Positions 1-64,000 of a DNA stretch of 64,000 nt are shown here, in pieces. Numbering within the stretch: position 1 is the first letter of the stretch; each line of letters begins with the position of its first letter. A model generated the notes under the pieces. That model searched no databases. It had not been told where the DNA came from and saw only the letters and a program-made list of their open reading frames with translations. The translations under genes were made by a program, and so were the position numbers. The DNA comes from Ministeria vibrans ATCC 50519 (taxonomy: Eukaryota; Protista; Filasterea): contig CALSCP010002097.1 of the NCBI GenBank assembly GCA_943704425.1, positions 34,908-98,907 of the forward strand, in the 5' to 3' direction.

Positions 1-373
1 ACGTGACCCGCAACTGCTGGCATACGCTGAGACCGTCGCCGCCTACTACATTGCTAATGTGCCGTCAGACCTTGTGCCCAAATGGGACTTTGACGTGCCC
101 CCACCGGGTGACTATCGCGACACGAGTGCCGCCAGCATTACCGCAGCCGGCTTGTACGAGCTGGCACACTTTACGGGCAACAGCACCTACCGCACCATCG
201 CCGACTCGACACTTGTTAACCTATCGTCCGCCAAGTACACAAGCGCCCCGTCTGCGTCCATGGCCATCCTCAAGGAGAACGCTCACGACTGCCAGGACCC
301 TCTTTGCACCATTATTGAGTCCGACTATTACTATGTTGAAGCCCTCCAGCGCGTTCGTCGTCTCCAACAATAA
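1..373 (+). CDS. Glycoside hydrolase family 88 (unsaturated glucuronyl hydrolase-like), 3' part; 5' end outside the window
   Basis: VPKWDFD...RDTSAASITAAGLYEL...ESDYYYVEAL matches the C-terminal WDF / RD(S/T)SAA / DYYY.EAL motifs of GH88. Confidence 0.75.
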   Translation, partial: RDPQLLAYAETVAAYYIANVPSDLVPKWDFDVPPPGDYRDTSAASITAAGLYELAHFTGNSTYRTIADSTLVNLSSAKYTSAPSASMAILKENAHDCQDPLCTIIESDYYYVEALQRVRRLQQ

Positions 374-540
374 ATGAAAAACAAACAAACAAATATGTCT
401 TCAAAATTGTGGAGGCAATAATAATTATATTATGTAAATTATTGTATTTATGTATGTATGTTGTATGTAGATGTGTGTGTATGTGTGTGTGTGTGTGTGT
501 GTCTGTTGGTTGTGCGCGTCAAACACGCAGGCTATCATCA

Positions 541-545
541 TCAAA

Positions 546-576
<31 letters not shown>

Positions 577-3500
577 GTCGTCGTCGTCGTCGTCGTCGTC
601 TTCGTCGTCATCATCATCATCATCGTCGTCGTCGCAAGCGGCAAATACACTGTCGCGCTTTGCGTCTGCGACTGCCTTGGCGTGTGTGTGTGCCACCTGA
701 CTTGACTTGCGCGGCACTCCCTGCGGCATCACCTGCCGCCCCCCCACATTGGAAATGCGGTCCACAATAACCGCCGCCGCCCTCCCGGAGTTGCTCTCCT
801 CAGCAGACGGCAGTCTTCTCAACGTTCCTCCTCCGCCACTGGGACCTGCTCCGCCGTTGCTCGCAACCGCACTGCTTCCAATCATTTGCGCAACTAGACG
901 ACACAAATGAATACAACAATAAATTAAAAAAAAAACAAAACACACACACACACACACGCACACAAAATACAACAAGAACATTATTATTATACTATTAATA
1001 CCATTCTGACTCGAGCGTTTCTGGCGCATACTCTGACGAATACGTTCTTGACGCTCGGCAGCATCGCCACGTCCGCGTCTGCTCTGGCGGTCGCGCGCAA
1101 AGGCATTGCCACTGCGCAGCGACGCAATGAGGTCGTCCATGACTCCCTCTTGGTCACCCTCGACGTCGAGGCTCAGGTTGCGCTGCCTCGCCTGCTCCTT
1201 CTGCTGCCGCTGTTCTCGCTCACGCTTGCGCTGTGCCTCCTTCTCCTTGCGCTCGCGTGCTTTGGCGTTGTCCATCACCGCTCCGTCAAGCGCATTGAAG
1301 AAGGTCTGGAACGTCCCAAAGAACTCGTCGGGCGCCATGGTCGCAGGGTTCTCGCCAAAAAAGCGCACCACACTGTCGTACTGCTTCATCATGCGCTCGT
1401 ACACACGCTCCAGCTCGCCAAAGTCTGTGCCGGCCTTGTCAACAAACTCGGCGAGCGCCTCGACAAAGCGATCGCCCTCGGGCAGTCCCTGGGAAGTCGC
1501 CTCGGTGATGCTGCGCTTCATCGTCACAACGCCCTTGCGCAGCTCGGCCATGTCTGCCTGCAGCGACGGCAGCGACGAGCGCGCCGCCTGCTTGACGCTA
1601 CGCAACTCGTTCGTCGTCGTCAGCAACTCGCGCTCCTTGTCCTCACAAAACTGCGAGATAAAGTGTAACAGCGAACTGCGGTTGTCGGCCGTCTTGGTGT
1701 TGGCCAGTTTGGTCAGATGCTCAATCTTGAAACCGCGTGCGCCCGCATTGCGACTGCCCGTGTTCATGTAGTTGCCCAGCAGCAGCACGAGCTCGAGCAG
1801 ACGCTCCAGCTTCTTGCTCCCCTTCACGTCTACCGACGCAGCCAGCACTGCCCGGATCTCGGGTTTTACTTCACGCACCATCTCGGCAAAACGCTTCTTG
1901 AACAGCAGATGCGACAAACGCTCGTCAAGCCGCGGCACCGACACTAGAGCCAACGCAAACTGATCCACCTTGGTCAGTGCCGACGGGTTGTCGGCATGCT
2001 CCCGCAGCTTCTCCTCCTCCTCCTTTGACGGTCGGTACTTCAAAAAGTTGTCCAGTGACTGTTCCGTAAACTTGTCTTCCTCCATCGCAATCAGTTGGTC
2101 GCGCATCACCTGCCAATCAACAACAGCACCCAAAGTTGAAAAAAAAAAACAAAAAAAAACATAAGCAACCCGTGACACGATAAAACTTATAGTAAATGCT
2201 GATGATAATAATATTATTATTATGGGTACCGTCGGTTCGGCTTTGAGTCGCTGAAGCAGAATGGACAGGTTGTGGCTCTTCTTGCCCTCGAGACAGGAGA
2301 TACCCTTATTCTTGGCCTTGGCAAGCGCTCCGCTGGCGCCCCCTTCGCCCGACGCAATGTCTGCGCCCGAAGGCTTGGCGCCAAACTGTCGCTGCAGCTC
2401 GAGAAAGTCAATGGAGTCCTCAAAGCGGTTGACGTCTGCCTTGGCCCACACCGTGTCGACAATCTTGGACTCGTTGAATTTGACCCAGTTGAGACGTTTC
2501 ATGGGCACTGCCGGAGTGTGCTTGAGCTCGGGACCCGTCGGACCCGCGGCATTGAACATGCCAAAGACGGGTGGTGGTGGCGGAGCGCCCGGTGGTGGTG
2601 GAGCGTCGGGCACGTCACCCATGGGCGGTGCTGGCGGTGGGGGAGGTGGCGGAGCACCGCCCAATGAGGTACGCGAGGCACGGTTACTTAACACGGAAGT
2701 GTCGGCTGCGCCACCGACACCTGTACCGTCACCCGAACCGCCCGAGCCATCGCCCGTACCCACACCACGCTGTCTCATTTCGTCCATCTGCTGACGCAAC
2801 TCGGCAATCGTCTCTTGCGCCTCCTCAATGGCAAGGTGTGCCTCCTCAAGCTCCGTGTTGAGCTTGAGTTCGCGATCTGTCTTCTCCTGCACGGTCTGAG
2901 CCAGGTCGGTCTCGAGGTCGCCAATGCGCATCTGTGCACTCGCAAGCTTGTCCTGTAGATTGAACTGAACCAACAGACGATCGACGTCCATGGTGAAGTG
3001 CCCCCGAAAGTCCGGGTCGACGCCGTTGCGCTGGAGAATAATCTGCGTGACGGCCTCGTCGATGAGACGAAAGTAGTGCTTGCGGGCGGCGTAGTCGTCA
3101 CGGATGAGCATGAGGTGCTGCAGGATGGAGAGCAGGTGCAATTCTGAGCTCGTACCGCCCACGACGTTTTTCAACAGCATAAAAATCTCCTGTGGGTCTG
3201 TGATCTCCATTTGGATCTTCTCAAAGCGGTCGAGAAGCTCGCTGTAGTCGTGACGCGTCTCGTGCTCAAACACGTCAAGTTGGACGTGCAGTGCGTCGTT
3301 GCCCGTCTGACGCAATGAACCGAGAATGTCGCCGAGACCTAACAGGAGCACTTCGTTGCGCAAGTGCAGACGGAACTCAAGGTCACCGGGACTGTTGACG
3401 AGCGCATTGATGAAGGTGACGCACGCAACCTGCAACGTCACCTTGGTCGCCTGGCTGAGGATGTCGACGAGGGAGGCGAGACGCGTGTCCGATTCGCCAC

Positions 3501-4310
3501 GCGCATTGCCTAGCTGTGTCATGGCTTCGAGGACCATGCGATGACCATCGGGCGGCACGAGACAAACGGCAGCAAGCAACTCGAGCACCATGATGACCGT
3601 CTTTTCCTCGCCTGTCACAATGGCGCGCGCGACGTACATGAGCGTGCCGCTGTTTTGAATCACGTCGAGCAGACCGTGCTTGTTGTTCATGTAGGCCGCG
3701 AGCGACGCCACACACTCGTGCTGAATGGTCTGTTCCAGTTTCTCGTTGTGACGCGGTCGCTCGACGTCTGCGTCTCGCAGCACCTTCATGAGCGTGCTCA
3801 TGCCTTTGATCGACTTGAACTGCTTCACCCACGAGATGGGCTGAGCCTTGAGCGACACCTTGAGGCGCGTGAGCACGTTGGGCAACAGTTTTGGAGCGCG
3901 GATCATTTGAACCTCCTTGAGGCATGTTTCAGGACTGTCCCAGTCTTTGGAGTCGTGTTTCTACAAATTTATTCAAGGAAATAATAATACGCGATGGTAA
4001 ACATTCGAGTTTGGCGTGTGTCATGAATGCACATCTGGCTACTTCGGTACCTCCTCCTTTTTTCGGTGAACGCACAACATGGTCCACTTCTTGGCCATTT
4101 CCTGTTCGAGCATGGGCGCTCGCTTGTCCGGCGGAATGTTCATTTCGTCCATGAGCGAAATAAACTGTTCGTTGAGCTGAGTCTCCGTCATGTCTGTCGG
4201 CATCGGCTTGATCTCCACCGACATGTGCGACTGGCCCATCAGCGACGACGAGGACACGTCGTACTTGGACTCTTTCTTCTTTCGAAACATCATTTTCGAC
4301 TGTGGTCGTA

Positions 4311-4344
<34 letters not shown>

Positions 4345-4821
4345 CGAGAGAAGAAGATGGTTCGTCAGCGAACATTGCAAAATCGAGCGTTAGACGGAGA
4401 AGTGGCAGCCTGGAGAGGGCGTGAATGTATAGTTCGTGCACACTACTTGAGATTGCATCGGAGGAAGAGGCAATTGAAAGAGGCAGTGCAGAGAACGGTG
4501 AAGATGTGGTTTAAAAAAAAAAAAAAAAACTTTTTTTTGTTGTGACGACAGGAACACATTTCGACTTATTTTCTTGTTGGTGAGGATAGAAGAGAAGAGA
4601 AGGGTTGCGAATGGGGAACGACGGAGGCAAATGTGAACTGGCGAGTTGAACTTTTCAAATCGAGCAAAATAGAGCATCAAGGGGGGACAGCGAGGGGGGC
4701 TGAGGCGCACATGGGAGATGGAGGACGCGGATGGAGCGGGAGGGGTGGTGGTGGGGCGGATCGAGGCGGTTGCGGGCGAGGGATTCGTGTTGAGGTGATA
4801 CGGTGCGCATTTACTTACCAT
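541..4821 (-). CDS. Diaphanous-related formin (GBD/FH3-FH1-FH2-DAD), multi-exon, poly-Asp C-terminus
   Basis: GBD start (LMDEMNIPPDKRAPM..KKW, 4050-4293), FH3 (FINALVN..DLEFRLHLRNE), poly-Pro FH1, FH2 (MKRLNW, LLGNYMN, GFKI..L.KL..TK), DAD (GVMDDLIASLRSGNAF). ATG|GTAAGT at 4821-4819 splices in frame to cag|TCG AAA ATG at 4299. Introns include 894-1001 and 2110-2229. Confidence 0.9.
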
Positions 4822-5304
4822 GGTGATTGGCACAACCTTCCCGAAGCGGGGCTCGCGGCAGTCGGGTGCTGCGAGGCAGTACACAGAGACAAGCGCAGAA
4901 AAGGCGAGAGCCCGTGAGGGTCTGAGGGATCAATGACAAGTTTGAGTGATAAGTGATTTCAGATTTGACTCTGAAATGAAATGGATTTGAGTGAGTTGAC
5001 ACTTGACAGTCTGAGTGAAGTATCTGAACTCTCTTTTAATTATGCTGACTCAACGCTATACGTTTGGTCCCCTGTGCGATTCGTCTGTATATACGCTTTG
5101 GACCGCTGTAAATGATAAAAGCAATCCTACTTCTAATGTCGAATCAAGGGAACGACGAGCCAGAAGCGCAGTAGGGCGCTTGTTCATACTGTTATTTTCT
5201 GTCAATTGGAACAGACGACACAATCGCACACAATATCGATTTGTGTATGTTCCAACGTACTATATATATACAATAGATACCGCCGCCACTGGCTGTTTAC
5301 AGAG

Positions 5305-6484
5305 TCAGACGCTGGACTCGCGTGCGGCGGCAAGACGAGCGCGCTGGCAAGCAATGGCACGGTCCAGAGTGGCCAGGCGCGCCCGGTTCGCTGCAATGCG
5401 CTCTTCAAGCACTCGTGCAATGAGACCGTGGACCTTTTGAAGCATCGTTGTGAGCGCAGACACTGCGACACACACACACATATAGAGGAGTGTGTGATGT
5501 TAGAAAGCGACAAGTAAGGCTGTCTCGAAATCGGTTACCAAAGACAAGGCCATTCTGAAATGCGACAATGCTTGTGTCGGGGTTTTCTGCGTCCAGAGAG
5601 TGGCGTGAGGCGAGGAAAAGCGCGCGTTCCTCGTTTACAAGTGCCTGCAGCAGCTGTGTCAGTGCTGTGGGCTGGAAAAGACTGTCGCGCGCACTGCTGT
5701 CGAATATTTCTAATGGAATTTGAACGGCCTCGTAGCTAACAGAGAAAGAAAAGGAAGCAAAGCAGAAAGGCGTCGCGTATACGCGAGTACGTGTGTGCAA
5801 AAGTGAATGTGTGAGTGAGTGAGATGCAAAACAACGTTCGAGTTTGTACCCGCCAGCGTCGCATTGTTTCGCTTGAAAGCACGTTACATAAACATGTTCC
5901 ATCTACGTAGGGAGGCGGATAAGCGCAATGTGTTCCTTTTATCACGTTATTCTCTCCCTGCCTTTATCTCTTACCAGGGAGGGCTCGCTGCGAAACACGG
6001 AGAAAATGAGACCACAAAAGGTATGATCGAGCATCTGCTGCTGAGCCTGTGTGAGTGCGTCTGCGACGGCAAAAGACGTGTTTGAAAAGAGCGCTCTGGT
6101 CTCAATCGACGACCTACCAACATGCGAAGGCCATACGGTGAGCTTGGGGTGGGAATGGTACCAGCCGACGACGCGCGTCGCAAGGCCCGTCGTCTGCTCC
6201 AGCTCCTCCATTTCGCCAACGACGCTCGTCAGCACCTCCGCGGGGATTTCTACGCGGTCGCACTTGCGGTCACTTCGTTCAAACACCCTAATCGAGTAGA
6301 TGCGCACTTCGTTGTCGCTCTACAGTCGCGCAGAAGAGTGTCGGGTCGAGAATAAGCGATTTCACATCAAGTCACATACCACAGTTCCAATTAAACAACC
6401 CATAATCTCCTCCTTATTCGTCGTCTGCGCATGGGTAAAACACAGCTCCAGTGCCGAAGCTGACAGCAAGGCGCGCTCCAGCAT
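5305..6484 (-). CDS. BRCC3: BRCC36-like JAMM/MPN+ K63 deubiquitinase, multi-exon
   Basis: HAQTTNKEEIMGCLIG, RSDRKCDRVEI, VVGWYHSHPKLTVWPSHV and FCGLIFSVF match BRCC36; coiled-coil last exon ends at the TGA at 5305. Confidence 0.88.
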
Positions 6485-6777
6485 AGTAAATAATTTGAGT
6501 ACGTTCGAAGTGGTTCGAAATTCGAATCATAAGGTATAAGAGTTAGTTAGCATCTTGCAAATATCGTCAATAGCGTCACTATCATTTATCGCGACTACCG
6601 TCTTCGACTCTCTTTGACTAACTAACAAGTTAGCGTTGGGATCACGTACTTAAGGCGTTTTACTGTTCGACCGAATAAGAATTAATAATAATAATTATTA
6701 TTATTATTATAATTGTGATAATATTATTATAATAATATTATCATATTCAATAAAATATTTTTAAGTCTTTCCACTCT

Positions 6778-8783
6778 ATGAGCTCTGAGGTCGAACAGGA
6801 AGTTGCGACTCAGGAAGTTGTGACTAGCGCTGAAGCGGTGAGTGGCGACGCTGCGGTCGCAATGGACTCGGGAGAGCCGACTGCAAACAATGAAGCGTGT
6901 GGCGTCGATTCACAATCGCAAGCGCCTGAGGTGTCAGTTTCGCACGTTCATCCAGTGCACGCCCTCCAAGAGCCTGTGCCGAGCGTGGCGTCGGCACAGG
7001 GTGGTGAGAATGCCGTGCGGGAGAGTGGGGCTGAAGAAAACGATGCCACGCCGTCGACGTCGGGTCACGAAAAAAATGCTGCCACTGAAGCTCCAAGCAC
7101 CAGTGAGCCCCAAGCTGCCGGTAGTAGTGATGCGCTCGTGTCTGGCGCGAGCGAGGAGACCGGGGCCGCTGTGGAAACGGCTGCTGTGGAGGGAGCGGTC
7201 GTTGTTCCCGAATCGCATTTGGGCGCGTCGCGCCGATCGCGCTCACCGTCGTTGTCACGAAGCAGCAAAGAGAAGGAGAAGGAAGGTAGAGGTGATGCTG
7301 AACATCATGGGCATCACAGCAGCAAAGACCGCGAACATGAGCGAGAGAAGGACAAAGACAGGGCGCGTCCGCCCTCGTCGTCCTTATCGTCGTCACGTCG
7401 CCGATCTCGCTCCCGTTCGCCACCGAGTCGTGGCCGATCGTCGTCGTCGCGTCGTCGCAGCCGAAGTCGAAGTCCTCCCTCGTCACGTCGTAGTGGATCG
7501 TCACGACGCGATCGTGATCGCTCTCCGCCTCGGGTGGGCGCCGCGCGTTTTCGCTCTCTTCCCGAAGCTTGTCGTGTGTTCATTGGAAATCTCGCACCCC
7601 AGTCGGTCACCACCCCCGAAGTACGGGCACGCTTTGAGAAATACGGGCGTGTGCTGGAGGTGGCGTTGCATGATCGATTCTGCTTTGTGCAATTCGACAC
7701 GGTCGAGAGTGCGCAAGAGGCAATTCTCCACGAAAAGGGCACTCAGCTAGGCAACCGCACCATCGATGTGAGTATTGCAGGGGCACCGGGCACAGTGCGA
7801 CGTGGACCCCCAGTGACGGCGACCACCGGTCCTCCACAGCCAGGAGCGGCGATTCCCTACGGGGCCCATAGTGCTGCGTCATCGTACGGTCGTCACCAGC
7901 CTCAGTCAGTGCCACAGCAACACCACAACCCGTACCAACAGCAAGGCACAGGGGCGCCCCCAAACCGTCATGGTGGGCCCTCTGCCCCTGTGCCTGTTGC
8001 CATGCCTCCACCGGCGCCATCGAGTGCCGTTGCAGCGCCGGCCGACCTCAAAATCATCGTCAAAACACGCGACCAGATTAGCTATGCCGAGCAAATTGCA
8101 ACGAGTGTCGTGCGTGAAGTACGTCTTGAAATTGACATTATGGTGCTAGACAGTCTTCCGGTGCGCGAGGCGACGACGCGTGCCCGTCGCGAAGGGGTGG
8201 GACTTCTTGCTGTCGTGTACCCCAACGACAATGTTCGTGGCGTCGTCACCGTCCATGTCTTTCATCGCACTCCTCCCGCCGGTAAGGGACCCATGCGCAC
8301 CAGGCGAACCAATTAATTTTGTATTTTGTGGTTATTTGTAGAGTTTTCCAATGTGCCCATTGTCGAGGCAGTGCGCATTATTGTAGGCGAGCACCAACGA
8401 GCGATGCAGTTGCGAGGCCAGCATGTCGTCCCTCCTGCTGCGACCGCTGCGGCTCCTATTGGCGCTCCCTATGCTCCCCAGCCGCCGTATCATCAAAATC
8501 CGCCTCCTCCGCCTCACCAGCAGCACCAACCGTCGTACGCCCCGCAGCAGACCGCTCAAACATCGTACTACCAGCAGCAGCAACAACAACCACCGCAGCA
8601 ACAGCAACAACAGCGGTACCCTCAGTCAGCGTACGGAGCTGCCGCTGCTGGTGCCGGTCCTACTGTTGCGCCGTCACAACCTCCTCCACCACAGGCTCAC
8701 TCGACGTACTCCGGTGCATTCCCAGGCTCTTCTGCATTGCAGGAGCAAGAGGCAGCTGTGCAAGCCAAGATCATGACTCTACT

Positions 8784-8814
<31 letters not shown>

Positions 8815-9012
8815 CAACAACAACAACAGCAACAACCCAATCTGTATGGACGGCCTCCTGCCTCCAGCACTGCACCTGCTGCGTACGGCACCGCCTCTCA
8901 ACCGCCCTACTCTAACGCACCGGCCCAACAGCAACATTACCACCCCCAACAACACCAACCGCACCAACCACACCAGCAGCACCAGCAGCACCAACAACAC
9001 CACCCCCATCCT

Positions 9013-9050
<38 letters not shown>

Positions 9051-9204
9051 GCAGCACGCACAGCTACCGTCATCTCAACACGCCGCATCCGCGTCCATTC
9101 CCGTCGTCCCTTCAGCCATTGACCTCTCTCGTCCCGACATGAAACGCGCTCTCGACGAACTCCTTGCCAATCCTGCCCTTCTCAGTTCTCTCTCTCGTCG
9201 CTAA
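6778..9204 (+). CDS. NCOA5-like RNA-binding protein (RS-rich region, RRM, anticodon-binding-like domain, Q/P-rich tail)
   Basis: RRM (RVFIGNL...FCFVQF), then IIVKTRDQISYAEQI...VTVHVF...EFSNVP, resembling the NCOA5 domain; intron 8282-8341. Confidence 0.65.
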
Positions 9205-9362
9205 CCACCCGGAGAAAACAAAATATAGAAAAAAAAACTGATATAAAAATGAAAGGTTCCTATAATGTTACTAATGATATCTTTTGTTTGTACTACGCTC
9301 CATTTATTTTATTTCTCTGCCTATTCCGGTTCACTAAATTCATATTTTGCACTGTGTAATAG

Positions 9363-10795
9363 TTATTGATCTTTCTTGAGCTGGGGGTCGGTGGGAGTTT
9401 CGCCGGCAAAGGGATCGTTCTGGTCGTCGGTGGTGGCGAGCTTCCACATGAAGCGAGCAAAGACAAGGAAGACGACAAGACCGCCCAGGCCAATGTACGG
9501 ATGGTCCCGGTACATCTGCAGGAAGGGCTGGACGCCGTTGCGCATGCCCCGCAGCAGCGCTGCCATCACGCCTGTGCCTCCGCTGGCCTCTATCTTGCCT
9601 TCAACAACGTCAGTGACAAACGCCGTAATAGCGTCCGCTGTGACGGCCGTGTCGCGAGGTAGCGGCCAGTTTTCGCGCGTCGACGAGCGCCACACGACCA
9701 CGGTGGGTACGTCGTCCTCAGTCATGCCAAACTCACCGCGGTAAAAATTGGAGTAGTCGTTGATGTTGGCGACGACAAACTGAAAGTCGCGTGCCTCAGG
9801 CAGCACCGTGGCGCTCGCCTCCGTCACCTGGGTGGCCGCCTGACGCATGGCCAAGCCCAGTTCGCTGCCCAGGTCCGCACTCGACTGCACACCCATGACA
9901 AGTGTCTTACCCGAGTCCGCCAAAAATTGTCCATTTTGCGGTGTGAGCGGTGGACACAATGGCCAGCGTTCCAGTGCGAACCAATCGCTCAGCTGCGACG
10001 CGGCAAAAGCTCCGCCAAAAGGCTCAAACGACACCACACGGCCGTCTTTGCACGCCACCACCGCAACACCATTGCTGTTGGGTGCGGCCACCGTCACCGA
10101 CAGTTTAGCCAGCACCTCCTTGTTGTTCGTCTCATAAAAATCGACTAAGGAATAAAAAGTGTGAGGATAGGAGTCAACACGAGCGATGTGGCGATCAAGC
10201 ACTGCTTACCACCCATGAAGTTTGCTCGGGCGAGCTTGCGAAACTCGAGGGACACATTGGGTGGCACGCGTTTGCCACCCTTCTTCTTCTTGACGGGTTC
10301 GTCGGCAAGGGCGCTGGTGCTGTCGCTGTCGACGCGTGCGTGGACGAAGAAGACGGAGTGGGTCTTTTCCGCGGCGGCACGGATCTGTTCGAGTTGCGCG
10401 ACGCTCGTGATCGCCTTGACAGGCTCGCTTGTGGCACGGTGTACATACTCCTTGAGTTGCGGGAGCTTGCGATCGCCGCGGTAGTCTGGGAAGGCGACGC
10501 CGTCGTGGAAGAGCGTCAAAGTGGGGAATCCGCGAACCTTCTCGCACGCCGTGGGTGGCGACGATTGTGTACAGTCGACGCGCACCACCTTGACGCCTTG
10601 TACCTCGTGCGACAGTCTCTCCCACGTGGGCTCCAGCGTTTGGCAGTGGCCGCACCACGGCGCGAAAAACTTGACAAAGGTGTAGCCCTTGTTGACGGCA
10701 TCATCAAAGGTCTCGTCCGTCAGCAACGCCACTTCGCCGTAGGCCGTCGCCACTGCAAGTGCACCCAGAAAGGTAAGGGTTGTCGTCAAGCGCAT
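9363..10795 (-). CDS. Membrane-anchored protein disulfide isomerase (TMX3-like)
   Basis: Signal peptide MRLTTTLTFLGALAV, thioredoxin site FFAPWCGHC, C-terminal TM helix and di-lysine KKDQ ER-retrieval end; one intron at about 10150-10209. Confidence 0.8.
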
Positions 10796-11522
10796 CGCAA
10801 AGGTTAATTTTTGACTTTTACGATCGTTGATCAAAATTCCTCTCCATTGAAATTTCACATTTTGTTTCCCTTTTTTGTTGCATTTGGCTTGAGACTATAT
10901 CATCATGGTATGGAGAGGGTGACTGGCGCCTTGCGATTTGTCTTTTTTTCTGTCCTTTCGCGTCGATGTCATTGTGACTCTCCTGAAAAATCCCCAACAT
11001 CTTCCGCCTTGTGATGCGCATCAGATCGCGTCTTTGACGGGACCTCGTGTATTTCCGGGCGCGACTGCGGCAATGCTTGTCGCCTTGCGTGTGCCATGAT
11101 TTTTTTTTTTGCGTTTTTTGTATCAGTTGTTGAGTGCTCCTTGCGCTCACTCCCGCTCCTCGTGAGGGGCGTGTCGCCCTCTCGTTCTGAACCACTCACC
11201 TCTGCTCTGGCGCCCGGCCTGATCCGTGTGTTTTTTTTCCCTCTGTCATCCGCTCGTCAAAACGTTCCACTCTTTCTCTTTCGCTTTCTCTCTCTCTCTC
11301 TCTCTCTCGGTCTCTCCTCTCTCTCCTCTCCCTCTCTTTCTCTCTCTCTCTCTCTCTCTCGCCCCGCTTTGGGTTTCAGCGACGCGGCGTCGTCATCGCC
11401 CTCTCGACCACCCTACATGTCCCCCTGCCCCTTCCTTGCCCCCCTCCCCCCTCTCCTTGTCCGCTCCGAACGCACAACATTATTATTATTATTAATTTTT
11501 TTTTTTTTTACTTTTGATGAAA

Positions 11523-11563
<41 letters not shown>

Positions 11564-12508
11564 GCTCCTATTCAATGCACGCCACATGGCAGTAGCCCAG
11601 ACCGCTGCCAATTGCTACTTTGGTCCTTATTGTGACGTTGGAGCAGCAATCGCTTGCTTAACAGCGCGACACTATTTTTTTTTTTTTTTTTTTTTTTTTT
11701 GACACACACACAGTTCCCGCTTGCTCCACGCCGTATGGCCCCGTTCGCGTCTGCACCTTCCTCTCCCTGCTGTCTGCTGTCTTCTTGCACCACCAGACCT
11801 CCCTCTCGCTTGCGCTGAGTGTCTACTTTTTGAAGTGCCGAGAGTTAAAAAAAAAAAAAAAGCCTCGAGAAAAAAAACCGTAGAGGGAGCAACGCACGGC
11901 TTTGACGGTGTGTGCGACACACACGTGTGTGGATGGTGGTGGCGGGCGAGGCGTACCGCTTGAAGAGGCGTGTTTGGCGATAGAAAAGAAAAAAAAAAGG
12001 GCTTTTTGGAGCAAAGGGGAATCTCTCGTGTGCCGCCACTCCTCTCGTGGGGCACTGCTGTCTTTCGCACTCGTCTGCGAACCAGCGCACAGCCCCCCGG
12101 TGCGTCTCTGCACCGTACATGCCGGCCTAGGCGGCCGTGGATGTCCACGCGTGGTGAATTTCAAGACTCTTTTTTTTTTTTTTTTTTTGGTCTTGTCGTG
12201 ACTCTCTTTGGGCAGCGACAACACGTGCGTCGTCCACGGATCACCCACGATCTTCTAGCGCTTCGTCTCTTCCCGTTGTTCCTGCTCCGTCTGTTCCTTC
12301 CCATTTTGTACTATTTTTTATTGCTTTTTGGCTCTCCTCTTGTGTTCAATCGCACGGGCTACCATCACGCACTCCGCACTGCACACGCCTCTCTTATCCA
12401 CCCCTCCCTCACGCTCCTTCTATCCATGATTCATGGACTCGTCGTCGTATTTTTTGTCTCATCTCGTTCTGACTTATGTATCTTTGCGTCTTCTCCTTCT
12501 CTCCAGCA

Positions 12509-13294
12509 ATGCCGCGCGGACCCAAGCTCCATCTCAAGCGGTTGAACGCCCCCCACCATTGGCTTTTGGACAAAGTCTCGGGTCGCTTTGCGCCCAAGCC
12601 TTCTCCCGGACCGCACAAGTCGCGTGAGTGCATTCCGCTCATTGTCTTCATCCGTAACCGCCTGAAGTACGCGCTGACGGGCCAGGAGGTGAAGCTCATC
12701 TGCATGCAGCGTCTGATCAAGGTCGACGGTAAGGTGCGCACAGACACCAACTACCCGGCCGGCTTCATGGACGTCGTGTCCCTGGAGCGCAGCAACGAGC
12801 ACTTCCGCATGATGTTCGACACCAAGGGCCGCTTCACCGTGCACCGCATCACCCCCGAGGAGGCGCGCTACAAACTGTGCAAGGTCAAGGCTGTGCGTGT
12901 CGGCGCCAAGAGCGTTCCTTGCGTCACGCTCCACGATGGCCGCACCATCCGCTACCCCGACCCGCTCGCCAAGGTCGCCGACTCGGTCAAGGTTGACCTC
13001 GAGACCAACACCGTCACGGACGTGATCAAGTTCGACACTGGCTCGCTCGTCATGATCACAGGCGGACACAACATCGGCCGTGTGGGCACAGTCGTCCAGA
13101 AGGAGCGCCACCCCGGCTCCTTTGACATTGTTCACGTCAAGGACTCGGCGGGCCGCTCGTTCGCTACCCGCTCCGGCAACGTCTTCGTCATTGGCAAGGG
13201 CAGCAAGGCCCTGGTGTCCCTCCCCAAGACCAAGGGCGTCCGTCTTACCATCGCCCAGGAGCGCGACCGCCGCTTCGCAAAGGCGTCTGCATAA
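12509..13294 (+). CDS. RPS4: 40S ribosomal protein S4 (eS4)
   Basis: [22 protein letters not shown]...RNRLKYAL...[14 protein letters not shown]; full length, strongly biased codon usage. Confidence 0.98.
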
Positions 13295-13401
13295 ACAAAT
13301 CTCCCCACCACTTTTTGAGTACACAAAAAAGAAATATCTGTTCCAAAAAACTGAAATTAGCTATGAGAAGGAAAAAGAGAGAGGAGAAAGAAACAAAAGG
13401 C

Positions 13402-13583
13402 ATGATAGAAAGAGAGAGAATGTTTATTTGAATGCAAAAAGATCATCGATGTCATCGGATGAGCCAAGGAAGACTAACCATGAGAAAGAAATGATAGAGA
13501 GGAGAAAGAAATGATAGAAAGAGAGAGAATGTTTATTTGAAAGCAAGAAGATCATCGATGTCATCGGATGAGCCAAGGAAGAC
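13402..13583. repeat. 73-bp direct duplication of the FBPase C-terminal codons plus start of 3' UTR (13402-13474 vs 13511-13583)
   Basis: Direct comparison shows 2 mismatches in 73 bp. Confidence 0.9.
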
Positions 13584-15581
13584 GGGAGAGCGCTCGTGGA
13601 TGGACGTGGGACAGACCTCGAGAAGACGCGACTCGCCTGTGGTCGCCTTACCGCCCGCCTGCTCGACGAGGAACCTGAGAGAGATCAGTGTGTGTGTGCA
13701 TGTGGAATGAGTGGCAGATTGGTCAGGGAGTGAGTTAAGTGCGAGATAAAGAGGATTGAGTGAGAGTTTAGTCAGAGAGTGAGTGAAACGGGTGTATATA
13801 TCATAATTATATAATTATATGTGTTAAATGTGGTTCTTACGCCATCGGCAGCGCTTCATACAGCACTCGCAGTTTTCCCTTTGGGCTTTTGGAATCTCCC
13901 GGATACATAAACACTCCTCTAAAATCATAACAAAATACACATTTTTAACGTTTCTGGCGCCTCGCTCAGTGTCTCTCAGTACCCGTAAAGCAGAGTGCGG
14001 TGCACATCAGCGACCATAGAACCCACGTAGCGCAATGAGTACTAAAATACCACCAAAGAAAATCAATCACAGCCATTCTCATATTGTGGTTGTTCGAACG
14101 GGTTTTCTTCCGCTCTCTTTTGGCGGGTTTTTGCACAGCTCGACATATTTGCGCGTCTGTTCGTTCCAGTACACCGAGTTTCCTTCGTTCACTGAGTAAA
14201 TTTTGCCGCGAGGTTTGATTTTGATCTGGTCAAAAGCAAAGTGAGAAATTTTAGGGAAGGGGCTATCTATTTTTTACGTCTTCGTGTGTGAGGATAAACT
14301 CTCCGATTGTGGTGTCGAGTGTGTAAGCGTGCACACCTGCGCCAAAGGACCAGACAAGAGACGTGGAACTACCGTACATACAGTAACCTGTGCGATGAGG
14401 GTTAGGGTTAGGGGGCAGGGTTACGGCTATAGGTGTTTTACCGGCCGCCACCAGCTCTGTGCCCGAGCGAAGCACATCGGCGTCCGATGGAGGCGATGCG
14501 CAGTCACTCAGGCGCTTGTACACTCCAAAAATGGTTCCGACGTTGACTCCACAGTCAATGTTGGATGAGCCATCGAGCGGATCGAACACCACGCCTGAAA
14601 CAAACACAAACGCAAAATGAACAATCGCTTCGTTCCTTCACATGTCCATCCCCAACGTACAGTATTCGCCGTTAGGGTGGTTGGCCACAAAGTGAGTTTG
14701 CTCCTCCTCCTCCGACACCATGACCGAGACAACGCCACTGCTTGCCAGTGCATTCACCATCTACACAACATCCACCTCCCCTGCTTGAGCACTCTCGCAC
14801 TCCTCACACCAAGTTTCTTCATACCACATCGTTAGAGAGCACATCCAACTTCTTCTGATCATCGCCGCTCGTGTTTGAGCCACCAGCCAAACCCGTCCTA
14901 ACACACACACACACACACACACAAACACAAAAGGGACGCAATATAAATTATTATGGCCCAACTCAGTCACTGTTTGCCCATTTCACGTGCAAATTTCCTC
15001 ATCCGTCACAATAAAAACGCGCAGGATGCGCGACGCACATGCGGAATCACATGCATGTGCGTCGGTCTGCGCAGTCCCAAAACAGCCGCGAACACACAAA
15101 GGATGAGTTAAAAATAAAAAAAAGAGGATGTTTGGTAGAGAGAGATTGAGAGAGCGAGAGAGAGAGAGAGAGAGCGCCTGAAACGACTCCGATTCGTTAG
15201 GAAACACGAGTACAGGTAGCATGCTGGCATGGGACAAAGGAGAGAGCGGCGATGAATCGCGAATGCAGGCGGGAAGGAGTGGAGAGCGAAGGGGCGCTTA
15301 CAGTCCGGCCAGTCCAGCCTTGCTGACCGACTTGGAGATGTACTTGCAGCTGAGAATCACAGACGACAGCAGCAGGGTAAAGTTGCCCTGCAATGCGCAG
15401 AGGAGGAGGAGGAGGAGGAGGAGGAGGAGAGAGAGAGAGAGAGAGGAAAACAGAGCGATCAGCGTGAAACTTCAAGTGCGATAATTCTTTTTCTTCTCTT
15501 TACCGTCGAGCCCTTGAACTTGCGCTGGAGCGAGATAAGGTGGCGCTGGGCAGTAATGAGGTCGAAAGCTTCGCTGTTCAT
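13533..15581 (-). CDS. FBP1: Fructose-1,6-bisphosphatase class I, multi-exon
   Basis: [58 protein letters not shown]; ends [16 protein letters not shown]. Confidence 0.95.
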
Positions 15582-15886
15582 GTCTTATTTGAAAAGTGTC
15601 GAAAAAGAGTGATCACTGGATTCAGGTCTAATATTTAGTTATTTACTATTTAGGTCAGTCCAGATCGTGAGTCATCGGTATTTATTCGGTCATAATTAGT
15701 TTGATTAGGAGAGTGTTCTGTTCTTGTTGCTCCTTAAGTCGCCGCCCTTCCCTTTCCTATTTTTGTTTTCCAGTTCAGAGTCTCCAAAAAGACGACCGAG
15801 GGGGGTCTTTCTTCCGTTCTGTTCGTTTTTACACAAGGGTTGATTATGATGGTTGTACACACACAGAAGTAAAAGGGACGGCGGCT

Positions 15887-16610
15887 CTACTTCTTCTTCT
15901 TGCCCTTGTCGTCCTTTTCGGCGACTTTGGGACTCATGAGCTTGCGTTCCTTTGGGGAGCGGGGGTCGGCGGGGATGGGGTTTGCAAGGAAGTGGCGGCG
16001 TGCGGTGGAGTAGGCCTCGTCGCGCAGGTAGTCGAGGAGCAGGGAGATTCCGTTGGAGTAGGCCTGTGCGAGCGGCTCGATGAACAGGTTGCACTCGAGA
16101 CGTAGCACGCGGTCCGGCGCTGTCCAGTCAATGTTGCACAGTTCGGGTGGGAGGAGACGCATGGCGTTGCCTTGCGCCATGAGTTCGCGTAGTGGACACT
16201 CAAAGAGCTCTTTGGGCAACTCGTCGATTTTGTTGTCGCGCACGGACAACACTGACAAGGTGGAGATCTTGCCCAATTCGACAGGAATTGCGGCGAGCTC
16301 GTTGTCAGCCAAGTAGACACACCGCAACGAGGTTGAGTAGCCAATATTCGTGCCAATGTCGGTCACATTGTTGTCCGACAAGTCTAAGATCTACATGAGT
16401 AAGTGAGTGAGTGTGTAAGTAAGTGTATGAGTGAGAATGAGTGAGTGTATAAGTGAATGAGTGAATGAGTGCGAGTGAGTGTGTGAGTGTGTGGGTGTGT
16501 GTGTGTGTGTGTGTGTGAGTTGAGTGTGTGTTTGAGTGAATGAGTGTGCAAGTGAGCGAGTGAGAGTGTGTTTGAGTGAGTGTGCGCGAGTGTCCGTCTG
16601 TCTGTGTCTA

Positions 16611-16654
<44 letters not shown>

Positions 16655-17003
16655 CATGGGGTGTACCTCGAGTGCAGCACACCCGCCAATACCGCGCGGC
16701 ATCGCTGAGATCTTGTTTGAGGCGGCAATGAGAACTCGCAGATGTTGAAGGTTGTTGAGAGACGGTGGAAGCAGCGTGAGCTCGTTGTCGTACACGTTTA
16801 ATACCTCCAAATGTGAGAGGGTGTTGATCGAGCTTGGAAGTTCTGCCGGAGAGAGACAGAGAGAGAGTTCAAGAGAGAGAGAGAGAGAGAGTTCAAGAGA
16901 GTTCAAGAGAGAGAGAGAGAGAGTTCAAGAGAGAGAGAGAGTTCAAGAGAGAGAGAGAGAGAGTTCAAGAGAGAGAGAGAGAGTTCAAGAGAGAGAGAGA
17001 GAG

Positions 17004-17064
<61 letters not shown>

Positions 17065-17494
17065 AGTTGTCGTCACACAAAAAACGGGAATCACTCAAAA
17101 AGCAGAGCTATTTCAATGTAGCCGCACACAAGAGCACGTGGAACGCATAGAAAAGGATTGCTACAGGACACCCACCGGGAAGAGACAGCGCTCAAGAGAG
17201 CGGAAAAGGGCTCAAAAGGAAAACCAAAATCGATTTTTGTTTGCGTCAAAAAAAGTGAACTCGCGAAAAAAGGAGAGCAGAGAGAGAGAGAGAGAGGGAG
17301 AAAGAGAAAGACATACCTACGAGTTTGTTACAGGAGAGGTTGAGGACAGTGAGTTCTGACAGATCAACAATGCTCAGTTCAAAGGGTCCTTGGTTTGCGA
17401 TCGATTTGCTGTGCAGCACTAGCTCGGTGACGTTCGACGACGCCGCGTCGTCCACTTGCTTGGCGACCGATTTGCTGCCGAAGAACGACGCCAT
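15887..17494 (-). CDS. RSU1: Ras suppressor protein 1 (LRR protein)
   Basis: LRR array plus C-terminus LRELMAQGNAMRLLPPELCNIDW...NLFIEPLAQAYSNGISLLLDYLRDEAY, colinear with the recalled RSU1 C-terminus. Confidence 0.8.
16850..17062. repeat. (GA)n / GAGTTCAA(GA)n compound satellite in an RSU1 intron
   Basis: Tandem GAGTTCAAGAGA units interleaved with (GA)n. Confidence 0.9.
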
Positions 17495-17573
17495 TGAGAT
17501 AAAATCTAATATTGAATTTTCGTTTTCAATATGATACGAAATAATGAGTAGTAAATTGAGTATCATTATTTTT

Positions 17574-21825
<4,252 letters not shown>

Positions 21826-21836
21826 GTATGCATGTG

Positions 21837-21947
<111 letters not shown>

Positions 21948-22103
21948 ATCTNNNCTTTTTTTTTTTTTTTTTTTTATCTTTTTTGTGTTGTCTTGTCCTT
22001 TACCATTGACGTTTGATCGGTGTGACGGTGTGCTGCCCAGGGGGGAAACGGTGTGGCGGACGACACGTTTGTGATGCTAACGACGGGGTTGCTGTGTATG
22101 TAG

Positions 22104-24835
<2,732 letters not shown>

Positions 24836-24867
24836 GCATGTCTTTCTCTGTCCCCCTCTGTGTGTGT

Positions 24868-24906
<39 letters not shown>

Positions 24907-25310
24907 TTCGTGACATTTCAAGTGAAAGCTTTTCCTTTTCTTTCGTAAGAAATGCATGAAGCGACTTTAGTTCTCAAGATCAAACAATTAATATAGATTA
25001 ACTTATTTTTGATTTTTCGTTCACTTTTTTTTCTCTCCCGTGTTTGCACTTTTGCTGAGTATCATCGCATCATGTTGTAACACCGTTGATTGAACCGACT
25101 ACCTCCTTTTGTCGTTGTCGCTTGGATTTTGCGCGACTTCTTTTTTTGTGAAACACACATCACACGTGTGCGGAAATGCAGCCCTGCAAAGGACTGCCGC
25201 TCAGCCCATCATGACCTATGATGGGTCAAGGTAGCATTCTACCGAACGGTGGACGGCGATTGACCCGGGATTGAGTGGTAAGCGAGATTTTCAAATTTGA
25301 GTGTTTGACG

Positions 25311-25345
<35 letters not shown>

Positions 25346-25354
25346 AACATATTT

Positions 25355-25437
25355 TGTCTGGTGATGAAAGAATCTATGCACCACTCTGAAGCGATACGGT
25401 GAAGAGTAAATAGAACCTCTAAGAAGTCCTGAGGACA
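25355..25437 (+). ncRNA. Box C/D snoRNA, dual guide for 18S rRNA (U32/snR40-type and U61-type)
   Basis: C box GTGATGA 25361, D' CTGA 25386, D CTGA 25429, terminal stem TGTCT/GGACA. Guide CTATGCACCACT pairs with 18S GGUGGUGCAUGG; guide CCTCTAAGAAGT pairs with 18S ACUUCUUAGAGG. Confidence 0.88.
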
Positions 25438-25602
25438 CTATATGTTTTGTGGATATCCACATGTGTGTTTTTTTTTTTGTGTGTTTTGGGTTATTGACCG
25501 TTCTTGTGACATTGTAGGGCGATTCGCGAATGGCCCTCTTGCGGCGTCTCTTCTGCATTGGGGTAAGTCGTACGCTGAGTGTGTGTGTGTGTGTGTTCTT
25601 GT

Positions 25603-25688
25603 GAGATGATGAGCACTTTTATGACGTTCAAACCAGATCTGCTGCTGAGAAAGAAAAACTTTCGATGGCGATAGAATGTCTCTGATCC
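25603..25688 (+). ncRNA. Box C/D snoRNA, target uncertain
   Basis: C box ATGATGA 25606, D' CTGA 25645, D CTGA 25682, about 85 nt before the 3' splice site. D' guide AGATCTGCTG could pair with LSU CAGCAGGUCU using one G-U. Confidence 0.65.
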
Positions 25689-25886
25689 AAAACCATTGTG
25701 TGGTGTATTTTGCGTTGTGTTGTATTGTATCACCTCCCTGACTGACAATTGTGCTTCAGTTGTTATCTGTAGAGCAAAGGAAAGAAGTATGGACGGCGAT
25801 GCATCCAGGTAAATCACGGAGAGAGACAGATAGAGAGCGAATCCGTGTGTGTGCGTGCGTGTGTGTGTGTGTGTGATTGTAACTGT

Positions 25887-26026
25887 GGACAGGTGATGAC
25901 TCTGATAATTTGCGTCAGATGCTGCAACGGGCCAGTACCTTCCTCATGCCTGGAGGCGAGGCGTTCCCTTTCGAGGGGACACCCGATTGTGGCGCATGCG
26001 TGATAAATATTTCGTGTCTGATGTCC
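25887..26026 (+). ncRNA. Box C/D snoRNA, U16/snR87-type (18S Am484-equivalent), long form
   Basis: Terminal stem GGACA/TGTCC, C box GTGATGA 25893, guide TAATTTGCGT plus D' CAGA pairing with 18S GCGCAAAUUA, C' GTGATAA 26000, D CTGA 26018. Confidence 0.85.
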
Positions 26027-26222
26027 CCTTTTACTTTTTGGCGTGTCCAGTTTTTGGTTTCTCTCCTCCTCCAAACACTTACACATTTCTTTCCAGATAC
26101 ACACCGTGCTATTGACGTACCCCGGCCGGGCCTGCCGTTCTATTCACCTACAATACAATGAATATGAATCACTTTCCTTCTAATAAATAATAATAAGTTT
26201 AAAATTGTACTTTTATTTTACA

Positions 26223-27782
26223 ATGATCACAGTCGATGTGCAACTGTCACGCAGTGGCGCCTACTTTGTGGGCGAGATGATACGCTGTCGTGCGATTATA
26301 TCCAATCGTGGCACGGAAACAGGGACTCTGGCGGGTCTCTTTGCCCGTCTCCACTGCACTCGCGCCTCCAATCCCAAGTGGGTGAAGAAAGACTCACTGG
26401 TGACTTTTGACAAGGAACATGGGGCGGTGGCGGCCGTGGCAAAGGAGAGCGATTCACTTGAAATGCAGTCGACAGAAGCATTTCCCTGGAGAGCCAAAGG
26501 TGACCAAGCCACGTTGGATGGTGCCAGTTGGTGTATGTGTAGTTCATGCGTGCGTGTGTGGCGCATGTGCTGGTCTCGACCGTCTCACCGACGTGTTGTT
26601 ATGTAGACGGTTTGAGTGATGCGCAGTTGCTTGAGTCAAGTGCGCTCCATGAGATTGTGCGCGGCCTCTCACTGGCCCCGGGCGCCCAGGAGAAAGGTAC
26701 GAACAATGAGGGGGGTGGGCTGAGCGGCACAGAATGAACAACTCATGATTGTGTTTGTTTTAGCACTCTTTTCGTTTCGGCTCGCAAGCGATGTGCCAAC
26801 ACACAGTGGCCTGGCTATTGCCTACACCTATCACATTGCAGTCGCAGCTATTGTCGACGAAGACGTGCCTGTAAGACTCATGGTGCCCGTGCGGGTGTTC
26901 TATGTGAGACCAGGTAGGTGAAAGGTGCGACTGACCGCTGCTAACATAACAATTATGTGCGACGGTGTGTTACAGAGGCATTTGTGGCGTCACAAGCAAT
27001 TGAAGAGGAGGATATCAGTAATATGGAGAATCCTGTTCAAGATTGGTGGACAAGCAGCAATGGAGCAGCTCAGTAAGTGGATAGAATGGGGAAATTTACG
27101 CGTTGTGCGACGTTCTCGTTTGTTTTTTTCTCTCAGAATCACAGATGAACCACTAATGGAAACGCTACAGAACGCACGAATACAACTACGACAGCGGATG
27201 CGAAGAGGTGGAGAAGGAGGGGAAGGCGGAGGGGGAGGGGGAGTAGGAGTAGGAGGCGGGCCAGGAGGAGGAGGGGAGGGAGAGGGAGGGGACGGACGGG
27301 GAGTGGGCGCACTTGTTGATGCGATTGCGTATGAGGCGGCGACGGAGAGTGCCGCGCACGGCCGCAGTACGCACACAATGCGCGTTTCATTCCACGCACG
27401 CATTTACTTCTTTTATTTGTATTATGTGTTTTTTTTCTTTTTTTTTCTTTTTTTTTTTGTAGGTACGTATAATATTGGCAGTGGTCATTCACGCGTGTGT
27501 ACCTTCAAACTACGCAAGGTTCGAGCAAGACAACATTTTTTGTATCTCATACTCATCACCACCCCCTCCTTCTCTTCCTCCCCACCATCAGCCGTATGTG
27601 CGACTTGGGGAACTGTTTACTGGCACCTTTGACTTTTCACGGGCAACTGTGCCCTGTTTTCGTCTGTGTGTGTCTCTGGTGCGCACCGAACGACTCTGTG
27701 ACGAACTGCTGAGCGGCCCCTCCACACCCGTAAACGAAGCAAAGTGCACTGTCCTCGAACAACACAAAGTGTAAGAGACAGA

Positions 27783-27831
<49 letters not shown>

Positions 27832-28421
27832 GGGTGTGTGTGTGTGTGTGTGGGTGTGTGTGTGTGTGTGTGTGATAGAGAGAGGAGGAAGAAAGAAACA
27901 ACGTGATCGAGCGAAAAAGGGAGAGGAGAGAAACAAAGCGATCTAGATAGATAGATAGAGAGAGAGAGAAAGGAAGGAGAAAGGAACACGGTGATAGAGA
28001 GAAGATGATACACATGTAGAAAGAACCATAGCACTCAACGTCCCACTTTGCTTGTGCAGATGTGCAAATCACCGCAAATGTGACTTTGCTCTGGTTGTTC
28101 CCTTTGAAGAATCGCAGACGTTCAGCACATCACTTGGTACGAGTATTTTTGTGCACAGCAATTGAAGTGTACTTATGGTCGTACTGCGTTTTCTTGCGTG
28201 CAGTGAGTGTACAGTGGTCCATTCGCATTGACTTTGTAACACAGCCCCTCAGCGACACCACCACCAGTAGTAGTCATACACCCACTCTGGGTCCCACTCC
28301 ACCCACTGCCACTGCGCCTGATTCCCAGGCATTGCTCTTTGCCGCAGGGCCCGCCCCCCTCGCCGCCTCTCTCTTATCCTGGACCCTTCCCATCGTGGTC
28401 CTCCCTATGCCACCCTCGTAA
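26223..28421 (+). CDS. RGP1: RGP1 (Ric1-Rgp1 Rab6 GEF subunit), multi-exon
   Basis: MITVDVQLSRSGAYFVGEMIRC, VRLGELFTGTFDF..ATVPC..LCVSL..TE, VSVQWSIRIDFV and LSWTLPIVVLP follow the RGP1 pattern. Confidence 0.8.
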
Positions 28422-28474
28422 CCTATTGAAGAAGCCAAACACTGTCCAGTTCTGTAATATGTAATATATAAAGT

Positions 28475-29658
28475 CTAGTGATGCGGCAGGAGCGTGTCAA
28501 GGTATTCGCGCGTCGCATCAGCAAGCACGTCCTCATGCAAGCGCAGAGGATTGTTGAAGAAGGATGCAGAGGCATCCTCGTCAATTAGATGTGTTCCCAT
28601 CAGTTGGAGCAGCCCGGCCTCGTCGCTACCTTCGTAATAGTACACACGCAGCCCAATGGGCGTGGCCAACAGACGAGTGAAGTATTGCAGGAACAACTAT
28701 GTAGGATGGAGAGATATTTCAGAGAGTGACACTGTGACGACCATCCATTGACACACCTCCTTCTTGTGCGCCATATGGCTGCCAGTAATGCCCACATGAA
28801 CGTTTTCCCACTCGTCTGTGCTCATCTGTGCCTTCCAGTCGAGCACCTGAAAGTGCACTGCGTTGAGCTGTGCAATCGCCGCCTGCTCGACATTCGCCTG
28901 CACATACGCCAGCGTCGACTGTGTGAATGCGTCTAGTTGAGCCCGTGTCACCGAGCCACTGCTCAATACTGACTGAAATGGGGGGCAAACAAGTGATTTA
29001 TTAGACTGAATAGTCTCCTATGCACAAAACAACTTTTAAGGCGTCTTTGTTTGTTATACCTTTTGAAACCCACTGACGACTTTGTACAGGCTCATCTCAA
29101 TTGCAACAAGAGAGGGCGGAAAGGTTGACGGCACAACGCCAGCAACGGCATCGGACAAGTCGATGAGACGAGTCAAGTTGCTCTTGACATCGACAGACAG
29201 AGGTTCGCCCGTCGCCTGTGCGGTCAACAGCACAAAGGTACACAGTGCCATATGGTCCATAATCTACGTTCTCTTTCGTCATGAGTCGGCGCGCTGTGCC
29301 GCAAACGCCTACCTTGGTGTTGGTGTAGAGGGGAGGGGTCACGTCGACCGTGGTGCGCGTCCCGTTGCGCAGCATGACGAGGTTGTCGCCCTCAATCAAC
29401 AGCACTGGACCATTCTGCCGTGCTCGCTGGCCCAATACCAGCCGCGTCGCATTGTAGACTCCATGAAAACTGCAACCATCACCGAGAGTGTCAGGGTTAG
29501 GACGGAAGAGAGCGCATGAGGGCGTACAAGTTGTTGAGTTCATCGAGAGGGTTCGAGGACATTGACACCTCAGGCGCAGACGAAAAAGGACATGCAGACT
29601 GCGCAGTGGCACTGATCGTAAAGAGAATGGCAAGTGTAAGCGATACACAACGTCGCAT
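28475..29658 (-). CDS. Secreted protein of unknown function, bacterial-like, intron-containing
   Basis: Signal peptide MRRCVSLTLAILFTISATAQ; spliced exons join to ...DEWENVHVGITGSHMAH..LFLQYFTRLL...LMGTHLID..FFNNPLRLHEDVLADA. Confidence 0.7.
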
Positions 29659-30008
29659 GGTGAAACAAAGTGATAGTAATAAGTATTAATACGTAATAAT
29701 ATTTTTAATAGTGAAAAGATCAACAAAATTCCCAAAACTTTTCACCACAAAAGGGTTAAAACTCTGAATTGAGCCAGTAGTGTGACTGGTGACCCTACTT
29801 CTTAATCCTTAGTCTCCTTACAGAATACTGAATAACAATCTAATCTCTATTAGAGTGAGTTTCCATTTCAAAAGTTAGTTTTGTTTACAAATCATATCAC
29901 ACAATATACACACGAAGCGTGCACACGTCACACACGGTAAAGGGAGGGAAGGAGACTCTCGAGTCTCTTGTGTCTCCAGAGAAACGACTAAGACACGGTC
30001 AGATCGTG

Positions 30009-30614
30009 TCAGTAGTCGACGCCTCGACGAAGTTGACTCAGGCCGAGTGCGTTCACATCGCCCTGTCGTCGCGCTCGCTCCGTTTCTCCCGGCGTGTAAT
30101 TGCTCTTGAGAATTCGAACAATGGTGTCGTGGCTGACTTTGTAGAGGCGCGACAGTTGAGAGATGGACATCTTTTTCTCCTAGAGAGTGTGTGATGCACA
30201 ATGTTTGAGTGTGTCGCTCATTGTGTACGTTGCACATCATTTTTGTACGGTTGCCAGAACACGAATGTGTTCCATAGTCTCGTAGGGAAGCATGTTGCGA
30301 AAGGAGCGTCGCGGAGGCTTGCGGGGCCCTTCGGCTGGGGCGTCGTTGGCGTGCGACGGACGTTGAGCCAGTGCGATTTTCTCGTCGATCTTGGATGGGT
30401 CGCCAGCGACGACCACACGACGCGGGCCCCATGGTAAGACGGGATCTACCACCAACGTTGGGTCGACAGGAGGTGTCGAGGGGGCGGGTGTCTCTTCTGC
30501 TTTGTCTTTTGCGTGGGAGTCGACAGCTTTTTGGGATTTAGTCGCAAAGCAACGCTGATCCAGTGCATATCTCAACGCCACGCGCCGAGGTTGCGCGGTA
30601 GCCAGACGTATCAT
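30009..30614 (-). CDS. NGRN: Neugrin/Rrg9 mitochondrial ribosome assembly factor
   Basis: Arg-rich mitochondrial presequence; LPYETMEHIRVL | MSISQLSRLYKVSHDTIVRILKSNYTP matches the neugrin domain; one intron. Confidence 0.78.
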
Positions 30615-30702
30615 AATGTAGACAGAAAGAGAGCGGGAGTGTGGGAGAGAGGAAAATGAATAATTGTTAATTAATTCAGTTTTTTTCATTTAGTTGTTTG
30701 TT

Positions 30703-31089
30703 ATGGATCACGGCCAGTGCGGCTGCCACCAGCGTGCCCCTCAACAGCAGAGTGTTCACCAAACCTTGGATGAAATGGACTTTGAGCGGAGTCTGTGCGG
30801 CGCAAGTAAGTTTGTATGAAGAAACTCAATTTTGCTGTATCGTCTCGTTTGCGTTGTGTAGTCGCTCTCAATGACACATCGCGTGTTGAGAAACTCTTGG
30901 AACATGCTAGCGTTGATGTTAACCAGCAAGACTCGGCTGGATATTCTCCGCTGGTGAGACAAATGTTTCCCAAAGTGATATCCCAACACCCACTCACGTC
31001 AACGTAGCACTATGCGACTCGCCAAGGACACGCGGAGACGTGCCGACGGCTGTTAGCAAAGGGGGCCAGACGAGATGCGAGTACGACTG
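30703..31089 (+). CDS. ANKRD39: ANKRD39, N-terminal exons only
   Basis: VHQTLDEMDFERSL, QQDSAGYSPLHYATRQGH..CRRLLAKGA; the gene breaks off at a (TG)n intron. Confidence 0.82.
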
Positions 31090-31099
31090 GTCTGTGTCG

Positions 31100-31207
<108 letters not shown>

Positions 31208-31246
31208 CTGCCGTGTGTGATTGATTCTTTTTTTTATTGTACACAG

Positions 31247-31633
31247 TTGCCCACCGTCATGTTTTACGATTACTACGCCATGCAGTTTGTCGGCATGTGG
31301 CTAACGCTGAGCAATCGGTTCCGGTCGCTCAACGAACGCGTTTTGTGCATTCTTACGACACTGCGCTGTACGGGCGTTGTGTGCATCCTGCTCTATGTCA
31401 ACAAGTACTTTGGGTTTGAGAGCGACTGGGCCATCCTCGTGTGCTACTCGCTCTTCATGATCATTGGTGGGTACTTCTTTGCCGTCAGTTTCAGTCAGGC
31501 GGCCGCCAAGTTTGAGGGAGGTCCGTCTCGTGCGCGTGTTGCGACCATTATGAATGTGTGTTATTTCACCTCCGTCATCATTGCTGTCATCTTCTCGCTG
31601 ACTTGGGTTGATAAGATTCCCAAGAAGACCTGA
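31247..31633 (+). CDS. Last exon of a multi-pass transporter, likely equilibrative nucleoside transporter (SLC29) family
   Basis: Four hydrophobic helices; SDWAILVCYSLFMIIGGYF and ARVATIMNVCYFTSVIIA resemble the ENT C-terminus. Confidence 0.55.
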   Translation: MPTVMFYDYYAMQFVGMWLTLSNRFRSLNERVLCILTTLRCTGVVCILLYVNKYFGFESDWAILVCYSLFMIIGGYFFAVSFSQAAAKFEGGPSRARVATIMNVCYFTSVIIAVIFSLTWVDKIPKKT

Positions 31634-31896
31634 TGGTTTTGCTTGTGTTGTAATTGATAAAAAGAAGTTTTTTTTTTTCGTTTATATTCCGACACTGTCG
31701 TTGTTCTGAACTTCTGATAGCTGTCTCAAAAACTGAACCTCGAACTACTAGACAGGCTCCTAATTTGAATCAGTGATCTGTCTGATCAGTCGGTCTTTTG
31801 ATCGTTCATGATTCGTCACTCTTTCTTTGACTTTTTTTATCTTCGTCTCCCTCTCCCTTTACCACCCCCTCCCTTCCTTGATCGATCGTATCAAGC

Positions 31897-33416
31897 ATGA
31901 GTGCGGGGTTCTTTCGTGTACGTGCAGTCACAGAACGAAATGAAATGAAATGATTCTCAATCTTTCACGATTGTAGGGAACGTCGACGGACCAAGACTCA
32001 CGGTTCAAGGACAAAAAGAAGGCTCTGATGAAGCAGATGAAGTTCCCTGAAGTCTACGACGAAGGGGTAAGCGATCGTCGTCGAAACGCACAAAATGCTC
32101 TCTGTCTCTCTCTCTCTGTCTCTCTCTCTGCTCTCTCTGTCTCTCTGCTCTCCTCACACCTCGTGTAGAAGGTTGACATGCGCCGGATCAAGTTGGACAC
32201 GATGAAGCCGTGGATTACGCGCAAGGTAGGGCTTTGCAGCTCATGCAACGATCGCATCGACACTTTAAACCTCAAACACGCTCTTTTCCGACCGTCTCTG
32301 TGTGTCGCGCAGGTGTACGAGATAGTTCAGGACGAGGTGGTCCCCGAATATGTCTTCAACCAACTTGAGGCACCGGTAATGAGCCAACAGAGAGCGGCGA
32401 CCGATTAAACGCGAATTTGCGTAGTTTCCTAATCCGCGTGAGATGCAAATCAATCTGACGGGATTTCTCGAGAAGAACACCAAGCCGTTTATGGCGGCGT
32501 TGTGGACGATGCTGCTGAGTGCACAAGCGAGCCCCACAGGCATTCCCGCGGAGTTGTTGGAGGAGAAGAAGCAAGAAATTCGAGCGCGCAAGGAGGAGGA
32601 AAACCGCATTTCGGGGGCACTGCAGCAGCGACCGGAGATTGCAGAGGCAGCGCGGAGGGCTCGGGAGAATGCAGAGCGACTGCGGAGTGCACAGAAGACA
32701 GAGAAAGAAGGGGAGGAGAAGAAGGGTGCGGGAGAGGAGGAAGATGAGAGAGCGCACGACCGTCACACGTCTCGTCGGTACGCAATCCAAACGCTCGGTT
32801 CATGTTTGAAACACTCTTTTTGTACGCTTTGTGTAGGAAATCGCATTCACGGTCTCCATCGCCGCGTCGTGGTCGGGATCGTGGTCGGGATCGGGATCGG
32901 GATCGGGATCGGTCAGACTATCGCTCGTCGCGTCGTCGTTCTCCCTCCCATTCGCGTTCCCCTTCGCCCGACCACCGTCACCGCTCGTCGCATCGTCGCC
33001 GCTCACGCTCACGCTCTCCCACCCGGTACAGTAGCAGCAGTAGTCGTCGATCGTACCGGTCATCATCGTACCGTGGCCATCGTGGTGGCGGTAGCGGTCG
33101 CGACTCCTCCTACAACGGTCGTTCGCGTCGCTCTCGCTCCCCGCCTTCTTCCCGTCGGTATCAACGACGCTCCTCTCGCTCACCGTCTCCTCGCTACAAT
33201 GGACGTCGCGGCAGGTCGAGCCCGTCTCCCGCGCGTCGTCGCTCTCCGTCCCAGTCCGTCTCGCCCACTAATAATCTCGACAATTGGCGCGAACGCACAC
33301 CCGAATCGACAGCTAAGGAAGCCCTCGCCGCCAGTGACGAAAGCGAAGATGTCGTACTCAAATTGCGTGAGAGAGCTTTGCGCGAAAAGCTCCTGAGTGC
33401 ACGGAAGGAGAAATAA
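31897..33416 (+). CDS. SRRM1: SRm160 PWI-domain splicing coactivator
   Basis: AGFFRGTSTDQDSRF, MKPWITRK, MQINLTGFL..N...FM..LW..LLSAQ.SP.GIP; RS-rich tail. Confidence 0.93.
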
Positions 33417-33480
33417 AAACGAGAATACGAAAGTTTTGATTGTGTACATTTTTTTTTGAAAAAAGTTACAGTGTCGAAAA

Positions 33481-33803
33481 TCAGAGATTATTCGATGGCG
33501 GTTCGGGTTCTTCTGCCTCTGGGCCCTCAATGACATTCTTCCACCCCTTATTGGCGGCTGTCACCTGCCGGTAGTTCTCAGAGAGCACAGGAATATCCTA
33601 AAAATGCAAACGTGTCAAAAAAATGAGAACTTCAATCGTTTGTTATGGGCAATTTGATAAGTACGCACCTGAACCATCGCATTGACCATCATCTTGACGC
33701 CCTCAAGGGCAGCTCGCAGCCTCCGCAAGTGTTGTAGTTCTTCCTCCTGCAGTAGAAATGAGATGTGAAAAATGTTGAGTGTGTTTGGGACCTGAGATGA
33801 CAT
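33481..33803 (-). CDS. 68-aa Dad2/Duo1-like DASH (Dam1 complex) subunit; exons 33803-33792, 33746-33669, 33597-33481
   Basis: Spliced product MSSQEEELQHLRRLRAALEGVKMMVNAMVQDIPVLSENYRQVTAANKGWKNVIEG...; both introns are phase 0; helical pattern E..L..LR-x33-W resembles recalled Dad2. Confidence 0.55.
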
Positions 33804-33887
33804 TTGGGAGAGATAAAAGCCAAGAAGACCAAAGAGCACGCCAGGAAGATACCAGCAAGCAAGAGGAGGGAGATGCAGAAATGAATA

Positions 33888-33937
<50 letters not shown>

Positions 33938-34164
33938 TTCATTTTTATTATTGATTTGAGAGTTTACTCAATGTCAAACAAGACATTAGACAAAACAAAG
34001 AAAAGCACAATACTTCCGCCGTAGGCTTCCAGACAAAGAATGTTCCGAAAGAAGCTCATAGACCCATGGATACACCCATGAGAGGAATGTACGGAGGAAC
34101 AGTTATTATTTTGATTTTTGGAAGAGTCTCAACAAGTCAGAAATCAATATTTCATTCGTATTTC

Positions 34165-39014
<4,850 letters not shown>

Positions 39015-39354
39015 TTCGGAAGAGACGCGAAGGAGAAGCGACAGTCCTCAGGAGCCAGCGAATGAAAAGAATAAGTTTGATTTGTCAGTCGAATTCATTA
39101 TTCAACCGACTAAACCTCGTCTGCCTCTTCGCTGTCCATGTCTGGCTTGCTCTAGGGTGCTCTATTCTATCATCTATAGACTTCCTTATGGCGTTTGAAT
39201 GTCGACAAGTGAGACTTGAGAGTTGACCCACCCTGTGAGCGGATGAGCTTTTCTTCCGTCCTTGCGCGCACCGCACAGTGCACACGCGGACAAAATTAGA
39301 ACGAGCTGGGGTGCGCTGTGAGGGTCGCAGAGTTAAAAGGTTAAAGTTATTGTT

Positions 39355-40772
39355 CTACATTTTCTCGTAAGTCAGCGAATGACCACATTCGGTACATGTC
39401 TTGGTGTAAGTATCGTCAGCCTCGTTGCACACCTCCTCGTCGTACACATGCTCATGTACCCCTTTCCCTTTCCCGCTACCCACACTGCTCAGTCGCGACC
39501 CATTGACGCGCTTCCGTAACTTGGCAATATTGCTCTGCAGTCGCTTCTCGTGCACTCCCGCGCGTCGTTGCTTCCGTCGCTCAATCTCCTCTTCAAGTCC
39601 ATCTTCCCCCCCAAACCGCTCAAAAGACCGTCGCTCAACCTACCAAATATACACACAAATAAAATATCAAATCACACAATACTTTAGTATTATTATTATT
39701 CATTCACGTTCAACTCACCTGACAGACCAAATACAGCTTCATATTGTTCCACGTCGCATGATGCGGGTTCTTCTTTAGCACAAAGGGCAACGGCGGACGC
39801 TCAACATTGCGTTGTGCCTCCCGTCGCTTTGCCTCCGCCAACACCTCTCGCTCCTCCTTTTCACTCATTCCCTTCTTCTTCACCTGCTGCTTCTTCTTCT
39901 TCTTCTTCTTCTTCTTGTCGTCTACCTCCTCTTCTTTTTCTTCCTGTTCTTCCTCTTGCTCTTTTTTCTCCTTCTCACTCTGTTCCAGTGCCTTCACCGC
40001 CTCCGCATCGCGCTTTGCCTCCTCCGCCTCCCTTGCGCGCTCCCGTCGTCGCTCGTCCTCTTCAAACTTCAACTTATCCTCCATGGTCTCAAGTGGCACC
40101 TCTATGTCCCCAGTTGATGCTCCCTGATTGGTGAGCGACCGGTCGCGTCCGCCCAGATCCGCATCCGTCAATAGATACTCCTTTTGTGCGTCTCCTTTGG
40201 TGATCAGCGAGTATCGCTCTTCCGTATCCTTGCGCTTGCAGGGATTGCACACACTCACGCCAAAGTAGCGTGCCAGATACGACTCAACAAAGGCCGTGAG
40301 GCAGTCTTCGCACCTGAGCATGTCGCCCGTCACAATGCCCGTTTGCTCTACCCCCCACAGTCAACAACGACATAGAAACGATTCTCACAAAATCCACTTA
40401 CTCTCCAGCTCTTCGCGTTGAGCGCGCGCCTTCTCAATGCGGGCGTGCCGTGCGGCCTCCGCAGCATCCTCGCCGTCTTCCTCGGCCAGGAAGTAGCCAG
40501 CGTGCGAGTCACGCTCAAACAGAGACATTCGAGTGCGTTTGCGCCGTTCCTTCGACCGCTCCTGCGCATCAGGCTCGCTCGACATGGACCCAGCCTTCCG
40601 CTTGACCGCCTGGCAGAGGGAGGGGATGGTTGTGTGAGTGTGTGCTTGAGTGGCTGTGCTCGCTTTGTCCCACTTGGTTGCGCAGTGTCTTCGCCTTCTC
40701 ACGGTTCACGCGTATTCTCTCCTGCTGCTCCACCGTCAGCCCATTGCTAGGCCCTGCTTCATTGTCGGACAT
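39355..40772 (-). CDS. XPA: DNA repair protein XPA
   Basis: [11 protein letters not shown]4 zinc finger [43 protein letters not shown]...KTCTECG..YEKM. Confidence 0.93.
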
Positions 40773-40984
40773 GCCAACGTCCAATAAAAGTGAGTGAAAA
40801 GTGAAGGTGAACTGGTCTGTCTCACTGGTGAACTGATGAGTGACTGAATCTCAGAGTGTGATCTTGTCATTCCTTTATTCCCTTCATTTATTCGTTTCAA
40901 ATTTATTTAAAGGTGGTCCTCCCACCTCTCCTTCTTGCTCCCCTTCCTTCCGCTCCTTTCACGCGCCCTCCTCGCACCCGTTCC

Positions 40985-41662
40985 ATGCCCCGATCGTCCG
41001 CATCGCCGTCTCCTTCGCCGCGACGACGATCGGCCTCGCCGAGTCGCAAGTCTCCTTCCCGTAGCAAGTCTCCAAGTCGTGCCACCAAGTCCGAGTCGCC
41101 CGCAGTGAAAGGTACGTCACAAAAACCCCAAAACTGTAACGTTTCGTTTTTCTTTTCTTTTTTTTATCTTCTTTTTGTCAACTTCTAACCTTTCTGACCC
41201 TTTTTTTGTGGATTTCATGCAGTACCCAATGCGACAACGTCGATTGTTCGTCGACAACGCAAGCGGCACGATTCCAACAGCAGTGGTAAGTGCGCTGGAC
41301 CGAAAAATAAGGAAACATTTGTATCACATCTCATCCCAATGTTTCGCATTATCATTATGTGACGCACAGCGGTTGTGTACAGCGACGATCCGGACGTGAC
41401 CGGAGTCGAGGGGTTCTCCCAGGGAGAGACGGAGGCGCGCGACGCCGGTGCTGCCGTGTACGTCAACTCGAACTTCTTCGACGACGGCACTGTCTCCTTC
41501 TTCTGGCGCCCCCACACACGTACCCGTGTCATTTGTGTGTCACCACTCAATCATACTGACTTTCCCCTCCTCCTTCTCTCTCTATCACCTTGTCTCTCTC
41601 TCTCTCTCTCTATCACCTTGTCTCTCTCTCTCTCTCTCTCTATCACTTTGTTTCTTTCTCCC

Positions 41663-41739
<77 letters not shown>

Positions 41740-43840
41740 CTCTTTCCGTTCCAGTGACCATGCTGGCGATCATCGTGGGCGGCATCATCTACGCGGCCTT
41801 CTACCTGGGTGACTCGCCCGATCCCGCTGCACACGTCAAGCGCGGCCTCACCGCCGCACTCATCGTCTATCTCATCACCATGACTACCCATCTCAAGGAC
41901 GGTCCTTTTTACAGACCTCATCCGGCCGTGTGGCGTCTTGTGTTGGCCCTCTCCATCATCTATCTTCTTTTTATGGTCTTTTTGCTGTTTCAATCCTTTG
42001 TACGACTCGCAAATCAAAAGTGTGTGCGCACTTGTAACACTGTGTGTCGTGACTCCAACAGGACAATGTGCGTAAAATCCTCACAGCAATTGATCCAAGC
42101 CTGCATTCAAAGCCCGTTGAGAACAACTACTGCGTCGACTGTTCCTTCCTCAACGACAACTACACATGGTTTTCATCCGCCTTTCTCGAAAAGGTAAAGG
42201 GATAATACTCTTATTTCATTAAATTTATTATCATTTTTGGGGTTGGTTGGTGTGTATGTATCTATGGTGCGAGTGTTGGGTTTGAATCTCTCTCACTGAT
42301 TCCCTATGATACTATCAATATCACATGTATTCTGCAGCACCACATCATATTTTTTACTCAATTTTTCACCCTCTCCTTAGATCGACATCTTTGTGTTTGC
42401 ACACGCAATGGGCTGGTGGGCCAAGGCCCTTATCATCCGTGACCGCTATGTCCTCCTGACAATGTCTGTTGCCTTTGAGTTTCTTGAGCTGACCTTCACT
42501 TATCATCTTCCCAACTTTGCAGAGTGTTGGTGGGATCACGTAAGTGGAATGTATATAGTTTGTGCGCCAATAGATTTTCTATAGTGGATTTTGGATTTGA
42601 TCATTTGCAATTGGGGCGGTCTCGAGCTGGGAATGGCGACTGCGCGGTGGCTCGAAATGAAGGTCAGACACACACAAACACATGTGTGACATATTTTAAA
42701 ATTGAATTAGGAATACTGTTGGAGGGGACTCTGGAGCATTTCGACGTAAGACAGCAAACAACACAAGTGCAAAAGGAGAGAGAAAGAAAGAAAGAGAGAG
42801 AGAGAAAGAAATAAAGAGAGAAGTGTTGGAGAGAGAAAGGAGGGAGAAAAAAACAAAGTGATAGAGAGAAGTGATAGGGAGAGAGAAACAAATAGAAGAG
42901 GAGAACCAAATAGAAAGAGGAGAAACAAATAGGAAGAGATGAAGCAAATAGAAAAAGGAGAAGGAAACAAGAGAGGTGTAACGGTGGTTTTTATAGGTAC
43001 AAAGGCAAGTTGCGTCGTGCTGCGGCCCAGTTCACTCCGTACAAGTGGGATGCATTTCATTTTGACGCTAGTTCCAGTCTGAAACGTTTTATTTCTGTAT
43101 GCACTTTCAAACAGGCGGAGACATTAGGACATGCATATAACTGACTCTGATTTGTTGTTGGCTTAGGTTACTTTGGTTGTTTTCGTGTTCCTGTTGAACG
43201 AATGGAATGCGTTCTACCTCAAAGCAGTGCTGTGGCTTCCTCATGTACCTTTCCCCAACTCATTTGTACTATAACGCTTATTTGCATCGTTTTAGGACCA
43301 TTGGTTTAACATTATTCGATTGTACTTTTGGGGTGCAGTGGGCGCAGTGGCAATGCGCGAAGCTTATGACTTTTGGGCTATCGAGTATCAATATTTCACC
43401 AGAAACCATATAGTCTCACTCATGTATATATTTTGTTCTCTTCTCTCTCTCTTCTCTCTCTCTTCTCTCTCTTTGTCCATCTGTCTCTTTGTCCATCTGT
43501 CTCTTTGTCTCTCTGTCTTTCTCTGTCTTTCTCTGTCTTTCTCTGTCTCTCTCTCTCTGTCTCTCTCCCTCTCTCTATCTCTTTTTTCTCTCTCTCTGTT
43601 TCCTTTAGGCGCCAGAAGACACTGGGACAACAGGCGTGGCTTGCGCTTGCTATGATTGTCGTTGAGTTTCTTGTGGTGATCAAGTTTGGCGGCGAGCTGT
43701 GGGAGCGCACTATGCCTACTCAGTGGAAGGTCTTTTGGGCTCTCTTTGCCACCTTTTACGTCAGTTGGACCATTTGGTGGTTTGGTCTGAAGAAAATGCG
43801 CGAGAAGCAGAAGAGGGAACAGAAGAAGAGCGTCGAGTGA
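40985..43840 (+). CDS. PTDSS2: Base-exchange phosphatidylserine synthase (PTDSS2-like)
   Basis: DDGTVSFFWRPHT, KDGPFYRPHPAVWR, AHAMGWWAKALIIRD, SVAFEFLELTF..LPNFAECWWDH. Confidence 0.9.
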
Positions 43841-43916
43841 TGATGAAAACAAATCGATTTGGCCCTTTTTAATATTCTTTTTTCTCTCTTTTCTCTCTTT
43901 GCTTCTTTCTTTTTTG

Positions 43917-46174
43917 TCATTCGTTCCCCGCTGCGGTGTCCCAATCGTCGGAACTGGGAGATGCAATCGGTTTGGAAGACGGCAAAGGGACTGGCGGAGG
44001 AGAAGGAGAGAGGGAAAGGGACGAGTCAAGGGAAGGCGAGGGATGAAGAGGGTGTGTCTGGAGGCGCGTTTGTGAGGGCCTATTTGGTGGCGGCGATGGA
44101 GATGGAGAAAGCGAAAGAGATGAATTAGGTGAGGAAGGGAGGCGGTGTTGCTGCGAAGCTGGTGTAGGAGACGGGCGTGGTGGCAACGAGGTGTTCGAAG
44201 CCATTCCTGTCACAGGTGGTGGTGAGGGAGAGAGTGAGAGGGAGTTGGCGAGGGAGAGCGAAACAACTGTTGCTTTTGGCTCGGTCGTTTTTTTGTCGTC
44301 ATTCTCATTGGAGTACGGAGATTCTGGCACTGCTTCGTGGTCTTGAGCTCTTGTTGACTCATCTACCATCTCTTCAGTCTGTGTCGTTGCGTTCACCATG
44401 ACCACCATCGCGGTTTGTGTCGAACTGCTCGACATGCTAGTGACTGGCATGACTACCAGCGATGTCGAGGGATGCGGTGTTGCACACAGCCACTAAGTAA
44501 AATTTGAGGAATTAAAAAGAATCTCATGCGCGCGGGCGCCTCACCTCATGTTGTTTGTTGGCTTTGTCTTTGTGCACCGCGACATCTTTCTCATGGAGAC
44601 TCTCTTTGCCTTGTTCATTTTCTTCCTCATCGTCTTCTTCGTCGTCGTCGCTGGGCAGCGCAGCAAACAATCCTTTCCAGCGGTCTTCTTCGCGCTTTGC
44701 ATCTTCATCCGAAACCGGCACCACACTCACAGGCACTCGGTTGATCTTGTCTGCGTCTCGTGGCTTCACTGCGCCAGCTTTGTGTCGCTCATGGTCTGCC
44801 ATCGGGAACAGGTGTCCGCCCACATCATGATCGTCCTCGTCGTCGTCACTCTTCGCACTAGCGTCGTCTTCTGCAATTGTTGCCGGGATGACTCGATGCG
44901 ACTGTTGCAGTAGATGGGGCAGAAGCGGTGGTGGCAGGGGTATTGTCGGCGGCGAGTCCATTTCATGAAACGCATTGTGAGTGCGTGAAGTTGCGGCGAC
45001 GGAACGCGGCGTTGCCTTGTGTTTCTTTAAGGGAGGTTCATCAAGATCGTTCACATGATGATTGCGCGTGTGATCACTGGAAGGCTCTTTTGACGCTGGT
45101 GGCGAGTTGCTGGGCACAAGGCGTTGATGGCGTGTGATGTAGCCCTGAAATAACAATAATAAGTGAAATAGATTATTATAAATAATAATAATTATTATTA
45201 TTTTTTATAGTTGACGCAAACAACAAAACATCACTCTAGCGATAAGACGCTAGGGGTATTAAACTTTCTTGACTACTGACAATGCAAAAACAGTAAGTAA
45301 AAAAAAACAAGAAAACATGAATGCCAGAAAAAAAACAAGGAAAGCAATACTTACTTTGATTCGACTGTCAAATGGAGACTCGTTAAACTGTACGAAAGTG
45401 ACGAGGTGTTTTTTTGTTTTGTTGTTTTAGCTCAAAAAACAAAATAAAACCACGAATCGTACCAGTAGAGTTGAAGGACGGTCGGGAGGAGACATGGGCA
45501 AAGCAAGAGACACCGGCGCTGTGGTGGGCGTGCGTTCGACAATGTGAACGCGATGCGGAGGACGAATTTGCGACGATGACGGTTGAGGCTCACTGGAGTG
45601 GGGCTGGTGCGATGCCGGGTGTGCTGCGTACGACGTGGGGCGCTGGCCGTACGGATCAAGGGACGAGGGCGGCACCACTTGCGATGAGGTCTGTCGTGAC
45701 GACCATCGCGAATCGACTGCCGTTTCGCGCCGCTCTTTTCCTCCTCCTCCTCCTCGCTTACGACCCACACTAACACCTTCCTCGGTGTATTCTTGACCAG
45801 CACGCAAGTGATCGCCAGCGTGCACCGTCAACTGCAGCGATTGTATGTCTACTTTTACAATGCGAGAAGGATGTGAGAATTGTTGCGGGAAAAACGTACA
45901 CACACAGAAAAAACTGTTTCGTCTTCTGCTCGCGTACCCTGACTGACTGTTGTCTGCTTCTTCACCGGAGACCGTTCCCATGAACGCTCCACTCTGGATG
46001 GTTCAATGGTTTGACGGTTCTTCTGCTTCTCAAAGAACGCCTGGGGAACAGTTTTTTTTTGAATTGACTTGAAACTGTTTTCTCTCTCTCGTTCTTCTTA
46101 TTGAATACCTGTTGCCGTTTGAGTTCTTGTTTCCAGCCTAAGCGTCCCCGCGAACCACTTCCAGTCCAATTCAT
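43917..46174 (-). CDS. REDIC1/C12orf40-like protein with a long disordered C-terminus, 5 exons
   Basis: Spliced N-terminus MNWTGSGSRGRLGWKQELKRQQ|AFFEKQK...TVSQ|DIQSLQL parallels recalled REDIC1 MNWVGGSRSR..KQERRKQKEYFEK...TVSLDILNL; downstream exons join in frame. Confidence 0.65.
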
Positions 46175-46366
46175 TTCAGCAAGAACAAAAAAAAGTAAAG
46201 TGAGAAGTTTAGTTGAATAAGGAAAATAAATAGAGAATCGAGAACTGTACTCAATGTCAAAACAAAACCATAAATATATGAAACAAAGAGCAGCACAATA
46301 CTGTGTAGTTGAATAATTATATTTGAAACTAAATAATATTATCAGACAACGACCAATTATGCGGTT

Positions 46367-46419
46367 TGGCTGTGTCTTTGCGTGGTGACTGTATCATTGA
46401 TAAATGGGTTGTATTCTTC
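46367..46419. repeat. 53-bp dispersed direct repeat, copy 1 (copy 2 at 49394-49446)
   Basis: TGGCTGTGTCTTTGCGTGGTGACTGTATCATT(G/A)ATAAATGGGTTGTATTCTTC, 1 mismatch between copies. Confidence 0.9.
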
Positions 46420-46731
46420 ACCTATTAGATATCCTCAAGAATTGCTTGCGACTGAAGCAACCGCAAAGACGGAGAACAAGAAGTACTTCCGTCGTAGGAC
46501 GCGACTTTCCATGATGGTGGGTGAGCAAGCGGAAGACGCGTTGACGGGAGTGGAAGTNNNNGGAGTGTGTGTATGAAGTGTGTGTATGAAGTGTGTGTAT
46601 GAAGTGTGTGTATGAAGTCAGACAAGGCCGTATGTTCCTTCCTTCAATCTTGTTTGAATGAAAATGATATGAATGGTACAAGAACACAATAATTAAAGTC
46701 TCTCTCTCTCTGAGACACTCCGCCTTTTCTC

Positions 46732-47001
46732 TCACGCCTGCTCCTCGCCACAGTTGACACGCATTGCGGGCATCAAAGTCGCATTTGTCAATGGTACATC
46801 ATTTCCAACAAAACTCGCAGTGGTAAATGTTCCAACCTATACAATAATAAGTGAGTGTGTGATAGAGAGATGGAACAGAATAAAATCGTACAGGTGCACT
46901 TGTCGCAATCAGACCCAAGGCCTGATAGCCACGCGCAACAATCTCACCCGAGAAGAAACATGCAACATCCTACAAATGAGACACACCATCAGACTCATCA
47001 C

Positions 47002-47040
<39 letters not shown>

Positions 47041-49122
47041 CACTGGTACCATTCGATGGAGTTGCTCCTTTTTGTACATATTGCCCATACTAGCACGCCG
47101 AACAAGACCGGCGACAGAGCCACGAGAGCGCGGTAAGGACTCGCGAATGTTGGTGACAGTGGTATTGCTGCGTCGCTCGGCAATGCTCTGGCGCAGGGCC
47201 GTCACGGTGGCCGCCCATGTCTCGCGTGTCGCATCGCTAATGGCACTAGAGTTCACTTTTAACCGTCGCACCCACACTTCAGAGCCAACCACATGCGCCA
47301 GGCGTGACAGACGCCCCTCCGCCCCAACAATGCGTGCTCCCACATGCACCGGCGACGTGTCGTTCTCAGCGTGCATTTGTGCCTGAGTGAAACATTTATT
47401 TAGTCTTGAGGCATAGTCATATTATACAACAGTCGTACTTCAAAAAGCAAAATGAGAGGCTCAAAGGGCGACGGTGGGCGCACGACCATCGCAACACTGC
47501 CATACTCACAGTTGTGCAATCGCTGGAACCCTTGCATGTACGAACTGGCGCCCCGAATCAGAATCAGATCGCCCGTTTGCAGATCCGCAGCGAGTGTGCG
47601 CCATGCAATACCCAAATCCTCCTAACGACACACATACCCATAAGACACTCATCTCATCAGACAACCACGGTACCTCTTCACCAATGCTGTTGAGGATGAC
47701 GGGCTGTCGCATGGACTGCTGCTGCTGCTGCTGTCGTCGTTGGCCCACCGGTAGTCGGTCTTTTGGTGTCACTTTGATGCGGAACTCTGTGCCAAGTGCA
47801 CTGTTTTTCAATACCGCTCGTCCCTACAACAAAGCGTAAGCCAATCTCTCTTCCTCCTCCTTGTTGAAACGAGTCTTAAGACGTTACCTTGTCGGCAAAA
47901 TCTTTGGGAAGGAACATGTAAGTTCCTTTGCGTCTTTTCATACTGAGCAGCCCAATGCTGCTCAGCAGACTAGCCGTCATTTCACTTGACACCAGTGCCC
48001 CCAAGTTGCCCATCTCTTCTACATACATTTTCTACAAAATAAAAGAAAGGCAGAGAATGAGCGTGAGCGATGGATCGCGACGGAGAATCAAAGTTGTATC
48101 GTCTCTCGTCATACCACAATTCCCGACGAGACTTCTGGAGAGTACACAGTGCCATTGAGGTCCATGATGGCCTGTAGCAGTGGTGCGGATAAGTCGGTGG
48201 GAGGCTGGCATTCAAGGTTGCGCACGGAAATGAGATCGTGTGCGCCTGAGAAGACCTTCTCATTCAGGTTGGTCAGCTTGATGATGCGACGAAGACCCGT
48301 CTCGGCCAGTCGCTTGCGTGTCACAAGCGACGTGTTCGCCTCAACTAGCATCACGAGATCGAGCACATCAAGGCGCAAGACAAGGCCGCAGCGGGTCCAC
48401 TGGGCGTTCGCACTGGGTCGATACTGCAACGAAGTCACAAAGGGTGAGTCGAGTTCATATCGAACAGGACGGTCGGCGCAAAGACATGCAATGCTCTCCC
48501 CGTGGGATACACAGAGGCGATATGGGTTGCACTGTTCCCGCAGACAGGACGGACCCGCGAGGATCCAATTGGACGTGGGAGGCGGGAAAGTCAAATTTGG
48601 GACAAGTGCGTTGAGGAACCAAATCGGGAGGAGACTGCGTCGTGCAGCCCAGTCTCAGTGGAGAAACACGTACGTTCCGTACACATCGACAGCGGACGAA
48701 GGGTAAGTCGATTTACGCAATGAAATCAGTCGCAAAAAAAAAAAAAAAAAAAAAAAAAAAAGATAAATTGCGAAGGAAGGAAAGAAAATAGTACAACGGA
48801 AGAGCACCATGGGAGGATCATGCATGCGTGCGAGAGTGGGAGAGGCGTGCGGAGAGGGTGGGTTTGAGCAACGAAGCTCTGCTGCGCTGAGTGTCCTATT
48901 GCGATATTTTGAGGTTTGGAGTGTTCTGCACAGAGGCACGCCGGAGTAGGGTGATTGGTACACACACAGAGGGTGGGTCTGCACATCGAACGAGAGTTCG
49001 AGGGGCCTTCTTACGGCAAGATCGGTTTTTTCCGTAAATAGAACAACGTCGCCTGACCGCAACGCCGAGCGAACCTCCGGATAGGCGACGGGAATGGCAG
49101 CCTTAGAGCTAGAGCAACCCAT
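46732..49122 (-). CDS. Lipid-anchored protein with two degenerate permuted papain-like (YaeF/YiiX, NlpC/P60) domains
   Basis: N-terminal MGCSSS; twice the pattern L.(S/T)GD(V/L)(V/I)L ... (WTRCG / YGSVA) ... E ... (VSSEMTA / FSGEIVA)..(L)GL(L/I). Confidence 0.6.
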
Positions 49123-49393
49123 GGCGGAGCAGAGAAGGAATGAAACAAATTTGTTATTAGATTTGTCTTAATAACTCTCGATTGAGCTATTTGAGTAGCA
49201 ACCGAGTAAAAATTTGAAATTTAACAGAGTTCGGTAATATAAGGTAGGCGGTTCAAACGGAGTTCAAACTTGACGAGACTAGGACTACGCTGGCAGCACG
49301 GCAGCACCGAGTCTGTGAATGCTGGCCCTCAGGCCCTGATTGGTGCCTTCACTAACCTCCGAAGAGTTCCAAAATAATCATAATAATTTATTG

Positions 49394-49446
49394 TGGCTGT
49401 GTCTTTGCGTGGTGACTGTATCATTAATAAATGGGTTGTATTCTTC
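49394..49446. repeat. 53-bp dispersed direct repeat, copy 2
   Basis: Near-identical to 46367-46419. Confidence 0.9.
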
Positions 49447-49531
49447 TTCTTCTTCTTATTATTATTACTAAAAGGGTTGTATTCTTCTTCTTCTTATTAT
49501 TACTGTAAAATATATATTATATAAACACTAT

Positions 49532-52500
49532 CTAACATATTGTTGACAAGAGCATATCATCGTCATGGCCACTGTCGCTACTCCACACACTCGACGTGTC
49601 CTCGCAGTCCTTCCCCTCACTCACTGCCTCCGTCGCCTCCGTCTCGTCGCCCACCAAAGCCTCCACCACATGACCATTGTTCTTGCCTCGATCCTGCGCC
49701 TCAAAGACAAGTCGTCGTGGCTTCAACTCCGACTCCGTGTCTTCCTCCCCCTCTTCGGTCGTTCCCAATTCTCCTCTCATCATCATGTCTTCGTCGTCCT
49801 CCTCTTCGTCATCATCGTCCTCATCCTCACCAAACAGCTTCAGACTCGCATGGCCCATAAGCTGCGCAATCAAATGGTCCTTGGTAATGATGCCCACCAG
49901 ACGACCCAACTTGATCACAAACACATAGGGAAGCTTAAGCATTGTAAACAGAAAGTGCACCTCATAGGCAGGCGTCATCTTGACCACATGAAAGGGATTC
50001 TGGTCAATGCCGTCCGCAGTTGCATACACATCGACCGGCCGTGTGTCCAGATAGTCAAGCTCCTCGTCTGTGAGTCGCTCGAGACACTGACATTTCTCAC
50101 CGGCAAACTCACAGTTGCGTCGCGTCTGCTTCAGTTCGGTGTACTTGCTGAACAGTGCCTTGGGTGCTTGTGATGTGGTTGAGTGCCCCGTTGATGTCTG
50201 TGGCAGTGCGTTCGATGAGTTCCCACCACCACCACCACCAACGGAAAATCGTCCTTCGCTAGGATCCTCACGAATAGGAGTGGAAAGCACAGACGAAGGC
50301 ATCGACGCACTGGGCTCCGGACTGAAAATGTTGGCAAAGGTCTCGTCGATGGACGCGCGCGGCTTAAGTGCAGTACCACGCAGTCGCGACGTTGTCATAA
50401 CTGCCTCGGCATCGCGTGCGCGGATCTTACGCACACTTGCACGGGCATCCTCGGCAATGCGCGCCAGAGCTAAAGGTCGGGGACGCGGTCGTCGCCCCAT
50501 CGCAGAGCTCGCGCTCGCCTCGTCGTGGGGCAGGTGCTCCGGCTGTGGCAGTCCGTCGTCCTCGTTTACGATAATGTCTTCTTCAGCAATGGACGCGGGA
50601 ACGTCAACACACTGTGATTGTTGTTGTATAGCGTCTGAGTCGCCATTCGGTATCAACGTGCGCGTCGCGGCAGACGTTGTTACATCGTGTGGAGTCACAT
50701 CGGACACGGTAAACTTACTTCCAACAACCGTCTCCTTCTCGAGTGTGGCTTCAGGCGTGACAACATCGGTCACATGGAAAGCACGGTGTGGTGACATGAC
50801 AGCCGTCGTCGTCGTCGTCGTCGCTGCTGCTGCTGCTGCTTCGTCCAAATTTGCCACTGCACTCACACTCAGTGTGGATTCCTTCTCCTCGACAACCTCC
50901 TCCACGGAAAATCGCTTGGGTGAAGACAAAGAAGATGCCTCGGGGACATGCTCCACAGCAAATCGTTTTGGTGCAGCAACGGACGGGTCTTCGGCGACCT
51001 CCTCCACCGAAAACCGCTTGGGTGAAGACACAGAAGATGCCTCGGGGACATGCTNNNAAATCGCTTGGGTGAAGACACAGAAGATGCCTCGGGGACATCC
51101 TCCACAGCAAATCGTTTTGGTGCAGCAACAGGTGAGTCCTCGACAACCTCCTCCACAGTAAATCGCCTAGATGAGGAGACAGGAAAAGACTCGGGAACAT
51201 CTGCCACAGAAAACCGTGTCGAAGGAGCAACACGTGCCTCCTCCTCGATCTCTTCCACAGCAAATCGCGTAGAAACCAACACAGATGCTTCCTCCTCCAC
51301 AACATCATCTACGGAGAAACGCTTGGAAGTGGGCACTGCCTCCTCCACGACATCCTCCACTGAAAACCGTTTCGGAGCCAACACAGTCGCCTCTGCAACC
51401 TCTTCCACTCCAAACCGACTCGGCCCCGACGCGGCCTCCTCCTCCACTGCAAAACGATTGTCACTCGGCACGCTCACACTTGACTTGTCCTCTTCAAGCA
51501 CATCTTCGACCGAGAATAGCTTGGGTTTCGCCTCCGTCACTCCCTCCACCCCAAAGATCACCTCTCCATCCTCAACAGGCTCCACATCAAACCTACCGCT
51601 GCTACTCCCTTCAACCTTCATCTTTCCCGCTTCACACCGACTCGTCGCAGTGCTTTGTGCCGTCGTCTCTTCTGCCTTCTCCCCCTCCTTTTCCTTCTCC
51701 CCTACCTTGCTCTCATGCGACGCCACATGATCGGGTGTGTCTACAAGACTGACCGAAAACGATCGATGAGGCGACATGATAACAACGGTCGCGTCCTTGG
51801 GAATCCCCGCATCGGCAGCATTCGCGTCGACATGCGTGCGTTCTTCGTCGCGAACACCAAAGCCAACGTGGCGTGGCCGTGTCGACGGTACGGGCGAGTC
51901 AGGAAGGTTGATAGACACGTTTCGCAAAACGCGCCCTTCGCTGCCGGGCACATCCTCTTTGGAGCGTGAAGTGCGCATGGCAGACGCGCGTGGCCGCTCA
52001 TCCTTGTTTGGGGGTTCCCACATGGCGGCGTCTGCAATGATGATCGACGGTGGCCCTTGTTTGTCCACACCGGCTCCAGCTCCCTGCTTTGCGGCGATTC
52101 GCTGCGGATGACTCTCGCCGGCAATGGCCTTGGCGGCTTCCGTGGCAAGCTCGTCGTCGCCGTCGGTGAGTGAGGGTGCACACGAAGTGTTGAGCAAGGG
52201 GCGGTTCCAGCCCGCAAATGCCTTGTTGGTGAACAGCGTCGCCTTGGTCACCGTCACATAGTTGGAATTGATGAGACGCGCCGACTGGACATTGGCGTCC
52301 TGCGCCGCGCCAATGCTAATGCCCATGGTAGCAAGGGTGATCTGCGACGTAAAGTAGATGCCAGTGCCAAGCACAGACTCCTGGCAGGTGTCCAACAGCG
52401 GATTGGCCTCGAGCACATCAATCATGCCAACTTCCTGGAGCACACACTCGTCGTGAACGAGGCGCTCGAGCGCCGTGCGGTCCACGGCACCCAGCAGCAG

Positions 52501-54589
52501 GTTGTCGTCGTTTACGAGTGGCAGCGCAGCCAGAGGTACATCACCAGGATCTTCTCGGAGGATGCGAGCCAGCGCGCCATACGTCGTGTTGCAGCTGACC
52601 ACATGGGGCGCGTCAATCATGAGGTCGCCGGCCGTCTTGGTAGCCATGGAATCGGTAAGCAGGCGTGGCAAGTAGGGCAGGTGTTTGGTGCGCGTGATCA
52701 TCTCGTAGATGCCTTCGCCCAGCACGTTGCCAACACCGACGCTGATAATGACGGCAAGCAGCACAGGCAGCAAATAGGCGAGTGACGTGGTCATCTCAAA
52801 TACCACCACAGCCGCCGACACGGTGCGTGTTGTGCCGGCAAGCAGTGCTGCTGCACCGACGGCCGCATAGCCACCGGCGACAATGCTCGGCCCAAAGATC
52901 TCGCGCGAAATCTCGCCGACAAAGCGTCCAAGTGCACTGCCCGTGACCAGCAGTGGCAGAACAAGACCGATGGGGACGGGCAAAGTAATGGAGACGGCCG
53001 CGAGGACCCAGCGCGTACAGAAAATGACGGCCAGATCGCCGTAGATGCCGCCCGAGTCGGTGCCCCAGTCGCCAGCGTTGGTCACGTTGCTGTTGACGAG
53101 TGGGACGGGACGCAGAATGTCCTCAAAGAGGCTGATCATGGACAGGCGTGAGTACTCACCTGGTGGAAACAGAATGAGACCCGTGGCAAGGGAGATGGCA
53201 AGAGACAGACGATGGGGCCGACGAAACACCCACCAGTCGTCGTGTTTGCGGCGAAACACAATGAAATAGTTGGACAGACGCACAAAGGCATGACCAAGCA
53301 GACCGCCAAGCAGGCCGAGCAGGATAAAGGCGGCAAATTCAAGACGGATCCAGCCAAGGGGATCGTACGGCTGCGCAAACAGCGATATATACTCCTCCTT
53401 TTGCGTCAGATACACCACCAGCGAGCCACATAGTGCGGCCACCGACGATTTCCAGTAGTTGGCCACGAGGTAGTAGATGGCCGTCACCTCAATGCTAAAC
53501 AGCACTCCTCCAATAGGCGCTCCAAAAGCAGACGCAACGCCCACGGCAGCGGCGGCAGCAAGTACTTGTAATCGTGATGACTGAAATGAGAAGTAAAAAA
53601 ATAAAAAGAATAAAGGAGGATGAAGAGTGTGTGCATTTTCTTTCCAGTACCTTTGACTTGCGAATTTTGTGAAAGAAGGGCAGTTTCATGAGAAGAGTGC
53701 CAATGGCAGCGGAGATGTGGACAAAAGGACCTTCGCGACCGCCTTGCATACCACTCCCAAGCACAAAAAGGAGGCCAAGCACTTTGCTGAGGAGCGTGCG
53801 GAAGTTGAGAAAGCCCGGAATGTCAACACCGCTGAGAATGGTGGAGATTTCGGGAATGCCTGAGCCGGCTGCCATGGTGCTGATATACCGCACCGTGATG
53901 TAGCCAATGCTAAAGATAAAGGTGCCATAAAGAACAAAGATGCTATACTGAGCGAGCCAGCTGGTTGACTTGTCCATGAGCGTGACACGCGACGACAGGA
54001 GACCAGCAATGGCACGACCCAGGCCAAAGTCGAGGAGAGCCGCAAGTGCACCCAGCACCATCAATAAGGCGGTAGTGCCAAGCTGGTGATCGTAGAGCCA
54101 CGTGACAAACCGTCGCCAGGCGCTCTGGTTGAGCTTGCGCGTCGACTCAGGTTGAGACAGCACGATTTTCGTTTCGGCACTCTTCATGCTGCACACAAGC
54201 ATAGCGATCCGGAAAGGGTCAGCGGTGGGCGAAAGGCGCACAGACACACACACACAGACACAGTCGTACCTGGTGCCCGAAAGATAGGACTCGTAACGGC
54301 GCTGAAAGGCGCGTTGTGATGAGCCAACATCAGCAATATGGCCACTGCGACCCAAACGACAAAAAAAATGGAATGGAAAGCGCGTGAAAACAACATCAGC
54401 GAAGCGGACATTTTAGCAGGGGAAGAGCATGAAAAGCGTACGCGTTACGAGACAGGGCTGCGCCTTCTTCGGCGAGGGCGTGCCGGAACGAGCCGTACGC
54501 GGTCTGATCGAAGTGTTTGTGGACGAGTGGCGTGTCGGGCTGTGCGCCCGAATTGCGTGCCCCCAACAAGGGGTTGGGACTTCTGCCAT
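49532..54589 (-). CDS. CLC chloride channel (CLC-1/2-like) with a very long CBS1-CBS2 insertion; N gap at 51055-51057
   Basis: GSGIPE, GREGPFVH, AFGAPIGGVLFSIEVT (Val at the proton-glutamate site, i.e. channel type), IYEMI...LPYLP, CBS1 and C-terminal CBS2 (IDQNPF...VHFLFTML...GRLVGIITK). Confidence 0.93.
50890..51600 (-). repeat. Coding tandem repeat of ~17-aa (K/R)RFxVE(E/D)V units within the CLC gene
   Basis: Near-identical DNA units (AATCGTTTTGGTGCAGCAAC / CGCTTGGGTGAAGACACAGAAGATGCCTCGGGGACAT) on both sides of the N gap. Confidence 0.9.
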
Positions 54590-55149
54590 CCTGCAGGCGG
54601 ATTGCAGCTCGTCTCCGTAATCTCGTGGCCGGAGACATAGCAATTGTAGAACCAAAAAATGTGAATGAATTAAAATGTGTGAAACATAATTATGATACTC
54701 TAGTCATTCTACTTTTTTCACACTTTTTTTGTTGAGTGCATGCTTCACTGATCAGCTGACTGTTGACTAGGGACAGTCAAACACCAAACTCCCAGGAAAG
54801 AAGAGGAGAAAACCATCGCTTAAAAGAAAGTGACTCATTCGCCAACCGCTCCCTGCGCACACGACCGCCACTCCAAGAACGACGAGGACACTCGCTCAAA
54901 TACACACAACAGCTGCAACTCACACGCATAATCACGAACTCACTCGCATTGTACTCCTTCAGTTCACTGTACACAACAAATCTCAGTCAGTTGTGCAGAG
55001 CCATTGAGCGAACACATTGCATCAGGTGTCGCTCATTTCGTGCTCTCCATTTCACAAGACAAATGATAAAAAGAAAAAAAACCATTGGAACAAACAGGCA
55101 TTCGCACGAATGAAGAAGCAAGTTTAGATTCATACGGTACTTTTTTGCA

Positions 55150-55911
55150 TTACATAGTGGGGAGAATTTTGACATTGAAGGTACAAGACGGCAGAGTTGT
55201 GATTTCGGGCGAGACGACACTATTGAGGCCAATGATGGCAAGCGCACCGCGTATCAAACCACACGGTAGCGCTGCGTAGGTGATAGCTTCTTCGGCAAAC
55301 TGCGTAGCTGTTTACATGAGAAGAGGGTCAGAGAAGAACAAACCTTGAGCCACTGAGACTTACTGTTGCTCATGTTCACAAAGACATCGCATTTGCTGTC
55401 TTGCAAAACATAGACACCCTAGAACACCAAGAAGCAAGAAGGTGAGCTGGACAAGCGGGGTCTCTTGCACAAAACAACAACAGACGATCGCGATACTCTT
55501 CGGTTGGTTCGCAGACTGTCGATTTGCTTGCCGAACAAAGCGACCCAAAACTCCTTGCAGATGAACTTGATGATCTCAAGTTCAACAAACTTGAGAGAGA
55601 AATCAATCGTGAGGCGTTCTACGAGAGGGGAAAGGGAGCGTGAGAAGAGGGAGGAGAGCGCAACGGGAAAAGCGTCACCAGCAATCGTCTGTCCTGCGCG
55701 AAACCCCAGGTGTTCCAGCTTGAGAAAGACCTCGTCGTGCACATGCGCTCCTGTAGGCGTAGTTTCTTGCAAGTGCTGGACGATGGCGTAATGTAGAAAG
55801 CGGAACGAACTGTGGGAAAGGGTCAACGAAAGAGTTCAGAAATAATAATGATCGAGCGCCAACAATGCACCTGTCGGAGAGCTCTCCTGAAGAAGTTATA
55901 GGGGCAGACAT
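55150..55911 (-). CDS. TRAPPC6: TRAPP complex subunit 6 (Trs33)
   Basis: KLEHLGFRAGQ..ERL, ELEIIKFICKEFW..LFGKQIDSLRTN, GVYVLQD, PCGLIRGAL, PSCTFNV. Confidence 0.93.
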
Positions 55912-56204
55912 GTCAGCCGTCAGGTGCAACAAGATTTTAAAAAAATGACTAAGAAGTAGAAGAACTAGACTAGAAGCACATTTCCAATTTATTATCAATC
56001 ACAAACGAAAAGCGACAACACTAACAGCTCAGAACCACTTTCTAAACTACAGAAGCGTCGAGGGGAAGACTAAGAACTAAGAAGGAAAAGTAGAAAATTG
56101 AAATTGTGTAAAATAGTATCAGTTACAATTTACACCTCACACTTCACATATTTATTTTGCGCAGCGATTGTCAAAGAGGATCAATAGGACTCTTCTATTG
56201 AGCC

Positions 56205-56914
56205 ATGGGTCATGGTGACCGTTTTGTCGTGGTGGGTGGCGGTATTTCGGGGGTGACGTGTGCTGAGTATCTGTCGACGTTGGACCCGGACGCGCTTGTG
56301 ACGCTTCTGACGGCTTCGCCGCTGATCAAGAGCATTGCCAACTTCAAGAAGGTACCTTGTGTAGGGGGTTAGTGTTTTGCATTGGTGGCAATTTTCGTGT
56401 CTAAGGCCGATTGTGTAATGGTTTCAGTTGTCGAAAGTTCTCGAGGAATTCGACGTGGAAGAGCGCAACCTCGATTCGGTGCACTACCCCAACGTGAGCA
56501 TACTGCAGGACAGCATCGAAATGCTTGATCCCGAGCGAAAGGTGGGCGAGTGGTTCTTTACTTATGATTGAGACATGTTTGCAATTGGGCTGATGGTCTC
56601 TCACATAGCGCGTTCAAGGGACGTCGGGCAAGTGGTACACCTACACGAAACTGTGCTTGTGTACGGGAGCGCGCCCAGCCGTTACGGTGCCACACCACAG
56701 CAAGCACGTGTATACGATTCGTGATACGGACAGCGTGAAAGAGCTGCGTGAGCGCATTGTCGCCAGCAAACGTGTTGTTGTCATTGGCAATGGCGGAATT
56801 GCCCTTGAACTTGTGTATGGGACAAAGAGAGAAAGAGAGAGAGAGAGAGAGTTTGAAAGAGTTTGAGAGAGTAGAGGAGGGAGGGAGATAGAGAGGAGAG
56901 AGTTTGAGAGAGAG

Positions 56915-57002
<88 letters not shown>

Positions 57003-58720
57003 AGGAGGGAGAGGAGGGAGAAAGAAACAAAGGGAGAAACAAAGTGTTAGAGAGAGAAACAAAAATGATAGAGAGAGGAATAGGAGAGTGTGACACAGTG
57101 AGGAAACTGACAGTTGTATTTTTTTTTTTTTTTTTTTTTTTTTGCAGTCATGAGCTTGAAGGCGTTGAAGTGACATGGATCATGCGCAATGAGCACATTG
57201 GAAACCAGTTTTTTGATGCGGGAGCAGCAACGTTCCTTATTAACAGTGTTCGCCTACGCGAAGGGTTTGAAGTGAAGGGAACACAAGGAGAGAAAACAGA
57301 GGAAGGAGGGGAAACAGAGAAGGATGAAGGGCACATTGTGGTGACGGAAGGAAGTGCGTGTCGGGTGGTGGACCAGTCACGACTGACCTGTGTGGATGCG
57401 AATGTGCCGGGCACTGCGTTGGGTCCACAGTGGCACAAAGTCAGTGCTATTTTTCTGTGTGTGTGTGTGTGTCTGTGGTGGTAACTGACTTGCATGGTAC
57501 TTTTGTTTCTTTGAAGGGGTATGATATGGCGGGTCAGAGCAGTGAGAAGAAGATCCGATTGATGTCGGGAGAGACAGTGAGTGACATATACGACAGCACA
57601 ACGAAAGGAGAAGAAGGAGACTTTGTGGTTCGAGTGGTGTTGGGGAGCGGGGAGACGGTGGAGTGTGATGTGGTGGTGTGTGCGACTGGTGTGGTGCCCA
57701 ATGCGGAGTATGCACAGAACATTGTAAGGTGGGAGGCTGACATTATTGGGACTGATGTGAAGTTTTGATAGTGTTCGATTGGGAGAGACGGAGGGATCAT
57801 GGTGAATTCACGACTGGAGACGAGTGTGCGGGATGTGTATGCGGCGGGGGACTGCTGTACGGCCGCATGGGTGCCCCCTAAGGGCTGGTTTCAGGTGAGG
57901 AAGGGGTTCCAGTGGGGGAGTGTGATTGGGATGTTTTCTGTTTGATTGTAATAATTGCCTCTGATTGATGGTGATTGTAATGGTTGTGTGTACCTTGTTT
58001 GTTTCTTTTTGTTTGAGTGCGAGAGTGTTATTTTATGTTTTGCATTGGGTTTCCTCTTGTGGAATGTTTTGGATGCGATTGTGGTTCTTATTTCTTCTCC
58101 CATCCAATCAGATGCGACTGTGGACGCAAGCACGCCAGTTTGGTCTGTGGGCTGCTCAGTGCATGACCCAGTCACTCTCGGTCACCTCTCCTTCGCATTC
58201 CTCTCTTCTCACTCCCAATTGGCTCTCCCCTGAGAATCAGAGTTGTGCTCAAATGGATTTCTGTTTTGAGCTGTTTGCACATGTTACTCGTTTCTTTGGG
58301 TTTAAGTGTGTTCTCTTGGGTCAATATAACGCACAGGTACATTAATATGTTTGTGGTTCTTCTGACTTGAATATTACTTACTTTCGATTTATAGGGTTTG
58401 GACAGTTCGAAAGACAAGGTTGAATATTTAGTGCGTTACACCGAGGGAAAAGAGTATATCAAAGTTGTTCTGTGTAATGGGCGAATGGTCGGAACTGTTC
58501 TTATTGGTCAAACGGATTTAGAGGTAAGTATTAACATGATAATAATACAATAATTAATATTATTATTGTTATTATTATTATTTTACTTTTGTGTTTGCTT
58601 ACTGTTTTTTTTTTGGGTTTAGGAAACGTTTGAGAATCTCATCTTGAACGAGACGGATTTGAGCGCGTTTGGGGAAGAGATTTTGAACCCTGATATAGAT
58701 ATTGAAGATTATTTTGACTG
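56205..58720 (+). CDS. PYROXD1: Pyridine nucleotide-disulfide oxidoreductase domain protein 1
   Basis: [75 protein letters not shown]. Confidence 0.95.
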
Positions 58721-58838
58721 AACCAATGTAAAAGAAAATTATAATAATAATAATTTTATTCATAATTTTCATATAGAATTGCATTGTTACACAAGTTAAT
58801 CGTTTTTGTATACTTCAGTCTACTCCCTGTATCTTCCA

Positions 58839-60446
58839 ATGACTGCCGCGGCCGTGCTTATTGTTGCCGCAGCCGGCATCCTTTCGGGACTGTACACCAC
58901 ACCAATGCGATTCATCGAAGGATGGCACTGGCAGCACACCTGGCTCATCTACACTACGTGGGGTGCTGGCATTCTCCCGTGGGTCAATGCCTTTCCAACG
59001 TGCTCGAACATTGTCGATGTGTATCGCGCGACTGAGTCCAAAGTGTTTCTTGAGGTACCGCAAACACACACACACACACACACACACACTCTAACTCTCT
59101 CTCTCACTCACTCCCCCCACATTCACGCACGCACGCACGCACGCCCTTCTCTTGGACGCGCAGGTGATTGGGTTGAGTCTGTTGTGGGGCATCGGCTCGT
59201 CCTTGTTTGGCTTGGCGGTGAAGAGTGTTGGCAATTCGTTGGCATTTGCCATTATCTTGGGTCTGAGTTCAACCTTTGGCGCTGCCTTGCCTCTGCTCAT
59301 CTTCAACATCCAAGAGGCGACCCAAAAGGTCGGCATTTACACCTGGGTGAGTCTTGCCATTGTTGCCATTGGACTGGTGTTTCTGGCGTACGCTGGGGTG
59401 TTGCGCGACCGTGACCAGCGCGCCTTGGCGCTGGAGGGGACTGTGGCTGAGGGCGAACCCATCAGCGAAACCTCAGCTCTCATCCAGCATGAAGATGAGA
59501 GCGCTGGAAAGACACATGACACTACTAGCAGCAACACCAGCAACACGACGAAGAGCACTTTTCTTGTGGGTCTGCTCTACTGTCTCTTCAGCGGAATCTT
59601 CTCTGCATGTCTCAATGTCGCGCTGGCCTTTGGCTCACCCATTACCGACAAGGCAGTCTGTGTCAGTTCATCGTAAGTGATAATACAATTCAGAGAGTTT
59701 GAGAGGGAGTTAGAGAGAGATTGAGAGAGGGAGTTTAAGAGTCTGAGAGTTTGATACTTTGAGAGGGAGGGTTTCAGAGTTTGAGAGAGTTTGAGAGAGT
59801 TTTGAGAGAGTTTGAGAAAAAAAACAAAGTGATAGGGAGAGAGAGAAACAAGAGAGGAGGGCGAAAGAAACAAAGTGATGGAGAGGCAACGTGATAAAGA
59901 ATCAAATGGAGAAACAAAGCGAGAGAAGAGGGAAAAGGAGAAAGAGAAGGCGTTGACCCAATGATTGTGATTTGACCCAATGCTTGTGATAGGGTTGTTC
60001 AAAATGCATTGTGGCCCATTGCCGTGTCGGGTGGAATGATTGTCAATACCATATACTGTGGCTACATCAACACCATAGAAGGCACCTGGCACTACCTCTG
60101 GCGTTCACCGCATCTCTTCAAAAATCACTTTGTTTGTTTCATTATGGGTATCAACAATGCATTAAAATATGTGTTTTTAACAGACAAGGTTTTTTTTTTT
60201 TTTTTTTTTGGGTTAGGTCTTCTGTGGTTTGAGGCAAACGTCATCTACGGCGTAGGCAGTGCGCTGCTAGGCTCACTGGGGCTTGTGTTAGGCTGGCCCG
60301 TTTACATGTCGGCGATGATTCTCATTGCAAATGCCTCTGCTGTCCTTCAGGGCGAGTGGAAGGGCACCCGTCGCCCCGCCCGCATCTACATGGCCATTGG
60401 CGTTGCCATCATCATCGTTGCGATTATTGTTGTTGCTCTTGCGTAG
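58839..60446 (+). CDS. L-rhamnose/H+ symporter (RhaT, DMT superfamily)-like
   Basis: PMRFIEGWHWQHTW, LWGIGSSLFGLAV..VG.SLAFAI.LG, GLLYCLFSGIFSACLN, LGWPVYMS..IL.AN....QGEWKG. Confidence 0.8.
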
Positions 60447-61026
60447 TATGTTCTCTCCCCATTAACAAAAGTGTTATTGTACATAGTAATAAATCAAAAA
60501 TAATAATAATAATATAATGATGATAATAGTATAATAATTATTATTATAATAAAAATGATAATAAAAGTATAATTTTTTTAATACCATTATTTTATTAGTA
60601 TTGCTTCTCTTGCCTAATGCCTACCTGCCTCTCCACTCTCTAACAAACTTAATTGTAAGGTTTCTTGAACTTTATTTCAACTAAAAGTAAATGAATTTTG
60701 TTGGTGAAACCACTCGTCCAAAAAACCATTAAATAAATTTTACCCTTATATTCCTTGGGATTTTTTCGTTTCGCTAACGAAACGCGTTCGCTTCGCGTTG
60801 ACGACCCACAAAACCCAAAGTGCCTCTATAGCACTCACGCTTGCCGCCAACCAACGTAGCATCGGGTTACTATGCATGTGTGTCAGATCACCAACTCGTG
60901 GCGGTTCCGACGCCGGAGTACTGCATCAATAACATCAAATTGCAAAATTTTGTTTTGATTTCAGCAACGATTTTATTCCTTCACTTTTTCTTCGCTCTTC
61001 CCCGACCCCTCCCCCCTACCCACGCT

Positions 61027-62160
61027 ATGCTTTGTGTAGTTTCTTCCAACACCAAAACGACAGCCCTGAGCCACGCAGGACTCTCCACGAGCGACAGGAG
61101 CGGAAACAAACGTTTGACTGCCGCGCGATGCAACTTGGCGCCGCTTCGCATCCCCAACCCTGCGCCGGCCCCAGCCTACCCGTCAAACGACTCAACACAC
61201 ACCTCCCAGGTGTTCTACGCAGAGGCAGACAAGGAGAACGGTCTGGGCGGCGGCGACGACTTTTCGACATGTTGTGATTGTGTCAGCGGGAACTCCAGCG
61301 TCAAACTCACGCCCGAGTTCGCAATCAAGTACCCTCTGCCCACCAACAACAGCGTGCAGCAACTCAACAACGAAATCAACGTGCTTCATCAGCTCGGATC
61401 GCACGACAACCTCGTTTGCGTCGTTGACGCGATTCCGTCTTCAACGCTACGCATGCCCCGTTATGCCACCGATCTCCGCTCACAGATTCTCTCGCAATCC
61501 CTCTCGCTCCAACAAAAGTCCCAGGCGGTTCATGATATCCTCACTGCTGGTAAGTCGACTTTGCAATGCGTATCACTCTTTTTTTTTTCTGCACCTGCAA
61601 AAAAGTGCCAACCAAATGAATTTTTTTGGCGGGTCCAATTTTTTTTTCGACCTGGCCCTCAACTCTTTTTTTTTTTTTTTTTCGTCACAGTGAATTACAT
61701 GCACGAGCAAGGATATCTCCACTGCGACATTAAACCATCAAATGTGCTCTGGGACGAGCATGCGCAGCGCTACCGACTGGCAGACTTCGGGTTGGCGCGC
61801 AGAATCGATGCGCCCACTGACAGCTCGAAAATCTACGGAACGGTCGCTTACCTTGCGCCCGAAATCTCGCAAGTTGGGTTCTCACGCGCCTCCGACATGT
61901 ACGCTGTGGGATGTCTTGTGCGCGAGCTGCTCTATGATCTCCCGCACCCGTTTGCTGATCAACTGGAGCGGGTTCAAGACTACGCGTTTGCTTTTGCCGC
62001 TCGTCAGACATCGCCCACAGCCGATTTGTGCTGCTCACACGAACACACTTTTGTCGCCAGTGCTGCCTGCAAGCCTTTTCAAAGTGTCATTGCTCAATGC
62101 ACGGCGCGCTGTCCCTCTGTGCGTCCTTCAGCACAACAATTGCTGCGGAGTGACCTCTGA
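61027..62160 (+). CDS. Divergent Ser/Thr protein kinase (non-RD); intron 61550-61690
   Basis: FAIK, NEI..L..L.SHDNLV, HCDIKPSN, LADFGLA, GTVAYLAPE, SDMYAVG; no GxGxxG loop is visible. Confidence 0.8.
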   Translation: MLCVVSSNTKTTALSHAGLSTSDRSGNKRLTAARCNLAPLRIPNPAPAPAYPSNDSTHTSQVFYAEADKENGLGGGDDFSTCCDCVSGNSSVKLTPEFAIKYPLPTNNSVQQLNNEINVLHQLGSHDNLVCVVDAIPSSTLRMPRYATDLRSQILSQSLSLQQKSQAVHDILTAGKSTLQCVSLFFFSAPAKKCQPNEFFWRVQFFFRPGPQLFFFFFFVTVNYMHEQGYLHCDIKPSNVLWDEHAQRYRLADFGLARRIDAPTDSSKIYGTVAYLAPEISQVGFSRASDMYAVGCLVRELLYDLPHPFADQLERVQDYAFAFAARQTSPTADLCCSHEHTFVASAACKPFQSVIAQCTARCPSVRPSAQQLLRSDL

Positions 62161-62453
62161 AAAAAAAAAAAAAAAAAAACGAACGAGAAACAAACACCTG
62201 TACAATTTTGGAACCAATAATAATAATAATAATAATAATTATAGTAATAATGTAATACACGAGACAAACCATATTATTCAATAATAATACTAAGATAATA
62301 TAAATGAAGTGAAGAAGAAGACAGTACATTTATCACGAAAAGCGTATAAATTTTACTCAGGGAGAAGAAAATATAGTACAATAAACAATAAAGCGTAATA
62401 CAATAGGCTTACACTATTATGATAATAAGCAAAGCACAACCGACTTTAGATAT

Positions 62454-63662
62454 CTAAGGCTCGGGAGGCGACTGGAAGGCGTCGTTGAAGAAAGACAGAG
62501 GCGCAATTGGAGCGCCACGGTCCACGTAGCGACCCCACTCGAGGAGTTCCCTGCCCCTGAGCCCCCCCTCGCTGGCGGGTCGAGACGCACGCTCGTCCAA
62601 CTCGTCGAGACCCATCCACTGAGCACCCTCGCTTTCGGCGTCTGCGTGGCTCTTGGGCGTGGATGCGTTGGGGTCGGAAGGTTCGCCGTAAAAGATGACA
62701 CGCATCAGCGCAGTGGACTCGGATGTGAGCTGGTGTTGGACAGCAAGCACGCCCGTGAGACGGGGCGTCAGGCCCGCCTCTTCTTTGCACTCACGCACAG
62801 CAGTCGTAGCAAAGGACTCACCGGCGTCAACGTGGCCCGCGGGAAGCCACCAACCGCGTCCTTGCGACTCGTTCACCGCCAGAAATTGCTTGCTGTCAGG
62901 ATGACGCACCACAACGAGCGCAAATGCCTGTGTGCTCAACGGTGTGCGTTGCGCTACGGCAGGAAAGTCACAAAAGAGACCGTTCACAAAGTCGGGGTAG
63001 CCAGCAATCGACGAGACAAGGGTGCGCACTTGTGTCATTGAGTCGGCGCCACTGAAAAGGTCGCGACACACCACTTCCGCCAAACCCGACCGTTTCCCGT
63101 CCTCCACCGCAAACGACGTCAGTTGGGACACATCAAGACCAATAACAGGCTTCCACAGGGTCTGCTCCTGGCTCGACGCCATCAGGAGACTCAGCGGAAA
63201 GGTGTGCGGCACAGTGGCAACCTCAATCTTGTCGAACTGCGTCATTTCCGAGCCGTACCCGCCCGACAAGCCGGCTTTGCAGCGCCGCTTTGACACGCGC
63301 ACCAAGTCAACAGTAGAACATGCGTCAAAATGGCATCTGGACGCCGGGTGGACGCGGCATACGCTCGCCAGCGCTCCGGCAATGGTTGAACTTTCCGAAA
63401 CTCGACCAAAGCTCTCGCGCGTCTTTCGATACTTTACAGCACCCGTCGCTTCGTCACGGCCCGTCGCCAACTTCACCTCAATCACCGGGCTCACCGCACG
63501 ACCAGGCAGCACATTGCGAAATTTCGCTCCCACACTGTCATTCCCTGTTCGCAGATAGATGTCGACACGCCGTTCCGCAGCGTCAAAGGCACGTGCGCCG
63601 TATCGACTCACATCAAGACTGTGTCCATTGCGGAACCAGCATCGCCATTCCCACCCAGGCAT
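62454..63662 (-). CDS. Intronless two-domain protein: CYTH-like N-terminus plus Nudix hydrolase
   Basis: Nudix box AGHVDAGESFATTAVRECKEEAG; N-terminal EWRCWF..ERRVDIYL..GAKFR..IEVK resembles CYTH/triphosphate-tunnel motifs. Confidence 0.7.
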   Translation of the reverse strand: MPGWEWRCWFRNGHSLDVSRYGARAFDAAERRVDIYLRTGNDSVGAKFRNVLPGRAVSPVIEVKLATGRDEATGAVKYRKTRESFGRVSESSTIAGALASVCRVHPASRCHFDACSTVDLVRVSKRRCKAGLSGGYGSEMTQFDKIEVATVPHTFPLSLLMASSQEQTLWKPVIGLDVSQLTSFAVEDGKRSGLAEVVCRDLFSGADSMTQVRTLVSSIAGYPDFVNGLFCDFPAVAQRTPLSTQAFALVVVRHPDSKQFLAVNESQGRGWWLPAGHVDAGESFATTAVRECKEEAGLTPRLTGVLAVQHQLTSESTALMRVIFYGEPSDPNASTPKSHADAESEGAQWMGLDELDERASRPASEGGLRGRELLEWGRYVDRGAPIAPLSFFNDAFQSPPEP

Positions 63663-63812
63663 CGTTGTTATATTGTGATGGTCTGATCTCTTTGAATATG
63701 TTGATTTATTCACAATACTCATCACTGGTCTCTCAACTTGATTCATCAGTGAATTTGCAAACGAATACTCTTTTCTTTGACCCTTACTCCCATCTCGACA
63801 CACACACCACCA

Positions 63813-63881
63813 ATGGCGGCGGAAGTAGCACAACCCGAATGGCAAATGGTCGGCGAGCAATTCGTCACCTTCTACTACCAG
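63813..63881 (+). CDS. Nuclear transport factor 2 family protein, first exon (runs off the window)
   Basis: MAAEVAQPEWQMVGEQFVTFYYQ|gtgcgt resembles the NTF2 N-terminus. Confidence 0.7.
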
Positions 63882-64000
63882 GTGCGTCCCGGCCGTGCAC
63901 GCTGTTGGGTCTATGCGTGTGAATCACCGTACTCTGCGTGGATTCTCGCCAATCACTTGTGTGTTATCCGATTTCTCTCTCTCTTTTTTTTTTTTTTTTT

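What the first reader, a model, noticed from the sequence alone, without database searches (positions are those of the whole stretch)
50240..51770. CLC chloride channel carrying an amplified array of RFxV (SPAK/OSR1/WNK CCT-docking) motifs
Seen: the long disordered linker between CBS1 and CBS2 holds 13 complete RFxV motifs (RFDV, RFAV x4, RFGV, RFSV x6, RFTV) and one more cut by the N gap. It also has RxFxV variants (RSFSV, RAFHV) and near-matches (KLFSV, KFTV). The core is a DNA tandem repeat with near-identical units spanning the gap, so the true copy number may be higher. R, F and V stay fixed while the spacers diverge, which points to selection on the motif itself. Several copies are preceded by Ser/Thr (SPKRF, STRF, TSKRF). 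Known: RFx(V/I) binds the CCT domain of SPAK/OSR1 and is used by WNK kinases and cation-chloride cotransporters, usually in one or a few copies; C. elegans CLH-3b is regulated by the SPAK orthologue GCK-3 through such a motif. Inference: a multivalent kinase-docking or condensate scaffold fused to an anion channel, which could be an ultrasensitive cell-volume or osmotic switch in a unicellular eukaryote.
Basis: partly seen in the sequence, partly recalled or inferred. Interest (0 to 1): 0.85.

Follow-up and report, generated by a model that had tools for sequence, protein, structure and literature searches.

The report
Chloride channel with amplified kinase-docking motifs
A chloride channel of a non-photosynthetic, probably animal-related protist carries at least 13 copies of the short RFxV motif that animal OSR1/SPAK kinases use to dock on ion transporters, which suggests that this way of controlling cell volume predates animals and has been greatly amplified here.

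Summary
A minus-strand, four-exon, channel-type CLC gene (49532-54638) holds 13 complete RFxV motifs plus one cut by the 3-N gap, in a roughly 750-residue CBS1-CBS2 linker built on 51-nt and 149-nt coding tandem repeats.

Transcript contigs spliced at three GT..AG introns cover the parts of the array on either side of the gap, so it is not spliced out. The gap itself stays open.

The genome encodes the whole pathway:
- An OSR1/SPAK orthologue whose C-terminal CCT domain keeps all six peptide-contact residues.
- A true WNK kinase.
- An SLC12 cotransporter, NKCC-like by my reading, whose N-terminus carries two motifs with the same flanks (RFxVEEVP).

Genome-wide, the extended motif RFxVE[DE]V has 14 matches. 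Ten lie in this CLC, its paralogue and that cotransporter.

R, F and V are kept (pN/pS about 0.01-0.02) while their codons and the spacers diverge. About 64 of 108 homologues, almost all of the named ones animal ClC-2-like channels, carry one RFx[V/I] in the same linker, as does C. elegans CLH-3b.

No array relative turned up in 1.84 billion representative proteins.

Verdict: probably a multivalent CCT-docking array, a new variant of a known kind. Binding, condensate formation and switch-like behaviour are untested.

The scan had already noted the paralogue's array (s1-764140).

The parts
49532..54638 (-). Coding span of a channel-type CLC gene. Start ATG at 54636-54638, stop at 49532-49534, four exons. 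The protein is at least about 1,600 aa, not counting the gap.
   Evidence: Pfam Voltage_CLC 2.2e-41 and 2.7e-17. Exon joins come from the spliced transcript contigs of runs X6 and X7. The start Met is conserved in the paralogue. Colinearity across the gap is shown by the uninterrupted 1092-aa paralogue ORF.
53581..53650 (-). Intron, 70 nt, GT..AG.
   Evidence: Joint in the X6/X7 contigs. Splice-site letters checked.
54189..54269 (-). Intron, 81 nt, GT..AG after a 1-nt shift of the reported boundary.
   Evidence: The X6/X7 record runs from 54189 straight to 54271. Sequence check.
54345..54441 (-). Intron, 97 nt, GT..AG.
   Evidence: Joint in the X6/X7 contigs. Checked.
53488..53866 (-). Pore and selectivity motifs: GSGIPE (53849-53866), GREGP with the gating Glu (53726-53740), and GAPIGGVLFSIEV (53488-53523) with Val where exchanger-type CLCs have the proton Glu.
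   Evidence: Coordinates. The channel-versus-exchanger reading of the Val is established CLC knowledge and was not tested here.
52462..52632 (-). CBS1.
   Evidence: Pfam CBS at residues 305-361 of the 891-aa ORF, 17.3 bits, below the cut-off. The region is highly conserved in the paralogue.
50903..51594 (-). Core array: 12 complete RFxV units plus one cut by the gap. Unit consensus is V-x-x-x-[KTSR]-R-F-[ASGTD]-V-E-[ED]-V-x-E, spaced 13-18 aa.
   Evidence: AF2 on 51058-51618 gives mean pLDDT 49.7 and no secondary structure apart from one 5-residue helix. Transcript contigs are contiguous over 51069-53580 and 49510-50922.
50909..51200 (-). Recent 149-nt (three-unit) super-repeat, the youngest part of the array. 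It spans the gap.
   Evidence: TRF: 2.0 copies, 84% matches. De Bruijn contigs break here in all runs.
51055..51057 (.). Assembly gap (NNN) inside a repeat unit. The frame shifts across it, so its size is unknown.
   Evidence: It was not closed by the contigs of four runs.
51751..51765 (-). RSFSV, an R-x-F-x-V class motif in the context MSPHRSFSVSLVDTP, upstream of the array.
   Evidence: The RxFx[V/I] class binds the OSR1/SPAK CCT (PMC12413468).
50771..50785 (-). RAFHV, a second R-x-F-x-V class motif in a similar context (MSPHRAFHVTDVVTP), downstream of the array.
51508..51558 (-). Two decayed units (IFGVEGV and KLFSVEDV). F and V are kept and R is lost. KLF aligns with KLF in the paralogue.
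   Evidence: Mutating R to K abolishes CCT binding in vitro (PMC12413468).
50705..50716 (-). KFTV, a decayed unit.
50240..50251 (-). Isolated RFSV in the context EGRFSVGG (G at -2), about 650 nt downstream of the array. It is not conserved in the paralogue.
49859..50035 (-). CBS2, followed by an acidic C-terminal tail.
   Evidence: Homology to the paralogue's CBS2 (Pfam CBS 25.9 bits). Coordinates.

Best explanation
The inter-CBS linker of this ClC-2-like channel is a disordered, cytoplasmic array of docking sites for CCT-type domains. The main reader is probably the C-terminal CCT domain of the organism's OSR1/SPAK orthologue, and possibly also the CCT-like domain of its WNK kinase.

Proposed mechanism:
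- WNK, which senses chloride and osmotic state in animals, activates the OSR1-like kinase.
- The kinase's CCT domain binds RFxV or RxFxV units on the channel linker.
- The tethered kinase phosphorylates Ser/Thr residues in the linker, which changes gating through the CBS domains. This is what happens in C. elegans CLH-3b, where binding of GCK-3 to one RFLI motif in the equivalent region is required for inhibition.
- The same kinase docks on two identical-flavour motifs in the N-terminus of an NKCC-type SLC12 cotransporter, so chloride entry and exit are controlled together.

With at least 14 weak sites per subunit (single animal motifs bind with Ki of about 2.5-13 uM), and so at least 28 per CLC dimer, occupancy and rebinding would be high.

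What is shown: the motif array, its transcription, purifying selection on it, the presence of the pathway components, and the shared motif flavour. What is inferred: binding, phosphorylation, the direction of the effect on gating, and any benefit of the copy number.
For: 1. All 13 motifs are confirmed.
2. The array is exonic. X6/X7 contigs are spliced at three GT..AG introns and run contiguously over 51069-53580 and 49510-50922. The DNA contigs of X1 keep the introns.
3. There is a PF12202 hit over the cut-off at C1890 (37.7 bits; 36.7 bits), at the C-terminus of an STE20 kinase with the T-loop TFVGTPCWMAPEVMEQ. [quoted passage not shown] In that alignment the six OSR1 residues that contact the peptide (I450, F452, D459, E467, L468, L473; bioRxiv 10.1101/2021.08.19.456998) are all identical.
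4. There is a true WNK: GTGAFKTVYKG and EVAWNEL (no beta-3 lysine), KCDNIFI and GTPEFMAPEMY. Its CCT-like segment has WNK1/WNK2 CCT-like domains as its top three PDB hits.
5. An SLC12 cotransporter (Pfam AA_permease and SLC12) has ARFVVEEVP and KRFAVEEVP in its N-terminal ORF.
6. A genome-wide DNA pattern for RFxVE[DE]V gives 14 hits against 6 for the reversed control. Six are in this CLC, 2 in its paralogue and 2 in the SLC12 N-terminus. The other 4 are 2 copies of a transposase-like ORF, a short open frame and a frame that looks non-coding.
7. Selection: the R, F and V codons have pS 0.45-0.56 but pN 0.005-0.011. Spacers have pN/pS 0.79-0.84. R uses four different codons.
8. AF2 predicts no fold.
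9. About 64 of 108 homologues, almost all of the named ones animal ClC-2-like, carry one RFx[VI] 44-65 aa after CBS1.
10. For CLH-3b the motif is experimentally required for kinase binding and channel inhibition (PMC2217494; PMC2606941).
11. Both the RFx[V/I] and the RxFx[V/I] classes bind the OSR1/SPAK CCT (PMC12413468).
Against: - No binding data exist. The complex prediction gave no verdict.
- The flanks differ from validated animal motifs. Position +3 is Glu rather than Ser/Thr, and phosphorylation at +3 weakens binding in animals. Position -2 is mostly Lys rather than Gly/Ser. By my reading of the unit translations, seven of the 12 core units have Pro at -3, and Pro near the core is disfavoured in peptide arrays (PMC12413468). 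Single-site affinity could therefore be low.
- The last six or so units are recent duplicates, so their identity says little about selection.
- My units were anchored on the motif, which biases the pN estimate. This is mitigated because 12 consecutive units all keep the motif.
- The paralogue has lost the motif in 3 of 6 units, so individual units are dispensable.
- The named non-animal CLC homologues have no motif.
- That the SLC12 N-terminal ORF belongs to the transporter gene is inferred from adjacency only.
Confidence: 0.6

Rival explanations
1. Founder-motif hitch-hiking. One ancestral functional RFxV motif, as in animal ClC-2-like channels, sat inside a replication-slippage-prone coding repeat and was copied passively. 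Only one or a few copies matter, and the high copy number has no function of its own.
For: The 149-nt super-repeat is recent (84% identity). The paralogue manages with 3 intact units and lets 3 decay. Animal channels have one motif. Decayed units flank the array.
Against: The eight older units have near-saturated synonymous and spacer divergence (pS about 0.56, spacer pN about 0.57), yet none of 12 consecutive units has lost R, F or V. Passive copies should decay as the flanking ones did.
Confidence: 0.2
2. The repeat is read by something other than a CCT domain. Examples are a lineage-specific partner that recognises the longer unit V-x3-[KT]-R-F-x-V-E-E-V-x-E, or basophilic or proline-directed kinases. 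KRFS fits an R/K-R-x-S site. SPKR and SPHR fit the minimal CDK consensus [ST]-P-x-[KR].
For: The conserved unit is longer than RFxV: V at -6 relative to F, and E, E/D, V and E after the motif. The flanks differ from those of validated animal CCT ligands. SPKRF or SPHRxF occurs five times. CDK1 is reported to inhibit ClC-2 (cited in PMC2217494).
Against: The x position is Ser or Thr in only 7 of 13 motifs, so a phospho-acceptor there is not what is conserved. Outside the two CLC paralogues, the one other real protein context with the extended motif is the N-terminus of an SLC12 cotransporter, which is the classical CCT client. The CCT pocket is fully conserved.
Confidence: 0.12
3. The repeats form a folded beta-rich repeat domain or a purely physical spacer (an entropic bristle), and the RFxV pattern is structural.
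For: There are alternating hydrophobic and polar residues (F-x-V, V-V) in each unit. The linker is very long.
Against: AF2 gives pLDDT about 50, pTM 0.12 and no strands (single sequence, weak evidence). Spacer length varies from 13 to 18 aa and spacers are rich in Pro, Ser and Ala. No homologous repeat domain was found in 1.84 billion representatives.
Confidence: 0.04

Closest known systems
C. elegans CLH-3b and the kinase GCK-3 (a ClC-2 orthologue regulated by the SPAK/OSR1 orthologue)
   Same: Both are channel-type CLCs with an RFx[V/I] motif in the cytoplasmic region between the CBS domains. In CLH-3b, kinase docking through this motif is required for phosphorylation-dependent inhibition, and the regulatory serines lie 70-75 aa downstream in the same linker (PMC2217494, PMC2606941).
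   Different: CLH-3b has one motif (RFLI) in a 101-aa splice insert. Here there are at least 13-14 RFxV units plus 2 RxFxV motifs in a linker of about 750 aa. The flanks are acidic (RFxVEEV). The organism is a protist and nothing has been tested experimentally.
Conserved single RFx[V/I] in the post-CBS1 linker of animal ClC-2-like channels (molluscs PRFxVTKVDE, arthropods RRPSRFEVTP, fish VRFQIS)
   Same: Same protein family, same linker position (44-65 aa after CBS1). The mollusc form even shares the R-F-x-V-x-x-V-acidic pattern.
   Different: One copy per protein in animals. The named non-animal homologues have none. Whether the protist array is homologous or convergent is unresolved.
N-termini of NKCC1, NKCC2 and NCC (SLC12), which carry one or two RFxV motifs that recruit SPAK/OSR1
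   Same: The same docking logic. This organism's own SLC12 cotransporter, NKCC-like by my reading, has two N-terminal motifs with the same flanks as the CLC units.
   Different: Two copies rather than an array, and a cotransporter rather than a channel.
WNK kinases with several RFxV motifs, and WNK condensates
   Same: Multivalent CCT ligands in long disordered regions of the same pathway.
   Different: In animals the multivalent scaffold is the upstream kinase, with a handful of motifs. Here the large ORFs of WNK show no RFx[VI] or RxFx[VI] at all, and the multivalency sits on the effector channel. Phase separation was not tested.

Membership tests
CLC family, channel-type (ClC-0/1/2/K-like) | Voltage_CLC transmembrane domain | tested here: met
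   PF00654 at 2.2e-41 and 2.7e-17 on two exon ORFs. Best named homologues are animal ClC-2-like proteins.
CLC family, channel-type (ClC-0/1/2/K-like) | Selectivity motifs GSGIPE and G(K/R)EGP with the gating Glu, and Val rather than Glu at the proton-glutamate position | tested here: met
   GSGIPE, GREGP and FSIEV were located. The link between Val at this position and channel type is established knowledge and was not tested.
CLC family, channel-type (ClC-0/1/2/K-like) | Two C-terminal CBS domains | tested here: inconclusive
   CBS1 scores 17.3 bits, below the cut-off of 24. CBS2 gets no Pfam hit in the window ORF but is colinear with the paralogue's CBS2 at 25.9 bits.
SPAK/OSR1 CCT-docking short linear motif (RFx[V/I] or RxFx[V/I]) | Core consensus with R at -1 (or -2), F at 0, V/I at +2, and no Pro at +1 or +3 | tested here: met
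   13 RFxV and 2 RxFxV motifs. Position +1 is A, S, G, T or D, and +3 is E, D, A or G. Criteria are from PMC12413468.
SPAK/OSR1 CCT-docking short linear motif (RFx[V/I] or RxFx[V/I]) | Lies in an accessible, disordered, cytosolic region | tested here: met
   AF2 pLDDT 49.7 and no secondary structure apart from one 5-residue helix (single sequence). CLC C-termini are cytoplasmic (established knowledge).
SPAK/OSR1 CCT-docking short linear motif (RFx[V/I] or RxFx[V/I]) | A CCT-domain reader with an intact primary pocket in the same proteome | tested here: met
   PF12202 over the cut-off. Six of six OSR1 contact residues are identical.
SPAK/OSR1 CCT-docking short linear motif (RFx[V/I] or RxFx[V/I]) | Flanks like those of validated animal motifs (-3 Val, -2 Gly/Ser, +3 Ser/Thr) | tested here: not met
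   By my reading, position -3 is often Pro, -2 is mostly Lys and +3 is Glu. The same non-animal flanks occur in this organism's SLC12 N-terminus, so this may be a lineage flavour.
SPAK/OSR1 CCT-docking short linear motif (RFx[V/I] or RxFx[V/I]) | Physical binding that depends on F and R | not testable with these tools
   It needs peptide or protein binding assays. The complex prediction returned no verdict.
   Pkinase hit on the exon carrying TFVGTPCWMAPE. The CCT lies in the last three exons and ends at the stop codon.
WNK kinase (G000:C271) | Catalytic Lys moved from beta-3 to the glycine loop | tested here: met
   GTGAFKTVYKG followed by EVAWNEL.
Multivalent condensate scaffold | Many weak binding sites in a disordered chain | tested here: met
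   At least 14 units per subunit.
Multivalent condensate scaffold | Phase separation or clustering with the partner | not testable with these tools
   It needs in vitro reconstitution or imaging.

The most novel reading that the evidence does not exclude
The channel linker is the pathway's scaffold. In this organism the large WNK ORFs carry no RFxV motif, so OSR1 cannot dock on WNK in the animal way. Instead WNK (through its CCT-like domain) and OSR1 (through its CCT) would both be recruited to the array of at least 28 sites on the CLC dimer. The chloride channel itself would then nucleate the chloride- and volume-sensing kinase cascade and give a switch-like, self-referential feedback on chloride efflux. 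The copy number would tune the threshold.
Probability: 0.12. Interest if true: 0.85.

Novelty: new variant of a known kind. Interest (0 to 1): 0.62.

Why it matters
STE20-kinase docking on a ClC channel has been shown experimentally in one animal protein, CLH-3b. This case gives three things:

1. A complete WNK - OSR1/SPAK - SLC12 - ClC-2-like module in a non-photosynthetic protist. It is probably a unicellular relative of animals, on weak markers only. This would push the origin of the module back before animals.
2. An RFx[V/I] motif in the CBS1-CBS2 linker that is widespread in animal ClC-2-like channels. This suggests kinase docking is a general and under-appreciated feature of the subfamily.
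3. A natural experiment in multivalency: 3 intact units in one paralogue against at least 14 in the other. With it one can ask directly whether the copy number of a weak docking motif sets the occupancy, processivity or sharpness of a cell-volume response.

If the array turns out to be passive repeat expansion, the finding is still a clear example of a short linear motif riding on a coding tandem repeat.

Tried and rejected
- **Complex prediction.** The verdict was 'no answer', which is neither for nor against binding. The design (a split domain, a peptide, no alignments) lies outside the tool's calibration.
- **Joined spliced models.** I did not hand any joined model of the CCT domain, the kinase or the full CLC to a search or folding tool. 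Exons were searched separately by reference. The join made was used only inside a script, to check the frame and the start codon.
- **Exhaustive phmmer with the 187-aa array.** One hit came back, P0109, an unrelated HRRTTDT-type repeat protein. No array relatives were found.
- **Two metagenome scans for orthologues.** Nothing was found, so copy number could not be compared across species.
- **AF2 of the WNK CCT-like segment.** pLDDT was 52, the model was all-helical and it was uninformative, so no fold search was run.
- **Closing the gap.** All contigs break in the repeat.
- **Organism identity.** Run and organism names are coded and no protein of this genome is in the protein database.
  - There is no LHC gene.
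  - DHFR and TS are unfused.
  - The window holds a Diaphanous-type formin whose best hit is an EukProt model prefixed 'Clim', which I take to be Corallochytrium, followed by animal proteins.
  - Together these point to an opisthokont, probably a holozoan. I first guessed a stramenopile alga and dropped that.
- **FFAT/VAP and PP1 RVxF readings of the repeat.** I considered both and rejected them on the sequence pattern alone.
Full report
**What is in the sequence.** The region belongs to a minus-strand gene for a CLC protein. Pfam Voltage_CLC matches two exon ORFs at 2.2e-41 and 2.7e-17. Their coordinates run from 51583-51594 down to 50903-50914, with an isolated one at 50240-50251. A fourteenth unit (SPKRF) is cut by the three Ns at 51055-51057, and the frame shifts across them. 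The variants RSFSV, RAFHV, KLFSV and KFTV are there, as is IFGV. TRF finds a 51-nt (17-aa) period and a younger 149-nt three-unit super-repeat that spans the gap.

**Gene model and transcription.** Logan contigs of four public runs were laid on 49300-54700.
- Contigs of runs X6 and X7, from a differently labelled organism or strain (2025), skip 53581-53650 and 54345-54441.
- They also skip an 81-nt stretch at about 54189-54269.
- All three skipped stretches have GT..AG ends on the minus strand.
- The DNA contig of run X1 keeps these stretches, so X6 and X7 hold spliced mRNA.
- Their contigs run without interruption over 51069-53580 and over 49510-50922. The parts of the array on either side of the gap are therefore exonic, and no alternative joint removes the array.
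- The middle (50893-51129) falls into short unitigs in every run, as expected for near-identical repeats. The gap was not closed.
- A variant unitig at about half depth and another at about 1.5x depth hint at one or more hidden units or an allele.

The first in-frame ATG is at 54636-54638 and is matched by the paralogue's start. The protein has at least about 1,600 residues. It carries GSGIPE, GREGP and FSIEV. Val at the proton-glutamate position is the channel-type signature, which is established knowledge. The linker between CBS1 (about 52462-52632) and CBS2 (about 49859-50035) is roughly 750 residues long.

I used the exon join only inside a script to check the frame.

**Is the motif selected?** I aligned the 12 core units codon by codon. 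The unit consensus is V-x-x-x-[KTSR]-R-F-[small]-V-E-[ED]-V-x-E.

| Codon set | pS | pN | pN/pS |
|---|---|---|---|
| R, F and V | 0.45-0.56 | 0.005-0.011 | about 0.01-0.02 |
| Spacers | 0.66-0.68 | 0.52-0.57 | 0.79-0.84 |

Arg is encoded by CGA, CGG, CGT and AGG. Anchoring the units on the motif biases this estimate. However, 12 consecutive units between 51456 and 50903 all keep R, F and V, while the spacers of the older units are close to saturated. The youngest units are recent copies and say nothing about selection.

A paralogue on contig C1721 is 78% identical over the first 585 residues of the query, which cover the conserved transmembrane-CBS1 region. It has six units in the same linker, three intact (RFSV) and three decayed. 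The array is therefore older than the duplication and evolutionarily labile, and single units are dispensable.

**Is there a reader?** Yes.
- PF12202 (OSR1_C) matches contig C1890 above the curated cut-off.
- The match is the middle of a three-exon CCT domain that ends at the stop codon.
- Upstream lie a Pro/Ala-rich stretch and STE20 kinase exons with the T-loop TFVGTPCWMAPEVMEQ.
- In that alignment the six OSR1 residues that contact the GRFQVT peptide are all identical. They are I450, F452, D459, E467, L468 and L473 (bioRxiv 10.1101/2021.08.19.456998).
- One nearby residue is charge-reversed (OSR1 E462 to Arg). This could suit the acidic residues after the motif, but that is inference only.

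Contig C271 encodes a true WNK. It has GTGAFKTVYKG followed by EVAWNEL, so there is no beta-3 lysine, plus KCDNIFI and GTPEFMAPEMY. It also has a CCT-like segment whose three best PDB hits are WNK1 and WNK2 CCT-like domains, at weak E-values of 0.02-0.3. Its large ORFs contain no RFx[VI] or RxFx[VI].

**An independent cross-check inside the same genome.** Pfam SLC12 finds three cotransporter loci. One, on C1993, has a first transmembrane region that I read as NKCC/NCC-type (my reading of the FGWIKGV..LNIWGVMLFIRLSW signature, not tested). It also has an upstream ORF with two motifs, ARFVVEEVP and KRFAVEEVP. That is the position where animal N(K)CCs carry their SPAK/OSR1 docking motifs. That the ORF belongs to the same gene is inferred from adjacency.

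A DNA pattern for RFxVE[DE]V over the whole 29.7-Mb genome gives 14 hits, against 6 for the reversed control. Six are in this CLC, two in the paralogue and two in the SLC12 N-terminus. The other four are two copies of a transposase-like ORF, one short open frame and one frame that looks non-coding. The extended motif is thus essentially private to chloride-transport proteins of the known WNK-OSR1 client classes.

**Comparison with relatives.** The best homologue in 5.8 billion proteins is only 41% identical. The next ones are animal ClC-2-like channels and oomycete CLCs. None has more than two RFx[VI].

About 64 of the 108 carry exactly one, at a relative position of about 0.7. Examples are PRFxVTKVDE in molluscs, RRPSRFEVTP in arthropods and VRFQIS in fish. 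In three examples checked with Pfam it lies 44-65 residues after CBS1, in the same linker. The named non-animal hits have none.

C. elegans CLH-3b, a ClC-2 orthologue, is the tested case:
- Its motif RFLI lies at R678.
- The F679A mutation abolishes GCK-3 binding.
- The regulatory serines lie 70-75 residues downstream (PMC2217494; PMC2606941).

Both the RFx[V/I] and RxFx[V/I] classes bind the OSR1/SPAK CCT, with Ki of about 2.5-13 uM. Mutating R to K kills binding, and Pro near the core is disfavoured (PMC12413468). An exhaustive phmmer search of 1.84 billion representatives with the array found no relative. Two metagenome scans found no orthologue.

**The organism.** Names are coded. The genome has no LHC gene. 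TS and DHFR lie on different contigs. The window's first gene is a Diaphanous-type formin (GBD-FH3-FH2). Its best hit is an EukProt model prefixed 'Clim', which I take to be Corallochytrium, followed by animal formins. I read this as a non-photosynthetic opisthokont, probably a unicellular holozoan. Confidence is moderate and rests on weak markers.

**Mechanism and its rivals.**
- *Docking array (confidence 0.6).* The linker is a multivalent docking array for the OSR1-like CCT, perhaps also for the WNK CCT-like domain. It tethers the kinase next to its phosphorylation sites in the linker and couples the channel to the same WNK-OSR1 signal that controls the SLC12 cotransporter.
- *Points against it.* The flanks are not animal-like: Glu at +3, Lys at -2 and frequent Pro at -3. 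There is no binding evidence.
- *Hitch-hiking (0.2).* One ancestral motif was copied passively in an unstable repeat.
- *Another reader (0.12).* A different partner recognises the longer unit. Overlapping SPKR and SPHR sites fit the CDK consensus.
- *Folded repeat (0.04).* The AF2 model shows no fold.

The complex prediction gave no verdict and is not used as evidence.

**Novelty.** The kind of system, CCT docking on a ClC-2-type linker, is known. What is new:
- the amplification to at least 14 copies;
- its presence outside animals together with the whole pathway;
- the shared lineage-specific motif flavour;
- the apparent absence of docking motifs on WNK.

I class it as a new variant of a known kind.

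Noticed in passing
L016:330-3605 (G000:C1721, minus strand): Paralogous CLC, 78% identical over the first 585 query residues (the transmembrane-CBS1 region). It is one uninterrupted 1092-aa ORF. Its linker has only six units: three RFSV and three decayed (KLFLV, PRVSV, STSVV). This is probably the array noted earlier as s1-764140.
   Followed up: yes
L023:6903-7571 (G000:C1993, minus strand): N-terminal ORF of an SLC12 cotransporter, NKCC-like by my reading, with two motifs (ARFVVEEVP and KRFAVEEVP). They have the same flanks as the CLC units. The link to the transporter exons is by adjacency only.
   Followed up: partly
L022 (G000:C271:1-10000, plus strand): WNK kinase with a very long Gln-rich C-terminal ORF (889 aa, many poly-Q runs). 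There is no RFx[VI] or RxFx[VI] in its large ORFs, unlike animal WNKs. An N run and (CT)n repeats sit inside its introns.
   Followed up: partly
L004:7700-8115 (G000:C1890, minus strand): The OSR1/SPAK orthologue has a Pro/Ala/Thr-rich repeat (units such as TPAADAAAP) between the kinase and the CCT domain. It recalls the 'proline-alanine-rich' region that gives SPAK its name, but at a different position.
   Followed up: no
P0002-P0107 (homologues): A single RFx[V/I] 44-65 aa after CBS1 is conserved in about 64 of 108 ClC-2-like homologues, across molluscs, arthropods, annelids, echinoderms and fish. In amphioxus the motif sits at the extreme C-terminus instead. I did not check whether this breadth is already described in the literature.
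   Followed up: partly
window 50966-51129: In the DNA run X1, a variant unitig with 3 differences lies over 50966-51024 at about half the gene's depth. A unitig over 51062-51129 has about 1.5x depth and a C>G difference at 51099. These are compatible with hidden units in the gap or with heterozygous copy number.
   Followed up: partly
window 50777-50794, 50909-50923, 51011-51025, 51058-51072, 51757-51774: Five units start with SPKRF or SPHRxF. The motif's Arg thus doubles as the basic residue of a minimal CDK consensus [ST]-P-x-[KR]. Most of the paralogue's units also have S/T-P at the same place. This could be a phospho-switch on docking, but it is untested.
   Followed up: no
window 541-3906 (minus strand): A Diaphanous-related formin (GBD, FH3, FH2) as one 1121-aa ORF. 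Its best database hit is an EukProt model prefixed 'Clim', which I take to be Corallochytrium (35% identity), followed by animal Dia formins. This is a hint that the organism is a unicellular holozoan.
   Followed up: partly
L030 (G000:C1830) and L039 (G000:C2125): Two copies of a transposase-like ORF (piggyBac-like by my reading, no domain search run) share the chance match TRFMVEEV inside what looks like a folded domain. The element is repeated in the genome.
   Followed up: no
G000:C1168:138137-139216; G000:C2542:97-345; G000:C761:32803-32961: Thymidylate synthase and DHFR lie on different contigs, so they are unfused. No chlorophyll a/b-binding protein was found in the genome. Both facts fit a non-photosynthetic opisthokont or amoebozoan.
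   Followed up: partly
window 21952-21954 and 46558-46561: Two more very short N runs (3 and 4 Ns), like the one in the array. They probably mark gaps of unknown size rather than three or four missing bases.
   Followed up: no
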